The position numbers were made by a program, and so were the translations under genes. The notes below the pieces were generated by a model. That model saw only the letters and a program-made list of their open reading frames with translations, was not told where the DNA came from and ran no database searches. Below, piece after piece: positions 1 through 44,499 of a stretch of DNA of 44,499 nucleotides. Within the stretch, counting starts at the first letter, position 1, and each line of letters opens with the position of its first letter. The stretch covers positions 1-44,499 of the forward strand of contig CAZHPY010000004.1 in the NCBI GenBank assembly GCA_964534705.1, read 5' to 3'. This stretch comes from an uncultured Planctomycetia bacterium (lineage in GTDB: Bacteria > Omnitrophota > Gorgyraeia > 2-01-FULL-45-10).

Positions 1-688
1 CTCGGCAGTTATGTCCAGTGGGACAGGAAGATAGACGCCAACATTGCCAGGGCGGAACACCATTGACTATTACCTCAAAAACACCTCCCAGCGTATCGCC
101 GGCCTTCGCTGCGCTGTCGATCTCTCTGCACATGGCTGCGGAGGCTTTTGTGTCCGCGCACATGACGGCGGACTTGTCTGCCGATAATATTATTTTATCC
201 AGCGCAAGCTTACCGGTATTTGCGCGCGCCTTACCTATTGCAATAACATGGCTGGCTATCCTTATACCGAATTGAGCCAGCAGTATTTTTGAGAGCGCGC
301 CCGCAGCTACCCTTGAAACAGTCTCTCTGGCGCTTGCCCTTTCAAGAACATCGCGTATATCGCCAAGATCATATTTTAATATACCGCTCAGGTCAGCATG
401 GCCCGGTCTTGGCTCATAGATCTTAGGGAGCCTGTCGATGGAACAGTCCACGTTATTAACGATCAGGGATATAGGGCTCCCGATCGTCCTGCCGCTGCGC
501 AAACCCGAGACTATCTCTACCTTGTCAGATTCTATCTGCATGCGCTTTCCGCGGCCGTAACCGCACATGCGCCTTGACAGTTCATTGTCGATCGTATCTT
601 TATTGATATTGAGGCCGGCCGGCATACCGTCCACTATGGTCAACATGCATTTGCCGTGCGATTCACCGCCTGTTAGGTATCTAAGCAT
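1..688 (-). CDS. aroC: chorismate synthase (N-terminal ~229 codons; runs off the window edge)
   Basis: The minus-strand frame is open from ATG 688 to position 2. Translation starts MLRYLTGGESHGK and contains RPGHADL and GDTLGGVFEV, which are typical AroC motifs. A GGAGG lies 4 nt upstream of the ATG. It is absent from the ORF track because it is incomplete. Confidence 0.85.
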   Translation of the reverse strand, partial: MLRYLTGGESHGKCMLTIVDGMPAGLNINKDTIDNELSRRMCGYGRGKRMQIESDKVEIVSGLRSGRTIGSPISLIVNNVDCSIDRLPKIYEPRPGHADLSGILKYDLGDIRDVLERASARETVSRVAAGALSKILLAQFGIRIASHVIAIGKARANTGKLALDKIILSADKSAVMCADTKASAAMCREIDSAAKAGDTLGGVFEVIVNGVPPWQCWRLSSCPTGHNCR

Positions 689-706
689 ATAGCCTCCGGA
701 TTTATT

Positions 707-1486
707 TTAATAAAGTCCCCTGAATAAAAACGACAGGATCTTATCTCCCCACAATATTGCCGTTACAGCCGCTAACGACAGGTATGGCCCGTAAGGAATA
801 ACATCCTTCCCCTGCCGTATCTTAAGGATTATGCCTACTATTGAACCGAATAAAGGCGCAATAAAAAATGTCAGTAACGTCATCTTCCAGCCTATGAATG
901 AACCGATCATCGCAAGTAATTTTACATCCCCGCCGCCCATCGCTTCTTTTTTGAATGCGAATTCGCCTAAGATACCCATAGCGTATATCGTTGCCGCGCC
1001 GGCGAACGCCCCGAAAAAGGAATTCGTAAAACCATGGATCCTGGATGATTCATTCAATATAGACGGGAATATCACAGATAATGACAGGCCTACGACAAGG
1101 CCTCCCAGAGAAACCTCATCGGGTATCTCCTGTATCTCAAAATCCACAAAAGTCGCTATTATAAGGCCGCAGACAAGGATGATATACGCAAAAAATTTCG
1201 CGCTTAGCCCGAAAAATAAGAACAAAACGAGGAATAGAAGCGCTGTCAGGATCTCGACTATTATATATCTCAATGAGATCTTCGTTTTACAGCATCTTGA
1301 CCTTCCGCCCAATATTATATAACTTAAGATCGGGATATTATCGAACCACTTTATGCTGACACCGCAATTTGGACAGTGTGACCCCGGCGCCACTATGGAT
1401 CTTCCTTTCGGTATCCTGTATATACACACATTCAGGAAACTTCCGACGATCGACCCGAAAATAAACACAAGAACTCGCTCTAACAT
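707..1486 (-). CDS. pilD: prepilin (type IV leader) peptidase, A24 family
   Basis: It has an N-terminal CPNCG...CC zinc-knuckle region, multiple TM helices, and Asp motifs FVDFEIQEIPD and GGGDVKLLA. Confidence 0.85.
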   Translation of the reverse strand: MLERVLVFIFGSIVGSFLNVCIYRIPKGRSIVAPGSHCPNCGVSIKWFDNIPILSYIILGGRSRCCKTKISLRYIIVEILTALLFLVLFLFFGLSAKFFAYIILVCGLIIATFVDFEIQEIPDEVSLGGLVVGLSLSVIFPSILNESSRIHGFTNSFFGAFAGAATIYAMGILGEFAFKKEAMGGGDVKLLAMIGSFIGWKMTLLTFFIAPLFGSIVGIILKIRQGKDVIPYGPYLSLAAVTAILWGDKILSFLFRGLY

Positions 1487-1500
1487 ATCTCCTTGACGAA

Positions 1501-1573
1501 GTCACAAGTCACAAGTCACAAGTCACAAGTAAAAGCTTTTTTCTTGTGCTCTTGTGTCATGTGTTCTTGTGCT
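1501..1573. repeat. imperfect hairpin built from heptamers
   Basis: GTCACAA x4 is a perfect tandem at 1501-1528. A 14-nt loop follows, then a CTTGTG-rich arm at 1543-1573 that is the imperfect reverse complement. It lies in the aroE-pilD intercistronic gap. Confidence 0.8.
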
Positions 1574-1579
1574 CTTTAT

Positions 1580-1607
1580 CTCCCAACTCCCAGTTCTCAA
1601 CTCCCGA
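1580..1607 (-). repeat. CTCYCAR heptamer tandem (x4), purine-rich TTGGGAG-like on the coding strand
   Basis: The units are ctcccaa ctcccag ttctcaa ctcccga. The tract overlaps the last codons and stop of aroE. Confidence 0.7.
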
Positions 1608-2454
1608 CTATATCAAGAGCTTCTTTCAACGCCTTCTTCATTACAGAGACCGGCGCCTTCTTCCCTGTCCACAGTTCAAAAGCTATGGCCCCCTGGTATA
1701 AAAGCATACCCAGGCCCGTCGTTGCGTTCAGTTTTAACCTGGATGCTTCGCGCACAAGTTTTGTTGCCGGGCGGTTATAGACCAGATCATATACGCGAAG
1801 TCCCGGATGCAGATAATTAACGTCTATGGGAGAAGGGTCGTCGTCTTTCATGCCGATAGGCGTGGCTTGAATAAAGAGATCGGCGTTTTTCAGGTCCTTT
1901 TCGAAGTCCCCCCTCTTCATGACTTCCAACTTATGCCAACTGTAATACTTATCGAAATGTTTTTTCAGCTCTGCCGCCATATGCTCATCTATATCGGTAA
2001 CATACATCTTTTTTGGACCGTTTCCCAGATACATTATTACTGCACGGGCCGCTCCGCCGGCCCCCAGGACAAATACCGTCTTTCCTTCCGGCTCAAACTT
2101 AAGGTCCTCCACAAGGGACCTGTAAAAACCCGGGCCATCCGTATTAAAACCCGTCAGCCTGTCGCCATCAACCTTAACAGTGTTGACAGCGCCGAGCCTT
2201 TCGGCATGCTCATTCAAGATCCCGTTCTTCTCCAGGAATTCCCTGGCTTTTACCTTGTGCGGGATGGTAATGTTCACACCCGAGATGTTATTTTTAGGCA
2301 GGCCTTTCAGAAAATCATCGAGGCCTTCCGGAGGGACGTCGAAAAGCTTGTATTCTGCGTCTATTTTAAGGGCTTTGAATGCGGCATTATGCATGGCGGG
2401 AGAGAGCGAATGCCCAACCGGATGGCCGATAAGTCCATAAGTGTGTTTTGCCAT
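1597..2454 (-). CDS. aroE: shikimate dehydrogenase
   Basis: Motifs are GLIGHPVGHSLSP, NITIPHK and the GAGGAARA Rossmann motif. The ATG overlaps the leuA stop (TAATG). Confidence 0.9.
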   Translation of the reverse strand: MAKHTYGLIGHPVGHSLSPAMHNAAFKALKIDAEYKLFDVPPEGLDDFLKGLPKNNISGVNITIPHKVKAREFLEKNGILNEHAERLGAVNTVKVDGDRLTGFNTDGPGFYRSLVEDLKFEPEGKTVFVLGAGGAARAVIMYLGNGPKKMYVTDIDEHMAAELKKHFDKYYSWHKLEVMKRGDFEKDLKNADLFIQATPIGMKDDDPSPIDVNYLHPGLRVYDLVYNRPATKLVREASRLKLNATTGLGMLLYQGAIAFELWTGKKAPVSVMKKALKEALDIVGS

Positions 2455-3965
2455 TATTTTCTGTGCAAAAGCTTATTTATGGCGTTGACGTAAGCCTTGA
2501 TGCTTGCTTCTATGATGTCGGTGCTTGCGCCCCTGCCTGACACGACCGCGCCTTTTGATCCAATCTTGACCGATACTTCTCCGAGAGCGTCTTTGCCGCT
2601 AGTGACAGACTTTATCTGGTAATCCAGCAATTTGCCGCCTGTTTTGACTATCTTGTCGATGGCCTTGTAGCATGCATCGACAGGGCCGTCACCGCCTGAA
2701 GAACTTTCAAAACTTTTACCTTTATACCTTATCTTTATAGTAGCTGAGGGCTTTACGCTATCGCCCGAGGTAATATAAAAATGTTCCAGCTTCACTTCTT
2801 CCGGGATCTTTGATATTTCCTCATCTACTATGGCCTCAAGGTCCTCATCAAATATTTCTTTTTTCTTGTCTGCCAGCGCTTTAAAACGGTCGAATGCCTT
2901 TTCTACCTGGTCCTCTTTCAGGACAAACCCCAGGCTGGACAGCCTCTCCTTAAAGGCATGGCGTCCGGAATGCTTTCCCAGGACAAGTTTTGTCCCGGTC
3001 ACCCCGACATCCTCCGGCTTCATTATTTCGTAAGTGATCCTTTCTTTCAATACCCCGTCCTGGTGTATGCCGGATTCATGCGCAAACGCATTCAATCCTA
3101 CTATTGCCTTGTTAGGCTGGACCGGCATGCCTGTCAGCTTGGAGACAAGCCGGCTGGTCTTGAACAGTTCCTTTGTATTAATATCTATCCTCATGTTCTT
3201 AAAAATATCGTTACGCGTCCTTATGCCCATTACGATCTCTTCCAGCGAAGCATTCCCGGCTCGTTCGCCAAGGCCGTTGATAGTGCATTCGACCTGCCGT
3301 GCGCCATTCAGCACCGCGGCCAGGGAATTCGCCACACCCAGGCCCAGGTCATTATGGCAATGCACGCTTATAACGGCATTGCCTATGTTGGGGACGTTAT
3401 CTTTTATCCCTTTTATCAGTTCCGCAAATTCGAACGGAGTGGTGTACCCTACCGTATCAGGGATGTTGACCGTTTTGGCCCCGGCTGCTATCACGGCTTC
3501 GACGACTTTATACAGGAAATCCCGTTCGGTCCGCGAAGCATCTTCGGGTGAAAACTCAACATCGCCGCATCTGTTCCTTGCGTATTTTACGGAAGAAGCG
3601 GCGAGTTTCAATATCTCGTCCTCGGCTTTTTTCAGCTTATACTTCATGTGGATCTTTGAAGTGGCCAAAAATACGTGGATACGGGATCTCTTTGAGTCCT
3701 TCAGCGCATTATACGCGGCATCTATATCCTTTTCCATGGCGCGCGCCAGGCCGCATATGACAGGCCCCTTCACATCTTTCGAAACGCGTTTTACCGATTC
3801 GAAATCGCCTTCGCTGGATATGGGAAACCCGGCTTCTATGACATCAACGCCCAGGACAGCAAGCTGCCTCGCTATCTCAACCTTCTCGTTGATGTTCATG
3901 CTCGCGCCCGGGCACTGCTCTCCGTCGCGTAATGTCGTATCGAATATTATTATTTTTTCATCCAT
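2454..3965 (-). CDS. leuA: 2-isopropylmalate synthase
   Basis: Motifs are [10 protein letters not shown] and [13 protein letters not shown], with a C-terminal LeuA-type regulatory domain. Length is 503 aa. Confidence 0.9.
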
Positions 3966-4942
3966 GGCATCATGTCTCTTAAGCTCTTCCCTACTTTTTC
4001 GATCTGATGTTCATCACCCTGCTTTAAAAGATTGTTAAAGTTGCACCTTCCGGTCTCATTCTCTTTTATCCATTCGCGCGCGAATTTGCCCGTCTTGATC
4101 TCCTTCAGCATCTTCTCCATCGCCTTCCTGGTCCTCTCTGTTACGATCTTCTTGCCGCGCGTTAAGTCGCCATAACAGGCCGTGTTGGAAACGCACCGTC
4201 TCATGCCTCCGATACCTTTTTCCTGTATAAGGTCTGTTATCAGTTTCAATTCATGTAATACCTCAAAATAAGCGATCTCGGGCTGATAACCGGCCTTAAC
4301 CAGTGTATCGAATCCCGCTACTATAAGTTCGCTTACTCCGCCGCAAAGCACTGCCTGCTCGCCAAAAAGATCTGTTTCCGTCTCCTCTTCAAAAGTAGTT
4401 TCGATAACGCCTGCCTTTGTACCGCCTATACCCTTCGCATAAGCAAGCGCCGTCTTTAATGCATTGCCTGTTGCGTCCTGATATATTGCGACCAGGCACG
4501 GAACGCCTTTCCCTTCTTCATACATCCTTCTCACAAGGGCTCCCGGGCCTTTGGGCGCTATCATTACAACATTGATCTTCTTGGATGGCTTTATCTGTTT
4601 AAACCTTATATTGAACCCATGGGAAAATATCAGCGTTTTTCCCTTGGTCATATTTTCGGCAATATCATTCTTGTAGACTTTTGCCTGGACATGGTCTTCC
4701 GTCAATATCTGGACTATATCAGCGGCTGCGGATGCCTCCTTGGCCGATACGGGATTAAAACCGTCTGCTTTTGCCTGTTCATAATTTTTTGTCCCCGGCA
4801 GTTCGCTGACGACCACTTCGATGCCGGAATCCCTTAAATTCAGGCTCTGTCCACGGCCTTGTATACCGTATCCTATGACCGCTATTTTTTTACCCTTCAA
4901 AAGATCCAGGTCCGCATCGTTGTCATAATATACCTTTGCCAT
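3950..4942 (-). CDS. ilvC: ketol-acid reductoisomerase (class I)
   Basis: The N-terminus reads [12 protein letters not shown]...[21 protein letters not shown]. Length is 330 aa. Confidence 0.95.
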
Positions 4943-4959
4943 TGTTACTCCTCCTATTT

Positions 4960-5475
4960 TTATTCGTTAACTTCCGGCTTTCCCTCAGCCTTTAATCCTT
5001 TTTCGCTGGTATCCATTGCTATCCTGCCCGTCCTGACGACTTCCACTATACCGAACGGTTTAAGAAGCGCAAGCATGCCTTTTATTTTTGTGGCGTCGCC
5101 TGTTGCCTCTATACTGATGGTCTTAGAACCAGCATTAACTATCTTTGCCTCGGCGGATTCGACTGCCTCAAGTATTTCTTTTCTCGTCTTGGGGCTTACC
5201 GCGACTTTTATCAGCATCAGTTCCCTGTCTACGAATTCCCCTTCTTTAAAATCGACCACTTTTATTATATCGATCAGCTTATTAAGCTGCTTTTTGATCT
5301 GTTCGAGGGTCTTATCGTCTCCTTCCGATACTATGGTCATTCTTGAGACGCTCGGATCTTCAGTCTCGCCTACAGCCAGAGAACTTATATTGAACCCGCG
5401 CGCGCTGAACAATCCCGCTATGCGCGCCAGCACACCAAATTTATTCTCCACTAACACTGATATCGTATGTTTCAT
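4960..5475 (-). CDS. ilvN: acetolactate synthase small (regulatory) subunit
   Basis: It has an ACT domain starting [28 protein letters not shown]. It sits directly downstream of the large subunit. Confidence 0.9.
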
Positions 5476-5486
5476 TTCTCACCACT

Positions 5487-5514
5487 CTCCCAACTCTCAA
5501 CTCCCAACTCTCAA
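5487..5514 (-). repeat. CTCYCAA heptamer tandem x4 (TTGAGAG/TTGGGAG on coding strand) 12 nt upstream of the ilvN ATG
   Basis: The units are ctcccaa ctctcaa ctcccaa ctctcaa. It belongs to the same unit family as 1580-1607. Confidence 0.8.
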
Positions 5515-5518
5515 CTAT

Positions 5519-7195
5519 CTACGCCAGCCCACCGTCTATCATTTTATTGATCGCCTCACCTGCAGGCACCATAGGAAAAACGTTTTCCTCCTGCTCGACG
5601 CGAAAATCCATGAGCACGACATTATCCGTATTGAGGGCTTTCTCGATCGCCCCTTTTACTTCGCTTTTTTTGGTAATACGCATTCCCAGGGCGCCGTAGC
5701 TTTCGGCCAGCTTCACAAAATCAGGGCATGTTCCGCACATCGTGGTATAAGAATACCTTTTCTTATAGAACAATTCCTGCCATTGTCTAACCATCCCAAG
5801 ATAGCAATTATTCAATATGACGATTTTGACCGGTATCTTATTTATGACAGCCGTAGCGAGTTCCTGTATGTTCATCTGTATCGAACCATCCCCTGCAATG
5901 TCGAAAACCGGCATTTTTGGCTTGCCTATTTTGGCTCCTATTGCCGCCGGGAAACCATATCCCATCGTACCAAGTCCGCCGGACGAAATAATGGTCCTGG
6001 GCAGCACAAATTTGAAAAACTGGGCAGCCCACATCTGGTTCTGTCCAACCTCGGTCGTGATTATGGCTTCTCCCTTGGTGATCTCATATATCTGCTCAAC
6101 AACATACTGGGGCCTCAGTTTATCATCATCTTTGTATCTGAGAGGGAACTTCTTCTTCCACTCATCGATCTTGCCCAGCCAATCCTTTGTATCGGGCTTC
6201 TTTACGGTCTTATTAAGCTGTTTTAAAACCTCCCTGGCATCCCCGACTATAGGTATATCAACGTCAACGGTCTTTGAAACGCTGGCCGGGTCAATATCAA
6301 TATGTATGACTTTAGCATGAGGCGCAAATGCGTCCAGCTTTCCGGTAACTCTGTCGTCAAATCTTGCTCCTATTGCCACAATAAGGTCCGAATCCATGAT
6401 GGCATGGTTGGCATAAGCCGTTCCATGCATCCCAAGCATACCCAATGATAACTTATGCGTCTGAGGGAACGCTCCTAGGCCAAGAAGGGTCATTGTAACC
6501 GGTATCTCATTTTTAGTCGCCAGCTCTACCACCTCTTCGTATGCATCGGATGAGATTGCCCCGCCGCCTACGTATAGAACGGGCCTTTTTGATTCCGAGA
6601 TAGCTTTCGCCGCCCTCTTTATCTGGCCGGGATGCCCTTTAGATGTCGGGTTATATCCGCGTATTTCAACCTTTTCAGGATAGATAAATTCAGTTTCATG
6701 CATCTGGATATCAGACGGAATATCAACGAGGACCGGCCCGGGCCTGCCCGTAGAAGCGATATGGAACGCCTCTTTTATTATCCTGGCCAGATCCTTGACA
6801 TCTTCAACAAGATAATTATGTTTTGTTATGGGCCTGGTAATGCCTGTTATATCTGCCTCCTGGAACGCGTCATTTCCTATCAGGAAACTCTTTACCTGGC
6901 CTGTTAAGGCTACCATAGGCACTGAATCCATATATGCCGTAGCTATGCCCGTAACAAGATTTGTCGCGCCTGGACCGGACGTAGCTATACACACGCCTAC
7001 TTTGCCCGTAGCCCTGGCATAACCATCCGCTGCATGTGCTGCCGCCTGTTCATGCCTGGTGAGGATAAATTTAATGGGTGCGTCATATAATTGGTCAAAA
7101 ATAGGCAGAACCTGCCCTCCGGGATAGCCAAAAAGGACTTCGACACCCTCTTTCTTAAGACATTCTATTAATATTTTCGCGCCAGTCATCTTCAT
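5519..7195 (-). CDS. ilvB: acetolactate synthase large subunit
   Basis: It is a ThDP enzyme with motifs [16 protein letters not shown] and [15 protein letters not shown]...GDGSIQMN. I place the start at MKMTGAKIL (7195), because the 19 upstream codons of the track ORF are made of the 7215-7278 repeat element. Confidence 0.9.
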
Positions 7196-7214
7196 ACGTA
7201 AGAACTCACTTTTT

Positions 7215-7284
7215 CGTATTGCGTACGGCGTATTGCGTACTGCGTAGCTCAATACACAATACTCTATACTCTATTACTCTATAC
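7215..7284. repeat. low-complexity intercistronic element (ilvD-ilvB junction)
   Basis: CGTATTGCGTAC occurs twice (7215-7226, 7229-7240), followed by TGCGTAG, then CAATAC/TCTATAC-type units. The arms are partly complementary, and G:U pairs are allowed on the minus-strand RNA. Confidence 0.65.
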
Positions 7285-8934
7285 TTTTAATATTGCTCCT
7301 TCTGACGCTGATGATACGAACTTCGCGTAACGCGCCAGGTATCCTTCCTTTTCCTTTATTTCAGGAGCGTGCCACTTAGCCATACGAGCCGTTATCTCAG
7401 CCTCGCTCACTTTTAATTCCAGCTTTCTCTTTGGTATGTCGATCAGGATCTCATCGCCGTCTTCAACAATAGCGATAAGTCCGCCCGCCTGCGCCTCAGG
7501 AGAAATATGGCCTATGCACGGCCCCTGAGTTCCGCCCGAGAACCTTCCGTCCGTAATAAGGGCAACGTCATCAGCCAGGCCCATGCCTACAATAGCCGCT
7601 GTAGGAGAGAGCATCTCTCTCATCCCGGGCCCGCCCTTGGGTCCTTCATAGCGTATGACAACACAATCGCCTTTTTTGATCTTGCCTGCCATAATAGCAT
7701 TCATACATGTCTCTTCCGAATCAAAAACGCGCGCCTTACCCGTGAAGTTCATCATTTTACTGGATACAGCCGTCTGTTTTACCACGGCGCCGTCAGGCGC
7801 AAGATTGCCTTTAAGCACGGCTATACCGCCTTCGGCATGATATGGGTTCTTTATGTCACGTATAACGTTTTCGTCAAGCACCTGGGCATCGTTGGCTATC
7901 TGGCTTATCAGTTTGCCGCTGCAGGTCATTACATCGTTCAGCACGTTCTTCATCCTCTTCATGATCGCCGGTATACCGCCCGCGTACTCGAGATCTTCCA
8001 TGAAGTGCTCGCCGCCGGGCAGGATATTCGTAATATGAGGCGTCATCCGGGAGATCTTATCGAATTCATCTATTTTCAGGTCCACGTCAAATTCACGCGC
8101 AATTGCAAGTAGGTGTAAAACCGTGTTAGTAGAACCTCCAAGGGCCATATCTATCTTTATAGCATTTTCAAAGGCTTCTTTTCTCATTATGGTCCTGGGC
8201 AGTATATTCCGCCTGACCAGGTTAACGATCTTTTCCCCGGTCTCCTGGGCGATCCTGTCTTTTTTAGCCGATACTGCTAAAGCAGTGGCGCAACCCGGCA
8301 CGCTCAATCCCATGGCCTCGGTAATGCATGCCATTGAATTTGCGGTATATAATCCCTGGCATGCCCCTGCGCCCGGACATGCGCACATCTCCAGGTTAGA
8401 CATCTCTTCCTGTGAGATATCGCCTTTTTTAAACTTGCCGACAGCCTCAAAGGTATCTTTAACCAGCGACAAACGCCTGCCTTTGTAATTTCCGCTGATC
8501 ATAGGCCCGGCCGTAACGACAATAGACGGAATATTCAACCGCCCCATCGCCATTATCATGCCAGGGGTGATCTTATCGCAATTCGTTAGGCACACTAATC
8601 CGTCAAAACAATGGGCCTTTACAATAGTTTCTACCATATCGGCTATAAGTTCGCGCGAACCCAGAGAATATTTCATGCCTCCATGGCCCATTGCGATACC
8701 ATCACAAATACCCGGGATACCGAAAAAGAACGGCACTCCGCCCGCCATGGCTATACCGCGCTCAATAAATCTCTCAAGCCTGTCCATGTGTATATGGCCT
8801 GGGATAATATCTGTCCTGGATGTAGCAACCGCTATGAACGGTTTGCCCATATCTTCCTTGGATATGCCGGTAGCATACAAAAGGCTTCTTGCGCCTGCCC
8901 TCTCAATACCCTTTTTGATCTTATCGCTCTTCAT
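7279..8934 (-). CDS. ilvD: dihydroxy-acid dehydratase
   Basis: It belongs to the IlvD/Edd family, with motifs [17 protein letters not shown] and [19 protein letters not shown] lies upstream. Confidence 0.95.
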
Positions 8935-8959
8935 AGGCTTCTCCTCATATAATCTTAAA

Positions 8960-8989
8960 ATTATATACTATCTCTTTATAGGGTGTCAA
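8960..8989 (-). promoter_or_regulatory. candidate sigma-70 promoter for ilvD and the downstream ilv-leu-aro genes
   Basis: On the minus strand: TTGACA (8989-8984), 18-nt spacer, TATAAT (8965-8960). It lies about 25 nt upstream of the ilvD ATG, in one of the few real intergenic gaps. Confidence 0.45.
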
Positions 8990-9013
8990 TTGATTTAAGC
9001 AAGGCTATGCCGG

Positions 9014-10180
9014 TTATTCTGAATATATGCGGGGGACGCGGTTTGATATGCCGCAGATTAAATCGTATGCTATTGTACCTGCAAGCCGGGCCAACTTCTC
9101 TACCCGTATCTCGTGCCTGCCCTGTTTTCCTATTAAAACCACTTCATCGCCTATTTTAACGCCTTTTATATGGCCTACATCTATCATTGTCTGGTCCATT
9201 GTAACCTTGCCTACAACAGGAGCAAACTGGCCGCGGACAAGTACCTCTGCCTTATTTGATACCCCCCTGTTATAACCATCGGCATATCCTATGGGCAGCG
9301 TAGCTATTTTTGTGGGTTTCTGGGTAATAAACGTCCTGCCATAGCTTATAGACCTGCCTGGAGGGATATCTTTAATAAAAACTATCCTGGTCTTTAAAGA
9401 CATTGCCGGTTTTAATTTGATCCGTTTTGGAAAGGTATGTTTTGGGTACATCCCGTAAATAATGAGCCCTGGCCGCACAAGATTGAGATGCGACCTCTTA
9501 AAATCAACTGTAGCTATGGAATTAGCGGCATGCCGCAGCGGTATCTTTATCCAATTCTTTTCTATTGATGCGAGAAGCCTCTCGAAAGATTCTATCTGGT
9601 AATTTGTAAAGAATTCATCCCGTCCTGCGCTGGAAAAATGCGTATATATGCCTTCAAGGATGACATCCTTTACCGACAAGGCCTCTTTTACGAAAGCCAT
9701 GGCATCTTCATGCCATATGCCTATACGCCCCATGCCGGTATCTATCTTTAAATGGACCTTTATCTTTGCGGCTTGTTGCCCTTCCTGCTTTACCAATCTT
9801 TTTATTTCATTAAGTATCTCATGATTACAGAGCGTTATGGTTATATCGCGGTCCCTGGCTACCATGACTTCTTCCGGAAGAAGGGAACCTAATATCAAAA
9901 TAGGCGCTTTTATGCCATGGTCCCGCAACCTGACCGCTTCGTCCGTAGTGGCAACGCCCAGATAATTAACGCCCATACCCTCCAAAACCCTTGATATCTC
10001 TACCGTACCATGGCCATAGGCGTTCGCTTTTACTACCGCCATAAGCATGACATCTTTTCCGACAAGCCTTTTGACCTGGACATAGTTATACTCTACGGCC
10101 TTCAGATCAATACCGGCCCAAGTCGGGCGGTACCGCGCTCTTGTAATACCGTTCCTGGTTTTTACCGGAATAGCGTTCAT
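9014..10180 (-). CDS. alr: alanine racemase
   Basis: It has the PLP-lysine motif AVVKANAYGHG. I prefer ATG 10180, which forms an ATGA overlap with the tsaB stop. The track start at 10198 is a GTG. Confidence 0.85.
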   Translation of the reverse strand: MNAIPVKTRNGITRARYRPTWAGIDLKAVEYNYVQVKRLVGKDVMLMAVVKANAYGHGTVEISRVLEGMGVNYLGVATTDEAVRLRDHGIKAPILILGSLLPEEVMVARDRDITITLCNHEILNEIKRLVKQEGQQAAKIKVHLKIDTGMGRIGIWHEDAMAFVKEALSVKDVILEGIYTHFSSAGRDEFFTNYQIESFERLLASIEKNWIKIPLRHAANSIATVDFKRSHLNLVRPGLIIYGMYPKHTFPKRIKLKPAMSLKTRIVFIKDIPPGRSISYGRTFITQKPTKIATLPIGYADGYNRGVSNKAEVLVRGQFAPVVGKVTMDQTMIDVGHIKGVKIGDEVVLIGKQGRHEIRVEKLARLAGTIAYDLICGISNRVPRIYSE

Positions 10181-10818
10181 GATCCTGTTATATCGCACTC
10201 CCTTGAATATATATACATAGGCTCGAGATCAGCGGCATCTGTAAACTTTTCCTTCTTAAAATACTCCGATGCAAGCATACCAACAGTCTCTGCCTTTGGA
10301 TGCCAGTCTTTCTTAAACTTATTTTCCTCCGTGTCCCCCAAAAATAAGACTTTATCATATTTCCTTGTTTTCTTCAATAGGTCGTCTAGAGGCAATAAAA
10401 GATATGGCGATAATTTTTTGATATTTTTCCCGTCAGACCTGTACAGGCAGGCATAAACCTTCTTTTTGCGCGCATCCAGGATAACGCATATAATGCCTTT
10501 GTCTTTTTTTGCGTTCATGGCAATAGCGTCAAGGGTAGGCACGGTTATTACCGGTTTTTTTAAAGCGTATGCCAGGCCTTTTACCACTGTAACCCCTATG
10601 CGCAGGCCCGTAAATGAACCCGGGCCTATGCTTATTGCAAAGCAATCCGTCTCTCTGATCTTCAATTTTGCCTTTTTTAACAGCTTGTCTATCATGGGCA
10701 CAAGAAGCATGGAATGCCTCATGGCCGCCTTTTTGTGGAATTTGGCGATGGCCTTGCCATCCTTTATTACTGCGAGGCTCAGGTAGTCTGTAGATGTATC
10801 GATGGCTAGAATAGTCAT
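10177..10818 (-). CDS. tsaB: tRNA t6A biosynthesis protein TsaB (YeaZ)
   Basis: The N-terminus is MTILAIDTSTDYLSLAV, with a GPGSFTGLRIG motif. Confidence 0.85.
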   Translation of the reverse strand: MTILAIDTSTDYLSLAVIKDGKAIAKFHKKAAMRHSMLLVPMIDKLLKKAKLKIRETDCFAISIGPGSFTGLRIGVTVVKGLAYALKKPVITVPTLDAIAMNAKKDKGIICVILDARKKKVYACLYRSDGKNIKKLSPYLLLPLDDLLKKTRKYDKVLFLGDTEENKFKKDWHPKAETVGMLASEYFKKEKFTDAADLEPMYIYSRECDITGS

Positions 10819-10826
10819 AATATTTT

Positions 10827-10935
10827 GGATGCGGATGAGTTGTGGGTTATGGGTCGAGGGTGAGAATGGGGTTGTGTTTTAATAACTCACCCACACCCTC
10901 ACAACCCGACCCACAACTCACACCCACCCTCATCC
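10827..10935. repeat. long imperfect inverted repeat (about 50-nt G/T-rich arm, 9-nt loop, about 50-nt C/A-rich arm)
   Basis: It lies at the tsaE-tsaB junction. Both arms share GAGTTGTGGGT and GAGGGTG blocks in reverse complement. The right arm overlaps the tsaE stop. Confidence 0.7.
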
Positions 10936-11346
10936 TATCTGTATCCTTCTTTTGGATTCTCCAATAACCTTTAGTTTGACTTCAATATATTTCTTCGGCA
11001 ATAGCTTTCTAACCTTATCAGCCCACTCGATAACCGTTACTCCGCTGCCGTAAAAATATTCTTCATAATTCATGGTATCAAAAGATGAATAGTGATCGAG
11101 CCTGTAGAGGTCAAAATGATACAGAGGGATCCTGCCCTTATATTCTTTTATAATTACAAAGGTAGGACTATTTACATAACGCGCGTTCTTTACGCCGAGC
11201 CCCTGCGCTACTCCTTTTGTAAAAACTGTTTTTCCGGAACCAAGATCCCCGATGAGCGCAACAATAGAGCCCTTTTTTATTTTCTCGCCCAGCTTCCGCC
11301 CCAGGCCCATCGTCTCTTCAACGCTATTCGATATGAAAGTTTTCAA
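10930..11346 (-). CDS. tsaE: tRNA t6A biosynthesis ATPase TsaE (YjeE)
   Basis: It has the P-loop GDLGSGKTVFTKG and an HFDLYRL motif. Confidence 0.85.
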   Translation of the reverse strand: MKTFISNSVEETMGLGRKLGEKIKKGSIVALIGDLGSGKTVFTKGVAQGLGVKNARYVNSPTFVIIKEYKGRIPLYHFDLYRLDHYSSFDTMNYEEYFYGSGVTVIEWADKVRKLLPKKYIEVKLKVIGESKRRIQIG

Positions 11347-12254
11347 AAATGCGTATATCCTTTCACTTTTAATCCTTCTTCCTTCCCATTCTCCCTTACT
11401 ATCTTATAGCCATGTTTTCTGTCTACCACTTCGCCTATCAGCGAAATACGGGTCATGAACCTGGAAAAATTAGCCTTCAAAAGTTTTTCTGCTTCTTTCG
11501 CGGGCATTGTAAATAATAGCTCATAGTCCTCTCCGTCATAAAGGCCGTTATCCAGGCTTCTGGCATCCTTAGACAATGGGATACTTTCTTCATAGATGAA
11601 CGCGCCCGCATCGCTGGCAGTGATTATCCTGTTAAGATCAAGGGCGAGCCCATCAGATATGTCGATCATCGAATTTACCTTGAAATTATTCACTATCGTC
11701 TGGGATTCCCTGACGCGCGGCATAAAATTCAGGTGCTTTCCTTTTATAGAACCGCCCAGGGAGCCTGTCACCAGGATCATATCTCCCTTCCTGGCCGTAC
11801 TGCGCAGCGTCAGGTTCTTTTTTCTGGCCTCGCCGAGCATGGAAACATCTATAGCCATATTTTTTGATTCAGCCATGTCACCACCGACTATATTTATCCC
11901 GAATCTATCGGCTATACTCTTGAAACCTTTGCAAATGCCTTCTGCCACAGACACATCAAGCTCCGGATCGATAGCCATGGAGATCACGGTGTGCCTTGGT
12001 ATTCCCCCCATAGCCGCGATATCGCTTACGTTCCGGCCAAGGGCTTTCCAGCCTATTTGGAACGGCGTTGCCTTGCTCAGATCAAAATGAACGCCCTGCA
12101 GCAACATATCGCAGGTGAATAAGAGGTATTTATTATCAGTCCATTTCAATACCGCCGTGTCGTCCCCGCTGCCTTTTATAACAGAATGGTCCAGGCGAAA
12201 ATTTCCTGATAGTCTTTTTATAAGCTCTATTTCACCGATATCCCTGATCCGCAT
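11343..12254 (-). CDS. thiL: thiamine-monophosphate kinase
   Basis: It has the PurM/AIR-synthase-like fold, with GDDTAVL and GGDMA motifs. Confidence 0.85.
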   Translation of the reverse strand: MRIRDIGEIELIKRLSGNFRLDHSVIKGSGDDTAVLKWTDNKYLLFTCDMLLQGVHFDLSKATPFQIGWKALGRNVSDIAAMGGIPRHTVISMAIDPELDVSVAEGICKGFKSIADRFGINIVGGDMAESKNMAIDVSMLGEARKKNLTLRSTARKGDMILVTGSLGGSIKGKHLNFMPRVRESQTIVNNFKVNSMIDISDGLALDLNRIITASDAGAFIYEESIPLSKDARSLDNGLYDGEDYELLFTMPAKEAEKLLKANFSRFMTRISLIGEVVDRKHGYKIVRENGKEEGLKVKGYTHF

Positions 12255-13255
12255 CTTTTAAATATCCCTCTTTCGGTTATTATAGCAGTGATCAATCCGG
12301 CCGGCGTTACATCGAAAGCCGGATTATAGACCTTTACGTTCCTCGGCGCTATCAACCTGCCTGGAATACCCCTCACCTCATCTCCGTTACGCTCCTCTAT
12401 GGGAATATCGGTACCGGTCTTAAGAGTAAGGTCAAAGGTCGATATTGGCGCAACAACATAAAATGGAATGCCGTGGTAATCCGCAAGTACGGCAAGATTA
12501 TATGTGCCTATTTTATTAGCTGTATCGCCGTTGGCCGCTATCCGGTCCGCCCCGACGAATATCATGTCGATCTTGCCTTTTGCCATCAGGCTTGCCGCCA
12601 TATTATCGCATATCAACGTCGTATCTATGCCTTCGCGCATCAATTCCCAGGTGGTAAGCCGCGCGCCCTGCAGCAATGGACGCGTCTCATCGACATATAC
12701 CTTAAAATGCTTACCCTGCCTCCTGGCTTCAAAAAGGACCCCAAGAGCTGTACCATAATCTGCCGTGGCCAGGCCTCCGGCATTACAGTGAGTTAATATG
12801 TTTGAATTCTTTTTGACAAATCCGGCGCCGAAAGCTGCCATGCGGCGGCAGCTTGACTTGTCTTCGCTTATTATGCTTATGGCCTCTTTCAACAATCTGC
12901 GTTTGATCTCTTTTACTTTTTTATCCCTGTTTTTGTAGGCGGTTTTCTTCATCCTTTCGATGGCCCAAAAAAGATTCACTGCCGTAGGCCTGGACGAGCC
13001 AAGATAATCGGCAATAATTTTAAGTTCCTTAAAAAATGTGTCGAACCGTTCTGCGGCGGAGTCCTTTGTCCCGATCACTATGCCGAGCGCTCCTGCTATC
13101 CCAATGGCCGGCGCACCGCGTATTTCCAATTTCTTAATAGCGCGCCAAAGCCGCTTCACATCATCGGTCAAGACAACCTTGAACTTATGAGGCAGCAATG
13201 TCTGATCGATAAATTTTACTTTTCCATTACTCCAAGTAATCGTCTCTACTGGCAT
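12227..13255 (-). CDS. mtnA: methylthioribose-1-phosphate isomerase (eIF-2B alpha/beta/delta family)
   Basis: Motifs are IDQTLLPHKF, RGAPAIG and VGADRIAANGDTANKIGTY. Confidence 0.8.
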   Translation of the reverse strand: MPVETITWSNGKVKFIDQTLLPHKFKVVLTDDVKRLWRAIKKLEIRGAPAIGIAGALGIVIGTKDSAAERFDTFFKELKIIADYLGSSRPTAVNLFWAIERMKKTAYKNRDKKVKEIKRRLLKEAISIISEDKSSCRRMAAFGAGFVKKNSNILTHCNAGGLATADYGTALGVLFEARRQGKHFKVYVDETRPLLQGARLTTWELMREGIDTTLICDNMAASLMAKGKIDMIFVGADRIAANGDTANKIGTYNLAVLADYHGIPFYVVAPISTFDLTLKTGTDIPIEERNGDEVRGIPGRLIAPRNVKVYNPAFDVTPAGLITAIITERGIFKRCGSGISVK

Positions 13256-13287
13256 TCCTTTACTCCTAACTCCCCGCTCTTAATTTT

Positions 13288-14391
13288 TTATCCCCATATC
13301 ATCTTAGTCAGGATATTGCGGCTTATGTGAATGGCCCTGTATGGGCACACTTCGTGACAGCATAAGCATCTTACGCATTTCTTATAATCGATATTACAAT
13401 AACCTTCCTCTATAGTTATACAGTTGACAGGGCAGGTGACCTTGCAAAGGTTGCACTTCCTGCATAACTTAGCGTCTATCTGCGGCTTGAAGCTTATAAG
13501 GGATGCGGCGGCATTTACAACGGCCTTTGGAAGTATTTTTAATGCCGTGGTCTGGGGCATTTTAAAATCTTTTGTTATAAAATCATCGATATCGTCGCCT
13601 ATGACCTGTATACGCGAGAGATCCGCCTCTCCAAGCTCCAGCCTGGACGCTTCTTTTGTAACCAATACGTCAAGCGGCTTTAAGCCGACTATTTTAGCCA
13701 GGCATGCATCTATCGCCACCGCATCCGTACCGGCCATCACTATATTCATTTTCCTTATTATACCCGCCGAAGGCCCGTCCCCTTCCATGGCAATTATACC
13801 GTCAATGATGGTGAGCCCCGGCTTCGTTATGGAATAAACCCTTGCCATCATTTTTGAAAAATCCTCTTCGCGCGGCGCGTGGGAATGGCATTCCGCTTTA
13901 TACAACCCGACGACCGCTCCAAACATATTCTTTATAGCAGCGGTTATGACCGTTATGGAATGCGTTTTAAATTTCGGGATCGATATTATAAAATCGGCAT
14001 CAAGCACGTACCGGCATACGGGAACGCCATCGACAAATCTGGACATAGTAAACTTTTTGATCGTTATGCCTTCTTCGTCAGCGACCTTTTTGACACCAGA
14101 TTTTTCCAATATTTCATCGATATTATATCCGTATCCTCCCGGTGAATCACCCAGAGAGACAATACCGCCCGCGCCCTTTACCAGGCGCGCAACAGCCCTG
14201 ATCACTTCGGGATGGGTAGTAACGGCGTCTTCGGCCTTATGCGGAGACAAAAGGTTCGGCTTCAGCAGGACCTTCATGCCCGGTTTTATGAAATTACTCA
14301 TGCCGCCAAGATTATCCACCGCTTTTTTCACGGCTTCATGGACACGGCCGGTCTCATAATCTTCGCATCTTATTAACGCAACTTTCGCCAT
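13288..14391 (-). CDS. DUF362-domain protein with C-terminal 2x[4Fe-4S] ferredoxin domain
   Basis: The N-terminus is DUF362-like (VALIRCEDY...KPNLL). The C-terminus has CRKCNLCKVTCP and CVRCLCCHEVCP cluster motifs. Confidence 0.7.
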   Translation of the reverse strand: MAKVALIRCEDYETGRVHEAVKKAVDNLGGMSNFIKPGMKVLLKPNLLSPHKAEDAVTTHPEVIRAVARLVKGAGGIVSLGDSPGGYGYNIDEILEKSGVKKVADEEGITIKKFTMSRFVDGVPVCRYVLDADFIISIPKFKTHSITVITAAIKNMFGAVVGLYKAECHSHAPREEDFSKMMARVYSITKPGLTIIDGIIAMEGDGPSAGIIRKMNIVMAGTDAVAIDACLAKIVGLKPLDVLVTKEASRLELGEADLSRIQVIGDDIDDFITKDFKMPQTTALKILPKAVVNAAASLISFKPQIDAKLCRKCNLCKVTCPVNCITIEEGYCNIDYKKCVRCLCCHEVCPYRAIHISRNILTKMIWG

Positions 14392-14396
14392 CTTTA

Positions 14397-15464
14397 TTAA
14401 AATCCTACTTGTTTTACCAAAAATACAAGGGACAGCATGCTTAAATTATGGGTTATGTGCACCGTTATGGATGAAACAAGCGTTCCCGTCTTCTCATACA
14501 GATAAGCAAGAAGTATGCCCAGCGCAAATATAGGGAAGAACCCTACTATATGGGTGTGCAGGGCGGCAAAAATAGCCGCCGTGATAACCGCCGACCACAG
14601 GGCTCCCGCATATTTTTTTAAAGCGCCATACATAAACCCCCTGAAAAACAGTTCTTCGATAAAGGGCCCCAATATGGCGGCAAAAAGGCTTGAATACATA
14701 AGGAAGGCCGCGTTCTTTTCTTTCAAAAACAATTCCACTACCGGCTGCCTTTCGGGGACATACTTGGTAATATTTATTATCACCGCCGTGACTGCTAATA
14801 TAACTATCAGGACCGGTATCAGGGCTATATATCCTACCACCCCATAAAATATATTTCTTATGCAATTCTTTAGTGAAAGCCCTAATGCCCTCAGGTCCTC
14901 CTTATACTGGACTACTGTAAAGTAAATAATGAAGAACACCGCCAACAAGTCGAGTATAGAGGTATTGAATACCATCCTGAAATTGTCCGCTTTGAAGATA
15001 GGGAATATCCTGGACCATAGGGCTTCGGAAATAATTATTATATAGCCAAAAAACAAGAACAGGATCACGACCTTGCATATATCCCATATCGTCCATTTTG
15101 CGCGTGGCGGGCTTAGCGTGCGTATATCCAGTTTTTTACTCAATATCGCAGCCGAAATAATAAAATCGGCCACTATGCCCAGAAGCATAAGTGCCGCTAT
15201 AAGGAGAGTGGTTAAACTAAAAAGAACTGCGATCCGTTTATTTTTATATAAAAATTCTTCTGTATCTTTCCTGCGCGAAAAAAACTCTTTATTAAAACGT
15301 TCTGTCCTTTCAGCCATGATGGCCGTTGTGGACCTGGGTTGCTCCTTTTTAACTTTAGCGGATTTTTGAGGATAGAAAAACATTATACCGCTGAAAACCA
15401 GGACAAATATCAACAATAATATGTAAAGTCTTTCCCTATTGATGAAACTTGATATTTTATTCAT
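14397..15464 (-). CDS. CPBP (CAAX) family intramembrane metalloprotease
   Basis: It is polytopic, with motifs EELFFRG, FAALH and HITHN. I place the start at MNKISS (15464), which forms an ATGA overlap with the upstream stop. Confidence 0.75.
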   Translation of the reverse strand: MNKISSFINRERLYILLLIFVLVFSGIMFFYPQKSAKVKKEQPRSTTAIMAERTERFNKEFFSRRKDTEEFLYKNKRIAVLFSLTTLLIAALMLLGIVADFIISAAILSKKLDIRTLSPPRAKWTIWDICKVVILFLFFGYIIIISEALWSRIFPIFKADNFRMVFNTSILDLLAVFFIIYFTVVQYKEDLRALGLSLKNCIRNIFYGVVGYIALIPVLIVILAVTAVIINITKYVPERQPVVELFLKEKNAAFLMYSSLFAAILGPFIEELFFRGFMYGALKKYAGALWSAVITAAIFAALHTHIVGFFPIFALGILLAYLYEKTGTLVSSITVHITHNLSMLSLVFLVKQVGF

Positions 15465-16828
15465 CCAGTAACTCCATATTTCCTCATCCTGAAAGATGCG
15501 CCCAGTGATAACGCCAAGGTCTCGCACCCTTTCAGGTCGACCTCCGGCAGATCAAGGCAGGTTACCTCGGTTTCTATCCCTTTTTGCACGCAATCTTTAA
15601 TGAACTTAACTACCGCAGCATATGTCTTTGCCCCGAATTCAGGTTTACAGATCTTCTCATACAGGCCTTCGTTATCAGTATTCAGGCTCACCGAGACCTT
15701 ATCTATGACACCGGCAAGCTCTTTAACTACGGGCCCGTTATTTATAAGGTCTCCGTGGCCATTAGTAACAAGCCTGATCGTGGCACCCTTTGCCTTCAGG
15801 GCCTTTGCGACCGCTTTTACGGTATCTACCCTTGCCGTCGGCTCGCCATACCCGCAGAAGACTACCTCTTTATATTTTTTTGGGTCAGGCCCAACGGCCT
15901 TTAATATCTCTTCCTCTGTCGGTTCTTTGTTAAGCCTGAGATCATGCCCTTTAACAAAAGCTGTTTGGGCCCGGACGCAAAAATAGCAGTTATTCGTGCA
16001 CCTGTTCGTTATGTTCAAATAAAGAGAATCGCGTATTTCATATGCTATTTTGGACCTATCCTCATCAACGCCCAGCTTAAACAGTTTATTTGCATTATGA
16101 GTGGTTATCCTCTCTATATCGCCCTTTGTAAGGTTGGTTATCCGTGACCATTCATCGACTAAATATGTCAGATATGACGGTTCGTTGCGCTTGCCCCTCC
16201 TGCCTTCGGGCGCAAGATAAGGGGCATCCGTTTCCAGTAAAACCTTTTCTATGGGCACAGTTTTTGCCAGCTCCCTCAGGTTGCCGGCATTTTTAAATGT
16301 CAAATTGCAGGTAAATGATACGTAGAAACCCATGCCGAGACATTCATCTAAAAACTGTCTAGTACCAGAGAAGCAATGAATGACGCCCTTTAGTGCTGCG
16401 TATTCTTTTAAGATGCTCAAGGTATCGTCATCCGCCTGCCTTGAATGGATTATCAGCGGCAGCCCTGACCCCTGGGACAACCGTATAAATTTCCTAAAAA
16501 CCTCTATCTGCATGTCCTTAGGCGAAAGATTCCTGTAATAATCCAGCCCCACCTCGCCTATCGCAACGATCTTTTCTGCGGCGGCCAATGCCTTCAGCTC
16601 ATCGAATGTTTTTTCCGTAACAGTTTGGGCGTCATGCGGATGTACACCAACGGTGGCAAAAACGGCCTCATATTTTTTCGATAACTCTACGGCGCGCCGG
16701 CATCCTTCCAGGGAACTGGCCACGTTTATTACTCTTACCACGCCTTTTTCCCTGGCCCTGTCTAAAACAGCATCCCGGTCCTGATCGAAATCCTTAAAAT
16801 CAAGGTGGCAATGGGTATCTATTAACAT
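15461..16828 (-). CDS. fusion protein: TatD-family metal-dependent hydrolase (N) + radical SAM domain (C)
   Basis: TatD motifs are LIDTHCHLD, GEVGLDY, IIHSR, IHCFSG and LETDAPYL. A CTNNCYFC (CX3CX2C) motif follows at 15977-16000. I place the start at MLIDTH (16828), 2 nt after the metG stop. Confidence 0.75.
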   Translation of the reverse strand: MLIDTHCHLDFKDFDQDRDAVLDRAREKGVVRVINVASSLEGCRRAVELSKKYEAVFATVGVHPHDAQTVTEKTFDELKALAAAEKIVAIGEVGLDYYRNLSPKDMQIEVFRKFIRLSQGSGLPLIIHSRQADDDTLSILKEYAALKGVIHCFSGTRQFLDECLGMGFYVSFTCNLTFKNAGNLRELAKTVPIEKVLLETDAPYLAPEGRRGKRNEPSYLTYLVDEWSRITNLTKGDIERITTHNANKLFKLGVDEDRSKIAYEIRDSLYLNITNRCTNNCYFCVRAQTAFVKGHDLRLNKEPTEEEILKAVGPDPKKYKEVVFCGYGEPTARVDTVKAVAKALKAKGATIRLVTNGHGDLINNGPVVKELAGVIDKVSVSLNTDNEGLYEKICKPEFGAKTYAAVVKFIKDCVQKGIETEVTCLDLPEVDLKGCETLALSLGASFRMRKYGVTG

Positions 16829-16830
16829 AA

Positions 16831-18387
16831 TTATTTGTTTTCTATGCGAGGAAAAAGCGGATTGGATTTTTTGATCGAGGATCCCGCCTTCAGCATTCCC
16901 CATGATTTCCCGTCGGAGACATTCATTTTAGGCGCATATTCTTCCATACCTAATTGGGCCATGATGCTATCGGCGGTAGCCGGCATAAAAGGATGTATTG
17001 AAAGAGAAACTACCCTTAAGGATTCCAAGAGGCCGTAAAGCAACTGTGATAATTCTTCCTGCCTGTCCTCTTTAGCCAGGGCCCACGGCTTGGAATCTTC
17101 TATCAATTTATTTGCGATATTTATCACTTCCCATACTTTTGTAAGCGCTGCCACAAAATCCAGCTGTGGCATGGCTTTTTCCATTTCATCCGCCAATCCC
17201 AGCGACTTGGCCTTCAATTCTTCTGCGCCTTTTACGCATTGGCACTTTGACACATCGGCGCTTGGCACTTTGCCTGCAAAATATTTCTCGACCATCGTTA
17301 AAGTCCTGTTAAGCAAATTACCCAGGTCATTGGCAAGATCGCTGTTATACCTTGAAATCAGGGTCTCCTCGCTGAAAGCGCCATCAAGGCCAAAAGGCAC
17401 TTCCCGTAAAAGGAAATACCTATATGCGTCTATGCCATAACGCTCTATCAGGGACAACGGGTCAACGATATTGCCCTTGGATTTCGACATCTTCTCGCCT
17501 TTCACCACCCACCAGCCGTGCGCGAATATCGTTCTCGGCGGTTTTAACCCGAGCGCATGCAGCATTATGGGCCAGTAAACGGCATGATGGCGCAGTATAT
17601 CTTTACCTATGACATGAAAATCGGCCGGCCAGTATTTTTCGAGCCTTGCCATGTCTTCTGGATAGCCTATCCCTGAAATATAATTTATCAGGGCATCAAA
17701 CCATACGTATGTAACGAAATTCGTATCGAAAGGCACTTCTATGCCCCAGGACATGCGTTTCTTTGACCGCGATATGCACAGGTCGAGAAGGGGTTCTTTC
17801 AGGAATCCGAGTACTTCATTTTTACGAAATTCCGGTTTTATGAAATCCGGGTTAGACTTAATATAATCTATCAGCCAACCCTGATATTCGGATATTTTAA
17901 AAAAGTAATTTTCTTCGTCGAGCTTCTCCAGGTGCCTTTTGCAATCCGGGCATACGCCCGCATCCGCCTGGGCCTCTGACCAGAACGTCTCGCAGGGCGT
18001 ACAGAACCACCCTTTATAGACTTTTTTATATATCTTGCCTTCTTTATAAAGTTTTTCCAGCACAGTCTGGACTGCTTTTGCGTGCGCCGCGTCCGTCGTC
18101 CTTATAAAATAATCGTACTTTATATTCAGTTTATCCCAAAGCCCCCTGAACACCGGAACGATCTCATCTACGAACCGCTTTTCCTCTCCTTCTTTAAAGC
18201 CTCTTGCAAGGGTCGCCTTCTCTATTTTTTCGCCATGCTCATCCGTACCCGTCATAAAGAAAACATCATATCCTTTAAACCTGTAATAGCGCGACAGGGT
18301 ATCGACCGCTATATTTGTATATGAATGGCCTATATGCGGCTTTGAATTCACGTAATATAATGGTGTTGTTATATAGAATTTGGGCAT
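16831..18387 (-). CDS. metG: methionine--tRNA ligase
   Basis: It has HIGH (PHIGHSY), KMSKS and a CTPC...CPDC zinc knuckle. Confidence 0.95.
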   Translation of the reverse strand: MPKFYITTPLYYVNSKPHIGHSYTNIAVDTLSRYYRFKGYDVFFMTGTDEHGEKIEKATLARGFKEGEEKRFVDEIVPVFRGLWDKLNIKYDYFIRTTDAAHAKAVQTVLEKLYKEGKIYKKVYKGWFCTPCETFWSEAQADAGVCPDCKRHLEKLDEENYFFKISEYQGWLIDYIKSNPDFIKPEFRKNEVLGFLKEPLLDLCISRSKKRMSWGIEVPFDTNFVTYVWFDALINYISGIGYPEDMARLEKYWPADFHVIGKDILRHHAVYWPIMLHALGLKPPRTIFAHGWWVVKGEKMSKSKGNIVDPLSLIERYGIDAYRYFLLREVPFGLDGAFSEETLISRYNSDLANDLGNLLNRTLTMVEKYFAGKVPSADVSKCQCVKGAEELKAKSLGLADEMEKAMPQLDFVAALTKVWEVINIANKLIEDSKPWALAKEDRQEELSQLLYGLLESLRVVSLSIHPFMPATADSIMAQLGMEEYAPKMNVSDGKSWGMLKAGSSIKKSNPLFPRIENK

Positions 18388-18404
18388 ATTCCTTACCTTT
18401 GTTT

Positions 18405-19187
18405 TTACTTATACGGTACTTCGATCAGCGATCCATCTTCCAATTCGAGGGTCGACGAACGCTTTATGGCATTTATGCTCACTACTTTGCCCGGCCCCTT
18501 CTCAGTCTTGATGATATCTCCCTCTTTCGGCGCGCCCTTCATCAGCTCTTTATAGGTCTTATGCTCGTAACTCAGGCAGCACATCAGCCTGCCGCACAAC
18601 CCGGATATCTTTGTAGGGTTTAAAGGCAGGTTCTGCTCTTTGGCCATTTTTATGGTAACAGGCTCAAAATCCTTTAAGAACGTGGCGCAGCACAGGACCC
18701 TGCCGCATGGGCCAAATCCGCCGAGCATCTTAGCCTCATCCCTTACACCTATTTGTTTCAGCTCGATCCTTGTCTTAAAAACGTTTGCCAGGTCCTTCAC
18801 GAGGTCCCTGAAATCGATCCTGCCCTCAGCGGTAAAGTAGAACATTATCTTTGAACGGTCGAAGGTAAACTCGGCATCGATCAATTTCATGGGAAGGTGG
18901 CGCTCATGTATCTTCTTTGTGCACGACTCCATGACCTCTTTTATCTTTTTTTTGTTCTTATCTATCTGGTGCATGTCCCACGGGTTAGCCTTCCTGATCA
19001 CCTTTCTCAGCGGCTCTTCAACATCGGAATCAAGTATAACCTCTGTTTCCGATATGACCTGCCCGTAATCCTGCCCCCTGTCGGCTTCTACTATACAATA
19101 ATCGCCGGTTTTGAATTTCATCCCACCCGTAGAATAATAGGATATCTTACCCGCTTCCCTTAACCTTATTTGTATGACTTCGTACAT
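18405..19187 (-). CDS. PSP1 C-terminal domain protein (YaaT/RicT-like)
   Basis: It has the Cys-rich PSP1 core (GPCGRVLCC...GLCGRLMCCLSYE). It occupies the conserved position downstream of holB. Confidence 0.8.
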   Translation of the reverse strand: MYEVIQIRLREAGKISYYSTGGMKFKTGDYCIVEADRGQDYGQVISETEVILDSDVEEPLRKVIRKANPWDMHQIDKNKKKIKEVMESCTKKIHERHLPMKLIDAEFTFDRSKIMFYFTAEGRIDFRDLVKDLANVFKTRIELKQIGVRDEAKMLGGFGPCGRVLCCATFLKDFEPVTIKMAKEQNLPLNPTKISGLCGRLMCCLSYEHKTYKELMKGAPKEGDIIKTEKGPGKVVSINAIKRSSTLELEDGSLIEVPYK

Positions 19188-20153
19188 TTAAACCTCGCAA
19201 ATTTTTAAATTCAACACGTTCATAGCCAGCTTAGCGTTCGCATTCTGGTCCAGGTAACCCAAAGTAAGTATTATATTATCTATAATATCTTCCAGATATT
19301 CGAAGCTAAGCTTACCAGCTTCACCGGAGATCATATCCTTTTTATCGATATTTACAAGCATCGAATCATCCGCACCTGCCTTAGCGCTCAATATATCCCT
19401 GAACCACGTCAGCATGATATTAAGACATAATTTCAGGTCCTGCTTCGGAAGTTCGTCAAAGGATAGTTCCGACAATGACCTTTTGGAGACCTTGTTTATG
19501 ATCAGAGACCTGTTCTGGAACAGGTTATCGTCCTTATACTTAACGGCTTCGCCCAACCTGCCTGAAGCCAGTTTCGACAATACATGAGCCTTATACTCCT
19601 CCAGGGCATGCTCTTTTATAAGAATGTCTTTGATCACATCGGCCTTGAGGGGATAGAACCTTACAACCTGCGAACGCGATACAATGGTATGAAAAAGCGA
19701 CTTTAAGTTATCGGTTATCAGGACCAGCGTCGAATCCGTAGGCGGTTCTTCCAGCGTCTTAAGGAGCGCGTTCGCCGCTTCATGCTTCATGCTTTGAGCC
19801 TCATCGATAATATAGACCTTTTTCTTTGCTTCAAAAGGCTTAAGGTATATATCTTTTATCAATTGCCGTATATCATCTATTTTAACCGAGCCGCCTTCTT
19901 TTTCGGGACGCAAGACAAACAGGTCGGGATGAGACTTGGCGTCTATTTTTTTACATGACGGGCATTTATCGCACGGTTCGCACGACAAGGCATTCTGGCA
20001 CATAATGGCCTTGGCAAAATTCAGCGCCGCAAGGAATTTACCGCTGCCTTCCGGGCCGCAGAATATATATGCATGGGACAGGCGGTTGTTTTTCAGCGAG
20101 GCCTTCAGAAAAGAAAGCGCGCTATCCTGCCCCCTTATCTTAGCAAATGACAT
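19188..20153 (-). CDS. holB: DNA polymerase III subunit delta-prime
   Basis: Motifs are HAYIFCGPEGSGK, the zinc module CEPCDKCPSCKK and SRSQV. I take ATG 20153; the track start at 20159 is a TTG. Confidence 0.85.
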   Translation of the reverse strand: MSFAKIRGQDSALSFLKASLKNNRLSHAYIFCGPEGSGKFLAALNFAKAIMCQNALSCEPCDKCPSCKKIDAKSHPDLFVLRPEKEGGSVKIDDIRQLIKDIYLKPFEAKKKVYIIDEAQSMKHEAANALLKTLEEPPTDSTLVLITDNLKSLFHTIVSRSQVVRFYPLKADVIKDILIKEHALEEYKAHVLSKLASGRLGEAVKYKDDNLFQNRSLIINKVSKRSLSELSFDELPKQDLKLCLNIMLTWFRDILSAKAGADDSMLVNIDKKDMISGEAGKLSFEYLEDIIDNIILTLGYLDQNANAKLAMNVLNLKICEV

Positions 20154-20775
20154 TGTCAACCTCGGCCCTTATCTTTAACTGTACCTCCGGGATCTCGCCG
20201 TCAACCCTTACAGTCTTTATCCTGCCAGGATATTTTGCGGCCAATTTTAAATATCCTGCCCTAACCCTGTCATGATACGCGATCTTTTTTGCCTCGATCC
20301 TGTCGGCGCCTTTCTTTTTTGCGCGTTTCAGGCCTTCCCGCGTATCTATATCAAGGAGAATGGTAAGATCAGGCTTCAACCCGCACGTAGCTATCTTGTC
20401 CAGGGCACGGATAACGTCAAGGTCGATCCTGCCGCCATAGCCCTGGTAAGAAAAAGTCGCGTCACTGAACCTGTCACATACAACTATATCCTTATTTCTA
20501 AGCGCAGGCTTTATAATATCCTGTACTATCTGGGAACGGCACGCTTCAAACAAAAATAATTCTGTCAGGTCCGATATATGGAATCCGTTCGATCTTAGCA
20601 GGACCTTCCTTACCTCTTCCCCAAGCTTTGTCCCCCCCGGCTCACGGGTTAATATGCATTTATGACCACGACCTTTCAGGTATTTCAAAAGCAGCCGTGA
20701 GTGCGTGCTCTTACCGCAGCCTTCTATCCCTTCGAACGTTATGAAGAGGCCTTTTTTTAAATTTGCCTTCGCCAC
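20140..20775 (-). CDS. tmk: thymidylate kinase
   Basis: It has the FITFEGIEGCGKST P-loop and a DRF motif. The start codon is apparently GTG. Confidence 0.9.
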   Translation of the reverse strand: MAKANLKKGLFITFEGIEGCGKSTHSRLLLKYLKGRGHKCILTREPGGTKLGEEVRKVLLRSNGFHISDLTELFLFEACRSQIVQDIIKPALRNKDIVVCDRFSDATFSYQGYGGRIDLDVIRALDKIATCGLKPDLTILLDIDTREGLKRAKKKGADRIEAKKIAYHDRVRAGYLKLAAKYPGRIKTVRVDGEIPEVQLKIRAEVDNVIC

Positions 20776-22157
20776 ACAGTACCTTCCTTGGTGTCTTCCA
20801 ATATCACGCCCATATCCGCCAGCGCCTTTCTTATCTCGTCGGACCTTTTGTAATCCTTCTTTTTCCTGGCTTCATCCCGTTCGTATATCATAGCCTCGAC
20901 TTTTGCCGGCAGGTCTTTCTCTTCTTCCTTAAGATCAAGGCCGAAGATCTGCGCCAGCTCCAGCAGTGTTTTTTTGGCTCCGAAAGCGATCTTAACATCT
21001 TCGATATTTTTATTTGTAAAATTAACGAGGTCGAACATGCTCGACAGGGCAAGCGGCATATTAAAATCATCCTCCATCGCCTCCTCGAATCGTGCCTTGA
21101 ATTTTTCAACTTCATCCACCTTGTGTCTTGTGTCCTGTGTCTTGTGTCTATTGATCTTCTCCAGCAGTATAAGGATCCTCTCTTTCTGCGCCTTCATTTC
21201 ATCTATCTTCTCATCGGTATAATCCACCGGATGACGATAATGAGTGTTAAGGAACAATAGCTTTAAGTAATCAGGGTCCTTATATCTTGAGATGAAATCC
21301 TTTATAGAGATAAAATTACCGAGAGACTTTGCCATTTTTTCGCTGTTAATGGTCAAAAGGCCGTTATGTATCCAGTAATGCGCAAACTTTTTACCTGCTC
21401 CTTCTGACTGGGCTATTTCATTTTCATGATGAGGAAAAATAAGGTCGACCCCTCCGCCGTGGATATCGAACTCGTCGCCCAGTATGTCGCTGCTCATGAC
21501 TGAGCATTCGATATGCCACCCCGGCCTCCCCATCCCCCATGGGCTTTTCCAGGACGGCTCCCCTTCTTTTGCATTCTTCCACAGCGCGAAATCAAGAGAG
21601 TCTTTCTTCTTTTCGCCCGGCGCTATTCTCGTGCCTGCCTCCATCTTATCCGGATTTTGGTTGGATAACTTACCGTAATCCGCGGCCTTTTTGATATCGA
21701 AGTAAACATCGCCGCCGGATTCATAAGCTGCTTCTTTTTTAATAAGGAGCTCGATAAACTTTATCATTTTTGGGATATATTCGGTCGCTTTTGGCTCTTT
21801 ATCCGGCTTACCTATGCCAAGCAGCTTCATGTCCCGATGATACGCATCCAGGTATCTCTTCGAGATCTCCTTTGTTTCTTCTACTAAATTTGACGCTTTG
21901 ACACTTTGACACTTTGACGCCTTCTTCGCTTTCTCAATTATTTTGTCATCCACATCCGTAACGTTTCTCACGAACGTTACCTTGTCGTTTTTATATTCGA
22001 AATAACGCCGGATGACATCAAATATATAGGCGCTCCTTGCATGGCCGATATGAGGCTCATCATAAACGGTCGGGCCGCATACATATATTCCGACCGATCC
22101 TGTTTTGATAGGCACAAATTCTTCTTTTTTTCTTGTCAGCGAATTGTATATCTTCAT
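20757..22157 (-). CDS. cysS: cysteine--tRNA ligase
   Basis: It has HIGH (PHIGHARS) and KMAKS. It contains two in-frame low-complexity nucleotide tracts (see findings). Confidence 0.95.
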
Positions 22158-22831
22158 TTCTCCAGGTCTTCTATCCTTTTCTTCAGTTCATCTATATCCT
22201 GCAGTATAGGGTCGAGAACATGGACATGGTCCAGGCTCGTATCTATTTTTTTACCATCCTGCCTGGTGATCCTCCCGGGTACGCCGACAACTGTAGAATT
22301 AGGCGGTACGTCTTTGATAACAACGGCGTTTGAACCTATGTATGAATTATCTCCCACCAATATGTTGCCAAGGACCTTGGCGCCCGCCCCTATTACAACA
22401 TTATTGCCTATGGTTGGATGGCGTTTCCCCTTCTCTTTTCCGGTCCCCCCCAGGGTCGCCCCCTGATATATGGTAACGTTATCCCCTACAATGGTAGTTT
22501 CGCCTATAACAACCCCCATGCCGTGATCTATAAAAAAACCTGAGCCTATCGTAGCGCCCGGGTGTATTTCGATGCCTGTAAAAAAGCGTCCGACCTGTGA
22601 GATCCACCTCGGGAAAAAAGGTATGCGTAACTTAAAAAGGGCGTTGGATGCCCTGTGGAAGATCAGCGCATGCAGTCCGGCATATGTCAACAGGACTTCT
22701 AAAAAACTTTTTGCAGCAGGATCACGATCGAATATGGCATCTATCTCTTTCTTGAAAAGCAGGGCCACTACGATCCAAAAAACGGCTACTATAAGGATTA
22801 CGTTCAGCACAATACTAATGCATACTGTCAT
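22154..22831 (-). CDS. cysE: serine O-acetyltransferase (short type) with hydrophobic N-terminal extension
   Basis: It has DRDPAAKS and left-handed beta-helix hexapeptide repeats. A GGGGTGA lies upstream of ATG 22831. Confidence 0.85.
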
Positions 22832-22843
22832 ATGTCACCCCGG

Positions 22844-23323
22844 CTATGTTTGTCGTTCTACTACTGTCGCAACCGCATATGCGGCTATGGCATCTCCGCG
22901 CCCAAGAGACCCCACACCTTCATTGGTCGTCGCTTTTATATTGATCCGCGACTTGTCTATGCCTATTACAGCCGATATCACTTCGATCATCTTGTCCTTA
23001 AAAGGCATTATTTTAGGCTCTTCCGCTATTATCGCTACGTCGATGTTATTCACTGTGTACTTTTTTTCTGATACCATATGCGCTACCTTTTTCAATATCT
23101 CGCTGCTGGGTATATCCTTGAAATCAGGGTTTGTATTTGGAAAATGCTGCCCTATATCGCCAAGAGCGAGCGCGCCCAAAAGGGCGTCGGATATGGCATG
23201 AAGCATGACATCTCCATCCGAATACCCTATCAAGCCTTTTACGTAGGGTATTTCAACGCCGCCCAAAAAAAGTTTTCTCTCTTCAACTAGCCTGTGTATA
23301 TCGTACCCTATACCAATTTTCAT
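22844..23323 (-). CDS. ispF: 2-C-methyl-D-erythritol 2,4-cyclodiphosphate synthase
   Basis: Motifs are IGIGYDIHRL, YSDGDV and TTNEG. Confidence 0.95.
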   Translation of the reverse strand: MKIGIGYDIHRLVEERKLFLGGVEIPYVKGLIGYSDGDVMLHAISDALLGALALGDIGQHFPNTNPDFKDIPSSEILKKVAHMVSEKKYTVNNIDVAIIAEEPKIMPFKDKMIEVISAVIGIDKSRINIKATTNEGVGSLGRGDAIAAYAVATVVERQT

Positions 23324-23997
23324 AATAGTACCTCGGCTATTTTTAGGTCCTCTCTGGTCGTTATCTTGATATTTTTGGCTGTGCCTTCGAGGATCCTGAC
23401 TTTCCTGCCCATATATTCGAGGCAGGATGCTTCATCGGTTATCTCTTTATTGCTGCCTTTATATTTAAGGCACTGTTTAAGCAGGCCATATCTGAAAACC
23501 TGCGGCGTCTGAGCGCGCCAAAGGTTATTTCTATTAAGCGTTTTCCTTATCAATAAGTTTTTGTCCGCCAGTTTTACCGTATCTGTCTGTCGTATTGCCG
23601 TGATACAAGCGCCGTATTTATATGAACAAAGAACGGTCCTTTTTATCAGGTCCTTCGATAAAAACGGCCTCGCCGCGTCATGTATCAGCACAAGATCGCA
23701 ATCTTCATCGACCAGGTCAAAGCAATTCCTGACCGACTCAGACCTTGTCTTCCCCCCCGCTGTAACAAAACGCGCTTTCGATATACCGTATTTATTTATT
23801 AGTTTTTTAAGGCGCCCTATCATACGGGCCTGGACCGCTACAATTATAGTATCTATATATTCGGATGAATTGAGGGTCTTAAGAGCATACGCTATGATAG
23901 GCTTACCGCCGAGCAGCACAAATGGTTTACTCTTACGCAATCCCAGCCTTTCCCCTGAACCGGCAGCCGGAACTATTGCGACTACTTTAGGACTCAT
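23320..23997 (-). CDS. ispD: 2-C-methyl-D-erythritol 4-phosphate cytidylyltransferase
   Basis: It has the VPAAGSGERLG motif. I take ATG 23997, which forms an ATGA overlap with the upstream stop. The track start at 24009 is a TTG. Confidence 0.9.
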   Translation of the reverse strand: MSPKVVAIVPAAGSGERLGLRKSKPFVLLGGKPIIAYALKTLNSSEYIDTIIVAVQARMIGRLKKLINKYGISKARFVTAGGKTRSESVRNCFDLVDEDCDLVLIHDAARPFLSKDLIKRTVLCSYKYGACITAIRQTDTVKLADKNLLIRKTLNRNNLWRAQTPQVFRYGLLKQCLKYKGSNKEITDEASCLEYMGRKVRILEGTAKNIKITTREDLKIAEVLL

Positions 23998-25022
23998 TTC
24001 CCCTTCCAACCGCCCTGCGATCTTGGAGATTCCTCCAACTTGGCAAATATCATCCTGCCTGCGGATGTCTGAAGCACGCTTGTTACCACTACCTTTGCTA
24101 CCTGCCCTATCAGATGCCTTGTGTTATCGACTACTACCATGGTCCCGTCATCAAGATATCCCACACCCTGGTTGTATTCTTTCCCTTCCTTGGAGATCCT
24201 GACTTCCATTGTTTCGCCGGGCAGCACTACAGGCCTCAGGGCATTGGCCAGTTCATTGATATTGAGGACGGTCACTCCCTGCAGCTCAGCTATCTTATTG
24301 AGGTTAAAATCATTAGTAACTACTTTTGCGCCGAAAAGCTGGGCCATCTTAACAAGCTTTGCGTCAACATCCTTTATGTCCGGAAAATCTTCTTCCTGGA
24401 TCCTTACGTTTAGCTTGGAATTCTTCTGTAATCTGTTCAATATATCAAGGCCTCTCCTGCCACGGTTACGCTTAAGCGCATCCTGCGAATCAGCTATCTG
24501 CTGCAACTCTCTAAGGACAAACCTCGGGATCACTATCCTGCCTTCAACAAATTTTGTGTCCAGTATATCTGCTATTCTTCCGTCTATTATGACGCTGGTG
24601 TCAAGAAGCACTATATCTTCCCGCTCATCCTGCCGGACAAATTTTACATACGGTATAATAAGATTGAATTCATCCTTGCCCCTCATCGCTATGACCATGC
24701 CAAGGTAACAAAACACGAGTATCAATATTATCTGGAGGGAAGAAAAAAGTTCTATGCTCATCGGGATAAGCTTTAAAACGCTTGTAAGTATCCACGCCAT
24801 AAAAAACCCGAATATAAGGCCGAATACCGCCGCAGAAAGATTCCTGACAGAAAATCTTCTCATACCTACTTCCATGAGGATTATTATGCTCGATCCCACA
24901 AACCCACATATAGCCCCGCCTATCTGCCACATCAGGGCATAGTTTCCCATGAGGATACCAACATAATAACCTACTATGGTACTTACTATTACGAAAAAAG
25001 CCCTTAAATATAATACCGTCAT
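23994..25022 (-). CDS. membrane-anchored PIN + TRAM domain protein (YacL-like)
   Basis: It has four N-terminal TM helices, then a PIN motif (LLDTSVIIDGRI) and a C-terminal TRAM-like beta domain. The position upstream of ispDF matches Bacillus yacL. Confidence 0.75.
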   Translation of the reverse strand: MTVLYLRAFFVIVSTIVGYYVGILMGNYALMWQIGGAICGFVGSSIIILMEVGMRRFSVRNLSAAVFGLIFGFFMAWILTSVLKLIPMSIELFSSLQIILILVFCYLGMVIAMRGKDEFNLIIPYVKFVRQDEREDIVLLDTSVIIDGRIADILDTKFVEGRIVIPRFVLRELQQIADSQDALKRNRGRRGLDILNRLQKNSKLNVRIQEEDFPDIKDVDAKLVKMAQLFGAKVVTNDFNLNKIAELQGVTVLNINELANALRPVVLPGETMEVRISKEGKEYNQGVGYLDDGTMVVVDNTRHLIGQVAKVVVTSVLQTSAGRMIFAKLEESPRSQGGWKGK

Positions 25023-25049
25023 ATATTTTCTCCTCGCTTCTTTTATTAT

Positions 25050-25658
25050 TTATTGGCCCCGGGGCTTATTCAGAAGCTTCCAGGGGTTATTCCTGATATC
25101 TGCGGTAAATTCCTCTAAATTCTTATATACTGCGTCATCCGTCAACAGCTTCCCGACAGTCCCTTCACCGTTCTTCAGCCGGGTGACTATTACATTGACC
25201 GAATCCGTAAGGCTGCCGAGCTTTTCGAATATTTTATTCACCGAAGCCGGGTCCTTTCCAGTAAGGATATCTCCTTCATCCAAAAATTTCGAGCCTGTCC
25301 CCGGGGATATCTCCAGATATTTTTCTCCCATAAAACCGAGAGTATTTATAGTCGCGATGGCCTCGCTATCGATCTTGACGTTTTCCTTGATCCATGCGTA
25401 TAGCTGGGCCTTCATCTTCTTTTCCTTTTCATTATAATATATCTTCAGCCCGTCGATCTGGCCAACACCGACACCAGCAAGCCTTACGGGAGCGCTCCCG
25501 CCTATCCCGTCAACAAAGTTAAAGTCTACTTTTATGTGGTAGCCGCGTTTTACCAGATTTATATCCCCTATCGAAAATACGATTATAAATAGTATTGCTA
25601 TGCCGATCATTATGAATATGCCTACCTTTAATTCAAAAACCTTTTCACCGTCCATCAA
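25050..25658 (-). CDS. mlaD: MCE-domain protein MlaD
   Basis: It has an N-terminal TM helix plus a single MCE domain. It lies downstream of mlaEF. Confidence 0.75.
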   Translation of the reverse strand: MMDGEKVFELKVGIFIMIGIAILFIIVFSIGDINLVKRGYHIKVDFNFVDGIGGSAPVRLAGVGVGQIDGLKIYYNEKEKKMKAQLYAWIKENVKIDSEAIATINTLGFMGEKYLEISPGTGSKFLDEGDILTGKDPASVNKIFEKLGSLTDSVNVIVTRLKNGEGTVGKLLTDDAVYKNLEEFTADIRNNPWKLLNKPRGQ

Positions 25659-25676
25659 TACCTCCGATTTTATTAT

Positions 25677-26444
25677 TTATATTAAATGCGCGAAATCTAT
25701 ACCTTCTGTTATGGGGCCCGCTGCGGCGCCAGTAATAAACTGTTTTACTATAGGATCGTTTGTGTTCTTTATCTGTTCAGGGTTCCCGTCCGCTATTATT
25801 TTTCCATTATAAAGCATAGTTATCCTGTCGCCTATCTTATAGGCGCTCGTCATATCATGCGTAACGGCTATAGATGTAATATTCAGCTTGGAATGCAATT
25901 GCACTATAAGATCGTTTATAGAATCCCCCATTATCGGATCCAGCCCTGTCGTAGGTTCATCGTACAAAATTATCCGCGGCCTCAAAAATATGGCCCTTGC
26001 CAACCCCACGCGTTTTCTCATACCGCCTGATAACTCCGCAGGTTTTTTATCCTCGATACCCTTTAGTCCGACAAGAGCAAGGCATTCTTCAACCCTCTTT
26101 GTGATCTCTTCTTTTGTTGCGCTGGAATGCTCCAGCATGCTGAATCCCACGTTTTCAAGCACGGTAAGAGAATCAAAAAGGGCCGCGCCCTGGAAAAGCA
26201 TACCGAATTTCATCCTTATTTCGTTGAGCTCTTTTTCATCCATGCGCGTGGTATCTTTGCCGTCAATAAGCACATGCCCAGAATCGGGCTTCAGTAACCC
26301 TATTATATGTTTTAACAGGACGCTCTTGCCGCAGCCAGACCGCCCTATTATTACAGTAGTCTCTCCGTCTTTTATATTAAGATTGAGATTGTCCAGGACT
26401 TTATGCCCGCCGAAAGTCTTGGAAACATTTATTATCTCGATCAT
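25677..26444 (-). CDS. mlaF: ABC transporter ATP-binding protein MlaF
   Basis: It has Walker A GRSGCGKS, signature LSGGMRKR and Walker B ILYDEPT. Confidence 0.85.
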   Translation of the reverse strand: MIEIINVSKTFGGHKVLDNLNLNIKDGETTVIIGRSGCGKSVLLKHIIGLLKPDSGHVLIDGKDTTRMDEKELNEIRMKFGMLFQGAALFDSLTVLENVGFSMLEHSSATKEEITKRVEECLALVGLKGIEDKKPAELSGGMRKRVGLARAIFLRPRIILYDEPTTGLDPIMGDSINDLIVQLHSKLNITSIAVTHDMTSAYKIGDRITMLYNGKIIADGNPEQIKNTNDPIVKQFITGAAAGPITEGIDFAHLI

Positions 26445-26456
26445 GAAAAATACCCT

Positions 26457-27239
26457 TTAAGTAAGGAAGTAAAATAACGCTGTAAAGAAACAGTCTGAAG
26501 CTATTATTAAGATGAAGCTTGTAACAACGCTGGCTGTCGTGGCCTTGCCTACTCCTTCTGCCCCGCCTTCCGTCTTCATGCCTTCAAAACAGGCAACTAT
26601 GCATATTATCATCGCAAAGAACGAGCTTTTTATAAGCCCCGTATAAATATCCTTATATTTAAGGGCCTTCCATGTCATTTTCATATACATGGAATGGCTG
26701 ACATTTAGCTTATGTACGCCTATGAGATATCCACCCAACCCGCCTATAATATCGGAATAAAGCGTTAATATCGGTATCATTATGAGCAGCGCGAGGAACC
26801 TCGGGACTACCAGATATTTTACGGGATTTGTAGCAAGCGTTTCCAGCGCATCGATCTGTTCGGTAACTTTCATAGTGCCTATCTCTGCCGTTATCGACGC
26901 CCCTGTCCTGCCCGCTACTATCAAAGCAGTCAATACAGGGCCCAATTCGCGCGTCATGGAAAGCGCGACTAAAGATGCTATGTACATCTCGGCAGAAAGC
27001 TTCTGCATCTGGTAAGCGCTCTGCAGCGCCAGGACCATACCCGTAAACAAACTTATAAGCGAAACTATCGGGAGACTGTCCACTCCTATCTTAGACATCT
27101 GCTCTACTATGTGGCGTCGCCTTAAAGGCGGTATCGGTATCCAAAAGAGTGTCTCACCCAACAGTATTGCTGTGCCGCCGGCATACCTGACAAATTCGAT
27201 AAAACGCCTGCCTATGACCTGGGCGATATTCTTGAGCAT
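26457..27239 (-). CDS. mlaE: ABC transporter permease MlaE
   Basis: It is a 260-aa polytopic permease with the MlaE-type conserved core (LGPVLTALIVAGRTGASITAEIGTMKVTEQIDAL). Confidence 0.85.
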   Translation of the reverse strand: MLKNIAQVIGRRFIEFVRYAGGTAILLGETLFWIPIPPLRRRHIVEQMSKIGVDSLPIVSLISLFTGMVLALQSAYQMQKLSAEMYIASLVALSMTRELGPVLTALIVAGRTGASITAEIGTMKVTEQIDALETLATNPVKYLVVPRFLALLIMIPILTLYSDIIGGLGGYLIGVHKLNVSHSMYMKMTWKALKYKDIYTGLIKSSFFAMIICIVACFEGMKTEGGAEGVGKATTASVVTSFILIIASDCFFTALFYFLT

Positions 27240-27262
27240 TGCTCTCCCCTTTTAATTGCTTT

Positions 27263-28693
27263 TTAAAATTTATCTTTATGCTCTAAACCGAAAAAATTCT
27301 GGTTATCCCTTATCTTGACTTTCAAGCTGTCATTGGGATGCAGGTTGTACGAAAGCTCGTATTCGTCCCTGTCCCACAGGCTTTCGTCAACCTTATCATC
27401 ATTTACAAATTTTTTGAAGCCTATATCTATATCCCCGGCGATCTTCTTTTGCATCCTGAATTCACGCACATCCTGCCATTTTGATGTATTATATTGATCC
27501 CAGAGTATGGTGTTCTCCCCTTCCGTTATCTTGAGGTTCTCAAAAAAGCTGTCTTTACCTATCCTCGCTAAGTCCATGTATCCGCCAAGAGTGAAGGATC
27601 CGCTTTCACGGGTTATGCGTGAATCGTCTATTGCTATGACCGGCCCATCACCCTTAAGATCGGCGCTCAAAAACTCGAATTTCATATCGCCGACTTTGCC
27701 TTTTTTTATTTCAAGGCGCACTTTGCTCCGGATCTTTTCAAGTGGCCCTTTAAGCTCCCATTTGCTGTTCATTGTCCCCGCAATAAATGACGCATAACGC
27801 GGATTGAATATAGCCAGTATCTGTTCAAGGTTTACATTATCCGTTACGGCTATCGCATCCACCATATACGGCTCTTTAAGCGCAAATTTGCCATTCAGAT
27901 AACATATCTTCCCAAGATCAAGGTCGTTTATTTCAAATATCCCGTTGAACACCCTGTAAGACGCTTTTATGTCATTAAATGGCTTGTAGTTTAAAACAAG
28001 GTTTTTCGCTTCTATCTCTCCTTCGAAGCTCCCTTCCTTATTGCCCGAAAGGTCCCTGGATATGATATTCTTTATTATTGCCTCGCCCGTTATGTCAAAG
28101 TGATGCAGCTTAAGGTGGCTGGCAATTACTCTTAAGATCAGAACGCCGTCCGCCGCAAAATTGCCTTGTATCTTTGCAAGTCCTTCCCGTGGCCTGAGAA
28201 TCACATCGACTATGCCGTTCTTTATCTTGCCGGATATCTCTATCCTGTCCCCGCTGAACAATCTTATATAACCCTTGATCGAAGCATCGTCTATGGCACC
28301 TTCGAGGACTATAAAACCGGCAAGCTCATGGCTCTTTGCCGCAAAATCGATAGCTATATAAGGTTTTGCTGAAAAAAGTCCTGGAAAAATAAAATTCCAT
28401 ACCCTGTAATTTGAAATTATGTTGTCTATCTCGACGATCTTGGAAGGACCGTTGGCTTCTTTTTTGAGTATCTTGACATCCTGGAGCGAGAAAGGCCTTA
28501 TGATCCCTCCTCGTAGCTCGCCTATAGATATATCGATCTTCCTGCTAAAAACATCTTCGATCCTGCCTTCGGCCAGCACCTTGAACTGGGGCGCAAACGC
28601 TTCTATCCTGCTTTCAAAGAACGCAATAAAACTTAAAACCAAAAGTATGACCAAAAGCGCTTTAAAGCGCCTTCTAGCTCTTATGTTTCTCAT
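27263..28693 (-). CDS. hypothetical membrane-anchored, beta-rich protein (family not recognised)
   Basis: It has an N-terminal basic segment plus TM helix (RRRFKALLVILLVLSFIAFF). The remaining ~450 aa has alternating hydrophobic patterns. It starts 7 nt after the clpC stop and ends 23 nt before mlaE. Confidence 0.6.
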   Translation of the reverse strand: MRNIRARRRFKALLVILLVLSFIAFFESRIEAFAPQFKVLAEGRIEDVFSRKIDISIGELRGGIIRPFSLQDVKILKKEANGPSKIVEIDNIISNYRVWNFIFPGLFSAKPYIAIDFAAKSHELAGFIVLEGAIDDASIKGYIRLFSGDRIEISGKIKNGIVDVILRPREGLAKIQGNFAADGVLILRVIASHLKLHHFDITGEAIIKNIISRDLSGNKEGSFEGEIEAKNLVLNYKPFNDIKASYRVFNGIFEINDLDLGKICYLNGKFALKEPYMVDAIAVTDNVNLEQILAIFNPRYASFIAGTMNSKWELKGPLEKIRSKVRLEIKKGKVGDMKFEFLSADLKGDGPVIAIDDSRITRESGSFTLGGYMDLARIGKDSFFENLKITEGENTILWDQYNTSKWQDVREFRMQKKIAGDIDIGFKKFVNDDKVDESLWDRDEYELSYNLHPNDSLKVKIRDNQNFFGLEHKDKF

Positions 28694-28700
28694 GACGATT

Positions 28701-31130
28701 TCAAATAGTTGTAAATTCCAGGTGATCGGCCTTAGAGGTTACGCGAATCTTGGCGCCATTTTTATAACTCCCCTTTATGATCTCTTCGGCAAGTGGGTCC
28801 TCCAGGAATCTCTGTATGGTCCGTTTTAAGGGTCTGGCGCCGAATATCTTATCAAATCCGCGCTCTATGAGTAGATCCTTTGCTTCTTTTGTCAATTCTA
28901 TATATATATTCTGGTCCTTCAGGCGAGATTCAACCTCGCTCATCTCCAATTCCACTATTTTTTCCAGATCTTCCCTGGTAAGCGGCCTGAACACGATTAT
29001 ATCATCTACCCTGTTTAAAAACTCGGGCTTAAACACCTTTTTAACCTCTTCGAACAAGCGCCCTTTCATCGTCTGGTATGTAACTTCTTCTTCCTGGGAT
29101 TTAAATCCTATGGAGCCTTGTTTCTTTAATGTCTCAGCGCCTATGTTAGAGGTCATTATTATTATGGTATTTTTAAAATCAACCTTTCTTCCGAACGAAT
29201 CTGTAAGGCGGCCCTCTTCCAGCATCTGCAGCAATATATTAAAAACGTCCGGATGCGCCTTTTCGATCTCATCCAATAGCACTACTGCATAAGGACGGCG
29301 CCTTACCTTTTCGGTCAACTGGCCCCCTTCTTCGTAGCCTACGTACCCCGGAGGCGCTCCTACAAGTCTTGATACGTTGAATTTTTCCATATATTCCGAC
29401 ATATCGATCTGGATCACCGCATCTTCGTCCCCGAACATGAATTCAGCCAACGCCCTGCCGACAAGGGTCTTGCCGACACCGGTAGGGCCCAGGAATACGA
29501 ATGACCCTATCGGCCTGCGCGGATCCTTGATGCCGGCGCGTGAACGCCTGACAGCATGCGCTATGGCGCTTATCGCCTCATCCTGGCCTATAACACGCTT
29601 ATGCAGGCCTTCTTCCATATTAAGGAACTTCACCTGCTCTTTTTCTTCTAATTTTATTATAGGGATGCCTGTCCATTTTGAGACTATAAAAGCAATATCG
29701 TCGTCTGTAACCTTCGGTTCAAATTTACCGCGCGACTCTTTCCACTCTTTCTTGATGCCGCCCAACTCTTCTTTCAGTTTTCGTTCATCATCCCTGAATT
29801 TCGCGGCCTTTTCAAAATCCTGGTTCTTGACACTCTGCTCTTTTTCCTTACGGACAGTCTCCATCTTATCTTCTATATGTTTTACATCCGGCGGCGCAGT
29901 CATCACTGAGAGGCGGGCACGCGCGCCGGCTTCATCGATCAGGTCTATAGCCTTATCCGGGAGATATCTTCCGGTAATGTATCTGTCAGAAAATTTTGCG
30001 GCTGCCTCCACGGCTTCATCTGTAAATTTTACCCTATGATGCGCTTCGTACTTATCGCGAAGCCCCTTTAATATCTCAATTGTTTCGCTTACCGAAGGCG
30101 GCTCGACCATAATAGTCTGGAAACGTCTTTCCAGGGCCGCGTCTTTTTCTATGTGCTTCCTGTATTCATCCAGTGTGGTAGCTCCTATGCATTGTATTTC
30201 ACCGCGCGATAAGGCCGGCTTAAGTATGTTAGATGCGTCGATCGCTCCTTCTGCGCCGCCTGCGCCGACCAAAGTATGGAGTTCGTCAATAAAAACTATT
30301 ATGTCTTCCGATCTTTTTATCTCGTCCATTACCGCCTTGATTCTCTCTTCGAACTGGCCCCTGTATTTTGTACCTGCCACCATTAGCGCAAGGTCCAGTA
30401 TTATTATCCTCTGGTCACGCAATATCTCCGGGACATCGCCTGCCACTATCTTCTGCGCCAGGCCTTCTACGATCGCGGTCTTTCCTACCCCGGCTTCTCC
30501 CAGTAACACAGGATTGTTCTTTGTCCGGCGCGACAGTATCTGTATTACGCGCTCGATCTCATTTTTGCGGCCTATTACAGGGTCTAATTTATTATCCCTT
30601 GCCAATTTTGTGAGGTCCCTGCCGAACGCATCCAGGGCCGGCGTTTTTGCGTGAGATACTTTCTGGCCCATCTCATATCCGGGGATAGAAGAACCCAGAA
30701 GGTTCATCACCTCTTCCCTTACCCTCTCCAGTTCGAGCCCCAGGTTCATCAATACCTGGGAAGCCACGCCTTCGCCTTCCCTTATCAGCCCTAATAAAAG
30801 ATGCTCTGTGCCGATATAATTATGCCCTAAAGCGCGAGCCTCCTCAGTAGCAAGCTCCATGACTTTTTTAGCCTTAGGCGTGAAAGGAAGGTCTCCTGAA
30901 ATTACCGTAGTAGGGCCCGGCTGGACCAGTTTCTCGACCTCTATCCTTATCTTATCCGGCGTAAGGCCAAAGCTTGCCAGCACCGCAGCCGCAACGCCTT
31001 CGCCTTCCCTGACCAATCCAAGAAGTATATGTTCGGTCCCGATATAATCATGGTTGAATCTTTTTGCCTCTTCCTTAGCCAGGAGTATTACTTTTCTTGC
31101 TCTTTCCGTAAACCTGTTAAACATTGCCAT
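28701..31130 (-). CDS. clpC: ATP-dependent Clp protease ATP-binding subunit ClpC
   Basis: It has a double Clp_N repeat, two AAA+ modules (GEAGVGKT and GPTGVGKT) and a UVR-like linker (FEKAAKFRDDE). Length is 809 aa. Confidence 0.9.
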   Translation of the reverse strand: MAMFNRFTERARKVILLAKEEAKRFNHDYIGTEHILLGLVREGEGVAAAVLASFGLTPDKIRIEVEKLVQPGPTTVISGDLPFTPKAKKVMELATEEARALGHNYIGTEHLLLGLIREGEGVASQVLMNLGLELERVREEVMNLLGSSIPGYEMGQKVSHAKTPALDAFGRDLTKLARDNKLDPVIGRKNEIERVIQILSRRTKNNPVLLGEAGVGKTAIVEGLAQKIVAGDVPEILRDQRIIILDLALMVAGTKYRGQFEERIKAVMDEIKRSEDIIVFIDELHTLVGAGGAEGAIDASNILKPALSRGEIQCIGATTLDEYRKHIEKDAALERRFQTIMVEPPSVSETIEILKGLRDKYEAHHRVKFTDEAVEAAAKFSDRYITGRYLPDKAIDLIDEAGARARLSVMTAPPDVKHIEDKMETVRKEKEQSVKNQDFEKAAKFRDDERKLKEELGGIKKEWKESRGKFEPKVTDDDIAFIVSKWTGIPIIKLEEKEQVKFLNMEEGLHKRVIGQDEAISAIAHAVRRSRAGIKDPRRPIGSFVFLGPTGVGKTLVGRALAEFMFGDEDAVIQIDMSEYMEKFNVSRLVGAPPGYVGYEEGGQLTEKVRRRPYAVVLLDEIEKAHPDVFNILLQMLEEGRLTDSFGRKVDFKNTIIIMTSNIGAETLKKQGSIGFKSQEEEVTYQTMKGRLFEEVKKVFKPEFLNRVDDIIVFRPLTREDLEKIVELEMSEVESRLKDQNIYIELTKEAKDLLIERGFDKIFGARPLKRTIQRFLEDPLAEEIIKGSYKNGAKIRVTSKADHLEFTTI

Positions 31131-31154
31131 TACAGACTCTCCTCATTTATATTC

Positions 31155-32207
31155 TTATTTTAATCTCTCCCTGATCAATTCTGCGCGTTTAATATCGCGC
31201 TCATTCGAACTTAATACCTTGTTTTCCAGTTTTTGAAGATGCGCAGGCTGTGTAAGTATAAGCAGCTCATTGACCATTCTTCTGTCAAGGTTCTTCACGA
31301 TACCCAGGTCCACGCCAAGCCTTATGGCCGAAAGAAGCGCTATCGTTTCATTGCTGGTAATAATATGCGCATTCTTAAGTGTCCCGTATGCGCGCCATAC
31401 CCTGTCAACAAGGGCTTCCTTATTTTTCGCGAGTATTTTTCTTCTTGTCGTTTCTTCGCGTCCTATGATCTGGTTTATGATCCTTTCGATATTATCTATG
31501 ATCTCTTCTTCCGTCCTGCCTAAAGCAAGCTGGTTTGACACCTGGAAAAGATTCCCGCTGGCTTCCGTACCTTCCCCGTATAATCCCCTGATGTTGAGGC
31601 CTAATTTTGCCGTTGCCTGCAGGATCTTCCCTATCTGGCCGGTGAACACAAGGCTCGGCAGGTGAAGCATTATGGAGCCGCGAAGGCCTGTCCCCGTATT
31701 GGTCGGACATGCCGTAAGATATCCCCATTTCGTAGAATAAGCGAACGATAATTTTTTACTGAATTCCGTATCTATCGCGTCGATTATTCTCCAGCACTCC
31801 ATCAGGTTCAGCCCTGATTGGAATATCTGTATCCTCAGATGGTCCTCTTCATTGACCATTATACTTATCATTTCTTTTGAATCGACTATAAGCGCTTTAT
31901 ATTCGACGTCCTTCGTATGCTCGGGGCTCATAAGATGCCGCTCTACGAGAAATAGCCTGTCGACTTCGGATAGGTCCTTAAGTCGCAAAAAAAGCGCGTC
32001 TTTAAGATAGGTTACGGATCTTGCCGCATCAAGCACTACCTTCAATATGTCTTCCCGCTGCGTCCTGTCGGCCCATTGTGAAAATGCCAATTTATCGAGA
32101 TTCCTGGCCAACCTGGTCCTGGAAGACATAACTATATCGGAATTAGGCCCTGTCCCTTTCAACCACTCGCAATCATGCTTTAACAGATCATCCAATTTCA
32201 CGATCAA
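31155..32207 (-). CDS. mcsB: protein arginine kinase
   Basis: It has the guanidino-kinase core LTACPTNTGTGLRGS and lies adjacent to mcsA and clpC. Confidence 0.9.
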   Translation of the reverse strand: MIVKLDDLLKHDCEWLKGTGPNSDIVMSSRTRLARNLDKLAFSQWADRTQREDILKVVLDAARSVTYLKDALFLRLKDLSEVDRLFLVERHLMSPEHTKDVEYKALIVDSKEMISIMVNEEDHLRIQIFQSGLNLMECWRIIDAIDTEFSKKLSFAYSTKWGYLTACPTNTGTGLRGSIMLHLPSLVFTGQIGKILQATAKLGLNIRGLYGEGTEASGNLFQVSNQLALGRTEEEIIDNIERIINQIIGREETTRRKILAKNKEALVDRVWRAYGTLKNAHIITSNETIALLSAIRLGVDLGIVKNLDRRMVNELLILTQPAHLQKLENKVLSSNERDIKRAELIRERLK

Positions 32208-32716
32208 TTTTCCTTTGTTATTTTGTTTTCAAGTTCTTTTATTTTATCCCTCAGCTTAGCGGCCTCTTCAAATTCTTCCATCTGTATCGCCTTCTCGAGC
32301 TGGATCCTGAGATCCTGCAATGTCCTGGTATCCCGGATGGTTTTCCCGCCCTTTAACGGAACCTTGCCTACGTGCCTGTCTGAGCCATGGATCCTCTTCA
32401 ATAAGGGCCCCAGCTCTTTCTTAAAGGCTTCGTAACACTCGCTGCAGCCAAGCCTGCCAAGTTTGCGGAAATTCTGGTATGTCAGGCCGCAATTCGGGCA
32501 TTTTATCGAAATAGCTGTTTCAGGCTCAACGGTCGGACCCATATCGGTAAGGCCCGCCAGGAGCTCGCTAAGGCCGAAATGCTCTTCCATCTCGGCTCCT
32601 TTTTCCCGCGCGCAATCTTCGCATAGGTTCAGTTTTGATACCTGGTCATTAACTATCTCGGTTAAATGAACAGTCGCTTCTTTTTTGCCGCATATATCAC
32701 AGAACATATCTTTCAC
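32204..32716 (-). CDS. mcsA: McsA-like activator (zinc fingers + UVR motif)
   Basis: It has CDIC...CEDC and CPNC...CSEC pairs and a C-terminal UVR motif (MEEFEEAAKLRDKIKELE). Confidence 0.8.
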   Translation of the reverse strand: MKDMFCDICGKKEATVHLTEIVNDQVSKLNLCEDCAREKGAEMEEHFGLSELLAGLTDMGPTVEPETAISIKCPNCGLTYQNFRKLGRLGCSECYEAFKKELGPLLKRIHGSDRHVGKVPLKGGKTIRDTRTLQDLRIQLEKAIQMEEFEEAAKLRDKIKELENKITKEN

Positions 32717-33569
32717 CGTCCGTTTTGGTCAATTTTTTAAATTCATCCAGAAGACGCATCGTAATAGGGCCAGGCTTGCCGGCCCCGATCTGTTTCTTGT
32801 CGATCGCTGTTACAGGAATTATCTCAGCGGCCGTACCGGTAAGGAATACCTCGTCTGCATTATACAGGTCTTCGAGCCTCAGCATCTTCTCTTCAAAGCG
32901 CACATTTGCCGACCCCGCCACTTCCAGCACAGCATCTCTTGTTATACCTTCAAGGGCGCCGACATCTGTCGGAGGAGTAATAAGCTTTCCGTCCTTAACC
33001 ATAAATATGTTATCACCCGTACATTCAGCGACATAATCATTATAAGAAAGCATTATCGCTTCTTCTGTGCCTGCCTTGATCGCGTCGATCTTTGCAAGGA
33101 TATTATTAAGATAATTCAATGATTTTATTTTCGGATCAAGGGCCGTTGTAAGATTGCGCCTTGTCTTTGCCGTAACTATTTCCAGCCCATTCCGGTAAAA
33201 CTTTTCCGGATAAAGAGCTATTTTATCTGTAATAATGAAAACGGTTGAAGACTTGCACTTTCTGGGATCGAGCCCAAGGTCGCCCGGCCCTCTTGTCACA
33301 ACGAGACGGATATACGCCCCCTTAAGCTTATTTGCTTTCAGTGTCTTCACAATGGCCTTTTTCATATTGTCTTTGGTCATGGGTATTTTTAACTGGATGG
33401 CTTCGGCAGAGCGATATAGCCTGTCAATATGTTCTTTTAGCCTGAATATCAATCCGTCATAAGACCGTATGCCTTCAAACACACCATCCCCATATAAAAG
33501 GCCGTGATCAAAGACGGAGATAACCGCTTTTTCCTTTTTCACCAGTTTCCCATTAAGATATATAAGCAT
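32697..33569 (-). CDS. ilvE: branched-chain amino acid aminotransferase (class IV)
   Basis: Motifs are VFDHGLLYGDGVFEG, YIRLVVTRG and EVFLTGTAAEI. Confidence 0.85.
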   Translation of the reverse strand: MLIYLNGKLVKKEKAVISVFDHGLLYGDGVFEGIRSYDGLIFRLKEHIDRLYRSAEAIQLKIPMTKDNMKKAIVKTLKANKLKGAYIRLVVTRGPGDLGLDPRKCKSSTVFIITDKIALYPEKFYRNGLEIVTAKTRRNLTTALDPKIKSLNYLNNILAKIDAIKAGTEEAIMLSYNDYVAECTGDNIFMVKDGKLITPPTDVGALEGITRDAVLEVAGSANVRFEEKMLRLEDLYNADEVFLTGTAAEIIPVTAIDKKQIGAGKPGPITMRLLDEFKKLTKTDGERYVL

Positions 33570-33595
33570 ATATGTCCCCTATTTTGAGTATATAT

Positions 33596-33624
33596 AATAT
33601 ATATAATAAATGTGCTGATGTCAA
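33596..33624 (-). promoter_or_regulatory. candidate sigma-70 promoter upstream of ilvE
   Basis: On the minus strand: TTGACA (33624-33619), 17-nt spacer, TATATT (33601-33596). The gap is AT-rich, so chance matches are likely. Confidence 0.3.
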
Positions 33625-33652
33625 ATGTAATTAGGAATAACAGAAAGGCAGG

Positions 33653-34339
33653 TTATACCAGCTTGCCGTCTTTGAGGTAAATTACGCGGTCAACCTTAGA
33701 AGCGATCCTTTCATCGTGGGATACTATTACCAGGGTGGTATTATTTTTTGACTTTAGTCCAAGTAAGAGCTCGTATATAGATTCGCTGTTCTTTGAATCA
33801 AGATTGCCTGTAGGCTCGTCACAAAGGAGAATGTCAGGCTCATTCACAAGGGCCCTGGCAATAGCCACTCTCTGCGATTCTCCACCGGATAAATGCGAAG
33901 GAAGATGGCTTATCCTATGCTCAAGGCCTACGATCTTTAACAGGTGCCTTGCCTTATCTTCCAGACACTGCCTGGCATTCCTTCTTTCCCGCTTATTTAT
34001 CAAAGCCGGCAGCATGACATTTTCCAGGGCGGTAAATTCCGGCAGTAAATGATAAAACTGGAACACAAACCCTATCCTGCCGTTCCTAACTTCTGCCCTT
34101 TGTTTATCCGCAAGCCTGTACATGTTTGTATCGCCCAGGAACACCTTGCCTGATGTCGGCTTATCCAATCCGCCGAGGATATGCATAAGGGTTGATTTTC
34201 CGGCGCCGGATGGGCCTACCATTGCTACGGAAAGGCCCTTTTTTATCTCAACGCTTACTCCATTAACTGCCCTTACCTCTTTTGTGCCTGTTTTGTATAT
34301 CTTATGCAGGTCTTTTGCCGATAGTAACTGGTCATTCAT
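33653..34339 (-). CDS. lolD: lipoprotein-releasing system ATP-binding protein
   Basis: It has Walker A GPSGAGKST, LSGGESQRVAIARAL and LLCDEPTGNLD. It is paired with a LolC/E-type permease. Confidence 0.8.
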   Translation of the reverse strand: MNDQLLSAKDLHKIYKTGTKEVRAVNGVSVEIKKGLSVAMVGPSGAGKSTLMHILGGLDKPTSGKVFLGDTNMYRLADKQRAEVRNGRIGFVFQFYHLLPEFTALENVMLPALINKRERRNARQCLEDKARHLLKIVGLEHRISHLPSHLSGGESQRVAIARALVNEPDILLCDEPTGNLDSKNSESIYELLLGLKSKNNTTLVIVSHDERIASKVDRVIYLKDGKLV

Positions 34340-35513
34340 AACGGAGGGCCTCTACCGGATCGAGTCTCGACGCTTTATACGCCGGATAGATCGTAGCCAA
34401 AAGGCTTATAAGGATACTGGACAGGACTATGACAAGAATATCCTGCGGCTCTAATTTTACAGGCAACTTATCTATATAATATATATCCTGCGGCAATGAG
34501 ATAAATTTGTATGTTTTCAGGCACCAGCACAAGGCCACCCCTAAAGCCGTACCAAAGGCGGTTCCCAGGATGCCTATCATGCCGCCTTCTATGGCAAATA
34601 GCACCATTACATTATTATTGCTTGCGCCGATCGACTTGAGTATGCCTATATCCTTTGTCTTTTCGAGGACTGTCATTATCAGGGTGCTGGCAATATTCAG
34701 GCATGCAACGATCACTATAAGCGTCAATATAAGGAACATTACGGTTTTTTCCAATTTCAGCGCGGCAAGAAGATTCTTGTTCTGTTCCATCCATGTTCTG
34801 ACAATAAAGGCCGTGCCCAATCTTCTCAATAGATCCCTTTTTACCTCTAAGGCGTTGAATTCGTCATCGATCTTTATGCCGATACCGCTGACCAGGCCCG
34901 ATACGGCAAAAAGCTCCTGCGCCTTCTTCACGTCCACGAAAACAAAATTCATGTCATATTCATACATGCCGGAAGTAAATATGCCGCATACCTTTAATGT
35001 CATTCCTTTTGTATCCGACGGGGACACTAGCGTTATCTTATCCCCCAACCGCAGCCGCAGCTTCGAAGCCAACTCATTGCCTATGACAATACCGTCCTGG
35101 CCGAAATTTAAAGTTCCTTGCGTCAGATATGCTTTTATCTTACTTATCTTTTCTTCGCCTGCGCTTTCTATGCCTTTGACTATAACACCTGTAACGTTTT
35201 CATTTCTGCGTACAAGGGCCTGGCCGTGCAAATAAGGCGCAACCGCAACGACATGCGGGGCCTCAAGGATCTTAGCGATAAAATCCTGCGAAGAGCTCAC
35301 GCCGTAATCTGATTCTACGACCAGGTGCGCGTTCATCCCTATTATTTTTTCCCTGAGATCATTATCAAAACCGGACATTACCGAGATGACCACGATAAGC
35401 GCGGCAACGCCGACGGCTATGCCGAGTATTGATATCATGCTTATTATGGATATGAATTTCTCTTTATGCCTTGATGTGAGATATCTGAGGGCTACAAAAT
35501 AGAGCCAGTTCAT
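34332..35513 (-). CDS. lolC: lipoprotein-releasing system permease (LolC/E, FtsX-like)
   Basis: The N-terminus is ALRYLTSRHKEKFISIIS. It has a large periplasmic loop and a C-terminal FtsX domain. Confidence 0.8.
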   Translation of the reverse strand: MNWLYFVALRYLTSRHKEKFISIISMISILGIAVGVAALIVVISVMSGFDNDLREKIIGMNAHLVVESDYGVSSSQDFIAKILEAPHVVAVAPYLHGQALVRRNENVTGVIVKGIESAGEEKISKIKAYLTQGTLNFGQDGIVIGNELASKLRLRLGDKITLVSPSDTKGMTLKVCGIFTSGMYEYDMNFVFVDVKKAQELFAVSGLVSGIGIKIDDEFNALEVKRDLLRRLGTAFIVRTWMEQNKNLLAALKLEKTVMFLILTLIVIVACLNIASTLIMTVLEKTKDIGILKSIGASNNNVMVLFAIEGGMIGILGTAFGTALGVALCWCLKTYKFISLPQDIYYIDKLPVKLEPQDILVIVLSSILISLLATIYPAYKASRLDPVEALRYE

Positions 35514-36964
35514 TCAACGTTTTCTGGTTTTAACTGCGGGAACAGTATGACATCCCGTATGGACGGTGAATTTGTCAACACCATAACCAGCCTGTCTATG
35601 CCTATACCCAGTCCGCCTGCGGGTGGCATGCCGTACTCCAGGGCACGGACAAAGTCATAGTCTATTTTATTTTTCCTATCCTTGACGCCTTCCAGATCGG
35701 CTTCGAAACGTTTTGCCTGCTCTATCGGATCATTAAGCTCCGAATACGCATTCGCCACTTCCATTCCGCCCATATAAAGCTCGAACCGGTCTGTAAGAAG
35801 AGGGTTATCCCTTCTGCATTTGGCAAGCGGGCACATTTCTTTAAAAATATCTACGACGAACACGGGGTGGTTATGCGCCTTTGGCTCTATCAACTCACCC
35901 ACTATGTTGATGATCTGGGTCCTGGATAATTCTTTTCCTTCGATCTCGATTCCTTTATTCTTTAATTTCTTTATCCATTCTTCCTGGCTTTCATCGGGAC
36001 TTATGCCGAACTGTTCCTTCATGAGGTCAGCAAAAGAGATCTTTTCCCATTTGGACAGGTCTATTGTCTTACCCTGATATTCGAAAGAGGCCTTGCCTAA
36101 AATAGACTGGGCCAGGCTCGTTATAAGCTCCTCCGTTAATTTCATCATCCCCGCGCAATCTGAATATGCCTCATAAACTTCCAGCATAGTGAATTCAGGA
36201 TTATGCCTGGTGGAAATACCTTCGTTCCTGAAATTCCTGTTGACCTCATAGACCTTATCAAGTCCGCCCACTAAAAGCCTTTTAAGGAAAAGTTCGGGCG
36301 CTATCCTCAGATAAAGATCTATACTCAAGGCTTCATGATGCGTCTTAAAAGGTTTTCCCGCCGCGCCACCGGGTATAGACTGCATCATAGGCGTTTCGAC
36401 CTCAAGAAATCCTTTGGAATCAAGAAAAGAGCGTATATGGCTGACCACCCTCGACCTGGCGACAAACACTTTTCTTACGTCATCGTTCATGGCCAGATCT
36501 ACGTAACGCTGCCTGTACCTGGTTTCAACATCCTTAAGGCCGTGCCATTTTTCCGGAAGCGGCCGCAGCGACTTTGACAGGATAACAAGTTCAGTGGTTT
36601 TTAAGGACGGTTCGCCCGTCCTTGTTTTAAAGGTTTCTCCCTTCACCCCGACAAAATCACCTATATCAAGGTTGTTCGATAGCTCAAAACCGGCCTCTCC
36701 AACGATATCGGCTTTAACATAAAGCTGTATCTTCCCTGTGGAATCTTTAAGGTCGTAGAATTTTGCCTTCCCATGTTCGCGGCATGCCATCAGCCTGCCC
36801 GCCAGTGTAACGGATTGCCCCTCGGTAAAATTATCCGTGATCTTCTTTATGGTAGCTGTGGTATCAAATCTGCCGCCATACGCATAAATGCCCTTATTAT
36901 TTATTGCATCAAGTTTCGCTTTTCTCTGCCTGATAAGCTCGTTCTCTTCGTGTTCGATCGTCAT
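35510..36964 (-). CDS. lysS: lysine--tRNA ligase (class II)
   Basis: It has an N-terminal OB fold and class II motifs, including FRNEGIS and GGLGIGIDRL. Confidence 0.95.
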   Translation of the reverse strand: MTIEHEENELIRQRKAKLDAINNKGIYAYGGRFDTTATIKKITDNFTEGQSVTLAGRLMACREHGKAKFYDLKDSTGKIQLYVKADIVGEAGFELSNNLDIGDFVGVKGETFKTRTGEPSLKTTELVILSKSLRPLPEKWHGLKDVETRYRQRYVDLAMNDDVRKVFVARSRVVSHIRSFLDSKGFLEVETPMMQSIPGGAAGKPFKTHHEALSIDLYLRIAPELFLKRLLVGGLDKVYEVNRNFRNEGISTRHNPEFTMLEVYEAYSDCAGMMKLTEELITSLAQSILGKASFEYQGKTIDLSKWEKISFADLMKEQFGISPDESQEEWIKKLKNKGIEIEGKELSRTQIINIVGELIEPKAHNHPVFVVDIFKEMCPLAKCRRDNPLLTDRFELYMGGMEVANAYSELNDPIEQAKRFEADLEGVKDRKNKIDYDFVRALEYGMPPAGGLGIGIDRLVMVLTNSPSIRDVILFPQLKPENVE

Positions 36965-36989
36965 ATAAGTTCCCTTCTATATTCAGACA

Positions 36990-37018
36990 ATTATATACCA
37001 CCTATATGCCAGGGTCAA
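36990..37018 (-). promoter_or_regulatory. candidate sigma-70 promoter for lysS and the downstream block
   Basis: On the minus strand: TTGACC (37018-37013), 17-nt spacer, TATAAT (36995-36990). It lies 25 nt upstream of the lysS ATG. Confidence 0.55.
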
Positions 37019-37044
37019 TACTATATTGCGCATCAAGATATTAC

Positions 37045-37074
37045 TTGACCTGCCGACGGGAGGCGTGATATCGT
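37045..37074 (+). promoter_or_regulatory. candidate sigma-70-type promoter for the ECF sigma gene
   Basis: TTGACC (37045-37050), 18-nt spacer, TATCGT (37069-37074). It ends only 9 nt before ATG 37084, and no SD is visible. Confidence 0.3.
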
Positions 37075-37083
37075 ATTTTTCTG

Positions 37084-37692
37084 ATGAAATACGATCATAT
37101 CGAAAGCGACCGTAATATCGTTGAAGGCTGCATAAATAAAGACTTGGCATGCTGGAACGCCTTGATATCAAAATACTCCAGGCTTATATACATATCCATA
37201 GAAAAACGCCTTAAAAAATACGGTTTTACGCTTCCGCAGCATGACATAGAAGATATCCGCCAAAATGTACTGTCTTCTATATGGAAAGAAGACAAGCTGA
37301 AAGATGTGACAAGCAGGGAAAATATTTCTTATTGGCTGTCCATAGTATCCGGAAATGCCGCGATAGCATACATGCGAAAGCCGGATACAAGAAATATAAA
37401 TAAGACATTATCGCTTGACGAAACAAGATATGAAAAGAGCGCATATGATACGATAGCCGCCGGCACATCAGGTCCCGATAGCCATATTCTGAGAAAAGAA
37501 ATGGAAGAAAAAATAGATAAAGCCATCAAGGGGCTTTCATCAAAAGAGAAACTTATTATAAGGCTTATGCTCTTCCATGAAAAAAAGCACTATGAAATCG
37601 CGGAAATGCTCGGCGTGCCGGAGGGTACGATATCGTCCTGCATCAAAAGAGCAAAGGATAAATTAAAAGGTTGTTTACAGGATTTTAAATAA
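37084..37692 (+). CDS. ECF-type RNA polymerase sigma factor
   Basis: It is about 200 aa, with region 2 (NALISKYSRLIYISI...DIRQNV) and a region 4 HTH (YEIAEMLGVPEGTISSCIKRAK). Confidence 0.85.
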   Translation: MKYDHIESDRNIVEGCINKDLACWNALISKYSRLIYISIEKRLKKYGFTLPQHDIEDIRQNVLSSIWKEDKLKDVTSRENISYWLSIVSGNAAIAYMRKPDTRNINKTLSLDETRYEKSAYDTIAAGTSGPDSHILRKEMEEKIDKAIKGLSSKEKLIIRLMLFHEKKHYEIAEMLGVPEGTISSCIKRAKDKLKGCLQDFK

Positions 37693-37696
37693 AAAA

Positions 37697-37723
37697 TGCA
37701 AGAATTTTGACCATTTTAGCGTC
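37697..37723 (+). promoter_or_regulatory. ECF-type promoter-like motif TGCAAG-N17-CGTC (copy 1)
   Basis: It lies between the sigma stop (37692) and the anti-sigma start. It is part of a ~45-nt block repeated at 38296-38345. Confidence 0.4.
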
Positions 37724-37744
37724 TTATATATGTGGGAGGTTTTC

Positions 37745-38194
37745 ATGACAGAAACAGGAAACAAAGTAAACATTCATCCTTCAGAAGCCGAATTATCCGA
37801 TTATCTTGGTGGTGTTTCGGCAGGCAACGACAAGACAAAACTGGAAAATCACATAGCCTGCTGCCCTGAATGCCTGACAAGGATAGTTTCCGCTTATGAA
37901 GCAGTAAGGGACTTCGAAAAAATGAATCCGGACAAGAAAAGGAAGGGGCGTATCATGAAAAGGCTTAACATTTATTTAATTCTTGCCACTGTCTCATTTA
38001 TACTATCGTTTATCATACCTCAGTATTTTATACAGCTTCTCACCGCTACTCTACTTTTAGGTATAAAATGGGTAGCGGATGCCAAATCCACAAAGATGCT
38101 TGTCATGATATATGAGGCCTGGAAAAATGGCGGTGAAAAAGAAGCGTCCCGTATTTTAAAGACGCTTGACCAAAACCCAAAAAACCGCCTGTAA
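37745..38194 (+). CDS. anti-sigma factor (zf-HC2 type) with C-terminal TM segments
   Basis: It has the HIACCPECLTRI zinc motif followed by hydrophobic helices. I take ATG 37745, which is preceded by GGGAGG. The track start at 37730 would lie inside the promoter-like block. Confidence 0.7.
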   Translation: MTETGNKVNIHPSEAELSDYLGGVSAGNDKTKLENHIACCPECLTRIVSAYEAVRDFEKMNPDKKRKGRIMKRLNIYLILATVSFILSFIIPQYFIQLLTATLLLGIKWVADAKSTKMLVMIYEAWKNGGEKEASRILKTLDQNPKNRL

Positions 38195-38302
38195 AATATC
38201 GTTGACTTACTGATCCTGATTTTACGCTTATACCCTATCGTTATTGTAACTCCTTTTAATCCAATCTGTTACAACTCCAATTAAAAATATTTTAAAAAAA
38301 AT

Positions 38303-38329
38303 TGCAAGAATTTTCCCACTTTTAGCGTC
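38303..38329 (+). promoter_or_regulatory. ECF-type promoter-like motif TGCAAG-N17-CGTC (copy 2)
   Basis: It lies about 40 nt upstream of the spoVG ATG. The outer boxes are identical to copy 1, and 13 of 17 spacer positions match. Confidence 0.4.
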
Positions 38330-38367
38330 TTTATATATGGGGAAAACCGAAAGGAGGTGAAAAAAAG

Positions 38368-38631
38368 ATGCTAAAGGAGGATTTAAAACTGGAAGTGGCA
38401 AGGATCCATAAACTTGATGGCAGCGGCTCTACAAAAGCCTTCTGTGACTTGTCTATCCTTGACAACTTTGTAATCAAGGGGGTACGGGTAGTAGAGGGCG
38501 AAAAAGGGCTGTTTGTAAGTATGCCGCGCGAAGCCGGAAAGGATGGCAAATGGTATAACACCGTAACGCTTCTTAATAAAGAAGTAAAAAACGAAATAGA
38601 AAAACTCGTTCTTGAGGCATACGGAGCTTAA
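38368..38631 (+). CDS. spoVG: SpoVG family protein
   Basis: The sequence EVARIHKLDGSGSTKAFCDLSILDNFVIKGVRVVEGEKGLFVSMP is a classic SpoVG fold sequence. An AAGGAGGTGA SD lies upstream. Confidence 0.9.
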   Translation: MLKEDLKLEVARIHKLDGSGSTKAFCDLSILDNFVIKGVRVVEGEKGLFVSMPREAGKDGKWYNTVTLLNKEVKNEIEKLVLEAYGA

Positions 38632-38632
38632 G

Positions 38633-39010
38633 ATGGGCCGGGAGAAGAGGAAGACGGGTAATATCGGTGAATGCTTGGCCTGTTCTTACCTGAAGAAAAA
38701 AGGATACAGGATACTTGAGCGTAACTTTCGCACAATATTCGGTGAGATAGATATTGTAGCAAGGCTCAATGAAATCATGGTCTTCGTAGAGGTAAAAACA
38801 AGGCTGACCTCTTCTCTCGGCCCGCCGTACCTTGCAATAACAAAAGTAAAAGAAAGGCACATAATCAAAAACGCTATCTTTTATCTTAAGGCACACAGGA
38901 TCATAGAAGTACAATGGAGGATAGATATCGTGTCAATAAAATTGAACGATAAGTACGAAACCGAAAAGATAGAATTGATTGAAAATGCCGTAGAGGATAA
39001 TTATATATAA
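38633..39010 (+). CDS. yraN: YraN family (UPF0102) endonuclease-like protein
   Basis: It has GECLACSYLKKKGYRILERNFR..GEIDIVA and VFVEVKTR motifs. I take ATG 38633, just after the spoVG stop. Confidence 0.8.
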   Translation: MGREKRKTGNIGECLACSYLKKKGYRILERNFRTIFGEIDIVARLNEIMVFVEVKTRLTSSLGPPYLAITKVKERHIIKNAIFYLKAHRIIEVQWRIDIVSIKLNDKYETEKIELIENAVEDNYI

Positions 39011-39027
39011 ATTCAGGAGAGACAAAA

Positions 39028-40560
39028 ATGATCTCAAAGATATATTCAAGTTGTGTATTGGGGGTTGATGCTTATGAGGTAACCGCTGAGGTCGATATAG
39101 GAGGAGGTCTGCCGCATTTCAGCATAGTCGGCCTACCGGATATCGCCATAAAAGAATCCCGAGACCGTATAAAATCAGCCATAAAAAATTCCGGCTTCTC
39201 CTTCCCTTCGACAAAGATAATAGTAAACCTGGCTCCTGCAGATATAAAAAAGGAAGGCGCTTCATACGATCTTCCCATCGCGCTTTCTATCCTATCGACT
39301 GAAAATGTGATAGATTTCAACCTTCTGAATGATCATATATTCTGCGGAGAGCTTTCTCTGGATGGGAAAATAAAACCCATTAAAGGCGCACTTCCAATTG
39401 CCATTGCTTTAAAAAAAATGAATAAAAAGATCTTTATACTGCCTAAGGAAAATTCAAAGGAAGCCGCTACGGTCAAAGGTATTGAGGTTTATCCGGTATC
39501 AACATTGAGAGAGGTCGTAGATTTTTTAAATAAAAAAATCTCAAAAAAACAGGAAGAGTTGAATATTGAAAATATATTTAAGAGAAATTCGAAGTACAGA
39601 TCTGATTTTAGTGAGGTTAAGGGGCAGGAGCATGTAAAAAGGGGGCTTGAGGTAGCTGCTGCGGGCGGGCATAACATCCTATTAATAGGACCGCCGGGTT
39701 CCGGGAAGAGCATGCTAGCCAAGAGATTGCCTACCATACTCTCAGAAATGACACTTGAAGAAGGGCTTGAGACTTCCGGCATACACAGCATAGCGGGGAT
39801 ACTGCCAAAGGATAAGGTAATATTAGGGACACGGCCATTCAGGTCTCCACATCATACAATATCTGATGCGGCATTGCTAGGGGGCGGCACAAATCCAACT
39901 CCGGGAGAAATAAGCCTGGCCCATAACGGAGTTCTTTTTCTGGATGAATTACCGGAATTCAAGAGGAACGTTTTGGGGGTACTGAGACAACCTATGGAAG
40001 ATGGCCAGGTCACGATAGCGAGGGTAGCAAATACATTGACCTACCCTGCCAAATTCATGCTGGTTGCCGCAATGAACCCTTGCCCCTGCGGATATTTTAC
40101 GGACCCGAAAAGAGAGTGCCACTGTACGCCCTTTCAGACACAGAATTATCTTTCTAAAGTATCCGGCCCATTACTGGACAGGATCGACATACATCTGGAG
40201 GTACCAAGGCTTAAATACGAAAATCTCACCGATAAGAGACGTGGTGAACCTTCTACGGAAATAAGAAAACGTGTCGACATGGCTCGGGACATTCAGAAAA
40301 AGCGGCAAAAAAACGACGGTACGTTCTTTAACGCTCACCTGGAACCAAAAGAAATTGAGGCATATTGTGCCCTGGATAAGGAGGCTGAAGAACTGTTAAA
40401 GCTGGCCATACTTGAATTAGGCATATCGGCAAGGGCTTACGACAAGATATTAAAGGTATCCCGCACAATAGCGGACCTTGACGGCAAAGACGTTATAGAA
40501 GCTCATCACATATCCGAGGCTATCTCATACAGGAGTTTAGATAGGAACCTATGGGGATAA
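39028..40560 (+). CDS. comM: YifB/ComM family Mg-chelatase-like AAA+ ATPase
   Basis: It has an N-terminal Lon-protease-like domain, Walker A GPPGSGKSMLA, Walker B LFLDELPEF and a Cys cluster NPCPCGY..CHC. Confidence 0.9.
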   Translation: MISKIYSSCVLGVDAYEVTAEVDIGGGLPHFSIVGLPDIAIKESRDRIKSAIKNSGFSFPSTKIIVNLAPADIKKEGASYDLPIALSILSTENVIDFNLLNDHIFCGELSLDGKIKPIKGALPIAIALKKMNKKIFILPKENSKEAATVKGIEVYPVSTLREVVDFLNKKISKKQEELNIENIFKRNSKYRSDFSEVKGQEHVKRGLEVAAAGGHNILLIGPPGSGKSMLAKRLPTILSEMTLEEGLETSGIHSIAGILPKDKVILGTRPFRSPHHTISDAALLGGGTNPTPGEISLAHNGVLFLDELPEFKRNVLGVLRQPMEDGQVTIARVANTLTYPAKFMLVAAMNPCPCGYFTDPKRECHCTPFQTQNYLSKVSGPLLDRIDIHLEVPRLKYENLTDKRRGEPSTEIRKRVDMARDIQKKRQKNDGTFFNAHLEPKEIEAYCALDKEAEELLKLAILELGISARAYDKILKVSRTIADLDGKDVIEAHHISEAISYRSLDRNLWG

Positions 40561-40570
40561 TTATATAGAC

Positions 40571-43500
40571 TTATGCGGCTTCCGCGAACCTGCGTGCAGC
40601 TTCGCGCAGGACCTTCAGTTTCTCATGTTCCACTATTCCGGATACTTTACCGAGAGCGTCTATTATCTTCTTTACTATATCTGTTATGTCAAAAATAGTG
40701 ACATATCTCAGGTCCGTAACTGGGTCTCCATAGACTTTAAAATAATAGTACCTGGCAGTATGGACCTTTGCAGTTACATCGGCTATTGTTTCAGCATAGG
40801 CAATTCTTTCATCCGCAGACTTCCCCTTATTCAACTCGTCTATCAAAGCCTTCTGTTTATCATTCGTGACTATCGCAGCGACTTTTATGCCGGACCTCGC
40901 CAATTTTGGCAAAAATATTCCCAGTCCGTTATCAAAAGTAACTTTTTCTGAAAAGATAAATGTTGATTTATCCTTTTCAAGTATATTTTCTATACGTAAA
41001 AGGCGCGATAGCTCCTCAAGGAACACGGTTGTGTTTAGATGATTCTCATACCATTCCTGATGAAGAGGCTGTTCATCCTCTGAGGGTTCTTCTGATACAA
41101 TGGGCAGCGCCGGCACAAAGTCCATTAATGTGGCATCTTCGCCGATCTTTGCATCAAGGCTTTTCACATGTATCTTGCCCAAGGCAAGTAAAACTGCTCC
41201 GATATCATATCCCATACTATCGGCAAATTCAGTCATTAGTTCTGTTTCCGACAATTCCCTGCTGTGCTCCATTTCGGATCTAACCTTGAATTCCCTGAAC
41301 TTTCTTCTGATCTGCCTCAGGCTTTCCGGCTGATCTCGATAATACAATATCAAGTTGATGCATTTGAGATATGTATGTAGATAAGCAATATAGGACGACT
41401 GCCTCAGATCATTCTTAAGCAGATTAGCATATATATTATGCCGCATGCTTGCCTCCAACAGCAGTTCATAGGCCAGCGATTTTCTGCTTTCATCTTTGTA
41501 CTTTTTTATCCGATCCAGGTGCCTTTCTATCAACCAGTCTCTTGCACCCACCCTTATTTTTTCATCGCATGAAAATAATAAAAGCCCCGCTTTTCCATAA
41601 TCATCTTCTGATATCGTTTTTACTTTCAACAAGGCAGATAAGCAGGCCTTCTCTTCTTCAGTTGCCTTGCGTATATATTCTTTTAGCTCCTCCCGCTTCC
41701 CTGAATCTTCAGCCAATATATCTATTAAACCGTAAACGGTACTTAATCCGAATTGGCGCAACAACAGCCTGAATTGCAGGTATTTCTTTTCTTCATCATT
41801 CAAAAGACGGTCTAATGGAGGCATTTTTGCCTTTTCTTTACGCATATATGAAAAGTTTCTGGTAATAAATTCGGGGTTTGCTATTATTTTTGCCACCAAA
41901 ACATTAGGGATGTTAAACCCCGGTATCACTGCCTTTAACTTCATAAATTCAGTTGCATAACTTTTTATCTCGTTTTCTTTCCGTGAACCGCGTAGTACAA
42001 GAGAAAGGCAATAGCTCTCGTTTATGCCAACCTCTTTTAGGGTTTTGATAATACCCTTTATCTCTCCTTCCTTCCGGGAGCTTATAAGGACAGAGGCAGT
42101 ATGAAATCCCTCGCTGATGCCAAACCCCTTAAGGACATTGACAAGGCCTTTCATCTCTTCTCCCTTGCGTGAACTTGCGAGGATAAGGGCAAGATGATAA
42201 GATTCGGTAATACCAAGCTCCTTCAGGGTACCAACAATAGATCTTATTTCTTTTTCCTTCCGGGCACCACGCAATATTATGGAAAGGTGATAACCCTTGG
42301 TTATCCCAAGTCCTTTCAAGGTCCTGACAATGCTCTTTATCTCTGTTTCCTTCCGGGAACTTGTAAGGATATAAGCAAGGTGGGCCCCTTCGGTTATACC
42401 AAGCTCTTTCAATGTATCTACAATAGATTTTATCTCTTCTTCCTTCCTTGCGCTGCGCAGTATGAGTGAAAGATTCGCGCCTCCTTTTATGCCAGCCCTT
42501 TCCAGTGTATTAATAATATCCACTATCTCTTTTTTCTTCCGGGCGCTGTGCAATATAAGGGAAAGGTGATAACCCTTGGTTATCCCAAGTCCTTTCAAGG
42601 TCCTGACAATGCTCTTTATCTCTGTTTCCTTCCGGGAACTTGTAAGGATATAAGCAAGGTGGGCCCCTTCGGTAATGCCCAGCCTTCTCAGTGTTTTTAC
42701 AAGAGATTTTACTTCTTTTTCCTTCCGGGAACTTGTAAGGATAGGTGCAAGATAAGCACCTTCTGTGATACCAAATTTCTTCAAGGTTTTGATAATGGTT
42801 TTTATCTCTTCTCCATTGCGTGAATTTGTAAGGATAGGGGCAATATAAGCACCTTCTGTAATGCCAAAATCCCTCAGTGTGTTAATAAGCTCTTTTACCT
42901 CTTCTTCCTTCCGCGAACTTGTAAGAATAAGAGCAAGATGATAACCTCCGGTTATGCCAAGCATTTTAAGGGTATTTATAAGACTCTTTATTTCTTTTTC
43001 CTTCCGGGAACTATGCAATATCATGGCCATATGAGCACTCTTAGTAATGCCAAACATCTTCAGGGTCTTGACAACCGATCTTATCTCTTCTTTTTCCCGT
43101 GCGCTGTGTAGAATCTGGGCAAGATGAGTGCTGCCGGTAATCCCAAGTTCTTTTAGAGTTCTGATAAAAACCTGGACATCTTCTGCTTTTCTGGAACTCG
43201 CGAGTATGCTGGCAATATGGTTGCTTTCTGTGATACCAAGCATTTTAAGGGTATTTATAACAGAGCTCACATCTTCTGCTTTTCTGGAACTTATGAGTAT
43301 GCGTACAATATGATGGCTTTCGGTGATATAAAGCTCCTTTAGGATATTAATAAGAACTATCATCTCATCTTCCTTACGGGAGCTGCGCAGGATCAGGGTG
43401 AGATGATTGCTCTTAAATACAAAAGATCCGTTATCTTTACACAGGAATGATAACCGCAGAACTTCTAACCTCTCATTCAGCTTTATAATCTTTGATATTT

Positions 43501-44434
43501 TATCTGCCTGCGCAGGACTGAAATATGGCTTGTTATTTTCACATAACCCCTGCAGCAACCTGCTTATTTCTTTATCAACATCCTTTCTTTTGATCTCTTT
43601 GCCGTCAGCTTTCGCCAGAAGCGCCCTTACATCACTGATGACTTTATCAAGAACTTTGCTGTCGGTGCGCCGAGCCTTATCTCCTGCCATCATATAATCT
43701 CTGTTAATAACATCCGGGTGCATGGCAAAAACAAGGTTTACGAATTCCCGGACCAGTAATTTATCTATAATACGGCCGTTTCTCTCTACCTGATGTTGTA
43801 ATCTGACATTATCTTTTTCAAAATTCTCTCGTGCTGATCGTATAAAAGAATTTATATTCTGCGGAGTATCCGGGTTTTTGGCTATTAACCCTTCGTCAAA
43901 TAATTCTTTCGCCCTCGTAGACCTTGCCCTTATCTCATGAAAAAGTCTGGCTATTATCTTACGCCTGCCTTCTTTTGAGTGCTTTTCATCTTCTAAAGCA
44001 AACGCTGAAATATATGCGCCTGCATGCCCCCATGCTCTTCTGCCTTCAAATAAAGGTAGGTCATCTTCGTTTTTCACAAATATGACCTGTATTTTACCTC
44101 CGGAAGATCTAAGGGTTGTATTAAGTCTTGTAAGCATATTTGCTGCGCCACAGGCATCGATAATGCCCATGAACTCTTCTTCAAGATATGGAATAGCTGA
44201 TAGACTCCTGGCTTTAGTGGAATTTTGTCTTATAAGCTCATCTATAGGGCCTTGATGCGCGACAAGGCGCTCTTCCATCATGTCATATAGTTTCTGGTAG
44301 ATTTTAGGGTTTCCTGCTTGGGGGGCAAGTGTACTTGTATCAGCCAAAACGATTGTGTCGGCGCAAAATAGGCATACTAAAACCATCTCTACAGCCTTGA
44401 ACAAAACATTATATTTGTCTTTATGAAAAGTCAT
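40571..44434 (-). CDS. 1287-aa orphan repeat protein
   Basis: It is a single uninterrupted ORF convergent with comM. It comprises an unassigned ~340-aa N-terminal region with one hydrophobic segment, 16 x 31-aa tandem repeats, a degenerate sigma-70 region 2-3-like segment and an unassigned C-terminal domain. Repeat periodicity is in frame. I saw no catalytic motif. There is no obvious SD before ATG 44434, so the exact start is uncertain. Confidence 0.8.
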   Translation of the reverse strand: MTFHKDKYNVLFKAVEMVLVCLFCADTIVLADTSTLAPQAGNPKIYQKLYDMMEERLVAHQGPIDELIRQNSTKARSLSAIPYLEEEFMGIIDACGAANMLTRLNTTLRSSGGKIQVIFVKNEDDLPLFEGRRAWGHAGAYISAFALEDEKHSKEGRRKIIARLFHEIRARSTRAKELFDEGLIAKNPDTPQNINSFIRSARENFEKDNVRLQHQVERNGRIIDKLLVREFVNLVFAMHPDVINRDYMMAGDKARRTDSKVLDKVISDVRALLAKADGKEIKRKDVDKEISRLLQGLCENNKPYFSPAQADKISKIIKLNERLEVLRLSFLCKDNGSFVFKSNHLTLILRSSRKEDEMIVLINILKELYITESHHIVRILISSRKAEDVSSVINTLKMLGITESNHIASILASSRKAEDVQVFIRTLKELGITGSTHLAQILHSAREKEEIRSVVKTLKMFGITKSAHMAMILHSSRKEKEIKSLINTLKMLGITGGYHLALILTSSRKEEEVKELINTLRDFGITEGAYIAPILTNSRNGEEIKTIIKTLKKFGITEGAYLAPILTSSRKEKEVKSLVKTLRRLGITEGAHLAYILTSSRKETEIKSIVRTLKGLGITKGYHLSLILHSARKKKEIVDIINTLERAGIKGGANLSLILRSARKEEEIKSIVDTLKELGITEGAHLAYILTSSRKETEIKSIVRTLKGLGITKGYHLSIILRGARKEKEIRSIVGTLKELGITESYHLALILASSRKGEEMKGLVNVLKGFGISEGFHTASVLISSRKEGEIKGIIKTLKEVGINESYCLSLVLRGSRKENEIKSYATEFMKLKAVIPGFNIPNVLVAKIIANPEFITRNFSYMRKEKAKMPPLDRLLNDEEKKYLQFRLLLRQFGLSTVYGLIDILAEDSGKREELKEYIRKATEEEKACLSALLKVKTISEDDYGKAGLLLFSCDEKIRVGARDWLIERHLDRIKKYKDESRKSLAYELLLEASMRHNIYANLLKNDLRQSSYIAYLHTYLKCINLILYYRDQPESLRQIRRKFREFKVRSEMEHSRELSETELMTEFADSMGYDIGAVLLALGKIHVKSLDAKIGEDATLMDFVPALPIVSEEPSEDEQPLHQEWYENHLNTTVFLEELSRLLRIENILEKDKSTFIFSEKVTFDNGLGIFLPKLARSGIKVAAIVTNDKQKALIDELNKGKSADERIAYAETIADVTAKVHTARYYYFKVYGDPVTDLRYVTIFDITDIVKKIIDALGKVSGIVEHEKLKVLREAARRFAEAA
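42281..42394. repeat. perfect 114-nt direct repeat, copy A
   Basis: By eye it is identical to 42560-42673. The offset is 279 nt, which equals 3 repeat units. Confidence 0.85.
42560..42673. repeat. perfect 114-nt direct repeat, copy B
   Basis: By eye it is identical to 42281-42394. It encodes TEGAHLAYILTSSRKETEIKSIVRTLKGLGITKGYHLS in both places. Confidence 0.85.
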
Positions 44435-44499
44435 AATAACCCGAATTACGCGAACTTCTGGACCTCGTATATTCCCTTGAGTTGTTCATAATTCAGAGG

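Follow-up and report, generated by a model that had tools for sequence, protein, structure and literature searches.

The mTERF proteins have been regarded as a eukaryotic, organelle-linked invention, and a 2026 survey states that they are absent from bacteria (PMC12977773). Their canonical motif is defined by Pro8 and by three leucine-zipper-like heptads with hydrophobic residues at positions 11, 18, and 25 (PMC11417379). The first prokaryotic relatives, termed pTERF, were reported only in 2024: pTERF1 (MBQ3414883.1) and pTERF2 are mTERF-like tandem-repeat proteins that bind specific dsDNA motifs with nanomolar Kd (NAR 2024, PMC11417379). Prokaryotic proteins thus provide experimental precedent for dsDNA binding that is sequence-specific and varies from array to array. 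The pTERFs come mostly from Bacillota gut MAGs and are small proteins with 3-11 units of three helices each (PMC11417379); their cluster identifier, TR_35, implies a period of 35 residues. TAL effectors and TALE-likes (Pfam PF03377; dHax3, BurrH/Bat-type, MOrTL-type), the other close comparison, stack two-helix hairpins of 33-35 residues with a short inter-helix loop; their repeats are almost the same apart from one hypervariable residue pair (the RVD) at positions 12/13.

Here we describe an array of exact 31-residue helical units encoded in a 44,499-nucleotide stretch of DNA (the window; GTDB lineage Omnitrophota). The units belong to a family that, like the pTERFs, is prokaryotic, truly tandem, and annotated as mTERF, and that also is without the canonical proline and leucine features. 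The family is set apart from pTERF, as described, by its shorter period, its two helices per unit, its unit number (16 here and up to 26), its taxon (Omnitrophota), and its setting, since the pTERFs have not been described in large exported multidomain proteins. No protein with a clear 35-residue bacterial repeat was found among the 60 profile matches to the family. The initial annotation had recognized no described bacterial family in these units. That view must be amended for the pTERFs, but we found no description of a 31-residue Omnitrophota family, which by its sequence appears to be a further bacterial mTERF-like lineage beside pTERF. A second, independent bacterial lineage, with units that pass the mTERF model and align with a TALE-like repeat, would bear on the origin of the mTERF/TALE-type DNA-wrapping fold.

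Gene layout and repeat anatomy

A single reverse-strand gene (40571-44434), recognized from the open reading frame list and from homologues, encodes P0001, a 1287-residue multidomain protein predicted to be exported; every part of the gene described below lies on that strand. The homologues are nearly all proteins from Candidatus Omnitrophota MAGs. Searches with full-length P0001 against Pfam, NCBIfam, and PDB sequences returned nothing meaningful.

Hydropathy and a motif scan identify a signal-peptide-like N-terminus (residues 1-32; 44339-44434): a basic n-region; a hydrophobic core; and the residues VLA immediately before the predicted cleavage point. A conserved T-L-A-P motif follows at residues 35-38. 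Nearly all complete family members share this layout, and the P0001 signal peptide is probably cleaved. Next is an N-terminal "carrier" domain (residues ~33-255; 43670-44338; GNPKIYQ...WGHAG...FHEIRARSTRA...NRDYMMA), which is conserved in P0002-P0023 irrespective of the middle region. The protein ends with a C-terminal carrier domain (residues ~1113-1287; 40571-41098; STFIFSEKVTFDNGLG...ARRFAEAA), kept in 17 homologues whose middle regions are unrelated. The N-terminal domain has no sequence match in Pfam, NCBIfam, or the PDB, a profile search against the PDB included, and a profile search with the C-terminal domain found no PDB sequence relatives.

Between the carriers lie a helical lead, the array, and a helical tail. 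The lead (residues ~262-338; 43421-43651; GK.I.RKDV...KP.F...KL.ERL..L) was aligned with P0002, P0006, P0018, and P0024; it is always N-terminal to the array, and was seen also in P0025, P0029, P0030, P0032-P0035, P0040, and P0041. The "type A" tail (residues 835-~1105; 41120-41932; AG[LI]LLFS...NIY.N...LPES.R...SEF..RGYD...LSLD) directly follows the array, is conserved, and is common to P0002, P0029, P0030, P0032, P0033, P0034, and P0041. It has no match in Pfam or the PDB. By eye, both this tail and the "type B" tail found in P0006-like proteins resemble a sigma-70 domain. For type A the assignment is rejected on those empty searches and on an hhalign probability of 0.3% against RpoD regions 2-4. 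For type B, hhalign gives a weak alignment with the helix-turn-helix of RpoE region 4 (E 0.0019, probability 14%), which is a tentative lead.

The array itself (residues 339-834; 41933-43420) is delimited by its register and supported by AF2 modeling, the Pfam mTERF model, and Foldseek. It consists of 16 units of 31 residues, arranged head to tail with zero indels. Searching the six-frame translation with an HMM of the unit gives exactly 16 matches spaced 93 nt apart (41933-43417). The rest of the window contains no match, nor do 50 shuffled versions of the protein. This HMM was built partly from the same units, so the unbiased evidence is the exact spacing together with TRF, which independently reports a 93-nt period at 42206-43302. 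Thus, the 16-unit, 93-nt tandem structure proposed in the initial annotation stands. Two open reading frames on the opposite, forward strand (42194-42469 and 42548-42823) repeat each other at a 279-nt period, and were treated as shadows of the repeats rather than genes.

Framework residues earlier called almost invariant each occur in 12 to 16 of the 16 units: R15 and L11 in all; I1 and L27 in 15; I10, K16, E19, and G31 in 14; S13 and T26 in 13; and T2, H6, and K28 in 12. AF2 secondary structure divides the unit into helix A (positions 4-12), the loop S13-S14-R15-K16, helix B (17-29), and the junction L30-G31-I1-T2-E3. Positions 5, 9, and 12 do share one face of helix A just ahead of the S-S-R-K loop, as first described, and all nine of the residue triplets originally quoted for them are correct.

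Fold and relatives of the repeat unit

The mTERF relationship is seen when the array is scanned alone; a full-length scan misses it. Pfam PF02536 (mTERF) matches residues 370-679, a ten-unit segment, in two collinear stretches at 51.1 bits (E 1.2e-13; curated cut-off, 23.1), a score that must be read with the inflation that a repetitive query gains by summing units (ALS_ss_C likewise comes to 3e-18, although none of its stretches passes by itself). The relationship holds across the family: 24 of 27 array segments match the mTERF model, with homologue P0025 reaching 91.9 bits. HEAT, TPR, PPR, PUF, ANK, and Sel1 are absent among the leading Pfam families listed for the array.

An AF2 model of ten units is confident (pLDDT 88.3, pTM 0.77), and bears out the rigid scaffold that had been suggested, with two helices in each repeat. 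Its alignment was assembled from unit-shifted windows of homologous arrays; staggered, shifted copies of the array itself (aligned with MAFFT) contributed nothing. Among the top 38 Foldseek matches in the PDB, the natural proteins are all MTERF1-DNA, MTERF4, MTERF3, or the TAL effector dHax3. The MTERF1-DNA structures 5crk, 3mva, and 3n6s match with probability 1.00 and TM 0.47-0.53. Values for MTERF1, MTERF3, and MTERF4 together (probability 0.98-1.00, TM 0.36-0.53) describe a moderate rather than a tight match, and E-values are modest (5e-3 to 1e-2 at TM ~0.5). The dHax3 structures form the second group of natural matches (probability 0.72-0.99, TMq 0.37-0.53), and the remainder of the list comprises designed repeat proteins and low-probability matches. 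No HEAT, ARM, or TPR structure appears in the top 50, and ANK, Sel1, PUF, and PPR proteins likewise gave no competing fold match. An AF2 model of the complete lead-array-tail segment (844 residues, five-sequence alignment) is poor (pLDDT 52.5), yet its top Foldseek match is still MTERF1. The guess that mTERF would prove the closest motif is therefore upheld by both profile and structure, and neither Pfam profiles nor Foldseek gave a competing match to a protein-protein scaffold, which had been named beforehand as part of an outcome that would refute a nucleic-acid reader.

In common with mTERF proteins, the array has a helical repeat of about 30 residues and a basic surface, beyond the profile and structural matches. 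It differs in several respects. The units are exact and uninterrupted, whereas mTERF motifs are degenerate and interspersed. DSSP assigns two helices to each modeled unit, whereas the mTERF motif has two helices plus a 3-10 helix. The canonical mTERF motif is absent from the array family, in which the hydrophobic columns are 1, 7, 10, 11, 20, 23, 24, 27, and 30, and no column reaches 11% proline. Arrays of the family extend to 26 units, against about 8-10 motifs; identity to solved mTERFs is 14-19%; and the proteins are bacterial (Omnitrophota), with signal peptides, and multidomain or giant.

The TALE comparison is similarly mixed. As in TAL effectors, the unit is a two-helix hairpin with a short inter-helix loop and a variable position 12 beside it. 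A three-unit family profile aligns by hhalign (probability 90%, E 1.6e-6) with P0065, a 33-residue TALE-like repeat protein that passes both the Pfam TAL_effector and the Pfam mTERF models; in this alignment, R15 lies opposite the conserved lysine of the P0065 G-G-S-K loop. The same approach gives a probability of 0.07% against AvrBs3-type repeats, TAL_effector is absent among the Pfam matches listed for the array, and the three-unit profile finds only noise among PDB sequences. The 31-residue unit is shorter than that of TAL effectors, its loop by two residues. Position 13 is mostly serine (73% in the family), which leaves no RVD pair, and variation extends over about 12 surface positions instead of one hypervariable pair. 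Nor is the array associated with a T3SS, NLS, or activation-domain architecture.

PBS-lyase-type HEAT repeats (HEAT_2/HEAT_PBS) also form two-helix solenoids with a period of about 31 residues, and proteins of this type make up a weak tail of matches to the family profile (E 1e-13 to 1e-9). In contrast, the array has no HEAT family among its leading Pfam matches and none in the Foldseek top 50.

Unit variation and the family

In a set of 197 units drawn from 15 proteins, the best conserved residue is R15 (94%), ahead of every core residue; S13 and S14 stand at 73-75%. Position 19 is acidic in 87% of units, spaced i, i+4 from R15, and the pair could be a purely structural salt bridge. The arrays of 13 of the 15 proteins have a pI of 9.2-10.3 (P0001: net charge +29, pI 9.85); those of P0018 and P0028 are not basic.

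Most unit pairs share 50-74% nucleotide identity, with pS ~0.65, and by this measure the units are old. Framework sites nevertheless have pN of only 0.04-0.14 against saturated synonymous sites, so the periodicity is maintained by purifying selection. One exception to this age is unit 12 (42305-42397), a near-copy of unit 9 (42584-42676) according to the pairwise unit identity matrix and the 279-nt period found by TRF. The two are 98% identical in DNA and identical in protein, which points to recent duplication or gene conversion.

The initial annotation envisaged a few aligned reader positions. Positions 5, 9, and 12 do rank with the most variable (entropy 2.2-2.7 bits), but positions 18, 22, 25, and 29 rank with them, and the exposed residues of helix B (18, 22, 25, 26, 28, and 29) show almost the same degree of change. 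Variability extends to the exposed surface of both helices. Among 47 unit pairs that diverged recently, positions 5/9/12 changed 2.2 times as often as a uniform distribution predicts (16.7 changes per position, compared with 12.7 at the helix-B surface in the same pairs). However, pN at positions 5/9/12/22 is 0.57-0.69, about equal to the overall pS of 0.65 (synonymous sites saturated), so relaxed constraint accounts for this variability no less well than selection. We see no one-repeat-one-base code in the array.

Unit number also varies widely: one in P0002; at least two in P0024; 16 in P0001; and up to 26 in P0027. P0002 is 66% identical to P0001 and keeps both lead and tail around its single unit, which shows that the module can do without a long array. 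Given this, the spread of variation, and the near-synonymous rate of change at the variable sites, the helix-face code is not supported in the form originally proposed. Within arrays, by contrast with the variable unit number, regularity is strict (zero indels over 16-18 units, and up to 26), the trait that made TALEs and the pTERF/STAR proteins attractive for engineering.

Members of the family are rare and patchily distributed, mostly in Omnitrophota: a profile search found 60 clusters among 1.84 billion (1.84e9) proteins, and four loci were found in 185,579 species genomes. The carriers bear a variety of other cargoes: MutS, SecA, SNF2, radical SAM, and methyltransferases. Judged from these domain arrangements, the array is one interchangeable cargo between the conserved N- and C-terminal domains of signal-peptide proteins.

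Candidate functions of the array

The reading that we prefer, with about an even chance of being right on present sequence and model evidence, is that the array is a solenoid of the mTERF/TALE type that binds nucleic acid, probably dsDNA, as part of an exported protein. Each 31-residue unit would form a helix-loop-helix hairpin, and the hairpins would stack into a superhelix like those of DNA-wrapping MTERF1 and TAL effectors, capped by the lead and the tail. The likeliest ligand would be dsDNA, of which an array of this length would span tens of base pairs. The S13-S14-R15 loop, recurring once per unit, would track the phosphate backbone, with R15 presumably making the contact; each unit would present an individual surface, and perhaps some sequence specificity, through variable residue 12 beside the loop and residues 9 and 5 on that helix face. 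Two details of context speak for this reading: the helicase cargo encoded next to P0006 at locus L001, and the weak sigma region 4 alignment of the type B tail. As an interchangeable cargo in proteins with Sec signals, the array probably acts outside the cytoplasm of the producer.

An extracytoplasmic location is unusual among DNA binders, and counts against DNA binding by proteins with signal peptides. It is in keeping with an array that is a structural spacer, or a protein-protein scaffold rod of adjustable length, whose surface varies because it is unconstrained. We regard this as unlikely, though a serious contender. The plastic unit number (1 to 26), the variability of all exposed positions on both helices with pN close to pS, and the weak similarity to HEAT_2/HEAT_PBS proteins all agree with it. 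A passive spacer, however, needs neither a surface-loop arginine as its most conserved residue nor the strongly basic charge of most arrays; the natural fold neighbors of the array are all nucleic-acid binders, and HEAT, ARM, and TPR proteins are absent from the Foldseek top 50 and from the leading Pfam matches.

The same fold neighbors would accommodate RNA. MTERF4, in structures that include mitoribosome assembly intermediates (7o9k, 7odr, 4fp9), is a top Foldseek match with probability 1.00, and RNA binding is described for many eukaryotic mTERFs (PMC7826268, PMC4005652). The array might then work on RNA made by the producer itself, much as MTERF4 or plant mTERFs do on rRNA or introns, and the hydrophobic segment at the N-terminus would anchor the protein in the membrane instead of directing its export. 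We consider this improbable: the positive-inside rule would put most of the protein outside the cytoplasm, and neither polymorphic carriers with unrelated cargoes nor so rare and patchy a distribution suggests a housekeeping RNA factor. Very improbable, in our estimation, is an adhesin-type array whose ligand, on host or prey cells, is another periodic polyanion or a polymer of the envelope, such as teichoic or teichuronic acids, LPS, polyphosphate, or S-layer glycans. Apparent export, the basic surface, and a Ser-Ser-Arg loop in every unit suit such a ligand, as does the depiction of Omnitrophota as host-dependent ultra-small cells (PMC10066038). Yet neither fold nor profile comparison links the array to repeats known to bind carbohydrates or the envelope, and the other carrier cargoes are enzymes of cytoplasmic type (MutS, SecA, SNF2, radical SAM) rather than adhesins.

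An extension of the preferred DNA-binding reading, fairly improbable as it stands, is that the carriers ferry cytoplasm-type cargoes into host or prey cells; there the array would recognize particular sites in host DNA, its target set by unit order. If true, this would be a prokaryote-versus-prokaryote analogue of the TAL effectors, and possibly a new programmable DNA-binding scaffold. The interchangeable-cargo architecture, if confirmed, would in itself provide a concrete handle on how uncultured, host-dependent Omnitrophota nanobacteria interact with other cells.

Gene neighborhoods add further observations. The P0003 and P0015 neighborhoods have no partner genes in common, and a secretin cluster adjoins P0003 only. 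At locus L001, the gene for array protein P0006 is followed directly by that for a paralogous carrier with an SNF2/DEAD helicase cargo.

A sixteen-unit array and its variation

The last gene in the window's ORF list (40571..44434, minus strand) encodes a 1287-residue protein. Its central array, residues 339-834 (window 41933-43420, minus strand), comprises 16 tandem 31-residue units without insertions or deletions. Three lines of analysis agree on this repeat, which the initial annotation had described: the register itself; TRF, which found the 93-nt period independently; and a unit HMM, which made 16 matches at exact 93-nt spacing in the six-frame translation of the window, with none further there and none in 50 protein shuffles. 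The framework residues named in that annotation, and all nine of its triplets at unit positions 5, 9, and 12, proved correct on recheck.

Most unit pairs share only 50-74% nucleotide identity, and synonymous sites between units are saturated (pS ~0.65). Despite this saturation, pN at framework codons is 0.04-0.14, so the repeat is old and is maintained by purifying selection. The 98% nucleotide identity of units 9 and 12 indicates a recent duplication or conversion. Two 91-residue plus-strand ORFs within the array (42194-42469 and 42548-42823), near-copies set a 279-nt sub-period apart, are taken as repeat shadows, not genes.

Across 197 units from 15 proteins, R15 is the most conserved position (94%), with further conservation at I20, L27, I10, I1, L11, S14, S13, A8, and E19. 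The arrays are basic: 13 of 15 have a pI of 9.2-10.3, and the window array has a pI of 9.85 and a net charge of +29. Variable positions lie in both helices of the unit: 5, 9, and 12 in helix A; and 17/18, 21/22, 25/26, and 28/29 in helix B. The 236 differences counted between 47 pairs of recently diverged units amount to 16.7 changes per position on the helix A surface (5, 9, 12), 12.7 on the helix B surface, 9.3 in the junction, 3.5 in the S-S-R-K loop, and 3.2 in the core. Core and loop are thus conserved and the surface is free, with the helix A face only modestly more variable than helix B. The initial annotation had stressed hypervariability on one helix face; positions 5, 9, and 12 do vary, but the helix B surface does so nearly as much, without a TALE-like concentration. 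Between units, the variable sites 5/9/12/22 have a pN of 0.57-0.69, approximately equal to pS.

Fold and family relationships

The full-length protein has no match among Pfam, NCBIfam, or PDB sequences. Ten units alone (residues 370-679), however, match Pfam mTERF (PF02536) in two collinear stretches at 51.1 bits (E 1.2e-13; the curated cut-off is 23.1 bits). Likewise, 24 of 27 array segments of the 31-residue family pass this cut-off, and P0025, the closest array homologue, scores 91.9 bits. The HEAT, TPR, PPR, PUF, ANK, Sel1, and TAL families are absent among the leading Pfam matches of the array segment.

An AF2 model of ten units, built from an alignment of unit-shifted windows from homologous arrays, is confident (pLDDT 88.3, pTM 0.77). 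Each predicted unit contains two helices: helix A (unit positions 4-12), followed directly by the inter-helix loop S13-S14-R15-K16; and helix B (17-29), joined to the next unit by the junction L30-G31-I1-T2-E3. In Foldseek searches of the PDB, the top natural matches are MTERF1-DNA complexes (probability 1.00, TM ~0.5, E 5e-3 to 1e-2), along with MTERF4, MTERF3, and many structures of the TAL effector dHax3 (probability 0.72-0.99). The remaining high-ranked matches are designed helical-repeat proteins; the top 50 contain no HEAT, ARM, TPR, PUF, or PPR protein.

A third link comes from P0065, a 444-residue protein from the representative search. Its 33-residue TALE-like repeat (LGFTAEQMVKMVSH[N/S/I]GGSKNLE...) shows RVD-like variation at positions 12/13 (HN/HS/HI/NI). 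Two Pfam models accept this protein, TAL_effector at 33.5 bits and mTERF at 32.8 bits. P0065 is, at the sequence level, a bridge between these repeat families. The three-unit family profile aligns with P0065 at 90% hhalign probability, with a two-residue gap in the inter-helix loop that places R15 opposite the loop lysine; canonical AvrBs3-type TAL repeats show no similarity to the profile. Together, the Pfam match, the neighbours of the model, and this alignment place the array in the mTERF/TALE structural neighbourhood, as a Pfam-level mTERF relative. The mTERF likeness initially proposed is therefore supported in both sequence and predicted fold.

The array differs from its closest known systems. 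Classical mTERF units have three helices and a motif with Pro8 and three Leu heptads; the array has two helices and lacks both motif features. TALEs have two hypervariable residues per repeat, whereas the array varies over its whole exposed surface. A 2026 survey reports bacteria to be without mTERF (PMC12977773). The first prokaryotic mTERF-like class, pTERF (NAR 2024), comprises proteins from Bacillota MAGs (cluster ID TR_35) with 3-11 units of three helices each; pTERF1 and pTERF2 bind dsDNA sequence-specifically at nanomolar affinity (PMC11417379). The 31-residue family is set apart from pTERF, by description, in period, helix count, taxon, array length, and protein architecture. The initial view that no described bacterial family matches thus holds for the 31-residue Omnitrophota array, for which no description was found in the literature, but not for prokaryotic mTERF-like repeats generally. 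This family is missing from recent Omnitrophota papers, whose subjects include giant proteins and HEAT, TPR, NHL, and dockerin repeats.

Carriers, cargoes, and distribution

The window protein divides into six regions: a signal-peptide-like N-terminus, then a T-L-A-P motif (residues 35-38; window 44321-44332, minus strand); a conserved N-terminal domain of ~220 residues (43670-44338, minus strand); a conserved helical lead; the array; a conserved helical "type A" tail; and a conserved C-terminal domain of ~175 residues ending ...FAEAA (40571-41098, minus strand). For both end domains, Pfam and the PDB sequences yielded no relative. The first homology search joined most homologues through these two domains, not through the array. 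Other Omnitrophota proteins with the same ends carry MutS, SecA, HATPase, inositol monophosphatase, CheR, methyltransferase, radical SAM, kinase-like, or TPR cargoes, so that P0002-P0023 and the window protein look like a family of carriers with swappable cargo.

Three further settings contain the lead-array-tail module: small signal-peptide proteins (P0025, P0030, P0032, P0035/P0047), giant multidomain proteins (P0026, P0027, P0029, P0033), and a second carrier family whose conserved ends differ (P0006, P0018, P0028). Locus L001 (290-20256, plus strand) contains four tandem second-family genes, encoding 1140, 1263, 1296 (P0006), and 2852 residues, with the second and third overlapping by 4 nt. 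All four have a signal peptide and similar ends, with ...PGTMV...IKYFLA.LTVPE.D.WVNLSPYE... in the N-terminal domain and GGIDL...LQI.RD..G..LPL...PVI..I.P at the C-terminus. As cargo, the first carries HEAT repeats, the second an unknown region, the third the mTERF-like array, and the fourth an SNF2/DEAD helicase; L003 is arranged similarly. A "type B" tail (P0006 ~1115-1175; P0018, P0025, P0028, P0031) contains L..L...EQ..I..FL.GY...EI...YPDIS. Its alignment with RpoE sigma-70 region 4 is weak (hhalign E 0.0019, probability 14%), and it may be a helix-turn-helix beside the array.

In nearly all complete members, a basic stretch at the start gives way to a hydrophobic one, followed in 18 of 24 proteins examined by [STAC]-L-[ARS]-P (TLAP, ALRP, TLRP) at residues ~28-43; P0034 has a further match, at residue 2 because its gene call begins at the motif. 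The motif's presence in carriers, stand-alone array proteins, and giants (N-termini of P0003-P0047) suggests a possible sorting or processing signal. Ser-rich linkers (S-S-[AS]-G or S-A-T-G) often precede modules in multidomain and giant proteins (P0041 ~610; P0029 ~745 and ~1680; P0032 ~795; P0034 ~770) and stand just before the C-domain in P0005, P0007, and P0003; many family proteins end in ...AA. These linkers and ends may be processing sites or C-terminal signals.

The family is sparse. The three-unit profile, run exhaustively with HMMER against 1.84 billion cluster representatives, matched just 60 proteins at E<=1e-3, of which 17 reached E<=1e-30. Several of the matches are giants of 3,000-7,000 residues; the weak end of the list holds HEAT_PBS-type, PPR, mTERF, and TALE-like proteins. 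A pattern scan of 185,579 species, one genome each, confirmed at least four loci, a lower bound because the pattern was narrow: two in Candidatus Omnitrophota, one labelled Planctomycetia, and one labelled Ca. Elulimicrobium. Unit number does vary among homologues, from 1 to 26 per protein, with 31 residues the dominant spacing. P0002 is 66% identical to the window protein in the flanks and has the same lead and tail, yet contains a single unit.

Candidate functions and genomic neighbourhoods

The array forms an mTERF/TALE-like solenoid that is rigid, basic, and under selection, has an invariant Ser-Ser-Arg loop in every unit, and is a swappable module within apparently exported proteins. The preferred reading, for which the chances appear about even, is that it wraps nucleic acid, most likely dsDNA: the R15 loops would follow the backbone, and residues 12, 9, and 5 would make unit-specific contacts. 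This reading draws on homology, the fold neighbours, the TALE-like alignment of R15 with a phosphate-contacting lysine, and the pTERF precedent (PMC11417379). The main rival, a length-adjustable scaffold or spacer, is rather unlikely. It would accommodate the 1-to-16 unit plasticity, the variation across the entire surface, and the export signal, but sits poorly with a conserved surface arginine, with basic charge, and with the lack of a match to any scaffold family. RNA binding and the binding of a polyanion or the envelope are minor alternatives.

A one-unit-one-base code is not supported, and sequence-programmable reading is improbable. Were an effector or programmable-binder role true, interest in the family would be high.

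The rest of the window is housekeeping and offers no functional partner for the array gene: LeuA, IlvB, IlvD, MetRS, CysRS, ClpC-like, LysRS, and a MacB/FtsX-type permease lie upstream, and YraN- and ComM-like ORFs adjoin it. Within a housekeeping operon, a 476-residue ORF (27263-28693, minus strand) has no Pfam match at E<=1e-8. A single 480-residue ORF (15461-16903, minus strand) combines a complete TatD_DNase domain (residues 28-276) with a Radical_SAM domain (296-453), either an unusual fusion or adjacent genes merged by mechanical ORF calling. In the Omnitrophota contig L004, a 250-residue P0035-like ORF (3274-4026, plus strand) with signal, lead, and four units precedes the 427-residue P0031 (4089-5372, plus strand) with seven units and a type B tail; this split gene is either a pseudogene or an assembly error. 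In L006, 2.7 kb separate the first-family carrier gene P0003 from a downstream secretin gene (Secretin_N plus Secretin; 7764-9320, plus strand), a neighbourhood not seen beside P0015. An AAA_22 ATPase gene lies between carrier and secretin, and the gene for a large TPR protein just downstream of the secretin.

Follow-up and report, generated by a model that had tools for sequence, protein, structure and literature searches.

Textbook factors of the sigma-70 family combine domain 2, with or without domain 3, with a domain 4, and these domains fix the choice of promoter. Phage T4 gp55, which is essentially sigma-2-like, and the SigO-RsoA pair of Bacillus subtilis illustrate that a sigma-2-type module does not need domain 4 to bind core RNA polymerase (RNAP), with promoter targeting coming from another part or protein; these systems are small and cytoplasmic, and in place of a fused solenoid repeat array they rely on a sliding clamp together with a co-activator or on a distinct sigma-4-like subunit. 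TAL effectors (TALEs) are delivered proteins that redirect transcription. Predatory or parasitic lifestyles are suspected for the phylum Omnitrophota. The long proteins of this phylum mostly bear signal peptides or transmembrane (TM) helices (10.64898/2026.06.07.730766), and prokaryotic mTERF-like tandem repeats (pTERFs), most of which come from Bacillota, bind DNA specifically according to a study in which sigma is unmentioned (PMC11417379). Here, we describe a 1287-aa modular protein from a Candidatus Omnitrophota bacterium in which a relative of sigma domains 2 and 3 that lacks domain 4 is fused behind a TALE/mTERF-like array, an arrangement that may connect RNAP with sequence-directed binding of nucleic acid. 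We found no earlier description of a sigma-like domain behind TALE/mTERF-like repeats.

The window (i.e., the whole stretch of DNA that was analysed, with a length of 44,499 nucleotides) carries the gene for this protein on the minus strand at positions 40571..44434, with the stop codon at 40571-40573 according to the list of open reading frames, and all features of the protein that are described later lie on the same strand. The gene is surrounded on the chromosome by housekeeping genes. A functional tie to an ECF sigma/anti-sigma-like gene pair at 37084-38194 was considered and dropped because the pair is encoded on the opposite strand and genes for SpoVG, YraN, and ComM lie between.

The central part of the protein consists of 16 tandem 31-aa repeats (aa 339-834; 41933..43420) that were delimited using a repeat HMM and characterised using AF2 and Foldseek. 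The HMM gives a spacing of exactly 31 aa, that is, a period of 93 nt in the DNA. Directly upstream lies a segment that we refer to as the header (aa 262-338; 43421..43651), which was recognised by motif conservation and AF2. Its pattern VDGK..RK...LF...QA.KI...RKL..RL is conserved in P0008 (three times), P0010, P0012, P0013, and P0014, the header precedes the array in those family members that have their N-terminal part present, and AF2 predicts helices and one small hairpin for it (pLDDT ~90). In the AF2 model of the header together with seven repeats, the repeats form a two-helix solenoid (pLDDT 88.4, pTM 0.75), and a Foldseek search with the repeat model found MTERF4, MTERF1, MTERF3, and TAL effectors (prob ~1.0, TMq 0.42-0.59); for the TAL effectors dHax3, AvrBs3, and PthXo1 the probabilities were 0.8-1.0 and TMq was 0.45-0.59, but E values were 0.1-2. 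The modeling thus points to a TALE/mTERF-like alpha-solenoid, and the likeness to mTERFs is one of fold alone, with no match of the mTERF profile (Pfam PF02536) at E<=10 in the whole protein. Positions L11 and R15 of the repeat are invariant, and the array has a net charge of +29. Variation is greatest at, and spread over, positions 5, 9, 12, 18, 25, and 29. Position 12 varies (T/R/H/I/A) and position 13 is mostly S, so that we find neither the TALE-type RVD code at positions 12/13 nor any other readable code in the 16 repeats.

The repeats are followed by a conserved domain of ~270 aa (aa ~839-1110), to which the sigma-like segment belongs. Searching 1.84 billion representative proteins revealed 13 relatives of this domain (E 4e-75 to 6e-7), and no ordinary sigma factor is among them. 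A protein search with the family alignment returned the fragment P0009 alone, and a search for related loci using the 1287-aa protein gave one Omnitrophota locus. The family is known from ~14 representatives, which makes its alignments shallow, and we found no annotation or description of it. One counterpart comes from a Candidatus Omnitrophota MAG (L006), in which the domain is 67% identical and the N- and C-terminal modules are shared. A helical repeat array precedes the domain in every relative whose upstream sequence is present. In P0016 and P0019 the domain follows another repeat type of 35-36 aa, revealing that the coupling of domain and repeats holds across repeat families. Moreover, P0008 has three complete units strung together in one polypeptide, and in P0012 (3310 aa) and P0017 (3404 aa) the unit is embedded among many further modules.

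At its start, over ~20 residues only, the domain resembles a degenerate half repeat. We rejected the explanation that the sigma-like segment is a decayed continuation of the 31-aa repeats because no significant match to the repeat HMM lies beyond aa 834 (best E=0.15, aa 913-922). The N-terminal part of the domain (aa 835-962; 41549..41932), as defined by the family alignment and AF2, includes the conserved motif LP....PLT.EDK.YI.FRL.LR and is modeled confidently by AF2. An hhalign comparison of this part with sigma factors gave nothing (P=0.51), and on this basis we do not assign the motif PLTEEDK.YI.FRL (aa ~875-890) to sigma region 1.2 (cf. PLLTAEEE). The remainder of the domain comprises a sigma domain-2-like part with regions 2.1, 2.2, and 2.3/2.4 (aa 963-1034; 41333..41548) and a sigma domain-3-like part (aa 1035-1086; 41177..41332) with LPES and a long helix (region 3.0) and two short helices (region 3.1), both assigned using hhalign and AF2. 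These are followed by a region-3.2-like linker, SLDAKIGEDATLMDFV, that was identified by hhalign and charge and runs into an acidic linker (aa 1087-1125; 41060..41176); aa 1092-1130 have a net charge of -10.

The original prediction, which was made from the letters of the DNA, aligned three blocks of this segment with regions 2.1, 2.4, and 3.0-3.2 of E. coli RpoD. The blocks are located exactly at aa 964-979 (41498-41545), 1013-1028 (41351-41398), and 1059-1107 (41114-41260), the RpoD strings used for the comparison are genuine and start at RpoD residues 375, 427, 476, and 492 (RefSeq NP_417539), and the spacing of the blocks is alike, with 49/46/33 residues in the 1287-aa protein and 52/49/30 in RpoD. 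Similarity to E. coli RpoD alone is nevertheless at chance level, whereas similarity of the family profile and of the fold is clearly above chance. In a single BLASTP comparison with RpoD, the top match in the sigma register was SLDAKIGEDATLMDFV with an E value of 1.1; a Smith-Waterman alignment to RpoD 371-530 scored 36 compared with 29.6+/-5.1 for shuffled sequences (z=1.25, with 12.7% of the shuffles scoring at least as high), and a global alignment scored below the shuffle mean. Likewise, a single-sequence phmmer search against the PDB returned no sigma factor and just a designed TPR (E=0.03) that matched in the N-terminal part. The Pfam models Sigma70_r2 (PF04542) and Sigma70_r3 (PF04539), with which the original prediction had proposed to check its claim, did not match at E<=10 in the whole protein, in aa 870-1160, or in any of 16 family members, nor did NCBIfam sigma models at E<=10 in the whole protein or in aa 870-1160. 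Sigma70_r4 (PF04545) did not match in the whole protein and does match the neighbouring ECF sigma (37084-37692) at 1.6e-10; otherwise, the Pfam and NCBIfam scan at E<=10 gave sub-threshold noise. Pairwise statistics at chance level and the lack of a Pfam or NCBIfam sigma match are what would be expected if the resemblance had arisen by chance in charged, helical sequence, in which case matches of the AF2 model in Foldseek would be to generic helical bundles. The comparisons of profiles and folds described below largely refute this explanation, and we consider it very unlikely. Because the Pfam profiles are blind to this family, relying on them alone would have led us to wrongly reject the sigma relationship.

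When the family alignment was compared by hhalign with an alignment of four E. coli sigmas, the match had a P value of 9.5e-5. Against 12 diverse sigmas the P value was 3.4e-6 with a probability of 87.7% (i.e., 88%, which is under 95%) and a score of 49.1 over 136 columns in a register running from region 2.1 to region 3.2. The score thus went up on diversifying the sigma alignment, which is not expected from a chance match. Eight plasmid-borne sigma genes supplied this diversity, as a search with the previous sigma alignment gave just near-identical or chimeric RpoD sequences. In controls for the score of 49.1, the maximum of 150 shuffles was 24.5 and reversed alignments scored 13-14. Over all hhalign controls, the maximum of 250 block shuffles was 24.8, reversed alignments scored 13-16, and comparison of sigma with further segments of the family proteins gave 20.0 and 14.8; the C-terminal module, at 14.8 against sigma, is at background. 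The match stops in region 3.2 (template position 186 of 290). Beyond it lie the acidic linker and an unrelated module that is itself conserved, in agreement with the prediction that no region 4 HTH lies downstream; in sigma factors, this HTH (regions 4.1/4.2) serves -35 recognition and flap binding.

A search of all PDB sequences using the family profile placed sigma-H (3mzy_A, E=0.0097) and Staphylococcus aureus sigma-B (8x6g_H, E=0.04) among the top four matches. The sigma-B match covers 137 profile positions in the same register from region 2.1 to region 3.2 as seen in the hhalign analysis. The sigma-H match puts RGYD..LSLD on the sigma-4 HTH, and the assignment of the last three helices to sigma-3 as opposed to sigma-4 is therefore not unique. 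A fibrinogen coiled coil equals the score of sigma-H in this search, as might be expected of a chance resemblance; however, it covers another part of the domain (profile positions 15-101).

The AF2 model of the domain (pLDDT 81.6, pTM 0.70) is a single compact body, the helices of which pair one-to-one with regions 2.1, 2.2, 2.3/2.4, 3.0, and 3.1a/b, with the region 3.2 equivalent after them being disordered (pLDDT <50). In model numbering, the domain-2-like helices span residues 124-142, 148-164, and 181-199 and the domain-3-like helices residues 203-222, 229-240, and 244-250. Foldseek comparison of this model with 350,542 PDB chains identified sigma chains of RNAP holoenzymes as 49 of the 50 top matches, and these chains come from eight species and represent sigma groups 1-3. 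The individual values are weak (E values of 0.04-0.7, all above 0.01, and TM-scores of 0.2-0.3, around 0.25), which is a point in favour of generic helical bundles; a different domain arrangement may be the cause of the weak values. That nearly all top structural matches belong to one protein family argues against a generic match, as does a search of BFVD in which the named top matches are phage sigma factors, also with weak E values. Finally, the register proposed in the original prediction for domains 2 and 3 and region 3.2 was recovered by three methods, including hhalign and the PDB profile search, an agreement not anticipated for chance similarity. Based on these analyses, we conclude that aa ~963-1113 are very probably a remote homologue of domain 2 (regions 2.1-2.4), domain 3 (regions 3.0-3.1), and the region 3.2 linker of the sigma-70 family. 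The original interpretation is upheld insofar as a very divergent sigma relative that comprises domains 2 and 3 and lacks domain 4 is located behind the repeats at aa 339-834. Its description as a degenerate remnant does not hold, given that the segment is not a one-off and forms the C-terminal two-thirds of a conserved domain family.

Residue conservation in the family alignment bears on the question of whether this homologue still contacts RNAP. Y1018, which is the equivalent of Y430 in sigma, is invariant, as is A988, and Y1002 is nearly invariant. Further kept positions are Y1015 (F427), L1023 (I435), K/R1024 (R436), P1036 (P453), and E990 (E407). In E. coli numbering, the residues of region 2.3 for -10 recognition and melting are Y425, Y430, W433, and W434. 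As predicted originally, WWIRQ is not conserved as such: W433/W434 correspond to T1021/Y1022 in this protein and the two positions are variable across the family. The core-binding signature of region 2.2, D403-L-x-Q406-E407, is partly kept as S-L-A-x-E, with D403 and Q406 lost. The loss of D403, Q406, and the W433/W434 pair could mean that the sigma-derived fold has taken on another job without RNAP contact; it might cap the solenoid C-terminally, serve in its dimerisation, or hold single-stranded or melted DNA on the sigma-2 surface beside the duplex-binding repeats. Such a role would be in line with the degenerate half repeat by which the domain opens and prolongs the solenoid, with the compactness of the AF2 model as a single body, and with the seeming export of the protein. 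However, conservation in the family is among the highest in the helix equivalent to region 2.2, just as in sigma factors. The motif LSLD....L.D..P in the 3.2-like linker also ranks with the better conserved parts, and no role suggests itself for it away from polymerase. We consider a change of job rather unlikely and favour the reading in which the sigma-like domain would bind RNAP.

The conserved N-terminal module (aa 1-262; 43649..44434), which was defined by alignment, starts with a basic N-terminus before a hydrophobic, signal-peptide-like segment, VLFKAVEMVLVCLFCADTIVLAD, at aa 10-32 (44339..44407; read from the sequence) that is followed by a conserved TLAP..GNPK motif. The signal-peptide-like N-terminus is kept in P0003, in the protein encoded by the second gene of L001, and in the L006 ORF. 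The module is 52-63% identical in the aligned homologues and is shared with proteins carrying other cargo, including the L001 homologue, in which a Fic motif is present downstream of the shared module. At the other end, the alignment-defined C-terminal module ending ...FAEAA (aa 1126-1287; 40574..41059) is 63-71% identical in seven proteins with unrelated upstream parts. For neither module did we find a Pfam match (E<=10) or a PDB sequence relative by profile search. Other members of this family with shared N- and C-terminal modules carry Fic, GNAT-like, HATPase-like, and zinc-finger parts as cargo.

Judging from its N-terminus, the 1287-aa protein is apparently exported, and a signal peptide would place it where there is no RNAP unless it is delivered into another cell; we identified no delivery system for it. 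The signal-peptide-like start makes it unlikely that the protein is an ordinary sigma factor of its producer. It could still be an unusual sigma or regulator of the producer if the hydrophobic segment were a membrane anchor and the bulk of the protein cytoplasmic, so that the producer's own RNAP would be tethered to repeat-specified loci or to the membrane. The presence of a sigma2-sigma3-like domain and the chromosomal location of the gene among housekeeping genes would suit such a regulator. Three observations make it a highly improbable one: basic residues precede the hydrophobic segment, placing the bulk of the protein outside by the positive-inside rule; the same end modules frame unrelated cargo (Fic, GNAT-like, HATPase-like); and P0008 with its three complete units is unlike any housekeeping regulator.

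In the mechanism that we propose for the sigma-like domain as an RNAP-binding module, the solenoid repeats would bind DNA (or RNA) and take over the targeting job of sigma domain 4, and the sigma2-sigma3-like domain would dock on the RNAP core: its domain 2 would sit on the beta-prime clamp helices, and the acidic 3.2-like linker would occupy the active-site/RNA-exit channel. In this way, the repeats would select the places to which RNAP is recruited or at which it is trapped. That the header, the solenoid, and the sigma2-sigma3-like unit join two activities in this manner is something we infer with slightly less than even confidence. The signal-peptide-like N-terminus, the cargo-swapping family, and the suspected lifestyle of the phylum together make it more likely that the target would be the polymerase of another cell (prey or host) than that of the producer, and this point is less certain than the mechanism. 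For the statement as a whole, which combines sigma homology, mechanism, and site of action, we judge the chances to be evenly balanced. A bolder version is a natural "programmable sigma" in which the array reads DNA in place of domain 4, sigma2-sigma3 loads bacterial core RNAP, and the units, single or in multi-unit polyproteins, are exported into prey or host to redirect or jam transcription; we regard this version as improbable.

The significance of the arrangement lies in the fusion of a sigma2-sigma3 relative minus domain 4 to an array of the kind that reads nucleic acid one repeat at a time. If polymerase is still bound, the fusion would represent a new way to target bacterial transcription, could serve Omnitrophota that are predators or parasites as a weapon against the polymerase of other cells, and would offer a natural model from which sequence-programmable sigma factors could be engineered. 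Even without polymerase binding, the domain would add a new and very divergent branch to the sigma fold and provides a first handle on one module of the poorly understood long proteins of Omnitrophota.

Compared with the sigma-70 family, and especially with group 3 factors of the SigB/SigF/FliA type such as S. aureus sigma-B (8x6g chain H), the protein shares the helix order 2.1, 2.2, 2.3/2.4, 3.0, and 3.1 and an extended acidic 3.2 linker. It differs from them in having no domain 4, no detectable region 1.2, and no Pfam r2/r3 match, and in being a 1287-aa protein with a repeat array, a signal-peptide-like start, and a conserved extension of ~125 aa before region 2.1. With the long modular proteins of Omnitrophota ("Archaeovorins" and multi-enzyme giants; 10.1101/2023.11.21.568195, 10.64898/2026.06.07.730766), which come from the same phylum, it has in common a signal-peptide or TM N-terminus and chained modules of cytoplasmic type, although with 1287 aa it is short next to these giants, and a sigma-like domain is mentioned in neither of the two studies, in which the word sigma does not occur. 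In the AF2 model, the two-helix repeats of 31 aa build a superhelical solenoid of the kind known from TAL effectors, mTERFs, and pTERFs, and they also resemble these in having a conserved basic loop with a variable residue just before it. TALE repeats, however, are 33-35 aa long as opposed to 31 aa and are near-identical with a two-residue hypervariable code, which is absent here, and the effector end of a TALE is a eukaryotic activation domain, whereas here it is a sigma-like domain. Should the "programmable sigma" version prove true, the protein would be the counterpart in bacteria both of phage sigma take-over and of TAL effectors.

The product of a single ORF of 1287 aa on the reverse strand (positions 40571–44434; residue i begins at nucleotide 44434 − 3(i − 1)) was originally predicted to carry a sigma-70 region 2–3-like segment behind a repeat array. 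The three sigma-like blocks lie exactly where they had been placed (aa 964–979, 1013–1028, and 1059–1107), the E. coli RpoD strings used for the comparison are correct (starting at RpoD residues 375, 427, 476, and 492), and the spacing is similar (49, 46, and 33 residues vs. 52, 49, and 30 in RpoD). Pairwise similarity to RpoD is not above chance: the best BLASTP match in the sigma register to full-length RpoD, SLDAKIGEDATLMDFV, has an e value of 1.1 in this one comparison, the Smith–Waterman score against RpoD 371–530 is 36 compared with 29.6 ± 5.1 for 1000 shuffles (z = 1.25), and the global alignment score falls under the shuffle mean. Pfam and NCBIfam scans of the full-length protein and of aa 870–1160 gave no sigma model at E ≤ 10, and phmmer found no sigma factor among all PDB sequences. 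By the profile check on aa 870–1160 that the original prediction itself had proposed, the sigma idea would have failed; the likeness to regions 2–3 stands at the level of family profile and fold.

A HMMER search with aa 900–1124 against 1.84 billion representatives identified 13 other proteins with near-full query coverage (E 4e-75 to 6e-7), and no ordinary sigma factors were among the matches. The segment is part of a conserved domain family, and local iteration set its limits at aa ~839–1110 (about 270 aa). P0008 contains the domain three times. In our family alignment of 16 copies, L952, S955, R961, A988, and Y1018 are invariant and P872, Y885, G950, L953, L968, Y1002, and L1023 nearly so. 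A helical tandem-repeat array precedes the domain in every member for which upstream sequence is present; the repeat is 31 aa long in most members and a different one of 35–36 aa in P0016 (aa 1–110) and P0019 (aa 1–130), for example GLNSSQAVRIAVSSAPDKAKKVYRNLMKDEELREY, in which the first helix and loop resemble TALE repeats even more closely than those of the 31-aa repeat do. A relative from a Candidatus Omnitrophota MAG (locus L006) has 67% identity over the domain and shares both terminal modules, N- and C-terminal, but has a single repeat.

When the family profile was searched against PDB sequences (177,635 distinct chains), four matches had E < 0.1: sigma-H (3mzy_A, 0.0097), S. aureus sigma-B (8x6g_H, 0.04), and two fibrinogen coiled-coil chains that match another part of the domain. 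The alignment to sigma-B covers 137 profile positions, from region 2.1 to region 3.2, whereas the sigma-H match puts RGYD..LSLD on the sigma-4 helix-turn-helix, so the last three helices can be assigned in more than one way. With hhalign, support increased from P = 9.5e-5 against four E. coli sigmas to P = 3.4e-6 (probability 87.7%, score 49.1, 136 columns) against 12 diverse sigmas, comprising E. coli RpoD, RpoS, FliA, and RpoH and eight plasmid-borne FliA, WhiG, SigF, SigB, and SigD genes. Reversed alignments scored 13–16, block shuffles (n = 250) at most 24.8, and, from the same proteins, the header (aa 262–338) plus repeats 20.0 and the C-terminal module 14.8. An AlphaFold2 model of the family alignment (pLDDT 81.6, pTM 0.70) is confident over domain residues 10–255, and its helices correspond one to one with sigma regions 2.1 (model residues 124–142), 2.2 (148–164), 2.3/2.4 (181–199), 3.0 (203–222), and 3.1 (229–240 and 244–250). 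The 3.2-like stretch is disordered in the model, and disorder is expected of a sigma finger off the polymerase. Among the 50 top Foldseek matches in 350,542 PDB chains, 49 are sigma factors (Thermus, Mycobacterium, Streptomyces, E. coli sigma-70 and sigma-S, Pseudomonas sigma-28, and S. aureus sigma-B), and the named top matches among viral models are phage sigma factors. Single PDB matches are weak (E-values 0.04–0.7; TM-scores 0.2–0.3 for the whole model), as is plausible when a compact model is compared with sigma stretched across the holoenzyme. The sigma reading holds at the family level, where three independent lines share one register. With pairwise scores at chance level and the profile and fold evidence set against them, we consider chance resemblance improbable and homology to sigma factors probable.

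Residues kept relative to sigma-70 include Y1018 (Y430; family-invariant), Y1015 (F427), L1023 (I435), K/R1024 (R436), P1036 (P453), E990 (E407), and Y979 (Y394). As predicted, the WWIRQ aromatics are not conserved (W433/W434 correspond to T1021/Y1022), and the core-binding signature D403-L-x-Q406-E407 is mostly lost (S-L-A-x-E). Some 125 residues before region 2.1 (aa 835–962) are conserved, with no sigma region assigned to them, and the visual likeness of PLTEEDK.YI to region 1.2 (cf. PLLTAEEE) was unsupported by hhalign (P = 0.51). The predicted lack of region 4 was borne out: the match ends in region 3.2 and is followed by an acidic linker (aa 1092–1130, net charge −10) and a module of ~162 aa unrelated to sigma. 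As a minority possibility, a fold derived from sigma may now serve to cap the solenoid or to bind single-stranded DNA.

The array itself consists of 16 exact 31-aa repeats (aa 339–834; DNA period 93 nt, 60–66% identity). A newer three-repeat duplication of 279 nt (42224–42781, 80% identity) includes an identical 93 nt (42281–42373 and 42560–42652), and in the protein the repeat at aa 587 is the same as that at aa 680, which points to recent internal expansion. The AlphaFold2 model of header plus seven repeats (pLDDT 88.4, pTM 0.75) has two helices per repeat and matches MTERF4, MTERF1, MTERF3, and the TAL effectors dHax3, AvrBs3, and PthXo1 in Foldseek (probability ~1.0, TMq 0.42–0.59), and designed toroids as well. 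Every repeat has L11 and R15, the S13-S14-R15-K16 loop is conserved, positions 5, 9, 12, 18, 25, and 29 vary most, and the array has a net charge of +29, properties that fit a nucleic-acid-binding solenoid. The Pfam mTERF model does not match the protein. mTERF-like tandem repeats with specific DNA binding have been described in prokaryotes, mostly in Bacillota, with no mention of sigma (PMC11417379).

The N-terminus, in which basic residues precede a hydrophobic stretch (aa 10–32) and a conserved TLAP..GNPK, appears signal-peptide-like. Two cysteines in the hydrophobic segment (LxCLxC) are invariant. The TL[AR]P motif right after it (44300–44338, aa 33–45, TSTLAPQAGNPKI) may direct sorting or processing; its TLAP..GNPK form is shared with P0003 and the L001 and L006 proteins, and P0008, P0010, P0012, and P0013 have TLRP or ALRP. 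Residues 1–262 are 52–63% identical to the N-termini of P0003, the L001 gene, and the L006 ORF, all three with other cargo; L001:1600–4977 has, besides this 250-aa module, a Fic-type motif (HPFIDGNGRASR) and further modules that are unrelated. The C-terminal module (40574–41059, aa 1126–1287; STFIFSEKVTFDNGLG...ARYYYFKV...) is conserved, with 63–71% identity across proteins whose unrelated upstream parts are C2H2 zinc-finger-, HATPase-, or GNAT-like in appearance, and it has no Pfam match or PDB sequence relative. Because the L001 gene carries the shared N-terminal module and P0005, just upstream (L001:156–1049), the C-terminal one, the modules frame swappable cargo. In P0012 and P0017 (>3300 aa) the unit is embedded among many other modules. 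Giant members have [SA][SA][SA]G linkers between modules (PSSAGLDF.SIEV four times in P0012); SSSAG, PSSSG, and SSSSG occur between the three units of P0008 and AAAG in P0015. Most full-length proteins compared (the window protein, P0008, P0010–P0013, P0015, P0017–P0019, and L006:1607–5326) have small-residue C-termini (FAEAA, encoded at 40574–40588 in the window protein, IASAA, INASA, ISHAA, ISQAA, RRAA, RQAA, and ISAAA). The linkers look like module boundaries or polyprotein processing sites, the first half of which matches the C-terminal AA.

Other genes in the window are housekeeping (MetRS, CysRS, holB, IspD, MlaEF, ClpC, McsB, LolCDE-like, LysS, SpoVG, YraN, and ComM), with an unusual fusion of TatD-type DNase and radical SAM domains in one reverse-strand ORF (15461–16903). 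A nearby forward-strand pair (37084–38194) encodes an ECF-type sigma of 202 aa, which matches the Pfam models Sigma70_r4 and r4_2 only and not r2, followed by a protein of 154 aa that has a CPEC motif as well as a hydrophobic segment and looks like an anti-sigma factor; the pair lies on the opposite strand with three genes between, and we saw no link to the window protein. Given the signal-peptide-like N-terminus, we doubt strongly that the protein regulates, in some unusual manner, the polymerase of the cell that makes it.

Together, these analyses show a sigma2–sigma3–3.2 homologue without sigma-4 that is fused to a preceding TALE/mTERF-like solenoid and belongs to an Omnitrophota protein family with a signal-peptide-like N-terminus and swappable cargo. 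Our leading reading, for which we would claim just short of even chances, is that the solenoid would supply nucleic-acid targeting and the sigma-like domain would dock on core RNA polymerase, so that the unit could recruit or trap polymerase at sites set by the repeats. More tentatively still, that polymerase might be another cell's, because of the apparent export and effector-like make-up of the family. Neither the sigma fold nor the TALE/mTERF-like solenoid is new in itself; what appears new is their combination, as we found no description of a sigma2–sigma3 domain without sigma-4 fused to such an array in the literature on Omnitrophota long proteins and mTERF-like repeats. TAL effectors have a two-residue code, whereas none is evident in the 31-aa repeats. 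Sigma is not mentioned in two preprints on Omnitrophota long modular proteins (bioRxiv 10.1101/2023.11.21.568195 and 10.64898/2026.06.07.730766), and these proteins are similar in build to the giant relatives P0012 and P0017.
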